Numbered from the stretch's first letter, positions 1 to 64,000 are shown. The stretch is DNA of 64,000 bases from Promethearchaeota archaeon (GCA_029838195.1 JALGVJ010000002.1:133893-197892); one strand, 5' to 3'. The notes: generated by a model not told the origin, from the sequence alone. Numbers and translations: made by a program.

Positions 1-376
1 TAAATAAGTTGAATCGAAGATATTCATCATAATCAAGAAAGAATTTAAAAATGCAATCATCTACGGGTAAGTCATTGTCATTTTCAGGGTAATTTGTCCT
101 CACTAAGTATTTTTTATATGATAATCGAATTTCTTGGGCTCTAATCCATTCAAATGCCAAATGTGTTAAAGTTTTCCCTTTTTTTAATTTTTCTTCATAT
201 TTTTTTAAGAAAAAAGTTAGATATTTTATTGAATTTCCGATGGAATTATTTAATAAGAATCTAGCAGTTATTTCTTCTTGGGAATGAGAAGAAAACTGAT
301 TTTTTACTCGTTTATAAAAAAAATTTAATTTTTTTTCATCGATTTTATATAATTGTTCAATCTCTCTTTTTATCAT
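1..376 (-). CDS. Hypothetical protein, partial (runs off the left window edge)
   Basis: Manual translation from ATG at 376: MIKREIEQLYKIDEKKLNFFYKRVKNQFSSHSQEEITARF..., open to the edge; starts just after the stop of 398..1411. Confidence 0.7.
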   Translation of the reverse strand, partial: MIKREIEQLYKIDEKKLNFFYKRVKNQFSSHSQEEITARFLLNNSIGNSIKYLTFFLKKYEEKLKKGKTLTHLAFEWIRAQEIRLSYKKYLVRTNYPENDNDLPVDDCIFKFFLDYDEYLRFNLF

Positions 377-397
377 TTTCTCATCACTTAATATGAA

Positions 398-1411
398 TTA
401 TTCTCTTTTATCTAAAAGAAGCTTAATTTTATTCAATTCTTCCTCAGAATTAAGGCCCCAAGGAGTTAGATTCAATTCGGAATTTATCTCAATAATTAAA
501 TCATCTAAATTTTTTTTTGAATCTAAACCACTTCTTAATTTTTTTCTAAAAAATGCTATATTAGTTGGAAATCCTTCCTTTTTTATATTTGTAGGAGTCA
601 ATATTACACCATAACTTTTTTTATGAGAATTTGAAATAAGGAATTCTTCTAAATAGAAAATCTTCTTTTGGTTTGAGCTTAAATTAATTTGTCGAATGTT
701 AGAGTACACTCCTCTAATTTCAAATAAATTCAAGGTTTCATTGATTAGCTTCTCGTAATAGTCTGGTAAAACAGCTAATACATAAAAAGAAGGAAGTTCC
801 TTTCCGTGCTGTTTTATAAATGAAGGATCAAATGTATACAGGTTTCCTTGTTTACTTTTGCCGACACTTTCTCTCTCGATAACTCCTAAGCATTCATATC
901 TTGTTTGCTCTTCCCAATATATTTTTCTTGCAGCTCCTAGTGAATAATTAATCAAATTAAGACCTCTTTTTAACTCATTTTTTATGATTAATTCTTCATT
1001 TACTTGGCTTTTTGAAGCTTTATTAATATAACGATCTTCGATGATGCTAGGATGAATGTATTTCTTTAATTCATCATGGATTAGCCTTATATCTTCAGTA
1101 TAAGGAGAACCAATAAAGGTAAATAGGTTTGTCGTGCCTTGTTCAGTCTCCAAGTGGGAATTTAAGCCAAAAAACGATTGAATCACATCAATATCAGTTG
1201 AATTTTTTATATCTAAAGAAAGGCTCGATTCTATCAATTCAATTTTCCATTGACCAAATTCAATGTCCGATTCGGCCAAAAAAACAGGTCCTAAAAACTT
1301 AAAACTTAGCATTTTCAAGTTATCCACGTTTTCCGCAGATATCTCTCGAGAATATTTAATTCTCTCATATACTAATTTATTTTCATCTGAGAAGAACAAA
1401 CCACTTAGCAA
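398..1411 (-). CDS. Hypothetical protein (337 aa)
   Basis: Long ORF with TTG start; no family motif recognised with confidence. Confidence 0.75.
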   Translation of the reverse strand: MLSGLFFSDENKLVYERIKYSREISAENVDNLKMLSFKFLGPVFLAESDIEFGQWKIELIESSLSLDIKNSTDIDVIQSFFGLNSHLETEQGTTNLFTFIGSPYTEDIRLIHDELKKYIHPSIIEDRYINKASKSQVNEELIIKNELKRGLNLINYSLGAARKIYWEEQTRYECLGVIERESVGKSKQGNLYTFDPSFIKQHGKELPSFYVLAVLPDYYEKLINETLNLFEIRGVYSNIRQINLSSNQKKIFYLEEFLISNSHKKSYGVILTPTNIKKEGFPTNIAFFRKKLRSGLDSKKNLDDLIIEINSELNLTPWGLNSEEELNKIKLLLDKRE

Positions 1412-1622
1412 AATAAACCCCTAAATTAAAATATAAAGTATTAAACACAATCTTAATATTTCAAAAAATTATAATTTAAAATACTTTCGTTTTAATAAAA
1501 TAAATTTTGCTATTAATATCTTATTCAATCTCGTAAAGATATTTGGAAAGCTCTTGTTTAAATAAAAGTTTTATTTTCTTAATCTCAAACACGAATTTCT
1601 TTAATTAAAATAAAGCATGATC

Positions 1623-1815
1623 ATGAATACTAGTGAAAATTTTGAAGAAATATTAAAAAAATTTTTTTTAGAGGAATTAGAAAGTATAAAAAACGAATTG
1701 GATTGCTTTTTTTAAAAAAAATAAACAAAAATTGACAGAAAAGGAGAAAAAATTAGGTAAATCAATTATTGATTATTACATTCCTAATATTAAAGAAATA
1801 GGTAATGGAGAATAA
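1623..1815 (+). pseudogene. Small (~63 aa) ORF broken by one extra base in a T7A8 run
   Basis: MNTSENFEEILKKFFLEELESIKNELDCFF ends at TAA within T7A8 (1707-1721); removing one T continues as KKNKQKLTEKEKKLGKSIIDYYIPNIKEIGNGE*. Confidence 0.4.
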
Positions 1816-2055
1816 AAATTCAATTATCTCCAATCATGAAAAAAGGAAATCAAAACACCTTGACCTTTTCTAACCTATAAATTAATTTCAATTGAAAAAC
1901 ATTTATTACTTAGGCTTTTGATATGATCTATTCTTTTTGGAGTGTAATGATTTCAATCATTATAATTCCCCTCACTATGGTACATGTAAAAATTATTTAA
2001 TACATGCTTTAAATTATTATATTAATTAAAAATAAGGTAAAATCTTTTATTCTTC

Positions 2056-3126
2056 ATGATTAAAAGAATTATTATCGTCCATTGGAATCGGCAGTCAGGT
2101 CCAGAGCCTATTATTCAATATCCTCCTGAAAAATCTTTTCCTAAAAAGAATATACTATTAAAAATTTGGAGCCAACATGAATTAACGAATGATTCTATAA
2201 TCGACTTTTATTCTGATGAAGATAAGCAAGAATATATTTCCATCCTGCAACAACACGGAGGAGAACTGTATTATCTTCTCTTAGTACAAGAAAAAAGCGA
2301 ATTCATTGGAAGCTTGATGGATTATAGTGATATTTTAGCAATATTAAGTAAAAATTTGATCGAGTTGTTAAATACTAATAAAATCACAAGAGCAGTGTAC
2401 GAAGCATTTAATACCATAAACAATTACGGAAGATTAGAGAAGGAAGAAAACCTTTTAAGTTTCTTTACCGATAAAATTAAATTTACCATTTTAGAGATAT
2501 TAAGAGAAGGAGTTATCTCGAAATCTGAATTGATTAATATCTTGAAGAAAGAATATGGGTTTTCTCCAGCTAATATTGATCTCTTAATAATTTCATTTAT
2601 TCGAGAACAAATGCTTATCAAACGGGATGTTCCTGGGCGTAAGGATGATTATTTTATGATAAAAGATTTATTCATAACGAGAGTGCTCCCTAAAAATTTA
2701 TTTTCTCTTGTAAAAGATATGGAAAAAGAGGACTTTCAAAATTTACGCGTGCGTTTACTTTCCATTTATCGTGATTCCGATTTTGTTTCAGACATTAATG
2801 AGAAAATTCTAATAAATTTTCTAATGAATAAAGATGTATTTACTTTAATTAAAAAATTGAGAAAAACCTCTTTATTAGTTGTAGAATGCCTAAGTTTTTT
2901 AAATAATAATGAAGACCTGTTTAATGAATTAATAGAAAATAAAATCATTTATGAGAATAAAGGATCCGTGTACCTCATATCTGATTTAAGATTTATTAAA
3001 TTTACTCCTTTTTATCTCTTAAATAAATTATTAAAACGATATCATAGAAATGAAATCTCTTCCGATGAACTATTCATTCATGCAGATTTACTTGTTCGGA
3101 GCAAGAATGAATATGAAATAATTTAG
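2056..3126 (+). CDS. uDENN/longin-type (NPRL2-like) protein with winged-helix region
   Basis: N-terminal IIIVHWNRQSGPEPIIQYP fits the F/W-x4-GP-x4-P start of uDENN/NPR2 domains; ILEILREGVISKSELINILKKEYG looks like a winged HTH. Confidence 0.6.
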   Translation: MIKRIIIVHWNRQSGPEPIIQYPPEKSFPKKNILLKIWSQHELTNDSIIDFYSDEDKQEYISILQQHGGELYYLLLVQEKSEFIGSLMDYSDILAILSKNLIELLNTNKITRAVYEAFNTINNYGRLEKEENLLSFFTDKIKFTILEILREGVISKSELINILKKEYGFSPANIDLLIISFIREQMLIKRDVPGRKDDYFMIKDLFITRVLPKNLFSLVKDMEKEDFQNLRVRLLSIYRDSDFVSDINEKILINFLMNKDVFTLIKKLRKTSLLVVECLSFLNNNEDLFNELIENKIIYENKGSVYLISDLRFIKFTPFYLLNKLLKRYHRNEISSDELFIHADLLVRSKNEYEII

Positions 3127-3132
3127 AAAAGG

Positions 3133-3717
3133 TTAAATCTCTACATGAAATGGTAATTTAAAATAGTAAGAAGGCTTTATGTTAAGAGTCTTAACTACAG
3201 AAAGATAATTTGGTTCAAATACTTGAAGATAGGGCGGTTTTTCGCCTTCTTCTTTTTTAATTTTTGAACTAATAAAAAAATGGGGAACGTAGGCGGGAAC
3301 TAATACATTAATTCCAACTTGGTATTCTAAACCAATTAGATCTTCAATCTTTAATCTAGAGATTTGGTCTTTTAATAACTCTAATTTCGAATCGAGTGAT
3401 TTTCTCAATAGTTTTTTCATGAAGGAAGGGGAAAAATTAGGTACAACTAGATAGGGTTTAGCATTAATTTTCATGCTTGCCTTGAGTTGAACAACCCATT
3501 CTGGAAAAGGATGAATTTCTAATAACCTTTCTCTTTCTAAATCTAAAACCAAATCTCCTACCAAAAGAGTTCCCAAATCATGGGAATATCTTTCTTTAAA
3601 TAGCTTGATATCCTCATTGGGTTGTTGGATTTCAAATAAATGGGCATATATCTCTTTATTTTCTTGATAACATTTAAAATTAATAATTTTTTTAATTTTT
3701 AGGGCACGGTCACTCAT
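3133..3717 (-). CDS. Hypothetical protein (194 aa)
   Basis: Intact ORF with ATG start, convergent with the previous gene. Confidence 0.7.
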   Translation of the reverse strand: MSDRALKIKKIINFKCYQENKEIYAHLFEIQQPNEDIKLFKERYSHDLGTLLVGDLVLDLERERLLEIHPFPEWVVQLKASMKINAKPYLVVPNFSPSFMKKLLRKSLDSKLELLKDQISRLKIEDLIGLEYQVGINVLVPAYVPHFFISSKIKKEEGEKPPYLQVFEPNYLSVVKTLNIKPSYYFKLPFHVEI

Positions 3718-3819
3718 TAAAATCCATTTAAATTTATTTTTAGTATATATAAAATTATTTTATTTAAAAAGGCCATAATATTAATAAAATAATTTAATAA
3801 AAAAGAAAAAGCCTCCTTT

Positions 3820-4698
3820 TTAAATACGTTTTAATAGAAATTCGACTAATCGTCGATTTTTTTTAACATTTTCATAAACTTTAAAGTGGTTGGCTTCGAG
3901 AAATTCTTTTAAGGAATCCCAATCTTTCTTAATTTCGTCGGATAGGTCTTTTAAAATAACCTTTAATGGTTCAAATTCATTTGTATAAATTAACTCATCA
4001 TTTACCCGGTTAGCCTCCTTTGAGAGTAGAAATAAGTAGTAGTCAATTAAATCCTCAGGATTCATGACATTATCCGGTTTATTCCCATCTCCAGCTTTCT
4101 CGCCTCTTAATAATTTTGTGTCTACCATCGTAGGCAGAATTGAATTGATGGTTATATTTTCTTTTTTATATTCTAATGCCAATGCTTTTTGCAATCCTAC
4201 TACGCCGTATTTTGAAGCCGTATACGCCGCAAATTTCGGCATGGCATTCGGATATGCTGCACTTCCGGTGATGATGAATCTTGCCTTATCCTTTTTATCA
4301 TCCCTCTTTAGGTAAGGAAATGCCGCTTTAAATGCATGAAATACTCCGTTTATATTCACATTGATAATGGTTGCAAATTTTTCAGGACTAAATTCGTGTG
4401 TATTCCATCTCCCTGAAGCTCCTGCATTTGCTATCACAGCGTTTAAAGGACCTAACTCGTCATAAAAATATTTGAATAATTTCTCTATTTCTTCATAATT
4501 CGTAACATCAGCTGTTTTTATTACAATTTTACCCGATACACCAAGATTTTCAATTTCTTTTTTAACTTGTTCTAATTCTTCTAAAGTTCTTGAGGTTAGT
4601 CCTACATTTGCCCCTTCCCTTGCACATGCTATAGCCACGGCTTTCCCGATGCCTCGTCCCGAACCCGTGATTACAATATTTTTATTTTTTAAAAGCAA
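3820..4698 (-). CDS. Short-chain dehydrogenase/reductase (SDR)
   Basis: TGSGRGIG Rossmann motif, ANAG, catalytic YTASK. Confidence 0.93.
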   Translation of the reverse strand: MLLKNKNIVITGSGRGIGKAVAIACAREGANVGLTSRTLEELEQVKKEIENLGVSGKIVIKTADVTNYEEIEKLFKYFYDELGPLNAVIANAGASGRWNTHEFSPEKFATIINVNINGVFHAFKAAFPYLKRDDKKDKARFIITGSAAYPNAMPKFAAYTASKYGVVGLQKALALEYKKENITINSILPTMVDTKLLRGEKAGDGNKPDNVMNPEDLIDYYLFLLSKEANRVNDELIYTNEFEPLKVILKDLSDEIKKDWDSLKEFLEANHFKVYENVKKNRRLVEFLLKRI

Positions 4699-4994
4699 TT
4701 TTTCACCTTTTTTTCTTAAAATTTTTGTTTAATGAATCATGATGCTTGGTTTAATCATTATCCTTAATATGTGAAAAATTTTTTCCTTAATTAGAGGAAT
4801 TTTAATTATTCTACAACTTCTTTTTAAAATTTAAAAGTTAGGATCTTTTCAGTTAAAAAGTAAAAAAAATTAGCAGCAGAGGTTATTACATTCCTTAAAG
4901 TAAAATAACAATTTAGGAAGAGTAAAAATTTAAAAATTCTTTTTAGTATAAATATTATAATTTAATTCATTTCAAATTAATTCAGAAAAAAGTC

Positions 4995-5744
4995 ATGAGT
5001 TTTATAACAGAAGGTAAAGCGGCTTTAAAAAAAATCATATCAGTAGTCGAGGAAATCGATAATTTAAACATAGATTCAATGCCTAGAATTAAAGAATACT
5101 CTCAAAATCTTCTAGAAATGATTGGCGATTTTGAAAACACCAGACTAAATAACTTAAAAAAGATTGAAACAAATACAGAAGAGATCAATTCACTAAAGAA
5201 CAAGATTTCTCAAAATAATCGAGATATTGCTAATTTAGAGGAAAAAAATCAAGAATTAATGAAAAATAGAGACAATCTCTTGAATAGGATTCAAGAAAAA
5301 CAAAAGGAAATTGTGGATACCCAAGACCAAATTAAAGCAAAAAAAGAAGAGTTAGAAGCAAGAACCCAGAGATTAGAGGAACTGGAAGCAAGGATCACGG
5401 AATTGAACCAATTACAAACAGAAATCGAAGAGAAACTGAAAAAATTAGAAGAAGATCTAAAAGAAGAGTACGAGAAAAAAAATACTTATCTTCGTACCTT
5501 TAAAAATCGAGTAGAAGCTATTAAATCCTTGATTAGAAAAGATTACATTCGTTCTGATCAATTAAAGGTTATAAAATCGCTTCAAGTTGATGCGGCTTTA
5601 GATATTAAAGGCATATCTTCGGCTACGGGTATACCTATAGATAGAGTTAAATTAATCCTTTCCCAAATGGTTCAAGCCAATGGCCCTATTGAATATGATC
5701 CTAAAGCAGGTGTAGTTACATTAAAGGAGGAGGTTGATTTCTAA
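4995..5744 (+). CDS. Long coiled-coil protein with C-terminal winged helix
   Basis: E/K/Q/L heptads over about aa 50-180; C-terminal LDIKGISSATGIPIDRVKLILSQM...IEYD..VVTL (HTH plus wing). Confidence 0.75.
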   Translation: MSFITEGKAALKKIISVVEEIDNLNIDSMPRIKEYSQNLLEMIGDFENTRLNNLKKIETNTEEINSLKNKISQNNRDIANLEEKNQELMKNRDNLLNRIQEKQKEIVDTQDQIKAKKEELEARTQRLEELEARITELNQLQTEIEEKLKKLEEDLKEEYEKKNTYLRTFKNRVEAIKSLIRKDYIRSDQLKVIKSLQVDAALDIKGISSATGIPIDRVKLILSQMVQANGPIEYDPKAGVVTLKEEVDF

Positions 5745-6469
5745 TGGTAAAAGAAATACTTGGACAAATAGAACAATTTGAAACGACATTTGATACCTAT
5801 TTGCAATTATTGAAAAAAAATAACGATGAGATATATCAGAACATCAGTATAACTTGGAAAAAAATGCAAGAAGCACTTAAAGAAAATGATGAATTGCTAA
5901 AAACCTTATCACAACAGACTTCTGAATTGACCGAATTGCGCACGAAAAGCGAAGAATTAGATAAAACCATCGAAGCTTTAAACGAAAAAAGAGAGAATCT
6001 CAATTCAAAAATTAATGAATTGAATGCTGCTTTAGAAACTGCCGTCAACGACTTAAAAAATCCCCAATTAGAACTTGAGAACTTAAATTCGAAGCTTCAA
6101 GTAGTAAATGAAAAAATAAGTGCTAAGGAAAATGAGAAAACCGCATTAGACCAAAGAAGGATTGAAAATGAAAATAAAGAGCAAGCCTTGAATGCCGAAT
6201 ACGGCAAGAAGATGGAAGAATTAGAAAAACAAATCCAACAACTAAAAAGAGAAAACTTCTTCAGTTCGTTCCTCATTGACCATTCAGATGAAGAAATCCA
6301 TGAAGTCGATATCTTAGCCATTATAATGGAGAAAAAATCGGCAAAATTAGATGAGTTGAAAAAATTATTAGATATTCCTCCTATTATGGCTCAGAGAACA
6401 ATAATGCAACTTGGAGTGAAGGGTATACTTAAAATTGATGAAGGTTCTGGGACAGTGAGCTTATTATAA
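5744..6469 (+). CDS. Long coiled-coil protein with C-terminal winged helix (probable paralogue of the upstream gene)
   Basis: Heptads over about aa 40-170; C-terminal AKLDELKKLLDIPPIMAQRTIMQLGVKGILKID..TVSL; TAATG stop/start overlap with a GGAGG upstream. Confidence 0.75.
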   Translation: MVKEILGQIEQFETTFDTYLQLLKKNNDEIYQNISITWKKMQEALKENDELLKTLSQQTSELTELRTKSEELDKTIEALNEKRENLNSKINELNAALETAVNDLKNPQLELENLNSKLQVVNEKISAKENEKTALDQRRIENENKEQALNAEYGKKMEELEKQIQQLKRENFFSSFLIDHSDEEIHEVDILAIIMEKKSAKLDELKKLLDIPPIMAQRTIMQLGVKGILKIDEGSGTVSLL

Positions 6470-6692
6470 TAATTAAAAATAGTTTAATGATTATTTTTGA
6501 GTTATTTATTTTTCCTTTATTTTTCTTTTAAAATTAAGAAATAATATAGAAATAATTCTTGCTAAAAATTGTATGAGAACTTAATATTTTTTATTCTGGA
6601 AAAAATAAACTTAAAATGAAAGGTTTTTCTGATTGTTTTCTTTTTTTTAAATTAAATCTCATTATTAATTAGTATTTTTCAGAATTATTCTT

Positions 6693-7448
6693 ATGTATAA
6701 TCATAATCTAAGAAGTAGAAAATATTTTAATCGATTTGAATTAAAATATCTAATTTCTTTAAAAACTCGTGATAATATCATCAAATATATAACTCCCTTG
6801 ATGAAATTAGATCCGCATATAAAATATTACAATTATGAAGTTAGAAGTTTATATTTTGACTCTTTTTTTGGAAATTTTTATTTTGATAAAATTGATGGAT
6901 TAAAACAACGTGTAAAATTAAGAGTTCGATTTTATCCTGATCAAAAAAAATGTAATGATGAATTAGCCTTTATTGAAATAAAAAAAAAAAATAATGAAAA
7001 TGTAATTAAGCAGAGGATAATAGTACCTCTTAATGATGTTTTTCAAATAATTGATGCAAATTCTCAAAAAGCAAAAGATTTTTACAATAATGCAACTCTT
7101 CATGAAAAAAAAATATTAAATGAAATTTGGTATTTAAAAAGAAAATATCATCTTCATCCTATCAGTGTAGTGATTTATCAGCGCCAAGCATTCCAATCTA
7201 AAATAGAAAAAACTTTCAGAGTTACTTTTGATTCAAAAATTAAAGCACGAAATTTCAATTTTAATTTAAAAGAAAAAGAGGGTACTAAATTTATAATTCC
7301 CCAAAACCTTATTATAATGGAATTAAAATTTAATAGTGTTATCCCTAATTGGGCATTAAATATATTACAAGGTAATGATTGTATTCATGAAAAAATTTCA
7401 AAATATGCTTTAGGTTTAAATAAAATTCACACTTTCCGTTTAATATAA
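6693..7448 (+). CDS. VTC-domain (polyphosphate polymerase-like, CYTH fold) protein
   Basis: RFELKY, VRSLYFD, KLRVRFY, FIEIKKK, YQRQAF, RVTFD, IMELKF, ISKY motifs. Confidence 0.88.
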   Translation: MYNHNLRSRKYFNRFELKYLISLKTRDNIIKYITPLMKLDPHIKYYNYEVRSLYFDSFFGNFYFDKIDGLKQRVKLRVRFYPDQKKCNDELAFIEIKKKNNENVIKQRIIVPLNDVFQIIDANSQKAKDFYNNATLHEKKILNEIWYLKRKYHLHPISVVIYQRQAFQSKIEKTFRVTFDSKIKARNFNFNLKEKEGTKFIIPQNLIIMELKFNSVIPNWALNILQGNDCIHEKISKYALGLNKIHTFRLI

Positions 7449-7490
7449 TGTTTAATAAATTTTTTTTTTAAATTATTATTTTACTCTCAT

Positions 7491-8276
7491 ATGAAATTTC
7501 AAGAAGAATTCCTTATTTCAAATTTTTTTTTTACGTTTATTGAAGAATCATTTTTAAATTTATATACAGATATTAGACCAATAACTGTAATAGATATCAT
7601 CATAATGTTATTCTGGAGTATAATTCTCTCAACCATAATTGCAACAACCTATCGCGGGACTCATAAATCTGTTTCTTATTCACAAAATTTTACACAATCC
7701 TTAATTATATTGAATATTATCATTAGTGCTGTCATGTTAATTGTAGGTACCAATATTGCTCGAGCTTTTACCCTTATAGGAGCTCTTTCAATCATTCGAT
7801 TCCGTACAGCTATAAAAGATACCAGGGATATCGCATTTATTTTTTTTACCATGGTAATAGGAATGGCATGTGGTGCTAGATTTTATCTTTTAGCTATAAT
7901 TGTAACTTTAATTTTATGTAGTTTAATCTATTACATGTCTCATGTACAATTTGGGAGAAAACATATTCAGCAGGACATATTAGAAATGGATATACCTTTA
8001 AATGAAAATTATGTGGATCCATTAAAACCTATTTTTGAAAAATATTTAAAATATTATACTATTTTAGGTGTTGAATCTCTCGATCCCTATAGTAATCGCG
8101 TGAGTTTTTTAATAACGTTTAAAAGTAGCAGAGCAAATCTAAAATTTTTAAAATTTAAAGAAAAAGAGCAAAATAATAGTCCGGATCAGAGAATGGAATT
8201 ATTAAAGGATCTTCAAAAAGTGGGGTTTATTAATAATATAAAATTAATTGAAGGAACGAATTCAATTGAATTATAA
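7491..8276 (+). CDS. DUF4956-family membrane protein
   Basis: NIARAFTLIGALSIIRFRTAIKDTRDIAFIF..M.IGMACG signature; adjacent to the VTC gene. Confidence 0.88.
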   Translation: MKFQEEFLISNFFFTFIEESFLNLYTDIRPITVIDIIIMLFWSIILSTIIATTYRGTHKSVSYSQNFTQSLIILNIIISAVMLIVGTNIARAFTLIGALSIIRFRTAIKDTRDIAFIFFTMVIGMACGARFYLLAIIVTLILCSLIYYMSHVQFGRKHIQQDILEMDIPLNENYVDPLKPIFEKYLKYYTILGVESLDPYSNRVSFLITFKSSRANLKFLKFKEKEQNNSPDQRMELLKDLQKVGFINNIKLIEGTNSIEL

Positions 8277-8320
8277 TATATTTAATGATTTTTTAATTAA
8301 TAATTTTTTAATCTATAAGT

Positions 8321-8378
8321 ATAAAATTGTTTTGATTTATTTTCTATAAATAAAATTGTTTTGATTTATTTTCTATAA
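8321..8378. repeat. Perfect 2 x 29-bp tandem duplication
   Basis: ATAAAATTGTTTTGATTTATTTTCTATAA at 8321-8349 and 8350-8378, between convergent genes. Confidence 0.9.
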
Positions 8379-8430
8379 AAATATTATCTTCTCTATTTGA
8401 TGGACCTCTCTCTTCTAAGATATAAAAATT

Positions 8431-11160
8431 TCATTCATTCCACGTTTCAAAGAACTCGTCACAAATTTCTAGCCTTTCAGGAATATATTGATATAAATGA
8501 TTAATATAGTCTTCAATCTTGAATTCTTTGTTTTTTCCGCTAGGAGAAAATCTTATTGGTTCACTTGCTTCAACAATTAAAGGATTCCATGGAAATTCAA
8601 AAATATCTGGATATAAAACATTCTTTATTGAATTGTAATAATTAGAGAGAAAATCAATAATAAATTCTTCATTCCAGAGTTCTTGCCTTATTTCGTTCCA
8701 TCTATCCTTACAAGCCTGAATAAATTCAGAATTATTTAACAATCTTTTAAAAAGAGCATTATCTTTACCAATTGTTTCAATAACGCCAATATCTATTTTT
8801 TTATTTATATATAATTTACATGCCCGTTGACCAAAACTGTAATCAAAATCCCACGGACAAAGAAAAAAGTGAGCGGGATATGTATCTCTTATTATTAAAT
8901 AATTTGCATGCCAACTGTCCATATGATCGATGAAAAGTTCGAAGATAAAGAAATCTATTAAATTTTTTTTGTCAAATATCGAATAGATACCCGTTTCATT
9001 ATTAAAGAAATCATCATCACTTTTATTCATGATAAAATCAATAATTTGAGGTAATATCTCATCCTTTAAAACAATCAAATCTTCATTTGGCCATTCTTGC
9101 TCCCAATAATTTGAATTATAAATAGACAAATTATTATTTGTAGCAATGTTAAAAATTAAGCTGGAGTTAATATTTGATTGAGAATTATTTAAATTAAATA
9201 ATTTTTTATCTATCCTTTCTGAGAGTAAATATAAACCATTATATTCATTATTTAAAAATAAATTAACATATCTAGATTTAGGTAAAATACAAGTCGGGTT
9301 AGAAGCAGAAAGACTCCGCCAAAGGTCAAATGCTAACTTTGTTCTCATTCTTGTATAATCTAGTTGCATGGATAATAAGTACCAATCATCATCATCTCGC
9401 ATGCCTAATAAAGATACTTTTTTTGATAATTCAAGAGAATAACCTGGTTTAGCGTCGTTCCACGTTGTTCTTCCTCTAAATTTAATAGAAGAATTTGGCA
9501 ATACATGTTTTTCATGAGGAAATGAATTGTATAGTTCAAAGTTACATGATATAAACCTCTTTTTTGTTAACTCTTCTTGGAAAGTAATATAAATCGACGG
9601 AAGTTTTGAATATAAATTTAGAGTTATATGTTTTCTAGCAATATCTTCTAATTTAGAATATCGAGATAAAACCCATCTTTCAATTCTTTTATAAACATTT
9701 TCTGTTTTTTCATTGTAATTATTTCTTAATAATCCTTTTTTCATATATTCATATAGAGCAGATATCTTGTTAATTAAAAATGTTTTTTTCCATATAGTAG
9801 AATTTAATTCTTTCCAACGATTTAATAAATCTATTCGAAATTGTTGGTTTAAGGATGAATCTTTAGGAAATAATAACCTATAAAATAAATGATTAAATTT
9901 GCAGAAACTTGTTATATTCGCATTAATAGTTATCCAATCTTCATAAGATAGATTTTTTTTCCTTGAAAATCCCCAACTCATATCAAAATCCCAAGGGGCA
10001 AAATAAAAAGTTGAGTTAAGTTTTTCTTTTCGTATAATAAAAATTTTAGAGCCTTCTATACTATTATGACCAATCAATAATTCAAATAAAATTAAATCAA
10101 TTATTTGAGTACGATTTATTTTGGTGAAAATGCCATTTTCATTATTAAAAAATTCTTTATCCGATGAGGTTAATATAAAATTCTCTAATTTAATAATATC
10201 TTTATTTAATTCTTTATTCTGGGGAGCAATTTGATTCCAAATTGTTTTTCCATGCCCATACCAATTTTCTGCTTTTATTAAAATATCTAAATCCTTTGAA
10301 TCATTTATTCCAAATAATTTTTTATCAGGTTTTTCCATGAGAAGATGTAATCCTTTATATACATTATTAATATAAAGATCTACTGGTTCTGCTTTAGGAA
10401 GGCTACAAAGATAATCTTTTTCTCTTAAAGAATTATATAAATCTAATGCTAATTTTATCCTTAAAGCACTAGAGTTTTTTCTTGAAGGAATTAATAACCA
10501 ATCATCATCATTACGCATGTTTAAAAGATTTGAGTTTTCCCTGAGTTCTATTTCATATCCATTAGTAGAATCTCTTAATTTTATATTAGCTTTAAGTTTC
10601 TTATACGCCCAATTATATTTTGAAGAAGAATATTCAAAAAGCTTATTATTAGGACTTAATCTTATATCACATTTCACTTTAGAATAAGTAATTAAATCAT
10701 TACATTCTATTTCTATTATTGGTAAATCCTGCTGATAAATAATTGTTGTGCACTGAGTAATTTTAGAATCACAACGGAGATAAACAGTACAATTCTTTAT
10801 CTTTCTTGCTTTTAATTTAAAGCTCCGGGATTCTGGAATTTTTATCCAATCTGAATCATCATTAAATTTAACCCAAACATTTTTTGTAAATTTTGGAACA
10901 TGACAAATAAAAATTTCTTGCATATTATTGGTTATATATCGTGATCCTTCAATCCCAAATTTATATAAATAATCTGTTTCTATATATTCCATATCAAAAT
11001 TTTTAAAATATAATATATTATTTTGAGATTCAATAAAACTAAACAATCCAATTGAGGAAATAGTTAAAGTAGAGAATAAAATAAAGAAAATTAAATCTTT
11101 ATATCTATTAGATCTTGGTATTTTATGAAGTGTTTTTTGATTTTTTCTCTTAGTAGGCAT
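8431..11160 (-). CDS. Membrane-anchored protein with two tandem CotH-kinase domains
   Basis: N-terminal TM; motif set repeated twice: LLxMRxDDDWxL, VxLyiNNxYxGLxLLxE, F.F.PWDFD.S.G. Confidence 0.85.
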   Translation of the reverse strand: MPTKRKNQKTLHKIPRSNRYKDLIFFILFSTLTISSIGLFSFIESQNNILYFKNFDMEYIETDYLYKFGIEGSRYITNNMQEIFICHVPKFTKNVWVKFNDDSDWIKIPESRSFKLKARKIKNCTVYLRCDSKITQCTTIIYQQDLPIIEIECNDLITYSKVKCDIRLSPNNKLFEYSSSKYNWAYKKLKANIKLRDSTNGYEIELRENSNLLNMRNDDDWLLIPSRKNSSALRIKLALDLYNSLREKDYLCSLPKAEPVDLYINNVYKGLHLLMEKPDKKLFGINDSKDLDILIKAENWYGHGKTIWNQIAPQNKELNKDIIKLENFILTSSDKEFFNNENGIFTKINRTQIIDLILFELLIGHNSIEGSKIFIIRKEKLNSTFYFAPWDFDMSWGFSRKKNLSYEDWITINANITSFCKFNHLFYRLLFPKDSSLNQQFRIDLLNRWKELNSTIWKKTFLINKISALYEYMKKGLLRNNYNEKTENVYKRIERWVLSRYSKLEDIARKHITLNLYSKLPSIYITFQEELTKKRFISCNFELYNSFPHEKHVLPNSSIKFRGRTTWNDAKPGYSLELSKKVSLLGMRDDDDWYLLSMQLDYTRMRTKLAFDLWRSLSASNPTCILPKSRYVNLFLNNEYNGLYLLSERIDKKLFNLNNSQSNINSSLIFNIATNNNLSIYNSNYWEQEWPNEDLIVLKDEILPQIIDFIMNKSDDDFFNNETGIYSIFDKKNLIDFFIFELFIDHMDSWHANYLIIRDTYPAHFFLCPWDFDYSFGQRACKLYINKKIDIGVIETIGKDNALFKRLLNNSEFIQACKDRWNEIRQELWNEEFIIDFLSNYYNSIKNVLYPDIFEFPWNPLIVEASEPIRFSPSGKNKEFKIEDYINHLYQYIPERLEICDEFFETWNE

Positions 11161-11317
11161 TTTTTTATATCTAAATCTTAATTCTAAACTAAATTATGTC
11201 AATTATTGATCATATTCATCATTTATAAAATTTGTATTAAAGAAACTCTGTTTTTGATTAAATAAGTGGAATATTATATCATAAAAAATAGTCTATTTTT
11301 TAATTCGTAAAAAATCT

Positions 11318-13018
11318 TTAAGAATAATATTTTTTTATTTCTTTAATGACGAGGTGGATTAAATCTTTTTCATTCTTAATAGCATAAAAAGAGACCTTGT
11401 CAAGTAACCCTTTAAACTTATTTTTTGGGATTTTCTCAGATCCAATAAAAAACCCTACGATTTTATGACCTTTTTGTACCAGTTCTAATAGCAATTGTTT
11501 AGAACGTGTCCAATTATAAATACCAAAATCCGTGATAATGAAAATAAGGACGTTACCTTCTGCCTTATTAACTTGTTTTTTGATAGCTTTAATTGGAAGT
11601 TGAGTTCCTCCTCCTTGGTATCTTAATAAAACGTTTTCTGCTTCGTGATAATTCTTAGACCATTCACAAATTTCAGCATGGTTAGAAAAATTAATCACGC
11701 TAAATTTAACACCTTTCATGCGTGCTTGATGTAAAATGGCAAAAGAAGCAACAAGAGCGGCGTGATAAGGCCCCCTCTCATTTTTTACGTGTTCCATAAA
11801 ATTCCAGTACATTGAACCTGATGAATCCAATACTATTAAGAGATCCGGCATCCTTTTTTCTTCTACACGTCCAACACCCCTCTCATGTTTCCATTTCTTC
11901 GTGGTAACATTAGGAATAATGATAGGAGAAGTTACGATCGTGAGAATGGCATCTAATTCTTCTATAGGATCTCCGATCCTCCATTTTTCAGGATATAGGG
12001 GTAGAGTGCCACTATATTTTTTTTCATAAATTTTAATTGAAATCAAATTATTAGCTAAGCCTCGATACCACGTAGCTAGTGCATTTCCATCGATTAAAAT
12101 TCCTGATTGTCTTGCGGGGGCTCCAAATTCCGAATAAGGTATATTTTTTGCAAATTCCTCCGCTTTTTTTCTTAATTCATCTTCATTGTCTTTTTTTAAT
12201 TTATCTGAATTTTTCGTTTCTAAGGGATTATCTATGATTTCTAATACATCATCGGGAATCTCCATTTCAAGCTCATATCCTGGAATTTTTCTACGCGATT
12301 TTCCTTTTAAGGGGGCCCCTGCTCCCCTCATTATTGTAAATTCCTCCTTTAAGAAATCTTTTAGATAATAAGCGACTTTCGAAACTTTTTCTTCCCATCG
12401 TGAATCATCTTCAAAATCCGTTAATATAATTTTTTTAATTTTATTAGCCAAAGCATCGGTTTCTGGAGAAGTGAAAGACTCGTAAATTTTAATGTTCCAT
12501 AGTTTTTCATAAATGTTGAATAAAAATTTCGAAAATCTACTCAAGGATTTAAAATCAGGCATGGCTACATGTTCAAATGTCTTTTTAATTTCCCATTTCA
12601 TTAAATCTGGCTTAGCTTTGTATAATTTCGTGTCAATAATCAAATCAGCAAATAAATTTACAACCAATGGAGCATGAGTAGAATGAACATGTTTATTAGC
12701 AGCATGTAATAATTTTGCATGAATGATGCCATCATAAGGGATGATTTGATAATGCGATATTTCATGGAGCAAGATGGCGTGAAAATATTGGATATATTCT
12801 TCATCATCCTTTAGTGGGGGAACATTCGCTAGATTCATCGTTATTTCCCATTTATGATTAGGATCAATGTAAAAACCTTCTTTCCGCTTGTAATCAAAAA
12901 CATATCGAGGTTCATTTAAAGGAGGGAAATAAAACTCTTTTAAAGATAGATCCCATGCTATTTTGGCTAATTTTTTGAGTTTAGCTTCCTTTTCTTGTAT
13001 TATATTTTTATTGAGCAA
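11318..13018 (-). CDS. VWA-domain protein with N-terminal HExxH metallopeptidase-like domain (MoxR partner)
   Basis: LLHEISH...NLFAD; MIDAS elements LDSSGSM, GGGT, IITD; directly downstream of the AAA ATPase gene. Confidence 0.85.
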   Translation of the reverse strand: MLNKNIIQEKEAKLKKLAKIAWDLSLKEFYFPPLNEPRYVFDYKRKEGFYIDPNHKWEITMNLANVPPLKDDEEYIQYFHAILLHEISHYQIIPYDGIIHAKLLHAANKHVHSTHAPLVVNLFADLIIDTKLYKAKPDLMKWEIKKTFEHVAMPDFKSLSRFSKFLFNIYEKLWNIKIYESFTSPETDALANKIKKIILTDFEDDSRWEEKVSKVAYYLKDFLKEEFTIMRGAGAPLKGKSRRKIPGYELEMEIPDDVLEIIDNPLETKNSDKLKKDNEDELRKKAEEFAKNIPYSEFGAPARQSGILIDGNALATWYRGLANNLISIKIYEKKYSGTLPLYPEKWRIGDPIEELDAILTIVTSPIIIPNVTTKKWKHERGVGRVEEKRMPDLLIVLDSSGSMYWNFMEHVKNERGPYHAALVASFAILHQARMKGVKFSVINFSNHAEICEWSKNYHEAENVLLRYQGGGTQLPIKAIKKQVNKAEGNVLIFIITDFGIYNWTRSKQLLLELVQKGHKIVGFFIGSEKIPKNKFKGLLDKVSFYAIKNEKDLIHLVIKEIKKYYS

Positions 13019-13048
13019 TGAATTATCCTCCTTAAAATGAGCCCTTTT

Positions 13049-14812
13049 TTATAATTCTTTTTGAATGTATTCTAATTTATCAAGAACGTTTCTCAGTTTT
13101 AATGCTTCTGCGCCACCTGAAATCTGAATGTTAACGATTGAATCCTCACTCGTTCCCGTTACATTTATTTCCATCAGTAAATCTTCTGTTCGAATTTGTT
13201 TTGTCTGACGTTTTTCGAAAGCAGCCTTGAGAGGTTGATCTAAAGTGGGAAATTCTGCTACTACATCCGCCCATAATTCTCTCCAAAATCCATATTTAAT
13301 GATATAATCTGTAACTGTCTGCCTATACAATTCTTGATTGCACCAATTAATTAAGTATGCTCTATTTGGAAAGTCTAAATTTTCTATTAATTCTTTTCTA
13401 ATTAAGGCAAGATCCTCGATATTTCCTTTTTTGGCTGCTTCACCTATTCTTGAAGCCAAGTTAGTGTAATTTTTCTCTTTTATAGCATCAACGTATGGGA
13501 TTAAATCATATTTTACAATTAAATCATTATTAGCAAATTTTTTTAATTCTTTAAAATCTTCCGGATTATTCTTTCCTTCTCTAAATTTTGCCGTAATTTT
13601 GTAACAAATTTCCCGGTTTTTATATCGTTTCTGTATTAATGATAATAAATATTTAGTAAAATGATATTTATTTCCCCAATAAGGGGCTTTATCTAATTCC
13701 CTCTTCACGTAATCTACCCGATGGGAAATAACATGGGGAGCGATCGTATTTATGATATTTACATCAATTTTTGGTAATCCTAATAGCCATGTCAAGGCTT
13801 TGGCATATCGTAAAATATCTTTTGCTACTCGAACGCTTAATATAGAGTCTATTTTATTACATATGTTTTGATCTGTATTGAAGTGACATCCCGAACATAA
13901 TCCCGTGCTCGGTTTTAATTCTTCAGAATTTCCTTTATCAATACGGGAACAAAGATTATATTCTCTCACGATTGCATGAATATAATTATTAACTTCTTCA
14001 CTAAAGGAGATTTTATTGACATGATACCAGATTTCCATTAAATCATCAATCTCAAGAATTTTAGGGACCTGAATCACCTCATCGTACCCTGAATATTTTT
14101 CATCTTTTCCGGATAAAATCAATTGTAGATCTTGCGTGGCAGGCATGGAAATGGGTACGGATATACCAAACCGATCTAAAAAAGGTTTTGAAAGTTCAAA
14201 CGTGCCTACATCTTGAGGATTAATTGTCCCATATAAGCAATATTTTGAAATTGCTAAAGTAAAGTCATAATATTTTATGGTACCCTCTGCTAACAAGGAT
14301 AATAAAATATCTTGAGCATAAGGTGTTAACCGGTTGACCTCATCAATTATTTTCCAGAAACTCAGAATGAATTCTCGCCATATTACTTCCTCTTCTCCTT
14401 CTTTCATTAATTTCCCTAATTTTAATGTTCCAATTAATTTTTCTTCCGAAAGCTGTGGATGCCCTCTTATAATGGATTGTTCGATTTGTTCTATTGACTT
14501 AGAGGTGAACATGCGCCCTAATAGCTTGACTAAGGTGGTTTGGAACAAGTCGCTGAGTTAGCCACCTTTTTTTCCTCCACCATGCCCACCAATCAATAAC
14601 ATTGCAGAATTTGGAACTATTGCATTTAACACGCATAATGTAAGAATCTCCGGTAGATTTTGGGATACAATTTTCTTATTTTTCTCATCATAATGTTTAA
14701 TTGTTAGACTCTGAGAATGGACGAATAACTGGTTGGCTTGGACAATATTAATAATTCTCCATACTTTTCTTCTTAATTCTTCCTCCTCTTTTAAATGTGT
14801 CGTCAAGTTCAT
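13049..14812 (-). CDS. MoxR-family AAA+ ATPase interrupted by a 30-nt insertion; join(14812..14570, 14539..13049), about 577 aa
   Basis: The upstream ORF ends ...LLIGGHGGGK and the downstream ORF continues TTLVKLL in the same frame (Walker A GGHGGGKTT); Walker B IIDEVNR, GTINP, PFLDRF, LSVR. Confidence 0.88.
14540..14569 (-). other. Candidate bulge-helix-bulge (archaeal-type) intron in an mRNA
   Basis: AAAGGUGGCUAACUCAGCGACUUGUUCCAA contains an in-frame UAA; the central helix GGAA/UUCC is followed by AAA on both strands; cutting after the second A of each restores K-T-T. Confidence 0.7.
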
Positions 14813-15075
14813 TGCTAATTCTCTCGGATGTTTTAATACTTTTTAACAAATTCAATATACCTTATTTTAAATTTTTTATCCACGAAAAAAATACATACAT
14901 GGGAATATAATTTTATCCCTTGAAACGGTTCAATAAAAAATTATAGGAACAAGTTAAAAAAATCAATGTATCTACTAAATCGTGAAAATTATGACTTAAA
15001 TTACTAATTCTTTATCATATTTGATAAACGTTAAACAAACTTAAAAAATATTCATGGTATCAGAATTTTTCTTTA

Positions 15076-16323
15076 TCACTTAGGAAATAATTTAACAAAT
15101 ACCTTTTCTCCTTTCTTTAAACCTTCTTGAAAAGGTGGTATTTCTATAATTCCATCAGATTGGGTTAAAGAACTTATTATTCCCGATCCCTTCAATTTAA
15201 CCGGTATTGCCACCAAGTCTCCATCTTCTCGTTTTATTTTAACTCTAAGATAGTTTAAATGCCCAAGAGTAGAAACAGGAACATCTTTACTCATTTTTGC
15301 TAAGAGCTCAATCCGGGGATCGATCTTAGAACACCCCATCATTTTGCGTAGAGTAGGACCTATTACTTTCAGGAAACCAACATAGGCTGCTACGGGTGTG
15401 CCAGGTAAGCAGAAAACTAGTGATTCTTTAAAAAGAGCAATCAATAAAGGTGATCCTGGGCGCATGGCAATGCCATGTGTCAATACATTTGCCTCTTCAT
15501 GCATTATTTCCGGTAAAAAATCTTGAGATCCCACGGATGTGCCTCCCGTAAAAATAATAACACGTGAATTATTGGAAGCTTCATGCAAAGATTTTCTAAT
15601 AAGTTCTTTATCATCCTTTAAAGTAGCGTGATGGATTACTTTACCACCATAAAGTTTTACCAAAGAAATAAGCATGGGCGTATTAGAATTGTAAATTTTA
15701 TTAGGTTCTAAGGGCTCTCCAACTTCTATTAATTCATCGCCCGTACTAAAAACGCTAACCGTTGGAATCGTACTTACTTTTATTTTTTCAATGCCTAAAG
15801 AACATAATAACGCCACGTGTTCGGCCTTCAATTCAGTTCCTTTTGATAAAATAATGGAATCTTTTATAATATCCTCTCCTTTTCTTGAAATATTTTTCCC
15901 CGGCACTAAAGGAGCATGCAAGTATACGATATTTTCTTTCAATTCCGTATCTTCTATTTTAATTACAGCACTTGCGCCTTTTGGAATAGCAGCTCCGGTA
16001 GAAATCCGAATCGCTTCTCCTTCATGTAGTTCTTGTTCAATTTTTTGGCCAATTTCAATTTTTCCTACTAATTTTAATATTTTAGGATTAGTTGGAGAGG
16101 CGCCAAAACTATCCTCTGCTCGAATTGCATAGCCATCCATGGCAGACCTGTCAAATGGAGGCACATCTATTTTACTGAAAATATCTTCTGCTAAAATTCT
16201 ATTTAATGATTGGAACACGTGAATTTCTTCCGATGGGAGGATGGACACGTGGGAGAATAAATTTTTTAATGAATCTTCTAAAGATGTTAATTTTGCAAAT
16301 CCTATTTTTCTTAATCGGTCCAT
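15076..16323 (-). CDS. moeA: Molybdopterin molybdenum/tungsten transferase MoeA
   Basis: VPPFDRSAMDGYA, STGDEL, GGTSVG, MRPG.P, LPGTP. Confidence 0.95.
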   Translation of the reverse strand: MDRLRKIGFAKLTSLEDSLKNLFSHVSILPSEEIHVFQSLNRILAEDIFSKIDVPPFDRSAMDGYAIRAEDSFGASPTNPKILKLVGKIEIGQKIEQELHEGEAIRISTGAAIPKGASAVIKIEDTELKENIVYLHAPLVPGKNISRKGEDIIKDSIILSKGTELKAEHVALLCSLGIEKIKVSTIPTVSVFSTGDELIEVGEPLEPNKIYNSNTPMLISLVKLYGGKVIHHATLKDDKELIRKSLHEASNNSRVIIFTGGTSVGSQDFLPEIMHEEANVLTHGIAMRPGSPLLIALFKESLVFCLPGTPVAAYVGFLKVIGPTLRKMMGCSKIDPRIELLAKMSKDVPVSTLGHLNYLRVKIKREDGDLVAIPVKLKGSGIISSLTQSDGIIEIPPFQEGLKKGEKVFVKLFPK

Positions 16324-16329
16324 TTCACT

Positions 16330-16866
16330 TCACTCTTTTTTTCTAATGAGATAAATTATATGACCAAGTTCAGGTAAGATTAATTTTTCAAATGCGAGTT
16401 TAACAGCGTTTGGAGAGCCCGGTAAAATGAAAATTGCTTTATCCTCCATTTTTCCTGCCAAAGCGCGGGACAATATTGCCGAAGAACCAATTTCATTGTA
16501 AGAGAGGTACCTAAAAATTTCTCCAAAACCTTCAATTTTCTTTTCTAATAGTGGTTCTATAGTTTCATGGGTAATATCTTTAGGAGAAATGCCTGTTCCG
16601 CCGCTAAAAATAATAGCATGAAGATTTTTATCTTTTAATAAATTTAAAAGAACTTTTTTGATGTATTTTTCAGAATCGGGAACTATATCATGAAAGAGTA
16701 AAGAGATGCTTGCTTCTTTTTCGAGCATGTTCTTAACCAGCGGAATAGTTTTATCAGAACTTTCTTTTCCATCCAATTTTTCCTCAAAACGAGACGTACT
16801 AACGACTATTAAGGCGATATTAATTTCTGTTGGTCCCTTTTGCTTATGTTCTTCATGTACTTTCAT
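16330..16866 (-). CDS. moaB: Molybdopterin adenylyltransferase MoaB/MogA
   Basis: SGGTGISPKDIT.E, GFGE.FR, AILSRA.AG, LPGSPNA. Confidence 0.93.
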   Translation of the reverse strand: MKVHEEHKQKGPTEINIALIVVSTSRFEEKLDGKESSDKTIPLVKNMLEKEASISLLFHDIVPDSEKYIKKVLLNLLKDKNLHAIIFSGGTGISPKDITHETIEPLLEKKIEGFGEIFRYLSYNEIGSSAILSRALAGKMEDKAIFILPGSPNAVKLAFEKLILPELGHIIYLIRKKE

Positions 16867-16905
16867 TTTTTCTCACGTTAAAAAATAGATTTTAATTCAC
16901 TTTAA

Positions 16906-18174
16906 TTAAAAAGAATGAACCTCCCTAATATCCCCTTTTTCTATTATTTCTTCTAATTCTTCTATTTCGATGTATCCATCCGCTTGAAAAATCGTACTTA
17001 TTGCTTCGGAACCTGTTTTTACGGGATAGATTTTCTTCACCCCTCCTTCCTCCTTTATTTTTATTGCTTTAAATTCATGCCTTCCTAAAGTACTATATAT
17101 ACGCTCTCCTACCTCTATTTTAACGGAAAATTTTTTTCTTAAAGGAAATCCGGAAAATCTCCTCAAAAAATCATCAATGAAAATATAAAAACAGCTTAAT
17201 GCGGAGGTTGGAAAGCCCGGTAAAATAAAAATAATTTTTTCTTTTAACTTTGTAAAAATGATAGGTTTTCCCGGCTTAATTCTCACGCCATGAACCAATA
17301 TTTCAATGTCTCTATATTGTTCTAGCACTTTAGGTCCTAAATCTCCTTCTCCTTTAGAAGTTCCTCCCGAAAGAATTACTATATCACTCTGAGATAAAGC
17401 CAAATCCATTTTTTGTTTTAAATCATCAAATGAATCTCTTGCTATTCCTAAATAATTTACAACTGCTCCGGTGTTCTCAATTGCTTGTTTTAAAACAATA
17501 GAATTAATATCATATATCTTTCCAACGGGAAGAATGGATGTATCATGGGTTATTAATTCATTTCCCGTACTAAAAAGAGCTATTACCGGTTTTTTAAAAA
17601 CCGGAATTTCTTTAATACCGCAAGAGGCTAAAATGCCTATGGTGGCTAAATCGATTAAACTACCCTTTTTAATAATGATATCTCCCATTTTTACATCATG
17701 CCCAATATTAACCACATTAGTACCTGGAGCGACTGCTTTATAAATTTCTATTTTATCCCCCTTTTTCTCCGTAAATTCAACCATTACAACACTATCTGCA
17801 TTTTCCGGAAGGGCTGCCCCTGTTGCGACATAAGCACATTGATTCTTGCCCAATTTTCTTTTAGGTTCGTCTCCCGCTTGGATGATTTCAATCAATTCTA
17901 CAGAAATCGGGTTATCCTCTTCAGCGCCAAAAGTATCTTTTGCCTGAACCGCGTAACCATCCATTCTACTTTTTCGAAAATGCGGAACATTGATTTTACT
18001 TTTAATATCACGCGAAAGCGTTCTATTATAACTTTCTTCAAGAGAAACGATCTCTTCTTTAAAGTTTGGTCTTGGAATTTGATCCAAAAGGTTTTTAAAT
18101 TCAGCAACCCGAATTGTTTTTAAAAATTTCAAGGTTTTGCCTCCATTCTTAATGAATCCATCGTGAAGTCCCAT
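16906..18174 (-). CDS. moeA: Second MoeA paralogue (true start probably TTG at 18132)
   Basis: VPHFRKSRMDGYA, STGNEL, SGGTSKG, KPGKP, LPGFP; GGAGG a few nt upstream of the TTG at 18132. Confidence 0.93.
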   Translation of the reverse strand: MGLHDGFIKNGGKTLKFLKTIRVAEFKNLLDQIPRPNFKEEIVSLEESYNRTLSRDIKSKINVPHFRKSRMDGYAVQAKDTFGAEEDNPISVELIEIIQAGDEPKRKLGKNQCAYVATGAALPENADSVVMVEFTEKKGDKIEIYKAVAPGTNVVNIGHDVKMGDIIIKKGSLIDLATIGILASCGIKEIPVFKKPVIALFSTGNELITHDTSILPVGKIYDINSIVLKQAIENTGAVVNYLGIARDSFDDLKQKMDLALSQSDIVILSGGTSKGEGDLGPKVLEQYRDIEILVHGVRIKPGKPIIFTKLKEKIIFILPGFPTSALSCFYIFIDDFLRRFSGFPLRKKFSVKIEVGERIYSTLGRHEFKAIKIKEEGGVKKIYPVKTGSEAISTIFQADGYIEIEELEEIIEKGDIREVHSF

Positions 18175-18607
18175 TGTAATAAATTTCTTTCTTCCACACG
18201 GCTATTTCTTTTTTGTATCTTTCCACTGCTACTTCTAATGCTTTAAAACCTTCTTCTCGGTGGGAAGAGGCTACGACTACATGGACTAATTCCTCAGAAA
18301 GATTAAATTCTCCTTTTAAATGAACGATAATGAGTTCAATGATTTCTTCAGATTGCTTGAGTTCCGTACATATTTTTTCAATACTTTTATTCGCAACTTC
18401 CTCATATGCATCTATTAACATGGCCTTGACGGGCTTTCCATCGATGGACTTTTCTCGAACTATTCCTGTAAACGTGAGGATGGCTCCTGCTTCTTTAATT
18501 TGCGGATGTTTTTTTAAAGATTGAACAATGGAATCAAGCGTTATTGTTCCTTTAAGATAAATACCTGATTTGATATTTATCAAGCGATCATTCTTAAATT
18601 TTATCAC
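18149..18607 (-). CDS. moaE: Molybdopterin synthase catalytic subunit MoaE
   Basis: GAILTFTGIVR, VASSHREEGF, KKEIAVWKKE. Confidence 0.93.
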   Translation of the reverse strand: MIKFKNDRLINIKSGIYLKGTITLDSIVQSLKKHPQIKEAGAILTFTGIVREKSIDGKPVKAMLIDAYEEVANKSIEKICTELKQSEEIIELIIVHLKGEFNLSEELVHVVVASSHREEGFKALEVAVERYKKEIAVWKKEIYYNGTSRWIH

Positions 18608-18888
18608 CCTCCTGAAATTGGTAAAAGAAAAGCAATTTTATCACCGTCCGATAAAGTTATAGAAAGCGATGCGTTTGATGGCTGAGCTTCATGATTTAAC
18701 ATGATCGAAATGTTTTCATTCAAATCTTGGGTATTTTCATTCCATAACAATTTTTCAAGGTTCGGATATTTTTTCATGAGCAATCTAATGACTTCTTTTA
18801 ACCTATTGTCATCATCTAATTCAACAATCTCTCGCTCTTTACCCGTAATATCTTTAAAATCTGCAAAATATAATATTTCAATCTTCAT
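18604..18888 (-). CDS. moaD: MoaD/ThiS ubiquitin-like sulfur carrier
   Basis: Likely start MKIEILYFA at 18888; ends LSDGDKIAFLLPISGG (di-Gly). Confidence 0.92.
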   Translation of the reverse strand: MKIEILYFADFKDITGKEREIVELDDDNRLKEVIRLLMKKYPNLEKLLWNENTQDLNENISIMLNHEAQPSNASLSITLSDGDKIAFLLPISGG

Positions 18889-18919
18889 GGTGTTTCGATC
18901 TTTATTATCCTCATTATTC

Positions 18920-19852
18920 TTAATAATACGGTTTTCTTGACTCAACCACTTGGCGAACAATTTCTTCATATTTAGCCATGGAATAATGATTTTTTAAAGC
19001 GTCCTTAACATTCTTACCTAAATCAGAACGATATAAACAGCCAAAAAGATTACCATCACATCCCACCCGTAGTTTCGTGCAGCCCAAGCAAAATTCATGA
19101 CTTGGAATTATCGTCTCAATTACAGCAATATTCTCTTTAGGTGTCTTGATTTTGAATACTTTTCGGTTTTGCATGCTCCCTCTCGTCCTTATTTCGATAG
19201 CTTTTTTTTCTAATTCATTAATAATTGGATTTAAATCCACGTGATGCCTATTATAAAAAGAACCGTTTCCCCCCACTTCCTTGGAAATTTGATGCAATTC
19301 AATTAATTGCAATACAAATCCATTTTTTCCGCAAAATTCTATCATGTCAGTTAATTCCATGTCGTTTATTTCTTTTAATACGACAAAATTAATTTTTATT
19401 GGATCAAATCCTGCCTCTTTTGCAATTTTTAATCCTTCCAGCACGCGCACTAATGCATTAGAACCATATATTCTTTCATAAGTAGCTGAATGTAATGAAC
19501 CGAGCGATACATTTATCCGATTTAAACCCGCTTCTTTTAATTGCCTTGCTTTTTCTGCCAGAAAAAAACCATTAGTTGTAAGGGAGATATCTTTATAAAG
19601 TCCTAAATCTGATACCCTTTTAATTATCTCAATGACCTCTTTCCGGCATAAAGGTTCTCCCCCCGTGAATTTTATCCGGGTTATCTTCAATATCTCCCCC
19701 AAAATTCTACATAATTTTACAATCTCTTCCACCGTGAGCTCAGCAGTTTTCGGAATAAATCCCTCTTTATCACAATAAATGCAATTAAAATTACACTTAG
19801 AAGTAATTGAGAACCGCAAGTGCTTGATCTCTCGATTACACGAATCCTTCAT
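18920..19852 (-). CDS. moaA: GTP 3',8-cyclase MoaA (radical SAM, archaeal type)
   Basis: CNFNCIYC, TGGEP, second cluster FCLGC..LR...G.L.GCL; ends RKPYY rather than GG. Confidence 0.95.
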   Translation of the reverse strand: MKDSCNREIKHLRFSITSKCNFNCIYCDKEGFIPKTAELTVEEIVKLCRILGEILKITRIKFTGGEPLCRKEVIEIIKRVSDLGLYKDISLTTNGFFLAEKARQLKEAGLNRINVSLGSLHSATYERIYGSNALVRVLEGLKIAKEAGFDPIKINFVVLKEINDMELTDMIEFCGKNGFVLQLIELHQISKEVGGNGSFYNRHHVDLNPIINELEKKAIEIRTRGSMQNRKVFKIKTPKENIAVIETIIPSHEFCLGCTKLRVGCDGNLFGCLYRSDLGKNVKDALKNHYSMAKYEEIVRQVVESRKPYY

Positions 19853-20292
19853 GATACTTGCTCATGACCTTTTATTTTTTCCTCTACTTTAATATCGGAT
19901 ATGAATGTCGAAGGATATTGCCCATTCTCATCTTTCTCATGCTTTTTGATCACGTCCCAAATGTTAAGAAGGGCGATTGAAACGCCAGTAAGAGCTTCCA
20001 TTTCCACCCCCGTTTTAGCATGACTTTTTACCGTACACGTGAGCTTGATCACGTTCTCTCCCTCAAAATTAATGGAAAAGGCGACATTGTTTATTGGAAT
20101 CGGATGACAAAAAGGAATTAACTCTGGTGTCTTTTTCACGGCAGTAATGCCCGCCGTCTTCATGATTGTTTCAACATCTCCTTTCTCAACCAACTGATTC
20201 TTTATCCGTTCCACGCTTTCTTTTTTTAAAAAAATTTTTCCCGATGCCGTGGCGATTCTTGAAATTGTATTTTTTTGGGAGATATCAATCAT
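19849..20292 (-). CDS. moaC: Cyclic pyranopterin monophosphate synthase MoaC
   Basis: MIDISQK, KGDV, LIPFCHP, TGVEMEAL. Confidence 0.95.
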   Translation of the reverse strand: MIDISQKNTISRIATASGKIFLKKESVERIKNQLVEKGDVETIMKTAGITAVKKTPELIPFCHPIPINNVAFSINFEGENVIKLTCTVKSHAKTGVEMEALTGVSIALLNIWDVIKKHEKDENGQYPSTFISDIKVEEKIKGHEQVS

Positions 20293-20559
20293 TTTTATCG
20301 ATATGTTTGCTGGTTACAATCGACTTGATTTCATCAATATTACTTTAATATTAAAATTTTCCTTATTTATTCTTCACTTTACTCTTTAAATGTACCCTTC
20401 ACGCTTTCGTTTCTCATGAACGTGTCTTCGAATAAGAAGCGTTGGTTTAAAACTTTCATGCTTCTAAAACATAACCTTTAAATTTAATTTCAAATTACGA
20501 TATGTATTATAGTACACAACGGACTTGTTATAAAAAAAATAAAGATTTAAGAAAAAATC

Positions 20560-21507
20560 ATGCGGAAAAGAATGAAATTAGGCATTTTAACATTAATTAT
20601 TTTGATAATCATCGGCTCTTCTATTGCAATCATTTTTACCTCAGAACAATCAAAAGAGCGTGTAATTTTAGCAACTACAACTTCGACTAATGATTCGGGT
20701 TTACTAGATTATCTTTTACCCGTGTATGAGAAAAAATGGAACATTCGAATCGAAGTGTTATCTCTTGGAACAGGTAAAGCCATCGCAACGGCACAAAGAG
20801 GAGATGCAGACTTATTACTGGTTCATGCCAGAGAAAAAGAAGATCTATTCATTGAACAAGGATATGGCGTGCATCGTGCTTGCATCATGTACAATGATTT
20901 TATCATTATTGGTCCTTCTGCTGATCCGGCCGGCATTAATGGAAGTTCTATAAAAACAACCATGCAAAAATTGAAATCAGAAGGAGAGGCCGGGAAAATA
21001 GTGTTTTACTCAAGAGGCGATAACTCGGGAACTCATATCAAGGAATTAGAACTTTGGGCGCTTATCGGGTTCACGCCAAATCCTTTAAGAGATTCTTGGT
21101 ATAAAGAAACGGGGACAGGAATGGGCAATACATTAACGATAACGGACCAAAATAATGGGTATACACTCATTGATAGAGGAACGTGGCTTTTTTCAAAAGA
21201 TAACGTGGAATTAACGCTTTTGGTGGAAGGAGATAAAATTTTATTAAATCCTTATGGCGTGATGGCTGTTAATCCCGAGAAGCATCCTGGAGTTGATATC
21301 AAATTTGAATGGGCAATGAGCATTATAGCTTGGCTTACCTCTGAAGAAGGCCAAACACTCATTGGTGGGTATACCGTGAATGGAGAAGTTTTATTTCATC
21401 CTTGTTTTGGAATTTGTGATCAGACTCACGATTGTCCAACAACAGCGGAAGAAGTAGCATTTTGGAGTAAATATAATGGAGGATATACAGGCTCCGAGAG
21501 TTTATGA
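20560..21507 (+). CDS. tupA: Tungstate ABC transporter substrate-binding protein
   Basis: N-terminal TM anchor; LATTTSTNDSGLL tungstate signature; SRGDNSGTH.KE. Confidence 0.92.
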   Translation: MRKRMKLGILTLIILIIIGSSIAIIFTSEQSKERVILATTTSTNDSGLLDYLLPVYEKKWNIRIEVLSLGTGKAIATAQRGDADLLLVHAREKEDLFIEQGYGVHRACIMYNDFIIIGPSADPAGINGSSIKTTMQKLKSEGEAGKIVFYSRGDNSGTHIKELELWALIGFTPNPLRDSWYKETGTGMGNTLTITDQNNGYTLIDRGTWLFSKDNVELTLLVEGDKILLNPYGVMAVNPEKHPGVDIKFEWAMSIIAWLTSEEGQTLIGGYTVNGEVLFHPCFGICDQTHDCPTTAEEVAFWSKYNGGYTGSESL

Positions 21508-21598
21508 TTTAAATACAATCAAAATACTATAAAAAACTTTAAACTTTTTTTTAATTTTAATAATTGAATTAATTAATAGAAAGAGGAAGGAGATTCTT

Positions 21599-22294
21599 AT
21601 GAAAAATGAAATCATTCAAGGAATTATTCAAGCAATCATGTTGATAATTATGTTTGATAGAGAAATTTGGTTTACAGTAATCCTTTCAATTGGCGTTTCA
21701 GGAACAGCTACATTCATCGCAAGCATGATTGGCTTACCAATAGGCTCTCTAATGGGCTTGCGAGATTTTTGGGGAAAAAAAAGCATTACAAATTTACTAA
21801 ATACATTTATGGGATTTCCTCCCGTCATCATGGGATTATTTGTTTTTTTATTGCTTTCAAAAAATGGACCTCTTGGTTCTCTGGGATTATTATATACCCC
21901 AACTGCCATGATTATTGCCCAATTACTTTTAGCCATACCCATAATAGCAGGAACTACTAAAGCCGCTATAGAATCCGTCGATCCCGCATTAAGAGAGACC
22001 ATATTATCATTAGGTGCCACTGAAATTGAATTATGGTGGGAATTGATTAAAGATTCTAAACGATCAATCATTGCCGGAATTCTTGTTGCATTTGGACAAG
22101 CAATTAGCGAAGTTGGGGCTGTAATGATTGTCGGGGGCAATATTCGTTGGCACACACGTGTTTTTACAACCTCTATAGTTTATCAAACCCAAATGGGAGA
22201 ATTTGGAATGGCAATTGCTTTAGGTTTCATTCTCATTAGTGTTGCATTTATCTTGAACTATACTTTAACTTACTTACAGTCTAAAGAAGATTAA
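21599..22294 (+). CDS. tupB: Tungstate ABC transporter permease
   Basis: PPVIMGL, GPLG.LGLLYT..AMIIAQ, SEVGAVMIVGGNI...TR. Confidence 0.93.
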   Translation: MKNEIIQGIIQAIMLIIMFDREIWFTVILSIGVSGTATFIASMIGLPIGSLMGLRDFWGKKSITNLLNTFMGFPPVIMGLFVFLLLSKNGPLGSLGLLYTPTAMIIAQLLLAIPIIAGTTKAAIESVDPALRETILSLGATEIELWWELIKDSKRSIIAGILVAFGQAISEVGAVMIVGGNIRWHTRVFTTSIVYQTQMGEFGMAIALGFILISVAFILNYTLTYLQSKED

Positions 22295-22295
22295 A

Positions 22296-23390
22296 ATGAA
22301 TTATTTATTGCGAGTGGAACATCTTTCAAAAACTTATTTTAAGAAAAATGGTTCTTCGAGAGAAGTATTAAAAAATATCTCTTTTTCCCTAAAGAAAGGA
22401 GAATGTTTTGTAATTATTGGGCCAAATGGTTCAGGTAAAACTACCTTATTAAGAATTTTAGGATTATTAGAGCCTCCTTCCGGCGGAAACATGTATTATG
22501 ATGGAATAAACCTGAGAACGCTCCCCAAGAAAGAACTGATCTCGTACCGTAGAAAATTTTCTTTTGTACGTCAAAAGCCGGTCGTGTTAGATACCACCGT
22601 TTATAACAATATCGCTTTTGGATTGAAAGTTCGAGACTTTAATAAAAAGGAGATTGATTCAGCAGTTAAAGAGATTATTAAATTAGTTGGGCTAGAAGGG
22701 ATGGAAAAAAAGAATGCCCGTTCTCTTTCGGGAGGAGAAATGCAGCGCGTTGCGATTGCCATGAATTTTGTTGTTTCGCCGGAAATTTATCTATTGGATG
22801 AAGTATCTGCCAATTTAGATCCACAAAATATCGTTCTCCTGAATGAGTTAATTAATACAATTAAACAAAATTTGGACAAAACAATTATTTTAAGCACGCA
22901 TGATAAATTAGAAGCAATTAAATTTGCGGATAAGATAGGTGTATTAAATAATGGTAGCTTTACTCAAGTAGGCTCTCCATCAAATATATTTACAAATCCA
23001 AAAGATGAATATACAGCTCGATTTGTTGGATATGAAAACATTTTTGTTGGTATGGGTAAAGTCGAGCCGACTTCAGGATTAAATAAAATAAAGATTAATG
23101 ATCTTACAATCGTTGCATCCATCCAGAAAGAAGGAGAAGTTAAAGCTTGTATTCGTCCTGAAAGTATCGTGATTTCAAAAAATCCCCAAAAAGATGTGAG
23201 CTTTCGTAATAATTTCAAGGGTATAATAAGAGAAATAAGAGATTTAGGTAATATTTGCCATGTTTTCGTGCAATGCTATTCAGAACAGTTCTTAGTATCA
23301 ATTACCAATAATGCTCGTAAGAATCTGAATTTAAATGTCGGCTCCCAAGTTTATATAAGCTTTAAAGCTACAGATATCACTATTCTTTAA
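22296..23390 (+). CDS. tupC: Tungstate ABC transporter ATPase with C-terminal TOBE domain
   Basis: GPNGSGKTT, LSGGE, LLDE; TOBE-like C-terminus (SITNNARKNLNL..G..V...FKA). Confidence 0.9.
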   Translation: MNYLLRVEHLSKTYFKKNGSSREVLKNISFSLKKGECFVIIGPNGSGKTTLLRILGLLEPPSGGNMYYDGINLRTLPKKELISYRRKFSFVRQKPVVLDTTVYNNIAFGLKVRDFNKKEIDSAVKEIIKLVGLEGMEKKNARSLSGGEMQRVAIAMNFVVSPEIYLLDEVSANLDPQNIVLLNELINTIKQNLDKTIILSTHDKLEAIKFADKIGVLNNGSFTQVGSPSNIFTNPKDEYTARFVGYENIFVGMGKVEPTSGLNKIKINDLTIVASIQKEGEVKACIRPESIVISKNPQKDVSFRNNFKGIIREIRDLGNICHVFVQCYSEQFLVSITNNARKNLNLNVGSQVYISFKATDITIL

Positions 23391-23499
23391 ACTCATGATG
23401 GTTTCTCAATTTCCACTGAATTTAACGTAATATTTCCCCAATTTATGGAAAAAGAAATAAGGGAAAATGATTATATCTTACCTAAAAAATACATGGATT

Positions 23500-24672
23500 T
23501 TATATAGCTAATTTTTCTAATTTTCTTTTCGCTTCGTTTAAGGTTTCTGGTTTTTTACAAAAACAAAATCTCGTCTGAGTTTCTCCATCCTTTCCGCTGG
23601 CATAAAAAGAAGAGCCCGGCACGGTAGCAATTCCAATGTTTTTTATTAAATATAATGCTAATTCCGTTGAAGTTTTAAGATCATGTTTTTCCATGTATTT
23701 TTCACAATTAGTCATGATATAATACGCTCCTTGTGGCTTGATTGGTTGGAGATCGGTTTCTTTTAATGCGTTATAAAGCGTATCTCTTGCTTTGGTATAA
23801 AAATCTCTCAACCATGAATAATAATCGTAATCCAAAGACAGAGCAAATGCTGCGGCTTCTTGAAGGGGAGCTGGAGCACCAACGGTGAGAAAATCATGTA
23901 CCTTTTTTATTTCAGAGGTGATTTTTTCACTTGCAATGGTCCAACCGACTCTCCACCCCGTTAAAGAATAGGTTTTTGAAATGGAATTAATTGTAATGGA
24001 ATTATCCTGCATTTCATCCAAAGAAGCAATTGAGAGATGTTTATTGTTATCATAAATTATATGCTCATAGATCTCGTCTGTAATTGCGATGGCATCGTAT
24101 TTAATGCATAAATCTGCAATGAACTTAATTTCTTTTTCAGAGAAGACTTTGCCAGTGGGATTATTTGGGGTATTTAAAATAATAGCTTTCGTTTTAGTAG
24201 TAAATAAATTTTCAAGTTCATCAAAATCAAATGTCCAATCAGGGGGATTTAATTTAATGTACTTGGGAGTAGCTCCCGATAAGAGACAGTCTGGGCCATA
24301 GTTTTCATAAAAAGGGGAAAAGATTATAACTTCATCCCCTGGATTGACGCCAGCTTTCATTGCTGAAATCATGCATTCCGTGGAACCACAACAAACAACA
24401 ATATTTAAATCTTTATCAACCCATTTCATGTTATTATATTTAGCAACCTTTTTTGCTATCGCAGTTCTTAACGTCTCAGAGCCCCATGTAATGGCATATT
24501 GATTAATATTCGCTTGAATGGCTTCAATAGCAGCTTGTTTTATGGATTCAGGGGCTGGAAAATCAGGAAAACCTTGAGCCAAATTGATACAACCGGGATG
24601 CTGATTAGCCACCCGTGTCATTTCCCTGATAACGGATTCTTTAAAAGTTGCGGTAATTTTTGATAGCTCCAT
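23500..24672 (-). CDS. PLP-dependent class I/II aminotransferase (YbdL/kynurenine-aminotransferase-like)
   Basis: INLAQGFPDF, NTPNNPTGKV, DEIYEH, SISKTYSLTGWRVG. Confidence 0.92.
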   Translation of the reverse strand: MELSKITATFKESVIREMTRVANQHPGCINLAQGFPDFPAPESIKQAAIEAIQANINQYAITWGSETLRTAIAKKVAKYNNMKWVDKDLNIVVCCGSTECMISAMKAGVNPGDEVIIFSPFYENYGPDCLLSGATPKYIKLNPPDWTFDFDELENLFTTKTKAIILNTPNNPTGKVFSEKEIKFIADLCIKYDAIAITDEIYEHIIYDNNKHLSIASLDEMQDNSITINSISKTYSLTGWRVGWTIASEKITSEIKKVHDFLTVGAPAPLQEAAAFALSLDYDYYSWLRDFYTKARDTLYNALKETDLQPIKPQGAYYIMTNCEKYMEKHDLKTSTELALYLIKNIGIATVPGSSFYASGKDGETQTRFCFCKKPETLNEAKRKLEKLAI

Positions 24673-24885
24673 GATAAATTTTGAAGTTTTTTCATGACTA
24701 AGATAAAAATCTATAGTTTATTTAAGATTTTTAATGATTAAATCTTTCTGATTGCCCTCCATTTTAAAAATTTATACTTATTATTATCAATAATTATTAC
24801 TTCTTTTTGAAAAAAGAAGGCCTTCACAAAATTTAATAAATTAAAGAAAATTCCTTAAAATCTTGCTTAAGAATTGAGTTTTAAT

Positions 24886-25581
24886 TTAAAAAAATTCGAG
24901 AATTTCCCATAAACTATTTATGATGTAATCTGGTTGTATTGCCCATTGAGTAATTGTTCCCGAATATTTCGCTTCTTCTCTTAATATTAAACAAGCATCA
25001 ATTTGAGCTCTTTTTGCAGCTATTATATCAATTTTTGAATCTCCAATCATAATGGCCTCTTCCGCGTTTGTTGAGTTGAACCCAAGGTGGTCTAATGTTA
25101 TTTTTATTCCTGTTGGAGCCGGTTTGGCAAATTCTTGCGGATATTCGGAAGAGAGAGCAAACACGTGATGAAAATATTCCTTTATCTTAAATTTTGTTAG
25201 CATGTATTCCACGATATAATATGCCGTGTTAGAAACGATGCCTAATTTCACGTTTTTCCACTTTTTTAAAAGATTGACTAAGATAGGGCGAACATCCGAA
25301 AAAAGTTTAATTTTATTTTCCTTCATCAAAATCCTTCGATGAGAAAAATCCAAAAAATCATATTCTTCCCAGAACTTGTCTATTTCAGGCACCCTCCATT
25401 CTTCCAACAAAATTCTGTAATTTTCTCCTGCTTCCCATAATTTATTTCTAATCTTTCGTTCGGGAACGCATTCAGTTAGTTTTTGCAAGGTTTTAACTAA
25501 AATGGAATCAAAATAATTAGAGGGATCCGGAATGTGAATCAAGCAATTATCCAAATCAAATAAAAAAAACCGATACTTCAT
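24886..25581 (-). CDS. HAD-superfamily hydrolase
   Basis: FDLDNCL (DxD), VSN, KP.P, MIGDSKIDI. Confidence 0.9.
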   Translation of the reverse strand: MKYRFFLFDLDNCLIHIPDPSNYFDSILVKTLQKLTECVPERKIRNKLWEAGENYRILLEEWRVPEIDKFWEEYDFLDFSHRRILMKENKIKLFSDVRPILVNLLKKWKNVKLGIVSNTAYYIVEYMLTKFKIKEYFHHVFALSSEYPQEFAKPAPTGIKITLDHLGFNSTNAEEAIMIGDSKIDIIAAKRAQIDACLILREEAKYSGTITQWAIQPDYIINSLWEILEFF

Positions 25582-25596
25582 GGGGGCAACCCGCGT

Positions 25597-25962
25597 TTAA
25601 AAATATCCCACGTGTCCCAGATTATTTCCTTTTTCATCCAACGCAAATACTAACCCCATGGAAAGAATCTCCTCTTCTTTCTCCGCTTCCTGCTTAGAGG
25701 GTTTAGCCACTTTTTTTATTGTTTCAAATTTTAATTGAAAAATCCCCCCACACTTCTTGCATTTGATATGGATAATTTTCACGTGTTTATTTTCATCATC
25801 GTGCTCCTCTTTCTTAAAAGGTTCTAATAACGCTTTATCTGTATTATCACATCCTTTTAAAAAGCATTGATCTAAACTAATTTTTTCCATGCCGCGTCGA
25901 GCTAATGATATCCAAGCATGGCTTGGGATTTCCATCCACAAATCTTCTTCTTGATCGGTCAT
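25597..25962 (-). CDS. Small putative Zn-binding protein
   Basis: CFLKGC and CKKC cysteine pairs. Confidence 0.7.
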   Translation of the reverse strand: MTDQEEDLWMEIPSHAWISLARRGMEKISLDQCFLKGCDNTDKALLEPFKKEEHDDENKHVKIIHIKCKKCGGIFQLKFETIKKVAKPSKQEAEKEEEILSMGLVFALDEKGNNLGHVGYF

Positions 25963-26170
25963 GATTTTCTCTTTTAAAAATCTTTCTTTTCTTTAATTTA
26001 ATTAATTACTACTCTTTATCCTTTTAAATTGGTAAAAGGTAATAAATTCTTTAGATTATAATTTATAGAAACATCATTATTTTTCGTTTAACAATGAAAC
26101 AGGCTCTGATTTAATGATAAGAAGCTACTGAGAGAAATTTTTCCTTTTCTTTGCTTTTTAAGGGATTCTA

Positions 26171-26680
26171 CTAACTTGTATTTTCTTTTAATTCATCAAG
26201 AATATCCCTTACCATTTTTCTCGCTTGATCTGCGTAAACAAAATTTTTATCAATGCTTAACGCTTTTTCATAATATTCGAGCGCTTTTTCATATTCATTT
26301 AACGATTCGTGAAGTAACCCGATATTATAATAACAATACTTGTAATTTGGCTTTATTTTGAGTGCTTGCTGAAATTTATCCAGCGCTTTATCATTTTCAT
26401 TTAGATTGAAATACACCACGCCTAAACTATAAAGTGCTCGATAATTTTCTGGTTCCATTTTCAAGATTTTCTTGAAAACTTTTTTTGCTTTTTCATATTC
26501 CAAGACATATTCGTCGTTTAAGTAATTTCCATATGAAAAGAGCGTATCTATTAATTGTTGGTATATAACCGTATCCGCGGGATCATTTTTTTGGAGCTGT
26601 TCTAAAAGTTCAATTGCTTCTTCATATCTTCCTTCTTCTTTATAATTTTTCGCTTTTTCGAGGTTTTCGTCTCTATTCAT
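26171..26680 (-). CDS. Tetratricopeptide-repeat protein
   Basis: About 4 TPR motifs, e.g. ALYSLGVVYFNLNENDKALDKFQQALKIKP. Confidence 0.9.
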   Translation of the reverse strand: MNRDENLEKAKNYKEEGRYEEAIELLEQLQKNDPADTVIYQQLIDTLFSYGNYLNDEYVLEYEKAKKVFKKILKMEPENYRALYSLGVVYFNLNENDKALDKFQQALKIKPNYKYCYYNIGLLHESLNEYEKALEYYEKALSIDKNFVYADQARKMVRDILDELKENTS

Positions 26681-26779
26681 GGAACCTTGAAAGATATGTG
26701 ATAATTTATGAAAAAAATAGAATGGACCAATTTAATTTTTATGTTATTTTAATCTTAATAACAAACATTATTAAGCATC

Positions 26780-27337
26780 ATGAATGTTTTAAACGAAATT
26801 TCACGTGCATACAAAAAACTATTTAAAATGAAAAAAAAACTTAATAAAATCAAAATTCCGATTAAAAAGTTGCGAGAAGGACTCGTAATTCCTAAGCCAT
26901 CGAAATCAGGTGATGCTGGCGCAGATGCAAGAATCATGGGGTTTAAAAGAATTATTATTGAAAATGGAGAGAAGCAGTTAGTTGATATTGATGAAGAAGA
27001 AATCATATTAAAACCGCTGGAACGTGTCGCATGTCCTTTAGGATTTTCAACGGCGATTCCCGAGGGGTATTATTTTAAAGTCGTGCCCCGCAGTGGTTTG
27101 GCCTTATGGGCGGGAATTTCAATCGTAAATTCCCCTGGAACGATTGATGCGGGATATAGAAATGAATGGATGGCAATCATCGTGAATTTATCGAATCGTG
27201 AAGTACATCTCAAGAAAGGTGAAAGAATTTGCCAAATCATTTTGAGTAAAATGCACGAGTATGAATTTAAAGAAGTAGAAGAATTGCCACCTTCAGAACG
27301 TGGCTTGGGAGGTTTTGGTTCGACAGGTACTCAATAA
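26780..27337 (+). CDS. dut: Trimeric dUTP diphosphatase (start may be the second ATG, 26828)
   Basis: AGAD, PRSGLA, GTIDAGYR, GERICQ, RGLGGFGSTG (motifs I-V). Confidence 0.95.
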   Translation: MNVLNEISRAYKKLFKMKKKLNKIKIPIKKLREGLVIPKPSKSGDAGADARIMGFKRIIIENGEKQLVDIDEEEIILKPLERVACPLGFSTAIPEGYYFKVVPRSGLALWAGISIVNSPGTIDAGYRNEWMAIIVNLSNREVHLKKGERICQIILSKMHEYEFKEVEELPPSERGLGGFGSTGTQ

Positions 27338-27558
27338 TCATCCATGTGAATTGACTCATGGAAGGGTTTTTTTACTTTTAAAAATTAAATTTAGTTTCAT
27401 TTCAGGTATTATAAGAAGGTAATTCATAAATTTTACATTCTGAAATACAACTTAATAAATAAAGCTTTATTAATAAAAAGGATTTTAATATAAGATAGAA
27501 AAAATTGTATTTTAATTTAAATCTCATCTTCAATTCTTTTAGGAGGAATTTATGAATT

Positions 27559-28296
27559 ATGGAAATTCAAATAATAGAAGTACTTCCGGAAATATTTAGT
27601 CTGATCTTTATAATAATCACGATAATTATTGGAGCAACAATAGTGTCTAAATACTTCAAGTTCAAAAAGAGCCAATTTTTATTCGTAGGAATAGCATGGA
27701 TGGGTATGGCTTTTCCCTCTTTTCCCGAAGTCATTTCTCTATTTATAAGACTTTTTAATTTGAGTGTAAATACAACACTTCTCATGTTCATTTATGTCTT
27801 ACTAAATCTTCTATTAATTCCGGTTTTTTTTAATCTATGGTTTGTTTCATTCACCGATCTCATTGAATTTTCAAAAAGAAATAAGAAACTTTCAATAATG
27901 ACTATTTTAATTGTTAGTATAATCCTTGAACTTATTCTAATTTATTTATATATTTTTGATATACAAGCCTTAGGATTTTTAAAGGAATTTTATCTCGTAG
28001 AATGGACGTTATTCGTAAATCTAATCCTCATTCTTCTTCTGGGATTGATTTTAATTACCGGCTTAATTTTCGCATTTACTTCCATGCGTTCAAAATTACC
28101 GGAAATCGCTTTAAAGGGTAAAATTTTATTTTTAGCATTTATCATCTATGCATGCGGGGCCATTCTGGATGCACTCTTTACAAGTATAACAAGTAATATC
28201 ATCGCTCGGCTCATCCTTGTCATCGGATCATGCTGTTTTTATATGGGATTTATCCTGCCGGAATTTCTAAAGAAAATCTTAATGAAAAAAGCATGA
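27559..28296 (+). CDS. Polytopic (~7 TM) membrane protein
   Basis: About seven hydrophobic segments; GGAGG upstream. Confidence 0.8.
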   Translation: MEIQIIEVLPEIFSLIFIIITIIIGATIVSKYFKFKKSQFLFVGIAWMGMAFPSFPEVISLFIRLFNLSVNTTLLMFIYVLLNLLLIPVFFNLWFVSFTDLIEFSKRNKKLSIMTILIVSIILELILIYLYIFDIQALGFLKEFYLVEWTLFVNLILILLLGLILITGLIFAFTSMRSKLPEIALKGKILFLAFIIYACGAILDALFTSITSNIIARLILVIGSCCFYMGFILPEFLKKILMKKA

Positions 28297-28529
28297 AAGA
28301 AATATAATCTTACTTCCCTTTTTTTAATTTGATTGAAGGAAGCTGAAATGAACGATTTATTTAAAATAAAGCATTCCTGAGGAAATAAGAGTTCCAACTT
28401 CATGAGAAATAAAAGGAAAATCGCAAAAGCTAAAATGTATTTCTCATTTTCTCAAACTTTTATTTCCTTCTTTCATTATCTCTTCTATATTTTTTAATTA
28501 TTTTTTAACATCTGCTTTTTAAATTTAAA

Positions 28530-30020
28530 ATGTGCATGAAAGATAATTATCTTGATGAAATATTTAATCCGGAAAGCGTGTGCGTGTTTGGAGCTAATAA
28601 TAATCTCTTGGAAACCATGGGTTCAATGCAATTACGAAATTTAAAATCCGGTTTTAAAGGAAACATTTATCCCATTCATCCGCGATTAGAAAACATTCAA
28701 GGATTAAAAGCATATAGGTCTGTTTCGGAGCTGCCAGAAACGCCCACTCTGGCTTTGATCATCTTACCTCCACGTGTTGTTCCGCACGTTCTTGAAGAAT
28801 GCGGCGAAAAAGGAGTAAAGCGAGCAATAATCGTTTCTGGTGGATTTAGAGAACGTCGAGATGAAGAAGGGTTAGAATTAACACGGGTAATAGACAACAT
28901 TGCAAGAAAATATTCCATGCGATTTATTGGTCCAAATTGCCTAGGCGTGTATAATGGATGGTATGGTTCTGATGATACGAGTCATTATCTCATGACCTTT
29001 TGGCCATATTTTATTCCAGATTTAGGAAAAGTTTCGATTATAAGTCAATCGGGTACAATTGCTGCTCAAACATTCTGGTACGCAAAAAACATGGGTTTAA
29101 AAATGAGTAAATCTATTTCAGTAGGCAATGAACAAAATGTAGATATGGTGGATCTTCTTAGATACATGAAAGATGATCCGCAAACGGATGTTATTGGCTT
29201 GTATATTGAAGAAATAAAACGAGGAAAAGAATTCATTGAGTTAACCCGAGAAATCACGCCAGACAAACCCATAGTGGCAATCTATGGAGGAGGAACTAAA
29301 GCCGCTACGAGGTCCATTCAAAGTCATACGGGAGCCATGGCAGGTAATGCTAAGATATTTGAAGGTGTTTTTAAAGAAACGGGGATTGTTTTCACGGATT
29401 CAATAATAGATTTTTTCTATTATCTTAGAACCCTTTCATATGCAAAAAAATATAATATTTTTCCAAAAGGAAAAAGAATTGGCATCATAACTGAATCAGG
29501 AGGTTCGGCGACATTGATGACTAAAAAATGTGAATTATTAGGATTAAAAGTTCCCATTTTTTCTAAACAATTACAAGAACAGATAGCAGAATACATTCCA
29601 TTAACAGGAACCGGAAAGAACCCCGTAGATATTACCTTTTTTAAGAATTTTTATGAATTTGTCGTTAAACTCCCTAAAACCGTACTGAAATCAGGAGAAG
29701 TGGATGGTATTTTGTTTGATGGGATTTTTGATTTTGGAGAAATTTTAGAAATCATTGAAAAGGGAGGCGGTTCTGTTGATGAAAACATGAAAAAAATGAT
29801 AAATCTTTTCTATACTACATTCTTGAAACCATTGCATCGATTAGCCATTAAACATTCCGTTCCCATCTTTTATAGTGGACCTCAATTATACTATTACAAT
29901 ATTTATAGAGAATTTTTAAAGCGCGATATCCCTATTTTTGAACTATGGGATGCTCCACCTAAATCCATGAGCATTTTGGTAAAATATTCTGAATATCGTA
30001 GGAGTAGGAATCGAAACTAA
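28530..30020 (+). CDS. acdA: ADP-forming acyl-CoA synthetase alpha subunit, copy 1
   Basis: CoA-binding N-terminus, IGPNCLG, SQSG, SHTGAMAG (phospho-His), NPVD. Confidence 0.88.
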   Translation: MCMKDNYLDEIFNPESVCVFGANNNLLETMGSMQLRNLKSGFKGNIYPIHPRLENIQGLKAYRSVSELPETPTLALIILPPRVVPHVLEECGEKGVKRAIIVSGGFRERRDEEGLELTRVIDNIARKYSMRFIGPNCLGVYNGWYGSDDTSHYLMTFWPYFIPDLGKVSIISQSGTIAAQTFWYAKNMGLKMSKSISVGNEQNVDMVDLLRYMKDDPQTDVIGLYIEEIKRGKEFIELTREITPDKPIVAIYGGGTKAATRSIQSHTGAMAGNAKIFEGVFKETGIVFTDSIIDFFYYLRTLSYAKKYNIFPKGKRIGIITESGGSATLMTKKCELLGLKVPIFSKQLQEQIAEYIPLTGTGKNPVDITFFKNFYEFVVKLPKTVLKSGEVDGILFDGIFDFGEILEIIEKGGGSVDENMKKMINLFYTTFLKPLHRLAIKHSVPIFYSGPQLYYYNIYREFLKRDIPIFELWDAPPKSMSILVKYSEYRRSRNRN

Positions 30021-30165
30021 AATACGGAGATTTTTATCCATCCATCCAGATTTCATTTTCTTTTTATTTTTAAATCTCCTTACCTTTAACTTTTAAACAA
30101 AAAATAAGTTTCAAATTAATTATATGATTTTTTATGATAGGTTTTATTTTTCTTACAAATAAGAT

Positions 30166-31677
30166 ATGAAAGGTAAGAATGTTATGGAAGAAAAAGAACA
30201 TTTTTTAAACACGTTTTTAAATCCTAAAAGTATTGCCGTGTTTGGAGCTAATAATAAGTTTTTAGATACAATGGGAGCCATGCAGCTTCGAAATATCATC
30301 GCCGGGGGCTTTCCAAGAGATAAGATATTTCCCATTCATCTTCGATTAACGCAAATTCAAGGATTGAGAGCCTATAAATCAATTCTCGATGTTCCTGAAC
30401 CGCCCGATTTGGCATTTATTATTTTACGACCACAAATCGTACCTCAAGTATTAGAAGAATGCGGACAAAAGGGTGTTAAAGGTGCAATCATAACTTCAGG
30501 AGGATTTCGAGAAGTTGGAGCTGATGGTATGATATTATCGAGTAAAATAAATGAAATTGCTAAAAAATATTCCATGAGATTTATCGGGCCAAATTGTTTG
30601 GGCGTTTTAAATAATTGGTATGATTATCCAAATAGAGAAAAAGCTTGTTTTAATACTATGTGGATTTATGAGGTGCCGGAGCGGGGTAATATTTCAATCG
30701 TTGCTCAATCGGGTACTATAGCGTCACATATTTTCTGGTATTGTAAAAAAATAGGGGTAAAAATTAGTAAATCTTTTTCTATAGGAAATGAAAACAATAT
30801 TGATATCGTGGATGTTTTACAATATCTTAAAGATGATCCCCAAACGGATGTTATTGGGTTATACATTGAAGAGCTTAAAAGAGGAAAAGATTTTATCAAA
30901 ATTGTAAAGGAAATCACCCCTAAAAAGCCGATTGTGGCCATTTATGCTGGTGGTTCGGAAGCTGCTACTAGATCAATAATGGGCCATACGGGTGCAATGG
31001 CAGGAAAAAATGAACTATTTGAGGCCGTGTTTAAAGAAACAGGAATCATTTCTACTAATTTAATTAAAGAATTTTTATATTATCTTCGCACCTTTTCTTA
31101 TGGCATCTTTCCTGAAGGGAAAAAGCTTAGTATCATTTCAGATTCAGGAGGATGTGCTGCAATGATGGCAAAATTAGCAGAATCTCTTGGATTACAAATT
31201 CCAAAATTTTCGGAAAAACTAAGTTCGCAATTACGTCCTTACGTCCCTGACGTGGCAAACGTGGATAATCCCTTGGATCTTACATTTCAATTCAACCAAT
31301 ATAATTTATATATTAAAATACCAAAATTAATCATTAATTCGGGAGAAGTTGATGGAATCATTCTTTATGCGGTTTTTGGTTTTGAAGAGGTCTTAGATAT
31401 TATTAAAAAATCCGGCGGAGAATCTTATGAAGAATTTAAGGTGCCCGAAGAGTCCTTAGTAGGGGTCTATTTAAAACCTATACAAAGGTTAGTAAAAAAG
31501 AAATCCATTCCTATTTTTTACATAGGTCCTCAAGGGTATTCTAATTCATGGATACGACAATTCATTAAAAATGATATCCCTATTTTTGATTTATGGGACA
31601 ATCCGGTAAAATGTTTTGCGGTTTTGGCTAAATATTCTGAATATTGGAAAAAACAAGCATTACAAAATCATTCTTAA
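30166..31677 (+). CDS. acdA: ADP-forming acyl-CoA synthetase alpha subunit, copy 2
   Basis: Same motifs (IGPNCLG, AQSG, GHTGAMAG, NPLD); clear tandem paralogue. Confidence 0.88.
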   Translation: MKGKNVMEEKEHFLNTFLNPKSIAVFGANNKFLDTMGAMQLRNIIAGGFPRDKIFPIHLRLTQIQGLRAYKSILDVPEPPDLAFIILRPQIVPQVLEECGQKGVKGAIITSGGFREVGADGMILSSKINEIAKKYSMRFIGPNCLGVLNNWYDYPNREKACFNTMWIYEVPERGNISIVAQSGTIASHIFWYCKKIGVKISKSFSIGNENNIDIVDVLQYLKDDPQTDVIGLYIEELKRGKDFIKIVKEITPKKPIVAIYAGGSEAATRSIMGHTGAMAGKNELFEAVFKETGIISTNLIKEFLYYLRTFSYGIFPEGKKLSIISDSGGCAAMMAKLAESLGLQIPKFSEKLSSQLRPYVPDVANVDNPLDLTFQFNQYNLYIKIPKLIINSGEVDGIILYAVFGFEEVLDIIKKSGGESYEEFKVPEESLVGVYLKPIQRLVKKKSIPIFYIGPQGYSNSWIRQFIKNDIPIFDLWDNPVKCFAVLAKYSEYWKKQALQNHS

Positions 31678-32150
31678 CAAGAATGTTTATTCGTGCCTCC
31701 TCCCTAAATTAACCACGAGAATCCTTTATAATCTTAAAAAATAACAATTAGTAAAATCAGGTAAAATCAAGGGAAAGTGTAAAGAAAAGCATTTCTCATT
31801 TCAAAACTCGATTTAATCGGGAGTTAAAGCGTGAAATCATTTTTACTACTTCTCTACGACTTAAAAGCCCGTATTTATTTTGGAACAAGCGTACTAACCC
31901 TTCAAAAATATAATACGGGAATCTCTTAATTCTCCTTCTTTATTAATGTTAATTAAGATTATCTGAAAAACAATTTTTTATATATTTAAATAAATAAAAA
32001 TACTTGATTTTTCCAAACTTTTTAGAGCTAAACCCCCCCTTTCCATTTTTAAGGAAATTAGAACATCTCGTGCTCGTCCACTAATTATTTATATTTAATC
32101 AAATGTTTAATAATTAAGAAACAAAAAAGGATCTTCATTCCCAAAGAATC

Positions 32151-33152
32151 ATGTCTTATCTCATATTTTTCAACCCTCCTGATCCCATTTTAGCATCTGG
32201 TACAAAAGAAGGCGTGGAATTAGGGGGCAGTAAAATACTCTTGAGCATTGATAAAAACCATAATTTCCATAATGAAGGAGTAATTTATACAGAAATGAGT
32301 TGGGCAGAATTTTATCATGAAGAGGGATTAGAAGATCAGATTGATACGTTTACCACTAAGATTTTTGATTCCATACGAGATGATCCCGATACGTTAGCTC
32401 GTAGAATTATAGAATGTCTTAAATCCGTGATGGAAAATCATAGACTCTTTTATGGAATTGCGGATTTTGAATGTGATGCTTTTTTAAATCAAAATACGGT
32501 CATTCCAGGACTCAAATTGAATAAAGAATTAATCAATAAACTGATGGAGGCTCATAAAAAGAGCAGGGATGCCGCGTTATTTCCTAAATTAATAAATGAC
32601 ACGAAAGGTCTTAAAAAAATAAACATGTCCATTCAAGGATTAAATAAAAAAAAATTGATATTTCCTGGAGTTGACTTGGCGGATTATGCAGATAAACTTC
32701 ACCTTGCTAAAGGTTTTGCTACGGGGATAATTGCAACATCTAAGAATGCTGCTAATTTTTTTATGATGAATGATTTCATCGTGTTTAAAGAGGATGAATC
32801 TCCAGAATTTTATATCGATCGGGACTGCATTACTGTCATTGAAGTTGGAATCCAAAGAAAGGTGCTATTTCCAATTAGTTGGTTTCGAATTGATATTGGT
32901 ATTCGCTCTTTAGAAACATTAGAACATTGGGATGTTATAAAAGAGAATGAAAAACTCCAGGCCGTGTTAAAAGAATATGACGATTATATTACTCAATTAA
33001 TCGTGAAGAAATACAAACCCTTAGCTTCTCCCGAAGAAATAGGAGGGGTGTTGGAAGAAGAATTTTACCGAATGACGCCACGAGAAAGAAAAAAAACATT
33101 GGCAGATATGGAAGAAGCAATAAGAATTTTAGATGAAAAATTTAAAGAATGA
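32151..33152 (+). CDS. Hypothetical protein (333 aa)
   Basis: Long intact ORF; no family recognised. Confidence 0.8.
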   Translation: MSYLIFFNPPDPILASGTKEGVELGGSKILLSIDKNHNFHNEGVIYTEMSWAEFYHEEGLEDQIDTFTTKIFDSIRDDPDTLARRIIECLKSVMENHRLFYGIADFECDAFLNQNTVIPGLKLNKELINKLMEAHKKSRDAALFPKLINDTKGLKKINMSIQGLNKKKLIFPGVDLADYADKLHLAKGFATGIIATSKNAANFFMMNDFIVFKEDESPEFYIDRDCITVIEVGIQRKVLFPISWFRIDIGIRSLETLEHWDVIKENEKLQAVLKEYDDYITQLIVKKYKPLASPEEIGGVLEEEFYRMTPRERKKTLADMEEAIRILDEKFKE

Positions 33153-33158
33153 TCTATC

Positions 33159-33464
33159 TTATTTTTTAATAATACGAGGCGCCATGAAATACCCATCTTT
33201 CTTATGTTCGGCGTTTTTTAAAGCTTCTTGAGGGCTAAGAGATTTCCAAGGAATATCCTTCCGAAAAACATTTTTTAAACCCTCAATGGGATGGGTCATG
33301 GGAGGGACGTTAGACGTATCCAGCTCGTCTAATTTCTTAAAATGCGAGATTATCTGTCCCAATTGAACAGATAATTTTTCTTTTTCTTCTTCATTTAAGT
33401 CTAATAATGCTAATTTTGAAACATATTCTATAGTTTCTTTTGGAAAAATCTCTTTTTTATTCAT
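33159..33464 (-). CDS. gatC: Asp/Glu-tRNA amidotransferase subunit C
   Basis: YVSKLALL.L.EEE, LDELDTSNVPP, NVFRKD, ALKNA....DGYF.APRI. Confidence 0.92.
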   Translation of the reverse strand: MNKKEIFPKETIEYVSKLALLDLNEEEKEKLSVQLGQIISHFKKLDELDTSNVPPMTHPIEGLKNVFRKDIPWKSLSPQEALKNAEHKKDGYFMAPRIIKK

Positions 33465-33990
33465 GGATCCTTAATAAACTAACTTGAATCTTTTTTATTA
33501 AAAATATTAATACTCATAAATTTGGAATCAAAATAAGTTTTATTAATAAATATAAAGAATTTCTTTAATTTGAATCTCAAAATTTAATAGAATTTTTATC
33601 ATTCATGTATTTAACATTTTATAAGAGACAACAAAAATCCGACATAAAAATCTATCAAGGCGATCTCTCTTTCAATGAAAAATCTCAAAATAATTCATGG
33701 ATTTCGTGAATGGTTAATTATGTTCATCTATTTATTCTATTTCTCATAAAAAACATTATGCTGAAAATTTGCTATGGAACCCAGAAATTTAAATTTTTTT
33801 AATTTTATTTCTTATTTTCTTTGTTCAAGTGATTATCCTTAAGAATCTAAAAAATGATAAAAAATAACCGTAACAAAAACGTAAAAGAAAAGAAGCCAAT
33901 ATCCGTATTAGATAAACGAGACTCTTTATTTATTATATAATTAAAAATTATATTTTCTCAAATATATTAAATCATCCTTTTTAGCTTCTT

Positions 33991-34098
33991 TTACATTTTC
34001 ATTAATCGCCTGTGAATAATCAAGCACACGATAATTATTATGATAATTATAATAGCTCCTATCAAATATCTGTAAAGAGTTTCGATTAAAGGATTCAT
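33991..34098 (-). CDS. Putative 35-aa single-pass membrane microprotein
   Basis: MNPLIETLYRYLIGAIIIIIIIIVCLIIHRRLMKM*: hydrophobic core followed by basic residues; below the ORF-track cutoff. Confidence 0.5.
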   Translation of the reverse strand: MNPLIETLYRYLIGAIIIIIIIIVCLIIHRRLMKM

Positions 34099-34251
34099 TT
34101 GATCCACTCTCAAAAAAATAATGAAGAACTATGAATTAAATATGGGGTTTTTTTTTAAAAATTTAACATTTTTTTAATTCTCCTCAGAAAAAGAAAAAAT
34201 TTAATTTTTAAGCTTTTAGACTAAAAAATTAAAAAAATATATTTTTAAAAA

Positions 34252-34458
34252 TTACCTTTCTATTTCGAAATTGATTTGAACTCGAACGCGATAAATTAAT
34301 TTATCTATATCCTCCTTAACTTTGACATCTGACTCAATAATTTGGATGTTTCTTATTCCTCGTAATGTTTTCTTCGCTTCAAGATAGCAATTCTTTACCG
34401 CATCTGCCCAATTGACTTCTGAAGTTCCAACAAGTTGGATACTCTTATATATTGGCAT
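34252..34458 (-). CDS. Dodecin-family flavin-binding protein
   Basis: YKSIQLVGTS..NW.DAV.....A.KTLRGI...Y.V...I.F in 68 aa. Confidence 0.88.
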   Translation of the reverse strand: MPIYKSIQLVGTSEVNWADAVKNCYLEAKKTLRGIRNIQIIESDVKVKEDIDKLIYRVRVQINFEIER

Positions 34459-34760
34459 TTTTTCTCTTCACCTTTTTGTTTTCATGCAAATTTAATTGTT
34501 ACAATTTCAGATTTCATTTTCATAATATATCTAGTAACATTAAATGGTTATCTTTCCCTATTTAAATATTACGTGTATGAATTATTATTGCTGATCATTC
34601 AATCTTACATTAAAATACAAAAGAAAGAAGAATCTCTTTTTGAATGTCTGATTTTAAAATAAATGAACCTAAAAGTATTATTATACATGTAAAAAATAGA
34701 AATAAATTTTGTTCCTTTGTTGAAAATAAATGAGTATGGGTTGAATAAAATCATAAAGAT

Positions 34761-36107
34761 TCATCCAGTTTTCAAGGTAAATTCTGTATCATCTTCATTG
34801 AATTCCCCCTCTATCTTACCCGCTCCAATTAGATCAAATATATACCCAACAATTTTTTCAGGCGGAATTTTGATATAACGTTCAATGTAATCAATTTTTA
34901 CCTTTTTTTTCGCTTTTATGATTCCTAAGAGGCGCTCTTTTTTATTAAACTCCTCAATATCTTGTTTAATACGCTTTCTAGCATCCCTCACATATGCTTC
35001 TAAGTCGAATTCAGGATGCTCGTCAATTTCTTGTTCATTCTCAAGAAAAATTTCGTCTAAATCTTTACTAGCGAGGATAGATTTTTTATATTCTAAACTG
35101 ATTTTTTCTCCCTCGCTTTCAATGTTATCAATAATTTTTTCACCTTCTGTTTTTTTCTTAAAGGAAGAAGTATCTACATGGAAATTTGCTCTTCCTAAAT
35201 ATTTTTCAATATCTAAAGACAGTTTATCCTTATCTATGGCGGAGTCCAGTAGGTTACTGGAGTCAAAATTGATATCCAAAATATCAGCGATAATCCTTAT
35301 CATTTTTTCTCGGTTTTCTTCTCGATTGGCAATCATGGGATATGTCCTCAGATTTAAAATCTCCTCAATTTCTTCTGGAGACATGGCACCAGGCAAGTCT
35401 TGTTTATTCGCAATTATTGCCGTGCGCGCATAGGGTACTTCTTTTTCAATTAATTCCAAGAAAAACTTGCTCGCTTCTATATTCTTGGGGGTAGAATCCG
35501 TGACAATCAATACGGAATCACTTCCCTTAATGAAACTCTTCCAAAGATATCTAAATTGGTCTTGTCCCGCAAAATCAAATAAATTAAAGAATAGCTTTCC
35601 AATCTTGATGGTTGCAATATCGCCGCTTATCGTTGGGATATGCTCTAGTGGAATCTCATCCAGCTTGATGAGCTTCTTTATTGTGGTTTTTCCCACGCCC
35701 GAAAATCCAACAATAGATATTTTCGGTTTTAAATTTCGGTGTACTTGATCGACATAATTATTCAATTTTGTAATCTTTTCTTGATCAAGAGTACTTCCTC
35801 CTTCAATATTAGGAAAAAATTCTAAGAATAAATCCTTAAAATTTTCTACTTCTATCCGAATGGACCGAAAGTAATCATCCACTAATCCAGTAATGAATAG
35901 GAATAAAAGGGCACTGTCTTTATCTAATTCATACGATACCTTGTATTTAAAAAAATTAAAATGTCCTAACTCTTTTCCTAATTTTCTACTTGTCATTTCC
36001 CTGATCTTCACGTCAATTTCCATGACTTCATCATCGGTTAAGGCATTCGCGAAATCTCGCCTATAAATAATCCTTGCATCTTTAAGTACAAACACTTGTC
36101 GCAACAT
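34761..36107 (-). CDS. Longin - Arf/Rab-like small GTPase - winged-helix (PCI-like) fusion protein
   Basis: Longin-like N-terminus (MLRQVFVL..RIIYRRDF...LLFLFITG); GFSGVGKTT, PT, DFAGQ, NKQD; C-terminal wH (LIGAGKIEGEF). Confidence 0.85.
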   Translation of the reverse strand: MLRQVFVLKDARIIYRRDFANALTDDEVMEIDVKIREMTSRKLGKELGHFNFFKYKVSYELDKDSALLFLFITGLVDDYFRSIRIEVENFKDLFLEFFPNIEGGSTLDQEKITKLNNYVDQVHRNLKPKISIVGFSGVGKTTIKKLIKLDEIPLEHIPTISGDIATIKIGKLFFNLFDFAGQDQFRYLWKSFIKGSDSVLIVTDSTPKNIEASKFFLELIEKEVPYARTAIIANKQDLPGAMSPEEIEEILNLRTYPMIANREENREKMIRIIADILDINFDSSNLLDSAIDKDKLSLDIEKYLGRANFHVDTSSFKKKTEGEKIIDNIESEGEKISLEYKKSILASKDLDEIFLENEQEIDEHPEFDLEAYVRDARKRIKQDIEEFNKKERLLGIIKAKKKVKIDYIERYIKIPPEKIVGYIFDLIGAGKIEGEFNEDDTEFTLKTG

Positions 36108-36378
36108 TTTACGATGGTTCCCTTATTATGTTTTTCTAATAATACTGGGTATATTCTATATTCTCATGTTCATATATTTATTTATAATAAAATTACTTAT
36201 TTTAACTACTCTCCTTTAATGATGGCACTTATCCCAATCAAACACTCACTATCCCTTGAAAGAAATAAAAAATCTCTCTTTTAAATTTAAGGAAAAAATT
36301 AGAGGGGAATTAAAAAAAAATAAGGAAGGAAAGTAAAAATAAATCAAGTAGTCTCCTTAAAGTAATGGATATCTCATT

Positions 36379-37686
36379 TTATGCATCTAAGTTTTCAATC
36401 AAAACTGAAACCCCTTGTCCCCCACCGCAACAGGCAGTCGCCATTCCATATTTGGCCTTTTCATCTTTTAAAATTCTCGCCAGTGTCCCCGTTAAGCGAA
36501 TCATTGTAGAGCCTAAAGGATGACCAATAGCAGTAGCCCCTCCACGTACATTGACTTTTTCTTCTGGAATGTTGAATTTATCCATACAATTTAAAGTGAC
36601 TATGCAAAATGCTTCATTTATTTCCCAAAAATCAATATCATCTGCTTCTAATCCTGCATGTTTTAATGCCATTTTACTTGCTGGTACGGGGCCTCTTCCC
36701 ATTACGCTTGGGTCTACAGCGCCCCATCCGATTGATTTGATTTTAACCATAGGCTCTAATCCTCTTTTTTCTGCTTCTTTTGCATTCATTAAAAGAGCTG
36801 CTGTGGCACCAGCATTTAAGGGAGAAGAATTTCCGGCTGTAATGACTCCTTCCTTGGTTCCTTCTCTCTCTATATAGCCTTTTCTCCCGCCGATATCTTC
36901 GCCGTAGGCATTTTTCTTTAAATAATAAGGTCGGGATAAGCGCCGTAATTTGCTAACAGTTTCTAAATCAGAAGGACGTGGGGTTTGATCTTTATCAATA
37001 ATTACTTTCTCCTCAACATTTCCTGGCGCATGCCCCTCAATTGGAATAATTTCACCATTAAACCAGCCTTCTTTCTGATATTTTACGGCTAAATTATGAC
37101 TTCGCACGCCAAATTTATCTAAATCTTCCTTTGTAAATTTTGGAGTTTCTTCCTCATAGAGTTTCTGTGCAGTTTGAAGCATGTTAATGCTCGTCATTAA
37201 ATCATATTGCGGCCTATACCACGGGCTTTTTTTGTCCACCATTTTCAAGTTAGCGTTTATCCAATTATTTTGCATTGGTATGCGTGTCATATGTTCGACA
37301 CCGCCAGATAAGGTAATATTGGAATACCCTAGCATGATTTCCAGGGCGCAGAATTGAAGCCCTGCGCCTGCAGAGCCACATTGTCTATCAATAAAAAAAG
37401 CGGAGGTGCCAACAGGAAATTCCGCTAAGAATAGGGGCAATCGGCCCCCATAAGTCCAAGCTTCATATACGCCCATAGCTGTTCCTGTACTAAAATCATC
37501 AATATCTGATTTTTGTATGCCTTTATCAGCGAGTTTTTGGTCGAAGAATTTCATGAGGAGGGTGGCTAGTAGTTCATCTGGGCGGATTTCTCCGAAAACA
37601 TCTCGCTCGGGTTGTTTAGGTCGAGAGCGAGAAAATGGGGTACGAGCATAGTCTATAAGCCAAACTTCATTGATTTCTTTTGACAT
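36379..37686 (-). CDS. Thiolase (acetyl-CoA C-acyltransferase)
   Basis: DRQCGS, GGVEHM, TAGNSS, EINEAF, GHPLG, CCGGGQG. Confidence 0.95.
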   Translation of the reverse strand: MSKEINEVWLIDYARTPFSRSRPKQPERDVFGEIRPDELLATLLMKFFDQKLADKGIQKSDIDDFSTGTAMGVYEAWTYGGRLPLFLAEFPVGTSAFFIDRQCGSAGAGLQFCALEIMLGYSNITLSGGVEHMTRIPMQNNWINANLKMVDKKSPWYRPQYDLMTSINMLQTAQKLYEEETPKFTKEDLDKFGVRSHNLAVKYQKEGWFNGEIIPIEGHAPGNVEEKVIIDKDQTPRPSDLETVSKLRRLSRPYYLKKNAYGEDIGGRKGYIEREGTKEGVITAGNSSPLNAGATAALLMNAKEAEKRGLEPMVKIKSIGWGAVDPSVMGRGPVPASKMALKHAGLEADDIDFWEINEAFCIVTLNCMDKFNIPEEKVNVRGGATAIGHPLGSTMIRLTGTLARILKDEKAKYGMATACCGGGQGVSVLIENLDA

Positions 37687-37875
37687 TTTATTTTATACCT
37701 CTTAATTTTTAATTTATCATTTTAATTAATTCCTTTAATTCAAAATAAATTTGATTAAATTAGGAAATTTTTAAATCATATTAAAATTTTTGATAATTTT
37801 GATGTCCAGTATTGATCACGAACTGAATAGATATTAGGCAAAATGCTTTAAATTTAAGCAAGCTTTACATTTATC

Positions 37876-38310
37876 ATGACATCTAAAGATGAAGTAGAGT
37901 GGAATTTCCCTCTCGTTTCCATTATTGTTGGAAGCAGTTCAGATAAAGCAGTATATGAAAAAACAGAAAATGTATTAAAGGAGAATGGTATTAATTACGA
38001 CTTACAAATCATATCTGCGCATAGAGATCCGGAAAAATTAGAAGAATATTTAAGATCTTGTCCGGCATTGATTTATATAGCAGTAGCAGGGTTATCTGCT
38101 GCGCTTCCCGGGGTTATTGCGTCAAAAACTGAAAAACCCGTAATAGGTGTACCCGTTAGCGCAAAATTGGGAGGGCTAGATGCATTATTATCTATTGTTC
38201 AAATGCCTCCCCGCGTGCCTGTAGCGTGTGTGGGCATTGATCGAGGTGAAAATGCGGCTTATTTAGCCTTGCGAATTTTAGCCTTATTAAAAAAAGACCA
38301 AGATAAATAA
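37876..38310 (+). CDS. purE: PurE-family AIR carboxylase/N5-CAIR mutase
   Basis: [35 protein letters not shown]. Confidence 0.95.
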
Positions 38311-38316
38311 AGGACG

Positions 38317-39045
38317 GTGTTAAAATTGAGCGAAAAGGAAGAAGAAATCGAACTAGCCAAGAAAAATGCTGCGATGAGAGCAGTAGAGGAAAACTTGAAA
38401 AGTAATACAATTTTGGGCGTTGGAAGTGGTTCTACAATTGTACATGCAGTAAAGAGGGTTGCTGAAATCATCCGTGAAAAAAAATGGGATATAAAATGCA
38501 TTCCTACCTCATTTCAAGCCTATCAATTAATAATGGAGCACGGCTTGAATTATACCACTTTAGATCGACATCCCATTATCGATTTAGATATCGATGGCGC
38601 TGATGAAATTGATCAAGATTTAAACTTGATTAAAGGTGGAGGCGGATGCTTAGTTCAAGAGAAAATTATTGCTTCTAATTCAAAAAAAGTAATAATAGTG
38701 GCAGATTATAGAAAAGTATCTACTCGTTTAGGTGAAAATTGGAAAAAAGGTATTCCTATTGAAATTATTCCCATGGCCGCAACACCAATTTTAAAGAAAA
38801 TAGAACAGATGGGAGGGCGTCCTTCTTTACGCATGGCAAGAGCCAAGATGGGGCCCGTCATAACGGATAATGGTAATTTTATTATTGATGCGGATTTTGG
38901 TATAATTGAACAACCTAAAGTATTGAATGAGAAATTATTGAACATTCCGGGTGTAGTAGATACAGGACTATTCATTTCCCTAACTTCAAGAGTCTATATT
39001 GGAGAAAAAAGAGGAAATATTAAAATAATAGATAAAAATAATTAA
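38317..39045 (+). CDS. rpiA: Ribose-5-phosphate isomerase A
   Basis: GVGSGST, IDGADE, KGGGG, EKII, TDNGN.I.D, PGVV.TGLF. Confidence 0.96.
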   Translation: MLKLSEKEEEIELAKKNAAMRAVEENLKSNTILGVGSGSTIVHAVKRVAEIIREKKWDIKCIPTSFQAYQLIMEHGLNYTTLDRHPIIDLDIDGADEIDQDLNLIKGGGGCLVQEKIIASNSKKVIIVADYRKVSTRLGENWKKGIPIEIIPMAATPILKKIEQMGGRPSLRMARAKMGPVITDNGNFIIDADFGIIEQPKVLNEKLLNIPGVVDTGLFISLTSRVYIGEKRGNIKIIDKNN

Positions 39046-39086
39046 AACTATAACAAACACTTTTTTAGAAAAATAATAAAAATAGT

Positions 39087-42000
39087 TTATTGTTTATACT
39101 TGCGGTAGAAATAAATGAAAAGTATCAACCCCACTACTGCCGCCGTTATAATAAAGATTATGATAAGTATTAAGATTAAATTTTCCAAGAGAGTGGATTC
39201 TTCCGGCCCCGTGATATCAATGGTTAAAATTATTAGGAAACTGTCATATCCACCCTCTCCATCAAGGACAGAAATGTACAATAATGCTACAATATTTCCA
39301 TTATTTTGATAAGTGGTTTCGGTAGAGATCCATTTTTTTCCGTCTATAGTGTCATATAACATTTTTTCCGGGACGGTAAAATTTCCTTCATGAGAATCAG
39401 TCGTTAAATTGAATGTTAGTTCAAAAGATTCCATGGATTTTATTTTTGGATAAATAAAAACTAAATATCCATCTTCCGTGATGATGCAATTAAATAAATT
39501 AACAAGAACCCGCATTTCTTTCTGCTTTTCCTCATAAGCAACTGTTTCATTCACGTCAATCTGGAATTGAATGTTCGTTCCATTAGTTACCGAATAAATA
39601 TTGATGGAATCGTCGTTCATAGTTTCATTAAAAAAGATGGGTGCGGAATTACCAATTCTAAATGTAGAATTGCATTCTATCAGATTAGGATTGTTGTTTA
39701 TTAACCAGAAATAATCACGAGGCGAATAAGGATTAATGAGACTTGAGGTGATATTTTTAGGAATGATATAAAAAAAGGCGTATCCCGAAGGATCATTGAA
39801 AGAAGGATCGAATCTCACGTTGTAATCCGTGTCAATGGGGTTTAATTCAAGAGTTTTATTGACGGTTAGTTTCTCATTAAAGAATGAGTAAGAATAAATG
39901 GATAAAAATGCTGAAACGTTATAATTTGCTTGATCTAATCCCGTAGAAATATATATATAATCTTTTTTCGCTCGGGTAATGTTATCTTTATTAGCTCCTA
40001 ATGAAAGGATTCTTGGCATCATGTACTCCTTATAATATAAGAGTTCCGTTGTTTTCTCAAAAACGTGAGAATTATGTGTAAGATTGACTTTTATCGTATA
40101 AGGCGTGTTACTGACAAATGGGAGCTTATATGTATCATTTATCGCAATCCCGTGAGAACTTGAAGTGAAAAGAATTTTTTCTTCAAACCCTCCATTCATG
40201 ATTGTAATATTTAGAGAATTTAAAATAGTAGTATTTTGTAGTGGCCTATCTGTAGTTTGGTCTTTAATGTATACGGAAATGTTTAATCGTGGTTGAGTGG
40301 TTCTTTCAGAGGGTAAATTAACTGATAAAGATATGTCTTCTTTTTTTAATAAATATTCTAAAACATTCTCCAATAACTTTTCATGCTCGACTGAGTAATC
40401 GGGATCTTGAAAATCTTCGTATAACCAATGCATATCTCCAAAGGCCACGAATTTACCTTTATTTTGAGCTGTTTGATTATATATTGTAGCCACCGTGAGG
40501 CCATTTTTAGTAGCAATGGACTGATTTTCATAAGTATCAAACGCATTTCCATAAAACCAGGAAAATTCGCTAACGTTATCAAATATAATTGGAGAATCTA
40601 ATTCTATAATTGGCTGTGGATCAATAGAAGCGCCCAATCCTACTAATGTCACGTCTATGAGATTTTCTGAAGCTATTTCGATGCCCAAATTCAATTTTGA
40701 AAACAAATAATTGATATTATCCACGCATAAGTCTTGATAACGCGTGCCCAAGAAAAGGATGCTTCCTCCTTGATTAAAATAATTTTTTAGATTTTCTATT
40801 TCTAAGGGGCTATACGGCAAAATGGGTGTTTGAAGAATGATTAAATCATATTGAGAAAGCCGTTCTTGGGTTAAAATAGAATTATTCACGTCCGGGTTGT
40901 AATTGGGTGACCAATACTCCATTTGATAATCTATGAAAATATTTTTTAAAGACATGTATTTCATCGCATCATAAAAACCCATTTGATAAAACGATACCGC
41001 GGGATACCAGTCATTTAATCCATGATAAGAATCCATGAGAATTTTATATTCGGGTAATCTTATCTCTAAAGTGACGGATGCCGTATCATAAGTCACGGAA
41101 CCTGAGGGATTGGTTAATTTTATTTGAAAATTCCGAATACCTGGTTTTGCATCATCATTAATCTTAATTTTTAAAGTAAAAAATTGAGTACCGGCATCAG
41201 AAAAACTCAAGCTATTGGAATCGACAGATAAGGTTATTCCTTCCACACCGGAAGGTAAGCTAATATTATAACTATTTTTCCCACCAGAAATAGTGGTAAG
41301 CCTTAGTTCTTGATAATCTCCTGGAAAATAGATCAAATCATGAGGAGGAAACGGTAATTCATTAGGATAAATTATTGCAGTGTTGTTCATATTAGATTTC
41401 TTATTCTTTAAATTCTCTAAAAACTTGAGGGATTCGGAAACATTAATGATACCCGCACCAGTTTTTAAAAATTCATCGGAATCTTCATTTGGTAAATCAT
41501 ACGATCCTTCAATAAGCGCAATTCGGGCCGTTTCTGGTGTAATATACGGATATGCTTCTTTTAAAATCGCTAATGCACCACTCACCATGGGACAGGACAT
41601 GCTCGTGCCGCTTAAGGGAATGTAGTCTGCATCCGCTATAAAATCAAAATAGTCTCCAATAAACCTCTTTTCACTCGAAATCACTGAACCCAGGGCTTCT
41701 GTAGAAATAATATTTGCACCGGGCGCTAAAATGTCGGGATATCCCAAATATTCAAAAGTAGGCCCCCAGCTACTAAAAGAAGCCACATTATCGTGATTAT
41801 CAGTAGCTCCCACGGCAATGACATCTTTACCCGCAGCAGGCGTGGAACCCGTGAAATAGCCTGGCCCGCTATTCCCAGCGGAGGCAACACATATTACGCC
41901 CTGATCTACTGCTTCCGAAAGTGCCTCTGTCATGGGATCATCAGGATCGGGATATCCACCTCCAAAACTCATGGAAATAATATCTGCTCCTGCTCCCCCT

Positions 42001-42911
42001 TCTTCTTCACTTTCAGCGCACCATTCGATGGCAGATATGACATCTCCCGTGGAAATCGCCCCAATGGAATCTCCAACTCTTGCATTTATTAATTCCACGC
42101 CCGGAGCAACACCAGCATACTTGCCATCAGAACCTCCTCCATCACTTCCTATTATCCCTGCCACGTGAGTTCCATGACCATTTAAATCTTCCGTTGTTGC
42201 TTCTCCTGTAACAAAATTTCTTGATTCCACGATCGTTAAATCGGGATGTTCATAAATTCCTGAATCTAATACCGCTACTCTCACGCCTTCGCCATCATAA
42301 TCAAGATTTCTTGCGCCAATTGTTCCTAACCACCAATTCCCAAAGTCTGTAGAATTCAAACTGGCAAGTTCTAAAGAATTATCTGTAATTACCGGAAACG
42401 TGTAGGTTCTCTCTTTATATATTTTTTTAATGGAAGCCATATTTTCCACAGTAGATATGGAGGATATTAAACTTGCCGGTGAACAATATAAATTCACCGC
42501 ATTAATTATATCATAATTTCTAATAATCTGAACATTGGATAAGAATGAGTTGATTATATTTATTCGCTTGAATTTCTCTACTTCTTCTTCAAAAGTAATA
42601 ATAATTCTTATTTTTTCTTCTAACCCTTCATTTTTTTCGAGTTTTTCCCCTAAATATTCATTTAAACTATCATCAAATTTAGAACACTTTAATTTCATTT
42701 CAGAATCTATATTCTCTTGATACATGCTATAATAATCCATGCTATTGATGGTATCTTTATCAATCATGCCCATACTCCAATGTATATCATCGGAATCACT
42801 TTTCGAATGATTATTAATGGATAGAGAAAACGGAGTAAAAATCGTAGGAAGAAGTATCCCGCTACAGAAAAATAAAAAAATGAGAATCAAACCAGACTTT
42901 TTGGTTTTCAT
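39087..42911 (-). CDS. Membrane-anchored S8 subtilase with site-1-protease-like accessory domains
   Basis: Signal/TM, propeptide, triad VLDSG / HGTHVAG / GTSMS, oxyanion AGN; later glutamine-amidotransferase-like (GIFT-type) domain; C-terminal TM followed by RKYK. Confidence 0.9.
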   Translation of the reverse strand: MKTKKSGLILIFLFFCSGILLPTIFTPFSLSINNHSKSDSDDIHWSMGMIDKDTINSMDYYSMYQENIDSEMKLKCSKFDDSLNEYLGEKLEKNEGLEEKIRIIITFEEEVEKFKRINIINSFLSNVQIIRNYDIINAVNLYCSPASLISSISTVENMASIKKIYKERTYTFPVITDNSLELASLNSTDFGNWWLGTIGARNLDYDGEGVRVAVLDSGIYEHPDLTIVESRNFVTGEATTEDLNGHGTHVAGIIGSDGGGSDGKYAGVAPGVELINARVGDSIGAISTGDVISAIEWCAESEEEGGAGADIISMSFGGGYPDPDDPMTEALSEAVDQGVICVASAGNSGPGYFTGSTPAAGKDVIAVGATDNHDNVASFSSWGPTFEYLGYPDILAPGANIISTEALGSVISSEKRFIGDYFDFIADADYIPLSGTSMSCPMVSGALAILKEAYPYITPETARIALIEGSYDLPNEDSDEFLKTGAGIINVSESLKFLENLKNKKSNMNNTAIIYPNELPFPPHDLIYFPGDYQELRLTTISGGKNSYNISLPSGVEGITLSVDSNSLSFSDAGTQFFTLKIKINDDAKPGIRNFQIKLTNPSGSVTYDTASVTLEIRLPEYKILMDSYHGLNDWYPAVSFYQMGFYDAMKYMSLKNIFIDYQMEYWSPNYNPDVNNSILTQERLSQYDLIILQTPILPYSPLEIENLKNYFNQGGSILFLGTRYQDLCVDNINYLFSKLNLGIEIASENLIDVTLVGLGASIDPQPIIELDSPIIFDNVSEFSWFYGNAFDTYENQSIATKNGLTVATIYNQTAQNKGKFVAFGDMHWLYEDFQDPDYSVEHEKLLENVLEYLLKKEDISLSVNLPSERTTQPRLNISVYIKDQTTDRPLQNTTILNSLNITIMNGGFEEKILFTSSSHGIAINDTYKLPFVSNTPYTIKVNLTHNSHVFEKTTELLYYKEYMMPRILSLGANKDNITRAKKDYIYISTGLDQANYNVSAFLSIYSYSFFNEKLTVNKTLELNPIDTDYNVRFDPSFNDPSGYAFFYIIPKNITSSLINPYSPRDYFWLINNNPNLIECNSTFRIGNSAPIFFNETMNDDSINIYSVTNGTNIQFQIDVNETVAYEEKQKEMRVLVNLFNCIITEDGYLVFIYPKIKSMESFELTFNLTTDSHEGNFTVPEKMLYDTIDGKKWISTETTYQNNGNIVALLYISVLDGEGGYDSFLIILTIDITGPEESTLLENLILILIIIFIITAAVVGLILFIYFYRKYKQ

Positions 42912-42981
42912 AATGATAATAAGAAGATCTTTACGGTAATAAACTATATATTAATATGGTTTAATTTAAATAAATACTCTT

Positions 42982-43139
42982 CTCTAACTATAAATTTGGA
43001 CAAATTGTCCTATCATCCCGTCGTTAGAGGAAACGGGAAAGGTGAATGATGCATCACGACGGCGGCGAGAGGCCACCGCATGCGAGATGAGCTTGAAGTA
43101 ATAACGCCGAGAGGCGGGCGGAATTCGAGTGCCGCGTGA
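42982..43139. repeat. GC-rich dispersed repeat, copy 1 (candidate ncRNA or non-autonomous mobile element)
   Basis: About 90% identical in its core to 63756-63932; far more GC-rich than its surroundings; several hairpins. Confidence 0.85.
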
Positions 43140-43339
43140 TCATGAAAGACAATAAAAAAACCACACTATTTTTGTGTTCATCTCTAATTTTATCCAAAAT
43201 TGTTTTGACTAGTCGATGACTGTCTGAAAAACAAAATTTTTTTAGAAATCATGTATTTTGTATGTACAATAATAAGTTAATGAAAAAGTTTATTCCTAAT
43301 TTCGAAAACCTCATATAATATTTGTCAAGATATTTGAAT

Positions 43340-43411
43340 GGGGCTGTAGATTAGTGGAAAATCGCTTGCTTGGCATGCAAGAGACCGGGGGTTCAATTCC
43401 CCCCAGCTCCA
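43340..43411 (+). tRNA. tRNA-Ala(GGC), intronless, CCA not encoded
   Basis: Acceptor GGGGCTG/CAGCTCC with G3:U70; anticodon arm CTTGC-TTGGCAT-GCAAG; T-loop GTTCAATTC. Confidence 0.96.
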
Positions 43412-43663
43412 TAATTTTTTCTGATATTTAAGAGATTTATCATAAAATATAATAAGAGTAAATTTTCTTTTTTCATGGCCAATTTTTATTCAAGCAGGTA
43501 CCCATTATATTAAATGTAAGGGATGAAAATCATATTTATATGTCAAGGTCATCATTATTATCTAAAAATGAATTGTTATAGCTTATATTAACTAATTAAA
43601 AAACCCTAGTTATTAAAAATTTTAATAAGTGATTTGATATATAAATGCATAAAAGAGTAATTA

Positions 43664-45928
43664 GTGAGAAGGATTATTCCATTCACGAAGATTTCAAGGA
43701 GGGATTTAGTACCGATAATATTGGTCCTCATTTTAATGTTCATTAGCATAGCATGTCAGAACATGCTAATTCCTTCATATTCTGTTATTCGTGAAGAGTT
43801 TAACATCCCCGAGGCATATGTTGCGTTACCCGACGCGTTATTTGTCCTAATTAGTGCGTTTTTTGCTTTATTATGGGGATATTATACGGATAAAATTAAC
43901 AGAACGAAAGTCATATTAGCAGGGGCATTATCTTGGACAATTGGAATGCTTTTAAGCGCGTTTAGCACGTCATATATCATATTAATGCTGTCAAGAGCAA
44001 TTAGTGGTTCGGGATTGGGTTGTGTTGTTCCCGTGGGATATTCTATCATTTCGGACGCTGTTCCTCCCGAAGAGCGTTCTAGTTGGTTTGGCATGTTAGC
44101 GATATTGAGTTCAATTTCAAATGGAATTGGTCAAGGGTTATCATCATTTTTAGGACCAATCTATAGTTGGAGATTTCCCTTTTTATTGTTAGCTGGTATT
44201 AGCATTTTTGTAATCATTCTATTGTTTTTTGTAAAAATTCCCCAGAGAGGCGCTAGTGAGGATGAATTAATCGATTTAACGGAATTAAATTTAGAGTATC
44301 GCTATAGGATCTCGAAAAAAGATCTTAAAGAGATCTTGAAAAAAAAGACCAATCGATTTTTGATGATTCAGGGATTTTTTGCGATCATTCCGGGCACAAT
44401 TTTAATATTTTTCATGGTTTCGATGCTAACCTCTTATTTTTTTGCAGAATTGCCGGCAGAGATCAGATTACAAACGGCGTCTATTTTTGGAGGCATGGTA
44501 GGTATTGGTTATTTACTGGGAAATGCGCTTCTTTCAAAAATAGGAGATTTCCTATACAAGAGAAATAAAGTATATCGGGCAAGATTTGCAACAATTTGCA
44601 TGTTCATCACCGTACCTTTATGCGTTTTGATGTTATTTTCGATCAAACCGATTAGTACTGAATTTGTAACAAGCATGAATTATCCAAACCATATTCCAAC
44701 GAGCGATTTAATGTATTACATTATAATTACTATAAGAGAGATCTTTATTGCATATCCAATTTACAAATTTTATTTTTTGTTCGCTTTTCTTGGTTCGTTT
44801 TTTAGCACGGGGTGGGTATCAAATAAAGCGGCAGTAATGATTGACGTGAATTTACCTGAGCATAAAGGAACGGTGACTTCCTTTTTTAATTTATCGGAAC
44901 AAATTGGAAAGGGGGTGACGTTATTAATTTCTTTCACCTTAATAACATTATTAGGAACGACATTCAACATGATGCTTTTTGCTATTTTCTTGTGGATTCC
45001 CGCGGGTATTTTATGGTTATTTGCCAGCATGAGCGTGAAGGAAGATATTAAAGTAAAATCACAAATATTAGCAGAAAGAAATCAAAATACTATCATTGAT
45101 TATATTTTTGAGCTGGAAATTCAAATGGATCGAGCCATTCAAAAAGTTCATGATGCCAAGTATTATATTGAGAAGGATAAGAAGAAATTTAATCGATTGT
45201 TGAAAGATGCCATTCGAATTTTTGAATTTTGCGAAGTGGAAGGTGTTTCAAGAAGCATTACCAATATAGAAAATAAGGCTCATATTTTGAAATTAAAGAC
45301 CATTATGATTCGACAAGATGCGAAAAAAATATTTCGGGCATTAAAAAAAGAACATATCACGTCAGAAGAACTGATCCGACTTAAAAATGATTTAGAACGA
45401 ATACAAATGAAAATTGGCGAATTTGAAAAAAGTACTTTTATGGAAATTCAAACATACTATGAAGTGGCTTATCTAAAAATCGTGGAAGCACGATTATTGC
45501 GAAAAACAGATATTTTAAAGAGTCTTGAAAAGATTAATGAGGCTATAAACGCATTTTATAGAATTAATCGGTTATTAGAAGAGCGCATGGAAAATGTGGA
45601 TCTATCAGAACTCGACCTTGAAGAATTAACTATTTACAAAAAAGAACAAGAACTTCACGATAAAAGCAACACATCATTATTAGCATCCATGAAATTAAAA
45701 GAAGAATACGAATCAATTTTGGTGCAACTTAAAAATAAAGGTATTCACAAGGATGATCTTAAAAAAATTTCCGAATTAGCTACAGAGTATAATGTCGATA
45801 TTCAAACAGTTCTCATGGAAACGTTTGGCTCGGAAAAGAAAGTAATTGCTTCGTTTAAAGAGGTTTTAAATAAAATTGATGAAATTTTCGAACAATATGA
45901 TACATCCTATAATTTTCCCGTTTTTTAA
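43664..45928 (+). CDS. MFS transporter fused to a ~290-aa soluble helical C-terminal domain
   Basis: Motif A (WGYYTDKINR), SIISD..PPEERS, about 12 TM; charged helical tail from about aa 460. Confidence 0.88.
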   Translation: MRRIIPFTKISRRDLVPIILVLILMFISIACQNMLIPSYSVIREEFNIPEAYVALPDALFVLISAFFALLWGYYTDKINRTKVILAGALSWTIGMLLSAFSTSYIILMLSRAISGSGLGCVVPVGYSIISDAVPPEERSSWFGMLAILSSISNGIGQGLSSFLGPIYSWRFPFLLLAGISIFVIILLFFVKIPQRGASEDELIDLTELNLEYRYRISKKDLKEILKKKTNRFLMIQGFFAIIPGTILIFFMVSMLTSYFFAELPAEIRLQTASIFGGMVGIGYLLGNALLSKIGDFLYKRNKVYRARFATICMFITVPLCVLMLFSIKPISTEFVTSMNYPNHIPTSDLMYYIIITIREIFIAYPIYKFYFLFAFLGSFFSTGWVSNKAAVMIDVNLPEHKGTVTSFFNLSEQIGKGVTLLISFTLITLLGTTFNMMLFAIFLWIPAGILWLFASMSVKEDIKVKSQILAERNQNTIIDYIFELEIQMDRAIQKVHDAKYYIEKDKKKFNRLLKDAIRIFEFCEVEGVSRSITNIENKAHILKLKTIMIRQDAKKIFRALKKEHITSEELIRLKNDLERIQMKIGEFEKSTFMEIQTYYEVAYLKIVEARLLRKTDILKSLEKINEAINAFYRINRLLEERMENVDLSELDLEELTIYKKEQELHDKSNTSLLASMKLKEEYESILVQLKNKGIHKDDLKKISELATEYNVDIQTVLMETFGSEKKVIASFKEVLNKIDEIFEQYDTSYNFPVF

Positions 45929-46028
45929 TTTATTATAAAAAAAATTTTCTAATAGAGCTCTCTCAGGTAATTAACCTTTTCTTTAGAAAAAATTAATTGT
46001 ATTTAAGATTAACAATTAAAAAAGAAGT

Positions 46029-46343
46029 TTAATTCAACTTTTTATTATTTATCTCCGCCTTCAATAATTCAAATATTTGTTTCTTTTCTTCTATTGACAA
46101 TTCATTCACGGATTTCCCCATCGCATGATAATGATCGGGGTATTTTATTCCAAAAAATAAATTAATGAGAAGGATTAAACAATTCCTCACTGATAAAATT
46201 TTTTGTTCCTTTTCATAATCTTTTTTATCTATTTTCTCCATTAATTTTACCAAATAACTTCCGGTCCAAATTTCCCTATATAATGGACTATTTGCCTTGC
46301 TCCTATTATAAAAATCTAAAATCGTGTCAATACAATCGTTCAT
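46029..46343 (-). CDS. Hypothetical protein (104 aa)
   Basis: Intact ORF filling the gap between genes. Confidence 0.65.
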   Translation of the reverse strand: MNDCIDTILDFYNRSKANSPLYREIWTGSYLVKLMEKIDKKDYEKEQKILSVRNCLILLINLFFGIKYPDHYHAMGKSVNELSIEEKKQIFELLKAEINNKKLN

Positions 46344-46503
46344 TTAATTCTACTGAAGAGAATAATTTAAATGATATAACATTATAAATTTCTTTCTTTA
46401 GATATTTTTAGGAAAAAAAACCCTTAAGAAAGAAGATAATAATTCAACTATTTATTCTTTTGCTTCTTTATAATTTGAAAATTTTAAAAAGGAGGTTGGA
46501 TTC

Positions 46504-47061
46504 TTATTCAATTTCAAGTTGCTTTATAAAATCATCAATAGACTGTTCGATATCAATTAAATCATCGATATTCTTTATTTCTGAGCTTGCAAGTTTGTTT
46601 AAAAACTCTTTTAAAATTTTTTCCTTCTTTTTATCCGTTGGAAAAAGGAGTGAGGCACGATAATGTTCCCAATCAAGAATATTTGTAAAGATTAAAAACA
46701 ATTTTTCAATATGGCTATACTCAATTAAATTTAGAATCTTTTCTTTTGTAATAATAATTTCTGTTTGATCTTTATAAAAATTGCTCAAATCATTATAATA
46801 ATTGGTAATATAAGCAATATTGTTGAGCTGAGCTTCTAAAGCAGCTCTATTGATGGGACTTTCTTTATCTTTATAAATTATATCAAAATATTTCATGATA
46901 AAATCCTTGAGTTTCTGGAGCTTCGTTTGAAACACGCGCGTTTTGACAATTCGCTCAAACATTGGGCTATTTTTTGCTGTATAGAAATTCAATTCAAATT
47001 TTACGATATCGATAATATCAAAAAACAACTCTCTAATATCAATTTCTTCTTCTACACTCAT
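46504..47061 (-). CDS. Hypothetical helical protein (185 aa)
   Basis: Intact ORF. Confidence 0.7.
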   Translation of the reverse strand: MSVEEEIDIRELFFDIIDIVKFELNFYTAKNSPMFERIVKTRVFQTKLQKLKDFIMKYFDIIYKDKESPINRAALEAQLNNIAYITNYYNDLSNFYKDQTEIIITKEKILNLIEYSHIEKLFLIFTNILDWEHYRASLLFPTDKKKEKILKEFLNKLASSEIKNIDDLIDIEQSIDDFIKQLEIE

Positions 47062-47203
47062 TTTCTATTAGCACTTTACAAGTCTCGATTTACCATAATT
47101 ATATAATATTAATGAAATTATAAAAATTTGATATTAATAATAGAATAGAATTCTTCTTAATATTTTTTATGATTAGTCATAGTAGGCTCATGAATGAAAA
47201 TTT

Positions 47204-47950
47204 TTATTTTTTATCTTTAGAAAGCACCGCCCTTTTGGGGGTACAAATAGAAATGATGTTATCTCCTACCTTGATAAATTTATCAAATCCTAATTTTTCA
47301 AAAAATAATTTCATTGAATGCGGTGTAAACTTCCATTTTGTCCTTTTTTCAAAAGAATTCACGCCATCATTATCAATAAGAAAAAAATCTATTAACTTGA
47401 ATAATGATACAGGTAAGAATTTAAAGATATAGATAAAAAATCTTCCAAGGAAATCATGAGCTTGGATTTCACCGCGGTTAGTAGTGAAAGGCTCACAAAT
47501 GATTACTTTTCTCGCGTGTTGTTTTGCTAAATTAATTAATTTCACGTGGTGAGGCATTATATGATGTAAAATATCACATAATACGATCACATCTCGTTTT
47601 CCTTCCGTATTATTTTTAATTTCAAAAATATTTGAATGTTTTAATATGATTTTTCTAACCTTTATTCGTTTTTTCTTCCAATCCGTTTTGATTTTTTTTA
47701 AGAATTTTTTATTAAGATCCCATCCTTCATAAATCGTTGACGAGTGTAAATAACGGGCTAAAAATCCCGTTCCACATGGAATATCTAACACGTGGATTTT
47801 TCCATTGCCAATATGACGGGCGATAATTGAATATTTTTTTTTCTGATCATATAATCTTTGAGTTAAAAAATTATAAATAATTCCGCTTCTATAGGGCAGA
47901 CTCTTGAATCTTGTAGTAGATGAATTTAACACGCTTGCCATGATCTTCAA
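47204..47950 (-). CDS. Class I SAM-dependent methyltransferase
   Basis: VLDIPCGTG, GWD, DVIVLCDILHH, IICEP. Confidence 0.88.
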   Translation of the reverse strand: MKIMASVLNSSTTRFKSLPYRSGIIYNFLTQRLYDQKKKYSIIARHIGNGKIHVLDIPCGTGFLARYLHSSTIYEGWDLNKKFLKKIKTDWKKKRIKVRKIILKHSNIFEIKNNTEGKRDVIVLCDILHHIMPHHVKLINLAKQHARKVIICEPFTTNRGEIQAHDFLGRFFIYIFKFLPVSLFKLIDFFLIDNDGVNSFEKRTKWKFTPHSMKLFFEKLGFDKFIKVGDNIISICTPKRAVLSKDKK

Positions 47951-48117
47951 CTATATAATTAATTTCGTGAAAGTATTGATGGTAATTAAATAAGTGTCTA
48001 AAGAACATTAATTAAAAAAATATTCCGATTTTAAAATTAAACTTTTTTCAAAAATGGAATTGAAAGAGGAAAAAAAAAGATACCACTTTCTCATATATTA
48101 TTTTTTAAAATCCCTAT

Positions 48118-49059
48118 TCAAGAAATGGATTTTTTATGATCATTCATCATTTTCTGGAAAAGGATCCCAAACACGTGGATTTTTACGATACGATAAAGGC
48201 TTTGAAACATGAACCAATAATTTTGATAAGGCCATTTACGTAAATTTAAAAAGGTATCAAAATATTCACGTGCTCTTTTTTTGGTTCCATGAGACTTTTC
48301 AAGAAGGAGGAAGCGTTTAATAATTCTTTTTAAAGATGGGGTGTCTTTGAAACCATAATAATTTGAAGCTCTTAATGTCCATTTAACGGCTTCTAAAGAA
48401 TATTTAATTGGGTTTAATTCTTTTAAAGGGGATATTAGCAATGCAAATACGGTTAAAAATAAATTCATGACAATGCTTTTCAACAAGTCAAAAATAGGAA
48501 GGGGAATTTGTTCTATAATATCCTTCCTTAAGTCATTACCATATAAAATAATGCTATTATCAATAACACTTCTCAAGACGATATTTTTTGGCGCGAAAAG
48601 ATCAGAAACTACTCGGTTTACTCTAAAAATTTTTGAAAAATTCCTTTCTTCCCAATATTTTTTTTTCGTGAGAAAATGCGAAATGAACATTCCTGTGGTC
48701 TGTTGAATAACTGCAATTATCTTTTTAAAAACCTTAGATCCGTAATCAAATACATTTAAATTATGTTTTAGTTCTAACGCTAAAAAATAACGTTCAATTT
48801 CTTTAAGGTGATGGTCTGAAACGCGATCCTTAAAAATGATTAAAAGATCGCAATCAGAAAAAATAGAATTTTCATTATTTTTAGAACTCTGACTCCCAAA
48901 TACCAAGATAGATAAAATTTTATTGATACCAATTTCTCTATTAATCAAAATTATTATATCGTGAATGTAATTTCTCGCCTTTTCATTTAAAATACCTAAA
49001 TTTGATTTGATAATCTCTTTTATCTGAAGATCATTTTTTACAAGATCAAGTTCTTTCAA
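48118..49059 (-). CDS. Pol-beta-type nucleotidyltransferase-domain protein
   Basis: ILVFGS...SDCDLLII motif plus a helical C-terminal half. Confidence 0.8.
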   Translation of the reverse strand: MKELDLVKNDLQIKEIIKSNLGILNEKARNYIHDIIILINREIGINKILSILVFGSQSSKNNENSIFSDCDLLIIFKDRVSDHHLKEIERYFLALELKHNLNVFDYGSKVFKKIIAVIQQTTGMFISHFLTKKKYWEERNFSKIFRVNRVVSDLFAPKNIVLRSVIDNSIILYGNDLRKDIIEQIPLPIFDLLKSIVMNLFLTVFALLISPLKELNPIKYSLEAVKWTLRASNYYGFKDTPSLKRIIKRFLLLEKSHGTKKRAREYFDTFLNLRKWPYQNYWFMFQSLYRIVKIHVFGILFQKMMNDHKKSIS

Positions 49060-49171
49060 TGCAAAATCCTCAACAATGTCTCATAAGGTTTGATGATCCA
49101 TCGCTTTTCAATATTTTACTAAATTTAAGAAAAAAATTAATTTTTTAATTAGAACGTGAGTCACGTATTGT

Positions 49172-51184
49172 TTAAATGCTATTTCCCACCTTATATCCAA
49201 TATCTACGGCTTCCATTACGGTTTGAGGATTCCTAGCATCCCCCACGCTTTTAATTGGATATTTTCCTAAAGATCTTATTTGATTCGCCAATTCTTCATT
49301 AGGTTTAACTCCCGTGGCATAATACACGTAATCGACATCATTTATTTGTTGTTCTGTTCCTTGGGCATCAATGTAATTAACAAAATTATCCCCAATTTCC
49401 GTAACTTTAACATTAGTGAGCATTTTTACGCCCAATGCATCGCATTTATCTAATAACACCCACTTTGTAGTCCTTCCTAAGGCGGATCCTAATTTTGGCA
49501 ATTGCTCGAGAACCGTGACTTTATTTCGTCCTCCATGCATCATTTTTAAAGCCACATCAATTTCTAATGCCTTATAAAATGTAAGAAAACTGAATGCTTG
49601 CTCTGATAGTGAGCCATACTTAGCTAAATAAATTGCTAACTCAATGCCAGTAGCTCCACCACCAATGATTACCGAATTTTTCCCTACAGGGGCATCTCCA
49701 TTTAGTACATCATTAGCCCAAAACACGTGAGGCTTGTCAATTCCCTTAATGGGTGGTTTAATAGGATTTGCTCCAGCAGCATATACTATAAAATCGGGAT
49801 TAAATTGCTTGACTAGCTCAACTGTTACTTCAGTTTCTAAATGAAGATGAATTCCTAACTTGTGAATCCAATAATTGTAATTGTCAATCATTTTTTGAAA
49901 TTCATGTCGCCCCTGCGGTTTTAGAATAATATTTAATAATCCGCCAATTTTATCATCTTTTTCAAAAATATGGACTTCATGCCCTCTTGTGGCAGTGATT
50001 CTTGCCGCTTCTAAGCCACCAGGACCCGAACCGATTACCATTACTTTCTTTTTCTCTTTAATCGGTTTTAATTCTGTTCTAGCTTCTTTTCCCGCACGGG
50101 CATTTCTTAAACATGTTATGGGCATCATACGGAAGACATTATCAAAGCAACCTTGATTACAAGCTACACAATTCATGATGGCTTGTAATTCTCCATTTTT
50201 CGCTTTCGTGGGCAAATAAGGGTCTGCAATTAAAGGTCTACCCATGCAAATGGCATCTGCTTTTCCCGCTTGTAGCACTTCTTCTGCTAATTCCGGTGTA
50301 TTAATTCTATTGGAAGAAAAGATGGGAATTGACACGTTTTTCTTTATATTCTCTGCTAAATAGGTATAACAACCGGGAGGAACGTCCATGGTTAACTGAG
50401 GGGTTTTTGTTTCATGCCAACCCCCAGTAACATTGAAATAATCCAAATATTCTCCTAAATACTTAGCAATAATCGCTTTCTCTTTATAAGTATTGCTATT
50501 TGGCACGAAATCATCTCCAGAAATTCTATATCCGATAATGAACTCATCTACCTTCGCTCTCATTAATTCTATGGTTTCAATGGGGAATCTCAACCGATTT
50601 TCCAAATCTCCTCCATATTTATCAGTGCGTTTATTAGTTTTCGGAGATAAAAATTGGTCCATTAAATAGCCAGCATTCGCACATATTTCCACGGCATTGA
50701 ATCCCGCCTTTTTAGCCCTAAGAGCAGCATCAGCGAATGCTTGTTGTTCTCGTTTTATGTCTTCTAGCGTCATTTCTCTGGGTGTTGTTTTACTAAATTT
50801 ACTATATACAGCAGAAGGAGCAATAGGCGTTTTCCCAATTATTTGTGGGAAAGCATAGGCACCACCATGATATAATTGACAGCAAATTTTAACATCTTCC
50901 CTTGCTTTTCTAACTTCTTGCGTGAATTCCGTTAATTTGGGAATATATTTATCGTCATCTACTGCAATCATGCTCGGTAAGCCTTTTCCATAGATATCAA
51001 CATAACACCCCCCAATAATGATTAATCCCGCTCCTCCTTTTGCCCTCTCCACGTAAAAATCAATTAGTTTTTTCGTAATGAATCCGTTATTGGCAAGATT
51101 TAAATGCATTGCTGGCATAACAATGCGATTAGAAATCTCCATGCTCTTAATTTTTAGAGGATTAAATAATTTAAAGAATTTCAT
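49172..51184 (-). CDS. fadH: NADH:flavin oxidoreductase, 2,4-dienoyl-CoA reductase-like
   Basis: OYE barrel ([29 protein letters not shown]), Fe-S motif [15 protein letters not shown] and GGGATG dinucleotide folds. Confidence 0.85.
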
Positions 51185-51313
51185 TTTCTTTTTCTCATCT
51201 TTAACAATTTGAATTAAATTAAATTAATTAGTTGGCTATTTTATTAAAATTTTGTTTGAGAAATAACACTACAAGTTCGTTATCTCACAGCAAAAAGAAG
51301 CAATAAAAAACCT

Positions 51314-52114
51314 TTATCTAAAATAGGAATCTTCTGGTCCTTCTTTTTTCTCTCCTCCTCTTCTCCTCATGAATTGTTCTGCTTGCTTTTTAAAACTATC
51401 TATGATTCCTTGCATTTCTTCAATTTTTTTATCTAACTCGTCATAATTCATGTTTAAATTAAAGTATCTATCTAGTAAAGTTACTAAAGCCTTTGAAGCT
51501 CTAGGATCTAAGCTCATCATGGGAAGAGGAAGCGTTTCAGCTAATAAACAAACACCAGGAGCGAAATTATTTGCTCCGGCATAGGCGGGAAGAATGCCGT
51601 TTGCTCCAGAAATCTGACCTTTTTCTAAAATAGTGGTGTTTTCATGTTCAGTAAAAGGCAATAATATTTCTTTATTTGTCCCACACGCATGAATCATCGG
51701 TGGATCCTTTACGTTCTCTGAAACTAAAGCTCCCATGCTTAAATACATTTGAATTTTACCTTTAGTTAATTCATCCATTTTTTCGCAAAAAGTCTTACAA
51801 AAATGAAATACTCCTTCGGATGATTGTGGTTGATAATCTGAAGTTAAGAAAAAAAGATCTTGAGTAGCTTGAGATACGTAATATACTTTAGCGGTAGGGA
51901 TTTCTAACGTTCCTTTATTTACATTAGATGTTGCGGGAAAATCAAAACAATTTATGGTGAGAAATAATTTTGCTTTAAGAAAATCCTTTATAGACGTTAA
52001 TGCTAATTTTGCTACTAATGCAATTCCGGGAAATCCAATTAAAATGATGGGATTATTCAAATCTTCAGCATTAATTTCCATTTCCTCGCGGATTTCAACA
52101 TGCATGATGATCAC
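51314..52114 (-). CDS. PAC2-family proteasome assembly chaperone
   Basis: LIGFPGIALVAKLA, QP, ISGANGIL, CLLAET, DPRASKAL. Confidence 0.88.
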   Translation of the reverse strand: MIIMHVEIREEMEINAEDLNNPIILIGFPGIALVAKLALTSIKDFLKAKLFLTINCFDFPATSNVNKGTLEIPTAKVYYVSQATQDLFFLTSDYQPQSSEGVFHFCKTFCEKMDELTKGKIQMYLSMGALVSENVKDPPMIHACGTNKEILLPFTEHENTTILEKGQISGANGILPAYAGANNFAPGVCLLAETLPLPMMSLDPRASKALVTLLDRYFNLNMNYDELDKKIEEMQGIIDSFKKQAEQFMRRRGGEKKEGPEDSYFR

Positions 52115-52514
52115 TTTATACTTTTTTTAATTTACATGTATTGAATGCGAAAAATCATTGAATAATAAGAGTATGGTAAGATCCCTTTAATTTGTTTTGA
52201 ATTATACTATATTAGATAAATTTAAATGCTTTAATCTCGAATTCAATAACCAGTTATTTTGATAACAACTAGCATTCATCATTCGTTGGAATAAATTTAA
52301 AAACAATAAACTTTTCCATTGTAATAAAAATTTTTCCGATGAATCGTAAGAATTTACAAAAACCATGGTTTCCTTCTTTCATTCGATTGATAGAATTTAA
52401 TTCTTTAAATTTATTTATATCTCTTATAACTTAATTTAGAAATATTAATAATAATATCCCTTAAATGAATTAGAAATAAATGCAGAGAACCTATAATTAA
52501 AAATTAAATCAATC

Positions 52515-54410
52515 ATGATAAAAAAAGCACCAATAAGCAGACAACTCCCCGGTATAATCTCTTACATGCAAGCTTTTTCATCCAAAAAATTAGCTTATTT
52601 AATCTTTTTTGGATCGCCTTTATTCATATCTCTAATATCTACAACCTTAAATTATGCACTTATTCAAGAGTTTCACATTGATTTTTTTTTCGAAATATTC
52701 ATGATGACTTTTTTACCGTCTTTTACGGGAGTCTTGCTTACGAGCGTTTTTTTTATTAAAAAGGCGCCTATTTTAAGGTTTCCTCCTAAAGGCTGGACAA
52801 TTCAATTAAATACTTTTATAATATCTATTCTTGGAGGCTCTTATTTAGTTGGACAATTTATTTCAATTTATTTTAACAATGCCGCATTTCAAGAAGTCTT
52901 TTTAATTTTAGGAACCATTTTAGCTTATATATTAGCGTTCGTGATATATTTTTCCTTTACTACTGTAGAAAAAAATGGGTATTTATTTCTTTCTCTTGCT
53001 CAACCTGTAACATTTATTATTTTGTATGGTGTTTTCACGGAACAAGTTTCCATAAGTTTCTTCATCAAAGCCATTATTTTTTTTAGCAGCTGTGCTTTTA
53101 TTTTTTATATTTTCTACGCTCGCAAGCTTTTTTACGTGAGCAACATTCATAAAGAAGCTACGGGCATAGTAGGATATCGCTTCATACGAGCCTTTATTTT
53201 ATCCATGATGACTGATGGAAATGATCATCTCATTGAAGATATATTTGACAGAGTGGGAGTATTTTCTAATATTAAAATCCAATGTTTATTTATGAGAAGC
53301 ATGAACTCGAAGAAAATCAAGGGGATCTTTTTTCTTCCTAACATTCATTTTGGACCTTTTAAGACATGCGGTTCATCAGATTTGCCTGAAGCAATTTATC
53401 GAGCGTTCAAAGAAATTCCAGGAGCCACAGTTTATCACACGACTAATGATCATTCTTTAAATCTTACTACACAGAAAGAAGTCGATAGAATTGTAGAGGC
53501 AATTAAACTTATTGTTGAAAAAGCGAGTAAAGATCCTAACGAAAAATGGATACACGAAGTTCAAGATGTCTCGCGAAAAATGTCGAATACTGCAAAATTA
53601 ATCGGAACCAAGATAGATGACGTTCCTATTATCTTTCTTACGAGACATCCTCTTCCATCAGATGATATTGAAGCCGATGTAGGAGAAATCATCAGAGAAA
53701 AAGCAAGAGCAAGAGGTTTTAGAGATGTAATGATCATTGATGCTCATAATTCGATTATTGGGGATGAAATATTAATCGAAAAAGATAGTCTAGAAGCAAA
53801 AGATCTCATTAACGTAGCAGAGAATTTCTTTAAAAGTGGGGAAATCAACAAATCCCCTAAAAATCAGTTATTATATGGGGTTGCAAAAGATCCGGTTAAA
53901 GAATTTAGTGAAAGAGATGGTATTGGCATCGGAGGAATTGTAGTTCACTTATTTCAAAATTCAATTACAAAACAAAAAACCGCTTTCATTCATTTCGATG
54001 CCAATAATGCTTTCGTAGACATACGTTCCTATGTATTGAACATGTTGCAAAATAGAGGGATCGAGAGAGGAGAAATAACAACTTCAGACTCACACACGGT
54101 TGCTCGACAATTCTCGAGTAGAGGATATTCTCCTTTAGGAGATAAAATCTCTCTCGATTTTATTTTAGAACGTCTAGCCGTGTTATTGAATGAAGCAGAA
54201 AAAGATCTCGAACCCGTCGAATTTCTTTACAAAGAGGAAATCATCGAAAACGTGAGAATTTGGGGAAATAAAAAATATTTTGATGTTATAATGGATACCT
54301 TACAAGAATGCATCCGCGTTTCCCAAAGATTGCTTTCGTTTAGTTTAATCATACCTACTTTCTTTTCTTTAATTTTGCTCTTGTTTTATTACAATATTCA
54401 ACTCATCTGA
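52515..54410 (+). CDS. DUF2070-family membrane protein
   Basis: N-terminal TM block; PNIHFGPF..CGSSDLP, H...H, IIDAHNS, DANN, TSDSH. Confidence 0.85.
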   Translation: MIKKAPISRQLPGIISYMQAFSSKKLAYLIFFGSPLFISLISTTLNYALIQEFHIDFFFEIFMMTFLPSFTGVLLTSVFFIKKAPILRFPPKGWTIQLNTFIISILGGSYLVGQFISIYFNNAAFQEVFLILGTILAYILAFVIYFSFTTVEKNGYLFLSLAQPVTFIILYGVFTEQVSISFFIKAIIFFSSCAFIFYIFYARKLFYVSNIHKEATGIVGYRFIRAFILSMMTDGNDHLIEDIFDRVGVFSNIKIQCLFMRSMNSKKIKGIFFLPNIHFGPFKTCGSSDLPEAIYRAFKEIPGATVYHTTNDHSLNLTTQKEVDRIVEAIKLIVEKASKDPNEKWIHEVQDVSRKMSNTAKLIGTKIDDVPIIFLTRHPLPSDDIEADVGEIIREKARARGFRDVMIIDAHNSIIGDEILIEKDSLEAKDLINVAENFFKSGEINKSPKNQLLYGVAKDPVKEFSERDGIGIGGIVVHLFQNSITKQKTAFIHFDANNAFVDIRSYVLNMLQNRGIERGEITTSDSHTVARQFSSRGYSPLGDKISLDFILERLAVLLNEAEKDLEPVEFLYKEEIIENVRIWGNKKYFDVIMDTLQECIRVSQRLLSFSLIIPTFFSLILLLFYYNIQLI

Positions 54411-54544
54411 AATTTGAAGAGATTTAGTATCTATTTTCTTACCAAGAAATCGATTAAGTCATATCACCCTTGTATTATTGTAATTAAAATTTTGATTTTT
54501 CCTTACCTTAAATAAGAATGATTATTAGAAATTAGGGAAAATTA

Positions 54545-55090
54545 ATGCTCAATCCGGAATCAATCAATATTTCCTCAATTAAGTTATCAATTTGGGGGCA
54601 TCCAGCAGTAGGAAAAACGACAATATTAAGATTATTAACTAAAGACTCTATTAATAAAAAATATTTACCCACGCAAGGTATGGATGTAAAGGTCATAAAA
54701 TATAAAAATCTTCATTTAAAGATCTGGGATTTTGGCGGTCAATCCGCTTATTTAAACAACGAATATATTTCAAATAATTTAATAGGCTCAGATTTGATTT
54801 TGATCGTGACCGATTCTACACCTCGAAATGTTTTGAAATCCCGTTCATTAATAGATAAAGCAAATGAAATCGTAGAGGAGGATTCCAAAATCATCGCAAT
54901 CGCAAATAAGCAAGATTTGCAGGAATTGGATGGCAGGATGACCCCTGACAGGGTGGAAAACGTCCTTCAGGTAAAAACGTATGGGCTAACTGCTATAAAT
55001 CCTGTTGAGCGGGCGAAATTAATTGATATATTAAATCAACATCTTAAAAATGTTCTAATACGAAGGAGGTTGAAAGATCTTGAACTTTAA
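54545..55090 (+). CDS. Arf/Rab-like small GTPase
   Basis: GHPAVGKTT, PT, IWDFGGQ, NKQD, TA. Confidence 0.92.
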   Translation: MLNPESINISSIKLSIWGHPAVGKTTILRLLTKDSINKKYLPTQGMDVKVIKYKNLHLKIWDFGGQSAYLNNEYISNNLIGSDLILIVTDSTPRNVLKSRSLIDKANEIVEEDSKIIAIANKQDLQELDGRMTPDRVENVLQVKTYGLTAINPVERAKLIDILNQHLKNVLIRRRLKDLEL

Positions 55091-55637
55091 TCAAAAAGAA
55101 ATATTTGGAGCAGCTCTTATAGGTTTTGACATGATTGACGGTCCATTTTTAAAATGGAAGGAGTTTCAAGATAAAGAATTTTCAGTGAATATAGATGAAT
55201 TTAGCATGAACTTATATTTAGCATTTAGGGGTGGTAACGCCGGAAAAAAACCAAGAGCAATTGTGTATGACGACTTTTATATCGTTGCTTTTCCTAAAGA
55301 TTTAGAACTCTGCTGTTTATTTATGAAACCAAAAGGGATCGATGAAAATCTTAAAGAATTGAGTAAAATCGCAAATCGATTAATTCTTGAAAAAAGTAAA
55401 TGCGAGGAAGAGGCTGATGAGCAAGATTTAGAAAATTCCGATGAAGACATAATAGAAGAAACCAAACGATTAATTATTAATCTATTAAGCGATACGGAGA
55501 TGTCAACACCAGAATTAAGAAAATATTTCAAGTTATCAAATTCAGAAATCTGGAAAATCATGACGGAATTGGAAAAATCTTCCAAGATTAAAAGAACGAG
55601 AAAAGTCGGTCGAAGTCAACTATGGACCGCTACATGA
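55080..55637 (+). CDS. uDENN/longin-like domain - acidic linker - winged-helix protein
   Basis: ALIGFDMIDGPFLKW; EEEADEQDLENSDED; C-terminal MSTPELRKYF.LSNSEIWKIM.ELEK..KI.R..VGRSQLW; overlaps the GTPase stop. Confidence 0.7.
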   Translation: MNFNQKEIFGAALIGFDMIDGPFLKWKEFQDKEFSVNIDEFSMNLYLAFRGGNAGKKPRAIVYDDFYIVAFPKDLELCCLFMKPKGIDENLKELSKIANRLILEKSKCEEEADEQDLENSDEDIIEETKRLIINLLSDTEMSTPELRKYFKLSNSEIWKIMTELEKSSKIKRTRKVGRSQLWTAT

Positions 55638-55640
55638 CTA

Positions 55641-56462
55641 CTAAGTCATTCGAGTTCTATAGGTCCAATTTTTCAATTTCGTGAAATAACGTGAAAACAT
55701 CATGTAACAAATATCAGGTAGCTCTTTATCCTCATTATTCACTGTAATATATCTTAGCACGTGATTAATTAGAAAAATCCCGACTAATTCCACGTGATAA
55801 CTTCCAATATTTTCATGGAGTTTTTCTCCAGAATAATTAATATTTAACCCATCTTTTTGATACCACGTTAGTTCAATAAATATTTGAGGAAACACCTCTT
55901 TTTTAATGCGCCAACCTTCGGTGGTTTTCCATATTCTTGCCCCTAGAAATGAAGCTAAAGGGTCTCTGTCGTGTTCTTGAAGATATTTAAATGGTTCTTT
56001 TCTTTGCTCGAGCACTTTACGCATTAATTCGGTTTTAGTATCATACGATTTTTCAAAGGGCTCTTTATCTTTAATTTTTCGCTCTAAAAAATCCATAAGG
56101 ATATCAATAAAAGTAGCACTATCCTCTCCGGGAATCCATGATATTCGTTCTCCTGAAAAATAAAATTTAAATTCAGCTTCCAAGTCATCGCCAAACTCAT
56201 CTCCATAATAGGAATAAGCCATGTGAATGTTTGCCTCTGGAAACATCTCCTTTGTGATCGTCCAATCTTCATTAAAACCAATATTTTCTAACTTTCCTCC
56301 TAATTCATTTCTAACAATTTCTTCTAATCGATGCGTGTCAAGGTTAATAAATAAAGGGACTTTTACTTTACCAATATCTTCTAATTCTTTTTCATGAGGT
56401 CCCCGAACTCCCGTCGCATCGATTTGTCCGATACTCATGAATTTTTTTTTATCTTGATCCAT
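55641..56462 (-). CDS. Hypothetical protein with internal duplication (DUF3786-like)
   Basis: LGG...WTITKEMFPEANIHMAY and LGA...WRIKKEVFPQIFIELTW, each followed by F/YSGE. Confidence 0.65.
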   Translation of the reverse strand: MDQDKKKFMSIGQIDATGVRGPHEKELEDIGKVKVPLFINLDTHRLEEIVRNELGGKLENIGFNEDWTITKEMFPEANIHMAYSYYGDEFGDDLEAEFKFYFSGERISWIPGEDSATFIDILMDFLERKIKDKEPFEKSYDTKTELMRKVLEQRKEPFKYLQEHDRDPLASFLGARIWKTTEGWRIKKEVFPQIFIELTWYQKDGLNINYSGEKLHENIGSYHVELVGIFLINHVLRYITVNNEDKELPDICYMMFSRYFTKLKNWTYRTRMT

Positions 56463-56473
56463 TTAACTAACTC

Positions 56474-57850
56474 CTAAAATCTTCTTGATGTATAATTATA
56501 TTCACCTTTTTTTTTGAATTTTGCGATGAAAAATCCATCGGTTTCATGAATTGAAGGAAATAACCGTCCCATCCCTTCACTTGCCAAATTTTTAATCTTA
56601 TAAGGAGGCGATATCCATTTTGGTAGAGGAAGAGGTTCTAATTTTTCCACTATTCGCTTAATTTGAAGTTCCCCCTCTTCGGGATATAAACTACAAGTAG
56701 AGTATAATAACGTGCCATCCGGTCTAAGTAATGATAATGCATTTTCTAATAACTTTTTTTGAAGAGTTACATTTTGATACAAGAATTTTTTATTTTGCCG
56801 CCATTTCAATTCCGGGTCATGTTTAAGAGCTCCACTTCCCGTGCAGGGAGCGTCTAAAAGTATTTTGTCAAATAAAATTGTATTTCTGATAGGAGACTGA
56901 GTAGAATCCGTATTTATAATTTGAATATTTTCTGATTGTAATTTTTTTAATAAATTTTTTGTTATAAAAGCACGCTTTGGATGAAATTCCGCTCCTAAAA
57001 TTGGATACGTACTCTTAACTTGATGATGGATCTGATTAATTTTAATACCGGGAGCCGTACACATGTCCAAGATTTTCTCACGTGGTTGAGGTTCAAATAA
57101 AAAAACGATTACCGCAGATGCTTTATTCTGAATGATGAGAAGTCCCCTTTTATACAGGGAATGTTTAATTAGCCGCTTTTTCTGTTTAATAGGAATATGA
57201 AATAAAAAAGGTACATTTTCATCATCAAGGAAACTGATGCGTGCTTTTTTTAAATCATCTTTAATTTTTCGTACTAATTCTTTTTCTCTGTTTTGGCATG
57301 GTAAGAAATTGATTCGAACTGTAAAAAAATCATTTTCTTCACGTGTATTCATCTTTCGGATGTTCTCTTCCAAAAAATCTCTATCCATGATTTTTAAAAG
57401 TCTTGTAATCAAGAAATTAGGAATTGCTTCTTTTATGCTTAACTTTTCAATTTTAGATTTTCCTTTCAATGCGATCTTCATAGAAAAAGTTGGCAATTTG
57501 TGGAGAAAAGCATTTAAGTTTCTTATAGTGGGGTGATTTTTTAAATGGGGTAAATTTAATAGGAGTTCTCTTTTAATTTCTGAAAGGGATGCTTTTTCAA
57601 AATAAAATCTATATGTAATATAAAATAATATTGAGCTTTCCTCACGGTCTTTCCCCCCTAACTCGTTAAGGGTTCGAAGAGTTTTTTTTATTATAAAATT
57701 AAGAGTACTCCAATACCGAATAATTTCGGATATATAATGTAAGATAAAGGGATTTCTTCTAAGATTTTCATTTAAATTTAAGACCCCTTTCTTTTTCTTT
57801 AAAAATTCAGCAATTAAATCTATAATTATTACAAATGAATTCTGCGTCAT
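56474..57850 (-). CDS. RsmB/NOP2/NSUN RNA m5C methyltransferase
   Basis: LDMCTAPG.K, LLDAPCTGSG, YSTCSL.PEE.E, DGFFIA. Confidence 0.92.
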   Translation of the reverse strand: MTQNSFVIIIDLIAEFLKKKKGVLNLNENLRRNPFILHYISEIIRYWSTLNFIIKKTLRTLNELGGKDREESSILFYITYRFYFEKASLSEIKRELLLNLPHLKNHPTIRNLNAFLHKLPTFSMKIALKGKSKIEKLSIKEAIPNFLITRLLKIMDRDFLEENIRKMNTREENDFFTVRINFLPCQNREKELVRKIKDDLKKARISFLDDENVPFLFHIPIKQKKRLIKHSLYKRGLLIIQNKASAVIVFLFEPQPREKILDMCTAPGIKINQIHHQVKSTYPILGAEFHPKRAFITKNLLKKLQSENIQIINTDSTQSPIRNTILFDKILLDAPCTGSGALKHDPELKWRQNKKFLYQNVTLQKKLLENALSLLRPDGTLLYSTCSLYPEEGELQIKRIVEKLEPLPLPKWISPPYKIKNLASEGMGRLFPSIHETDGFFIAKFKKKGEYNYTSRRF

Positions 57851-58184
57851 CGTAATTTTTTATTTTCAATTCTTTTCCTTGCTCCTTAAATTAACATTTC
57901 TCCAAAAGATGCTAGTGCAGGCTTGCTTTAAAAGCTGATTATCATGCTTATTGCGTGTTCAATTTATTCACGAGGATCTAATTTTATTTTAATTAGTTAT
58001 TTGAACAAGTTCAAGCCTTCATTATTTTACTTTTTCTACCAAATTAAATTTCACCAGCAATATGAACTTATTTGAAATTTAATGAAAACTCTTAATGAAA
58101 AATGGACTCCTAATGATACATATACAATCACGTGAATTCAATTTATAAAATAATGTATCAAAACTTTAAAAAAAGAGTAAAAAA

Positions 58185-59564
58185 ATGACTCAACAAAATA
58201 TTCAAAAACAAAATAAAATTGAAAAGGAAAACGTCGGAGGATTGGCGTGGTTATTATCTAACAAATACTTATTTGTCATACATGCGTTCATATATTTTGC
58301 TGTAAATGGTTTGTTAATTTTGATTTGGGTTTTAACAACCGATTTTCTATCGGTACCGTGGCCATTTTACAGCATCTTAGGTTGGGGAATTGGCTTTGGT
58401 TTTCATGCTGTCACATATCTAATGTATAACAATAAAGTTAAATCTCTTAGTATCGCGAGAAGAAAAGGAAAATTTGCTATTCTTTATATTTATCACGCTT
58501 GGTTCTATGTGAGCGTGAATATTTTAATTATTTTTGCCAATATAACGATAATTGAATATCTTCTCTTTCTCTGGCCCCTGTCGATGTGGGGTATTGGATT
58601 TGCAGTTCATACCATTGGATTTTTTACTTGGGATCAACGATTAATTCAAGAAAAAAAATTTTTCCACCCTTATTTCCCCAAAATTTTGGAGAAAAATTTA
58701 GAATACATTGCTGGCTTAAAAATCATTCAATTCTGGTTATTAGTTGCTAATGCCGGTTATTTCATTGTATCCGTGATTTTAGCGTATACTGCCCCATTAT
58801 TTGGTGTATATTACATGATTTCAATTCAAAACGGAGTTATAATTGATCCAATTTATAATATTCTTCCCTGGGCAATTTTTCTTGGAATTCACGGATGCTC
58901 TTATTATCTTTTTAATTATAAATTGACCATTCCTCTATTGAATTCAAGTTTAATACTCAATCTACTGGCTTACATTGCTTACAACGTATATTTCCTTATC
59001 CTCCAAGTTTTAAATCCTCTTGAGTTCTTTTCAACGCAAATTTGGATTCATTATCCATTAATCCTCTGGGGAATCATAATTGTGATTCATTATATTCTAA
59101 TTCGCAGGAAAGACATCGAACTTAAAAAGGCAATAGAGAAGATGAGAAATGTCATAAAAGAACAATTAGATGAATTTCAACTGAAAAAGAAAGGCATGAT
59201 CTTACTTTTCTTTCAATGGACTTTCATTGCCCATCTTTGCGTCTATTTAGGAGGGATTATTCTAATAAGTATGGATTTAGCAAGGCTAGGTATAATAAAT
59301 GTTATCATTCACGTAATCATGGGATGGCTCATTGCTTTGGTGATTCATGGCGGATTTTTCATCATTTATAGGAATCAGATCTTGTCCTTCCTCTCTGCTA
59401 CGGCAATACTTCATTCGTCCATTTATATAACGGTGAGTACTTATATGGTCTTAATAAACATCATTTATTCCCCTGGTGTCCCTTGGAGTGCTATAGCTAT
59501 CGCTGGCTGGGGAATCGGATTTGGATTACACGTGCTCTTAGCTTATATGGTTAGCCATCGATAG
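58185..59564 (+). CDS. Membrane protein built from six 2TM-domain repeats
   Basis: Unit H/N...Y..VN.....I....W......WGI...H repeated six times. Confidence 0.8.
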   Translation: MTQQNIQKQNKIEKENVGGLAWLLSNKYLFVIHAFIYFAVNGLLILIWVLTTDFLSVPWPFYSILGWGIGFGFHAVTYLMYNNKVKSLSIARRKGKFAILYIYHAWFYVSVNILIIFANITIIEYLLFLWPLSMWGIGFAVHTIGFFTWDQRLIQEKKFFHPYFPKILEKNLEYIAGLKIIQFWLLVANAGYFIVSVILAYTAPLFGVYYMISIQNGVIIDPIYNILPWAIFLGIHGCSYYLFNYKLTIPLLNSSLILNLLAYIAYNVYFLILQVLNPLEFFSTQIWIHYPLILWGIIIVIHYILIRRKDIELKKAIEKMRNVIKEQLDEFQLKKKGMILLFFQWTFIAHLCVYLGGIILISMDLARLGIINVIIHVIMGWLIALVIHGGFFIIYRNQILSFLSATAILHSSIYITVSTYMVLINIIYSPGVPWSAIAIAGWGIGFGLHVLLAYMVSHR

Positions 59565-59660
59565 AAAGAAAAAAATACTAACTTTTAATTAATTTCTCTT
59601 TTTTTTTTTGAAATTTCTTATTTTTTTTAAAAAATAGAATGAAAATAAAATAAAATCAAT

Positions 59661-62600
59661 TTATTCACCTTCAAATCGAATCGGGATTAAAATACCTTTT
59701 TCTTTCAAGCTGAGAATCGTGCTAATTATGTGATTCTTTGATTCCTTCCTTCCTGCAAGGGCATAACTGAGCAAGTTCGAAATGAAAAAGAATTTCTTTT
59801 CTTTCTCAATTTGTTGGGCAACTTCAATCAGATCTTTTTCTAAAGGTTTCAATTCCAATAAATCCCAATGCTTGGATAAATTCAAGGGAAAAACAAGCGA
59901 GATATTGAAGATGTTTTCTATGATCTCATCGGTTTCCTTGAATGGTCTCACGTCCGGGGACATTTTCTCTAAGAGGGTTTTGAATTTGAGTTCAAAGATG
60001 CTTGTAAATCTTCTTTGATTTTTCTTCAATTCTTCCGACGGCGTGCCATCCAGAATTAATGCCACCCGCACGTATTTTCCATCCGTGATGACGATTTTGA
60101 AGTCGTAATAATCCATCTCGAATCCGCTGCTCAATTTCTCTGCTCCTTCTTCATCTTTTTTGATTTCTGATCTAAATTGAGATATCGCCGTTAAGAATCC
60201 TCCGATTAAATCCGAATCTAACTCCATCGAAATTTGCTTGTTATAAATGGTTGTTCCCGCATCTTTATGAATGATCATGATATATGCAATTTTTAAAATG
60301 TCGTCTAAAATTGTTGCTCGCTTTTCATAATATTTTATGAATTTTCTGGTCTTCCATTTTTGAAGCGAACCCATTACGGTAAGGCCGGCAACACATGTTA
60401 TTATGTAAGGTATGAAAGGAGAAACTTGATTGACATAATATTGTTGCTGAGAAATCGTAGTGATCGTAATGGTTTGCTTGCTTTCCGTGACTTCGAAATA
60501 CGTATCACTGGTATTATAGTATAATTTGAGTCGAATCCAACTATACCCCTCAGGAATGATATACTCGATTTGAACAAGCCCTTCCTCATTGGTAATATCA
60601 CTCAGGGTTTTAATTAATTCTCCTTTTCCTGCGGCACTCGGTTGGATATCAGTAGTCCCTCCTCTCACTTCAAGAAATATCGTTTCACCTTCAATCGGCT
60701 GGCCCGTTTCATTATAAGTAAAATTCCCCGATACAACAATTTTAGTTCCATATATTGATTCATTTTGAAAAGTTTCCACGTTTAAAAGTTCTAAATTGGT
60801 AGTATAACGCGATACGGAAATTTCTAAAGCATGAAGCGAAATAAAAGCATGGGTCTCATTAGAAAACATCCAGTAGGTTTTCAAGAAATAATCTCCAGGT
60901 TCTTGAGTAGTTTCATAGATGTCCCATTGAAAAGCCGCCGCCTGTTCTCCGGTGGTATAATTCAACTCTCGAGTATCTTCATAAATAACTTCAGAATCAT
61001 TATCATTTACCTCGAAATACATTATACCTCCTTTATAATGGTCATAAAGTAATGGTGCAACATCCACCTCATCATCTAATTTCACGTTTACTCGAGGATT
61101 ATAGTACACGCTCATCTTAGCAACTGGAGCTTCTAATTCCAATATCCATTTTCCGTCTGAAATGTTGAAAACCGTTATGTACTTAAATAATCCGATGGTC
61201 TCATTATACCAATCCCAATACCCATAAGAAATCCTTTGGCCACGCTCGGTACTATTATATATTTCAATTAAACTCCAATCGTTAGGCACGGTGATTTGTA
61301 AACTCCTGCTCTCGTCTATTATAGAATAGGAGGGATAATTATAGAATACTACTTCAGAACTCACTTCCCACGACACTTGATTATCCTCATCTTTTAAATT
61401 AAATGCCCATGAACATGAATGTGATGATTCGATCTGGTAAATTCCATCAATATTGAATCTGATTTCAGGATATAATGATGTAACATTAAATTCATAGAAA
61501 CCTTGTATGGGTTGTCCATTTAAGATTTGATTATTCCAAATACCTTTTCCAAATCCATTATCTTTTACCTCGATGCCATTGTTTTTCAATTGAATGATCG
61601 ATGGTAATATCTTATTATTATCTAAACCAAGCCCAATTTTTGAAGATATATCGGAATGAAAGATATTTTGAATAAAAAAATTTAAGGTAAATTCGTCGAT
61701 GGTTACATTAAATTTTTCATAATCATTTCCAATATATCTTAATCTGAATTTTAAAGAGTTTCTATCATATGGATCAGCACTATATATTAAGCCCATAGCT
61801 GAATCTCCTGATAATGGAAAGACTAATTGACGATCATTTTTAAAAGCAAAAGTCTTATTGTAAGGAGTTAAAGATGTCCAATTGTGATTAAAGCGATCAT
61901 AATATTCTAATGCAGCATAACTAATGTTCGAATAATAATTGTAGCTAACATTGGAACTAATTCGGAAAATGACAAAGGGTATTTTTGGCAGTGGATATAT
62001 GGGCAATTGTAAATCTTTCTTATCTTCATATAGAGAAAGTAAATCAAACCCCGGAAGTATCTCAAATTTAAATTCGATCGATACATTATCAGTTTTAGCA
62101 TGTGCTCGATAATAAATATCATCATTAAATAACACTGTAAATAAATCATTAGTGCTGGAAGTTCCATTTACAGTGGTTACATTAACAGGATTATGAAATA
62201 ATTGGATCATTGGATCATATGCTAAGATTCTATCATATAAGGAATATTTTTCTCCAATCTTTATTATAAATTGATTTATTGATACGTTAAAAGTTCCAGT
62301 TCCATTATATACGAATTTAAATTTCATTGAGTTATTGTCTCCTATATTTAAGAAATTTTGAAGTATTTTATCTTTAGTTTCATTCGTATGACCCGGTATT
62401 TTAATAGGAATTATTTTTTCTTCGCTTAAAGATAAATTAACCTCTTTAATATATTGCCACTGTTTTGAATTATTATTAAAAATCCATAAGGTTGCATTTT
62501 GAATGTTTTCTATGTTATCAACTTTCGTATAAATTAGAAGATCAATACTCCATATAGGGGGTTTTTTATAGTTAGCCCAATATTGGTCCCAATAAGTATC

Positions 62601-63674
62601 ATTGATTAGATCTTCATAACGATGGGTTGTAAGATTTTTTAAATTAAATTCAAATTCCAATGTCATGTTATTTGTATTTGCTGAAGCAATATAGCGATCT
62701 TCATCGACAAACTTGAATGAGTTAAGATCTCCTCGAATGTGTGTTCCGTTTATGGGTGTTGTATCATTAATTTTTGATAAATAATTCACGGTAAAATTTT
62801 CGTAATGGACATGGGGATAATATAAGAAAGTTTCACCTTCTCCTATAGGACTCTCATCACCTTTATCTAAATTAAAATACAAATATTTTAATCCTCCTCC
62901 GGAAGCAGTGTTATTAGGGGGGATTCTAACCCGGAATGCAAACCAATATTTTGTAATACCATTCTTTACTGTAGATTTAGTGTTGGACGTATTTAAGAAT
63001 ATGGAACCATTTTTAGAATTCAAAAAATCAAAAGTTTCCCAGATCGTTGTTTGAGTTAATGGATGTGGTTTTTCTAAAGCACCTAATATTGTCTGAGGGG
63101 TACCATAATCATCATTAGAACAATTCAATATCGCAACTTCCCATCGAGTTGAGGGGGAATAATCATTAGGATTATTTATATCTTGGATTAAAATGCTTAT
63201 ATTGTTTAGGTATTGACTAATTCTAATAGAAAATTTTTGATAAACATATAATGGGTGAGTTTCATCTCCGTTAAATATTGCGTCCGTCATCTCAGTCTCA
63301 ATATTCCTTGTATAATTTAATGCGGTTATATTTTTAAAATTCATTTTAGCAAAAGTGATATTCCATCCGGGAAAATAGAGTTCTGGTTGCTGGCTGGAAT
63401 CGGGATCATCTCTATTAATATAGCAATCGGAACTTATTGCCGAAAAATTATTGAACATTTTTCCTTCTCTGTCCATTAACTCTCCATTCACGCCAGTTTT
63501 GCCATAGGTTATGGACGAATCTTCGAGCTTGTCGTGGTTATCATTACCGGCACGTTCATTTTCTTGAGTGAGGGAATTTTGATCCGTAAAGACCGGAATG
63601 TTTAATGCGAGGAACAAGCCCATGTTGATAAGAAGAATCCCTAAGAGAATGAATCTATATTTTTCTTTTTTCAT
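59661..63674 (-). CDS. Large single-pass receptor-like protein: extracellular beta-rich region, TM, cytosolic longin-like and winged-helix tail
   Basis: Signal/TM, many NxS/T sequons, TM FIPYIITCVAGLTVMGSL, then YIMIIHKDAGTTIY...LDSDLIGGFLTAI...VRVALIL and ILSLKEKGILIP. Confidence 0.82.
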   Translation of the reverse strand: MKKEKYRFILLGILLINMGLFLALNIPVFTDQNSLTQENERAGNDNHDKLEDSSITYGKTGVNGELMDREGKMFNNFSAISSDCYINRDDPDSSQQPELYFPGWNITFAKMNFKNITALNYTRNIETEMTDAIFNGDETHPLYVYQKFSIRISQYLNNISILIQDINNPNDYSPSTRWEVAILNCSNDDYGTPQTILGALEKPHPLTQTTIWETFDFLNSKNGSIFLNTSNTKSTVKNGITKYWFAFRVRIPPNNTASGGGLKYLYFNLDKGDESPIGEGETFLYYPHVHYENFTVNYLSKINDTTPINGTHIRGDLNSFKFVDEDRYIASANTNNMTLEFEFNLKNLTTHRYEDLINDTYWDQYWANYKKPPIWSIDLLIYTKVDNIENIQNATLWIFNNNSKQWQYIKEVNLSLSEEKIIPIKIPGHTNETKDKILQNFLNIGDNNSMKFKFVYNGTGTFNVSINQFIIKIGEKYSLYDRILAYDPMIQLFHNPVNVTTVNGTSSTNDLFTVLFNDDIYYRAHAKTDNVSIEFKFEILPGFDLLSLYEDKKDLQLPIYPLPKIPFVIFRISSNVSYNYYSNISYAALEYYDRFNHNWTSLTPYNKTFAFKNDRQLVFPLSGDSAMGLIYSADPYDRNSLKFRLRYIGNDYEKFNVTIDEFTLNFFIQNIFHSDISSKIGLGLDNNKILPSIIQLKNNGIEVKDNGFGKGIWNNQILNGQPIQGFYEFNVTSLYPEIRFNIDGIYQIESSHSCSWAFNLKDEDNQVSWEVSSEVVFYNYPSYSIIDESRSLQITVPNDWSLIEIYNSTERGQRISYGYWDWYNETIGLFKYITVFNISDGKWILELEAPVAKMSVYYNPRVNVKLDDEVDVAPLLYDHYKGGIMYFEVNDNDSEVIYEDTRELNYTTGEQAAAFQWDIYETTQEPGDYFLKTYWMFSNETHAFISLHALEISVSRYTTNLELLNVETFQNESIYGTKIVVSGNFTYNETGQPIEGETIFLEVRGGTTDIQPSAAGKGELIKTLSDITNEEGLVQIEYIIPEGYSWIRLKLYYNTSDTYFEVTESKQTITITTISQQQYYVNQVSPFIPYIITCVAGLTVMGSLQKWKTRKFIKYYEKRATILDDILKIAYIMIIHKDAGTTIYNKQISMELDSDLIGGFLTAISQFRSEIKKDEEGAEKLSSGFEMDYYDFKIVITDGKYVRVALILDGTPSEELKKNQRRFTSIFELKFKTLLEKMSPDVRPFKETDEIIENIFNISLVFPLNLSKHWDLLELKPLEKDLIEVAQQIEKEKKFFFISNLLSYALAGRKESKNHIISTILSLKEKGILIPIRFEGE

Positions 63675-63755
63675 TTTATTTTAACCCCTTCATGAAAAGA
63701 TTAAATTTAGTAAAAATATCCAGTAATAATAAAGTAATGTAGGTTTATAAAATTA

Positions 63756-64000
63756 CTCTAACTATAAATTTGGCCAAATTTGGCCAAATGTGGACCAATT
63801 GTACTTTCCTCCCGTCGTTAGAGGAAACGGGAGGGTGATGGATGGATTACGGCGGCGGCGAGAGGCCACCGCATTCGAGATGAGCCTGAAGTAATAATGC
63901 CGAGAGGCGGGCGGAATTCGAGTGCCGCGTGAGATGAGGCTCGCTTGTCGTGCTGCGACCGCACGCATCGCACTTGAAATCATGGTAGGGAATGCCGTTC
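63756..64000. repeat. GC-rich dispersed repeat, copy 2 (longer; runs to the window edge)
   Basis: Matches 42982-43139 up to 63932; has an extra AAATTTGGCC-type decamer expansion at the left end; GC-rich sequence continues to 64000. Confidence 0.85.

What the first reader, a model, noticed from the sequence alone, without database searches (positions are those of the whole stretch)
14534..14581. Candidate BHB-type mRNA intron splitting the Walker A motif of a MoxR ATPase in an Asgard-like archaeon
Seen: two same-frame ORFs (14558-14812 and 13049-14548) are halves of one AAA+ ATPase. The mRNA reads GGU GGA GGA AAA [AAAGGUGGCUAACUCAGCGACUUGUUCCAA] ACC ACC, so 30 extra nt with an in-frame UAA sit between K and T of GGHGGGKTT. 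It folds as GGUGG-A-GGAA-AA^A-A-AGGUGGCU-(AACUC)-AGCGACUU-G-UUCC-AA^A-CCACC: exon-exon helix GGUGG/CCACC, 4-bp central helix GGAA/UUCC, AAA after the helix on both strands, and an internal stem of 7 pairs with one mismatch. Established: the archaeal splicing endonuclease EndA cuts bulge-helix-bulge motifs after the second nt of each 3-nt bulge, RtcB ligates, and mRNA introns of this type are rare (cbf5 in Crenarchaeota is the classic case). Applying that rule removes exactly these 30 nt and restores G-K-T-T. Inference: this is a spliced protein-coding gene. The motif is relaxed (one extra unpaired nt opposite each bulge). The rest of the gene and its VWA partner show no decay, which argues against a pseudogene.
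Basis: partly seen in the sequence, partly recalled or inferred. Interest (0 to 1): 0.95.

Follow-up and report, generated by a model that had tools for sequence, protein, structure and literature searches.

The report
tRNA-type mini-intron in Asgard ATPase gene
A 30-base insert with a stop codon that cuts the ATP-binding loop of a conserved ATPase gene in a Lokiarchaeia (Asgard) archaeon is very probably an intron of the kind normally cut out of tRNAs, and related genomes carry sister introns at two other places in the same gene, so these relatives of eukaryotes appear to splice some messenger RNAs.

Summary
On the minus strand, 30 nt (window 14540-14569) with an in-frame TAA lie exactly between K and TT of GGHGGGK|TT. 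Eleven aligned orthologues lack exactly these 10 codons.

- The insert occurs in three lineages. Its BHB core is conserved and its inner stem covaries.
- Two insert-bearing lineages give dN/dS 0.06, so the gene is not a pseudogene.
- Orthologues carry other 30-31-nt inserts at two more sites of the same gene (RGH|PQL and TFE|LSK).
- All inserts share one layout: exon 1 ends with a 4-nt helix strand plus 2 nt, and the intron ends with the complementary 4 nt plus 2 nt.
- Over 16 inserts the central helix is paired in 63/64 cells, against 17-39/64 when the register is slid.
- The genome encodes an alpha/beta-type EndA with the broad-specificity loop, and RtcB.
- I also verified like inserts in dnaG, elp3 and an FGGY kinase of this genome.

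The closest known case is the cbf5 pre-mRNA intron of Crenarchaeota. I found no paper on such introns in Asgard mRNAs. This scan had already noted the same class on other DNA, in this genome and in another genome's copy of this gene family. What remains open: splicing itself, the number per genome, and any regulatory role.

The parts
14570..14812 (-). Exon 1 of the MoxR-like AAA+ ATPase gene (ATG at 14812; 81 codons ending ...LLIGGHGGGK)
   Evidence: It aligns with residues 1-79 of 575-aa orthologues.
14540..14569 (-). 30-nt BHB-type mini-intron with an in-frame TAA at 14558-14560
   Evidence: It is absent from the 11 aligned orthologues, and 37 of the DNA loci read have K-T-T uninterrupted. 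Homologous inserts are present in L001-L004 and L052. Removing it leaves one clean 577-codon ORF.
13049..14539 (-). Exon 2 (TTLVKLLGRMF... to the stop), holding the rest of the AAA+ core (Walker B FWKIIDEVN) and the C-terminal extension
   Evidence: (AAA_5 30.1 bits against a cut-off of 22, starting at TT).
14577..14581 (-). Helix h, 5' strand GGUGG (exon 1). It pairs with CCACC at 14534-14538. A14576 stays unpaired opposite the 3' bulge.
   Evidence: The Thr-Thr codons are ACC-ACC in all site-A intron bearers and in 0 of 37 intron-less orthologues.
14572..14575 (-). Central helix H, 5' strand GGAA (exon 1). It pairs with UUCC at 14542-14545 (intron).
   Evidence: In L052 it is GGGA/UUCU, which is still 4 of 4 paired.
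14569..14571 (-). 5' bulge AAA. The predicted cut lies between 14570 and 14569.
   Evidence: Rule: cut after the second bulge nucleotide. This gives exon 1 ending ...GGA AAA.
14546..14568 (-). Intron hairpin h': AAGGUGGC (14561-14568) with GCGACUUG (14546-14553), and loop UAACUCA (14554-14560)
   Evidence: 6 of 8 paired. There are compensatory changes at pairs 1, 3 and 5 among the three alleles.
14542..14545 (-). Central helix H, 3' strand UUCC (intron)
14539..14541 (-). 3' bulge AAA. The predicted cut lies between 14540 and 14539.
   Evidence: Exon 2 then starts ACC ACC.
14534..14538 (-). Helix h, 3' strand CCACC (exon 2, the two Thr codons)
11318..13018 (-). Downstream partner gene: HExxH (HEISH) plus a VWA domain with DSSGS, intact
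   Evidence: sequence; VWA_2 20.8 bits, below the cut-off of 27. The same gene order is seen in L003, L004 and L046.

Best explanation
The 30 nt at window 14540-14569 (minus strand) are a bulge-helix-bulge (tRNA-type) intron in the pre-mRNA of a MoxR-like AAA+ ATPase. In the transcript, exon 1 (GGUGG-A-GGAA-AA) and the end of the intron plus exon 2 (UUCC-AA/A-CCACC) pair to give an outer helix, a 4-bp central helix and two AAA bulges on opposite strands. The middle of the intron forms an 8-position hairpin. The genome's heteromeric (alpha/beta-type) splicing endonuclease EndA would cut after the second nucleotide of each bulge. RtcB would then join the exons and probably circularise the 30-mer, giving ...GGA AAA|ACC ACC... 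and an intact Walker A, GGHGGGKTT. Shown here: the insert, its structure, its conservation and covariation, purifying selection on the host gene, sister introns at two other sites of the gene and in other genes, and the presence of the enzymes. Inferred: the cleavage and ligation themselves. Unspliced mRNA would end at the TAA after 84 residues.
For: - Precise 10-codon gap against orthologues.
- Three site-A alleles exist: the window (and L004), L001-3, and L052. Their H, bulges and loop are conserved, while 9 of 30 nt differ in the inner stem, with compensatory pairs.
- dN 0.028, dS 0.455, ratio 0.062 between the window and L001, both insert-bearing. Site-C bearers give 0.04-0.07 with saturated dS. 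Every gene becomes one clean ORF once the insert is removed.
- In orthologues there are 30-nt inserts at RGH|PQL (site B) and inserts at TFE|LSK (site C; 30 nt, one of 31 nt that corrects the frame). All follow the same layout.
- In the protein database, at least 40 clusters stop at site B and at least 14 at site C.
- Register test over 16 inserts: H is paired 63/64 against 17-39/64 when slid; h' is paired 105/128 against 34-65/128. 15 of 16 inserts have H 4/4, against 0.45 expected with shuffled introns.
- The exon and intron sides of H covary: UUCG/CGAA against UUUG/CAAA, and GGCC/GGCU against GGUC/GACU.
- Exon codons are biased toward pairing: ACC-ACC in all site-A bearers against 0 of 37 intron-less orthologues.
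- EndA alpha keeps the catalytic Y/H/K and the K-P-R of the broad-specificity loop; a His-less paralogue and RtcB are also present.
- Asgard archaea are reported to have (alpha-beta)2 EndA with the L1 loop (PMC5829648).
- Relaxed motifs are typical of the cbf5 mRNA intron (PMC2738675).
Against: - There is no RNA-level evidence of any kind.
- The motif is not a strict hBHBh'. One nucleotide (A14576) lies opposite the 3' bulge, and the first inner-stem pair is A.G in this allele.
- The single-sequence fold is only about 2 sd better than shuffles.
- My own genome-wide structural scan could not separate such introns from chance motifs at gene borders, so the size of the class in this genome is not measured.
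Confidence: 0.85

Rival explanations
1. Pseudogene: a 30-nt insertion with a stop codon inactivated the ATPase, and the gene is decaying.
For: There is an in-frame TAA inside the P-loop, and gene callers split the gene into 84-aa and 499-aa products.
Against: dN/dS is 0.062 over 9% nucleotide divergence between two lineages that both carry the insert. There are no other stops or frameshifts. Homologous inserts are retained in distant lineages. The partner gene is intact. The same pattern holds at sites B and C across saturated dS.
Confidence: 0.03
2. Translational bypass: the ribosome hops over a 30-nt coding gap, as in phage T4 gene 60, helped by the hairpin and the stop codon.
For: There is a hairpin and a stop codon shortly after the last sense codon, and the gap is short and fixed in length.
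Against: Take-off and landing codons do not match at any site: AAA against CAA/UAA at site A, CAU against UAA at site B, and GAA against AAU/AAA at site C in four of the five 30-nt inserts. L046 and the 31-nt L047 do end in GAA. Bypass does not predict the exact '4-bp helix plus 2 nt' relation at both borders, which holds in 15 of 16 inserts. It also does not predict exon-intron covariation.
Confidence: 0.03
3. The insert is removed from the RNA, but not by EndA/RtcB (another nuclease/ligase pair, or self-cleavage). Alternatively, it is not removed and the two ORFs make separate polypeptides that work together.
For: No enzyme assay exists. The motif is relaxed at the 3' bulge. The downstream ORF has a possible TTG start inside the insert.
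Against: The geometry is the EndA ruler: cuts 2 nt 3' of a 4-bp helix on both strands, even where the bulges are enlarged as in L046. A P-loop cut between K and T cannot form from two chains in any known AAA+ protein (established knowledge). Rfam finds no ribozyme.
Confidence: 0.06
4. Assembly or sequencing artefact.
For: The source is a MAG with 7.9% estimated contamination.
Against: The insert is present in four other assemblies with two alleles, in a fifth unrelated metagenome contig, and in contigs of two further DNA runs with 0 differences.
Confidence: 0.01

Closest known systems
BHB intron in the cbf5 (pseudouridine synthase) pre-mRNA of Crenarchaeota (Watanabe 2002; Yoshinari 2006; Yokobori 2009, PMC2738675)
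   Same: It is a short intron inside a protein-coding gene. It is flanked by a BHB motif that is often relaxed. It occurs in organisms with a hetero-oligomeric, broad-specificity EndA. Its distribution is patchy, with gain and loss among relatives.
   Different: The host gene differs (a MoxR-like ATPase) and so does the lineage (Lokiarchaeia, Asgard). The same gene carries introns at three sites, with up to two in one copy (G122, L050). Sizes are uniform at 30-31 nt. At least three other genes in this genome have like inserts. cbf5 splicing was shown by RT-PCR and in vitro cleavage; here nothing is shown at the RNA level.
[quoted passage not shown]
   Same: The motif is the same (4-bp helix, 3-nt bulges, inner hairpin), the presumed enzymes are the same, and the lineages are the same. 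ARAGORN finds only 16 tRNA genes in this 4.5-Mb genome. That would fit heavily interrupted tRNA genes, but I did not test it.
   Different: The exon half of the motif is made of codons, not a tRNA body, so helices h and H constrain synonymous sites. An unspliced intron truncates a protein rather than disabling a tRNA.
HAC1/XBP1 unconventional mRNA splicing in eukaryotes (Ire1 cleavage, RtcB or Trl1 ligation)
   Same: It is non-spliceosomal, protein-catalysed removal of a short intron from an mRNA, followed by RtcB-type ligation. In principle it can act as an on/off switch for the protein.
   Different: The nuclease differs (Ire1 cuts in two 7-nt loops and is not in the EndA family). It is regulated by stress. 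No sign of regulation is known here.
Programmed translational bypass (phage T4 gene 60)
   Same: There is a short untranslated gap with a stop codon and a hairpin inside a coding sequence.
   Different: Bypass needs matching take-off and landing codons. Here they match only in two site-C inserts (L046, L047), and at no other site or insert.

Membership tests
Archaeal BHB (tRNA-type) intron, substrate of EndA | 4-bp central helix between the two cleavage sites | tested here: met
   GGAA/UUCC is 4 of 4 paired. It is kept as GGGA/UUCU in L052. Over 16 inserts, 63 of 64 cells are paired against 17-39 when slid.
Archaeal BHB (tRNA-type) intron, substrate of EndA | Two 3-nt bulges on opposite strands, each directly flanked by helices (strict hBHBh') | tested here: not met
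   The 5' bulge AAA is followed by an A.G mismatch (C-G in L001, A-U in L052). The 3' bulge AAA has one unpaired A opposite it, giving a 1x3 loop. This is a relaxed motif, as is usual for cbf5 introns and non-canonical tRNA introns (PMC2738675, PMC5829648). Several site-C inserts do have the outer helix h fully paired next to the 3' bulge (6 of 6 in L041 and L042).
Archaeal BHB (tRNA-type) intron, substrate of EndA | Outer helices h (exon-exon) and h' (intron) | tested here: met
   h is GGUGG/CCACC, 5 bp. h' has 6 of 8 positions paired. There are compensatory changes in h', and the exon codons are biased toward pairing.
Archaeal BHB (tRNA-type) intron, substrate of EndA | Excision at the second/third bulge nucleotide restores the functional product | tested here: met
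   Excision restores GGHGGGK|TT and a 577-codon ORF collinear with the orthologues. The same rule restores the frame for the 31-nt and 37-nt inserts.
Archaeal BHB (tRNA-type) intron, substrate of EndA | A broad-specificity splicing endonuclease and an RtcB ligase are encoded in the genome | tested here: met
   PF01974 hits lie on C1 and C8, with a fragment on C53. The alpha subunit best matches A. pernix 3p1z_B and keeps K-P-R in the specific loop. The second paralogue lacks the catalytic His. RtcB scores 553 bits.
Archaeal BHB (tRNA-type) intron, substrate of EndA | Spliced RNA and cleavage by EndA are observed | not testable with these tools
MoxR-like AAA+ ATPase with a VWA partner | AAA+ core with Walker A/B, and an adjacent VWA (MIDAS) gene | tested here: met
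   AAA_5 scores 30.1 bits against a cut-off of 22 (AAA_3 is below its cut-off). Walker B is hhhhDE in FWKIIDEVN. The partner has DSSGS and HEISH, but VWA_2 scores only 20.8 bits against a cut-off of 27. Sources name the orthologues MoxR-like or AAA family ATPase.
Translational bypass element (gene 60 type) | Matching take-off and landing codons flanking the gap | tested here: not met
   AAA against CAA/UAA at site A, CAU against UAA at site B, and GAA against AAU/AAA in four of the five 30-nt site-C inserts. L046 and the 31-nt L047 do end in GAA.

The most novel reading that the evidence does not exclude
This intron is one member of a population of about 30-nt EndA-type micro-introns in the protein-coding genes of some Lokiarchaeia. 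They are old, site-specific, co-adapted with the codons around them, repeatedly lost, and present at several sites of one gene. If so, routine mRNA splicing by the tRNA-splicing machinery would be a normal part of gene expression in close relatives of eukaryotes. Introns placed in essential motifs (P-loop, DnaG, Elp3) could also serve as splicing-dependent switches.
Probability: 0.6. Interest if true: 0.9.

Novelty: new member of a known kind. Interest (0 to 1): 0.8.

Why it matters
In the papers I could search, protein-catalysed splicing of archaeal mRNAs rests on one gene, cbf5, in Crenarchaeota and some relatives. Here an unrelated, strongly conserved gene of an Asgard archaeon needs removal of a tRNA-type intron to make its ATP-binding loop. 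The same gene carries two more such introns in sister genera, and other core genes of the genome (dnaG, elp3, a sugar kinase) are interrupted in the same way. Three consequences follow. (1) Gene callers mis-annotate these genes as fragments or pseudogenes, so Asgard gene inventories and completeness estimates are biased. (2) EndA/RtcB would have a role in mRNA maturation in the lineage nearest to eukaryotes, which bears on how intron-containing protein genes and their tolerance arose. (3) The system is directly testable with a short transcript and two recombinant proteins.

Tried and rejected
- RNA evidence: no RNA holder is listed for the gene. The one read-laying run could only confirm the DNA.
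- Genome-wide census by structure: H 4/4, h' at least 6/8, bulges starting with A, and ORFs open on both sides. In-frame joins did not exceed frame-shifted controls overall (767 against 785). With coding-potential and no-start filters there was only a mild excess at 28-40 nt (17 against 8.5; 10 against 3.5). The scan did recover this intron, dnaG, elp3 and a new FGGY case, but it cannot give a count.
- Repeat or mobile-element idea: blastn-short found no sequence-similar copy of any of seven inserts in the genome.
- Known RNA family: there are no Rfam matches at E up to 1 in 14300-14800.
- A possible fourth site near residue 144 (P0156, P0159) is not an intron. In L051 the gene is truncated and abuts an antisense prenyltransferase-like ORF.
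- Wider taxa: among 161 species representatives of the class, no stop-bearing insert was found outside family f1. Inserts without stops would have been missed.
- Pseudogene, bypass, split-protein and artefact readings are rejected for the reasons given under the rival explanations.

Full report
**What is in the window.** The gene lies on the minus strand. Its start is ATG at 14812, and the sequence runs ...CAT GGT GGA GGA AAA, then 30 nt, then ACC ACC TTA GTC....

Read through the TAA, they give a 587-residue protein in which KGG*LSDLFQ sits between K81 and T92. Pfam AAA_5 matches only from the TT onward, at profile position 13. So the first part of the P-loop is cut off from the rest.

The database search returned 751 relatives, and the best 120 were listed. 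Nearly all of those are 575 aa long, 70-75% identical and come from Lokiarchaeia/Promethearchaeota. In an alignment of eleven of them, the window has exactly ten extra columns between the invariant GGHGGGK and TT.

By the BHB cleavage rule:
- the intron is 14540-14569;
- exon 1 is 14570-14812;
- exon 2 is 13049-14539.

**Is it real DNA?** Yes. Three lines of evidence agree.
- The 84-aa and 499-aa products each sit in small clusters with members from other assemblies.
- I fetched four loci. L004 is identical to the window. L001-L003 are three nearly identical MAGs and carry a second allele.
- Contigs of two further public DNA runs from different studies span 14496-14666 with no difference and no gap.

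**Structure.** Its parts are:
- outer helix GGUGG/CCACC;
- one unpaired A;
- central helix GGAA/UUCC;
- AAA on both strands just 3' of that helix;
- an inner hairpin.

The z-score (-1.98) is modest, so the case rests on comparison. In allele 2 the nucleotide after the 5' bulge is C and pairs with G, which makes that side a canonical 3-nt bulge.

A third, homologous site-A intron (21 of 30 nt identical to the window's) lies in L052. This is a short metagenome contig whose exons are only 67% identical to the window's protein and 78% identical to an intron-less group. Among the three alleles:
- the bulges are invariant, the loop changes at one position (C to U in L052), and the central helix stays 4 of 4 paired although it changes to GGGA/UUCU in L052;
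- inner-stem pairs 1, 3 and 5 change on both sides.

**Selection.** The window and L001 both carry the insert and differ at 9.2% of exon nucleotides. This gives dN 0.028, dS 0.455 and dN/dS 0.062. Once the 30 nt are removed, every copy is a single clean ORF. This excludes a decaying pseudogene.

**The same gene has two more intron sites.** A family-level search of 135 genomes with an intron-less orthologue flagged stops inside the gene in five species representatives. A class-level search of 161 genomes added none. Aligning them showed exactly 30 extra nt, each with in-frame stops, at three sites.

| Site | Position in protein | Genomes (species representatives) |
|---|---|---|
| A | K\|TT | G000 only |
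| B | RGH\|PQLTEEK | G117, G122 |
| C | TFE\|LSKPFLD | G088, G087, G122 |

G122 carries two introns. G018, in the window's own genus, has none.

In the protein database, at least 14 clusters end at ...GTFE plus zero or one residue, and at least 40 end at ...RGH plus S or N. Seven more loci gave:
- three new site-B introns (L048, L049, L050);
- three new site-C introns (L045, L046, L047);
- a second site-C copy in L050, identical to that of L039.

L047's intron is 31 nt long and lies between exons in different frames. Its removal restores the frame, and read-through could not do that. Site-C bearers give dN/dS of 0.04-0.07 with saturated dS, so these introns have persisted for a long time in a constrained gene.

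**One architecture.** All 16 inserts I examined follow the same layout:
- exon 1 ends with a 4-nt strand of H plus 2 nt;
- the intron is 1 nt, then about 8 nt of stem, a 5-8-nt loop (14 nt in the 37-nt dnaG intron) and about 8 nt of stem;
- the intron ends with the complementary 4 nt plus 2 nt.

The 16 inserts are three at site A, five at B, six at C, and dnaG and elp3 of this genome. Their statistics are below.

| Measure | True register | Control |
|---|---|---|
| H cells paired | 63 of 64 | 17-39 of 64 (3' partner slid by 1-3 nt) |
| h' cells paired | 105 of 128 | 34-65 of 128 (slid) |
| Inserts with H 4/4 | 15 of 16 | mean 0.45, maximum 4 in 2000 trials (shuffled introns) |

The first nucleotide of both bulges is A in all 16. 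The exon and intron strands of H covary: UUCG/CGAA against UUUG/CAAA at site C, and GGCC/GGCU, GGUC/GGCU and GGUC/GACU at site B. In L046 both bulges are enlarged, yet the cut sites that restore the frame are still 2 nt 3' of H on each strand. That is how EndA measures.

Exon codons also bear the mark of the pairing.
- The two Thr codons after site A are ACC-ACC in every site-A bearer and in none of 37 intron-less orthologues.
- The Gly codon inside H of site B is GGY in 5 of 5 bearers against 15 of 40 intron-less orthologues.

These counts are not phylogenetically independent and should be read as indications.

**Enzymes.** The genome encodes a 202-aa EndA that best matches the catalytic alpha subunit of the Aeropyrum pernix heterotetramer (3p1z_B, E 6e-36). 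It has the Tyr/His/Lys triad. It also aligns without gaps across the Crenarchaea-specific loop and keeps K-P-R there. That loop and its Lys give broad substrate range (PMC3241643).

A 199-aa paralogue lacks the catalytic His, as expected of a beta subunit. RtcB is present at 553 bits. Kaneta et al. report (alpha-beta)2 EndA with this loop (L1) in Asgard archaea, and cleavage of relaxed motifs only by such enzymes (PMC5829648). Yokobori et al. note that the cbf5 mRNA intron often has a relaxed motif (PMC2738675).

**Other genes in this genome.** Earlier notes of this scan listed candidate BHB inserts in several genes of the same genome. I checked two of them directly.
- dnaG: 37 nt, GAIFGQ|TEGLL, H GGCC/GGCU.
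- elp3: 31 nt, GHDVD|KIELIVMGGT, H GUGG/CCAU, inner stem 8 of 8.

My own scan also turned up a 30-nt insert in an FGGY sugar kinase (G000:C46:8849-8878, ITNQ|RETIV, H AACC/GGUU). Read through, that protein has FGGY_N spanning the insert.

ARAGORN finds only 16 tRNA genes in 4.5 Mb. That would fit the heavily interrupted tRNA genes reported for some Asgard lineages (PMC11291895; bioRxiv 10.64898/2026.10.13.758758), but I did not test it.

**Distribution.** I built a quick maximum-likelihood tree of 131 orthologues.
- A well-supported clade of 94 rows has no introns.
- Intron bearers lie outside it, interleaved with intron-less sisters. The window plus L001 are sister to G018/P0003 (SH-aLRT 98). 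L039 is sister to P0113 (95). L047 is sister to P0066 (96).
- Site C needs at least 3 changes on starred branches, and site B at least 2.

Because introns at one site are homologous in sequence, old origin with repeated precise loss is the simpler reading. Lateral spread is not excluded.

**What is not shown.** No RNA run holds the gene, so splicing, circular introns and any regulation remain inferred. My structural scans cannot count such introns genome-wide. The inserts have no sequence-similar copies in the genome and match no Rfam family.

**Comparison and novelty.** The mechanism proposed is that of the cbf5 pre-mRNA intron and of non-canonical tRNA introns. This is a new host gene in a new lineage, with several sites per gene. 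I found no paper describing BHB introns in Asgard protein-coding genes.

This scan has reported the same class before. It did so in this genome (for example e1-5540018, e1-5540011, e1-2560154) and on another genome's copy of this gene family (e1-5505439).

**Verdict.** It is a new member of a known kind, and of high interest because of the lineage and the apparent breadth of the phenomenon.

Noticed in passing
G000:C46:8849-8878 (+), held as L053:450-479: A 30-nt BHB-shaped insert with a TAA splits ITNQ|RETIV of an FGGY sugar kinase (H AACC/GGUU, both bulges AAA). Read through, the protein has FGGY_N 1-245 spanning the insert. The earlier notes I saw did not list it.
   Followed up: partly
G000:C38 minus strand (dnaG) and G000:C23:59892-59922 minus strand (elp3): A 37-nt insert in dnaG and a 31-nt insert in elp3 obey the same 'H plus 2' rule. 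Both shift the frame, so only removal from the RNA can give the protein.
   Followed up: partly
Whole genome G000: ARAGORN finds only 16 tRNA genes (8 of them with introns) in a 96.6%-complete 4.5-Mb genome. Most tRNA genes are probably interrupted beyond what the program can recognise.
   Followed up: no
All 16 inserts (window, L001, L039-L042, L045-L050, L052, G000 dnaG and elp3): Every insert lies between codons (phase 0), and the first nucleotide of both bulges is always A. Part of the phase-0 pattern may come from how I located the inserts (codon-level alignment).
   Followed up: no
G000 dnaG intron against the site-B introns in L040, L041 and L049: They have similar termini (A-G-W-U-A-A-U ... 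U-U-A-W-C-GGCU-AA) and a similar exon target (GGYC-A). I did not test whether this is chance in AT-rich sequence or kinship between introns in different genes.
   Followed up: no
L051:95-571: This is a copy of the ATPase gene that loses similarity after about residue 144. It abuts an antisense 556-aa prenyltransferase-like ORF. Five contigs carry this 145-aa product. It is a truncation or rearrangement, not an intron.
   Followed up: partly
L043 (G070:C132:24566-25162): A second, partial copy (residues 17-215) of the ATPase gene lies 2.7 kb from the intact one. It has one TAA and no extra length, so it is probably a decaying duplicate.
   Followed up: no
L007:1492-1812 (G000:C53): This is a third, partial EndA-beta-like ORF of 106 aa, very similar to part of the L006 product. 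It may be a strain mixture (contamination is 7.9%) or a duplicate.
   Followed up: no
L003:682-1219: The MoCF_biosynth gene is called in two pieces (111 + 68 aa) in this MAG, whereas the window, L001 and L002 have 178 aa. I did not examine it.
   Followed up: no
Protein P0250 (90 aa, ENA): It ends ...GGNGGVK SAFEKF*. This may be another site-A interruption in the lineage that also has sites B and C (N-terminus like P0219/P0220).
   Followed up: no
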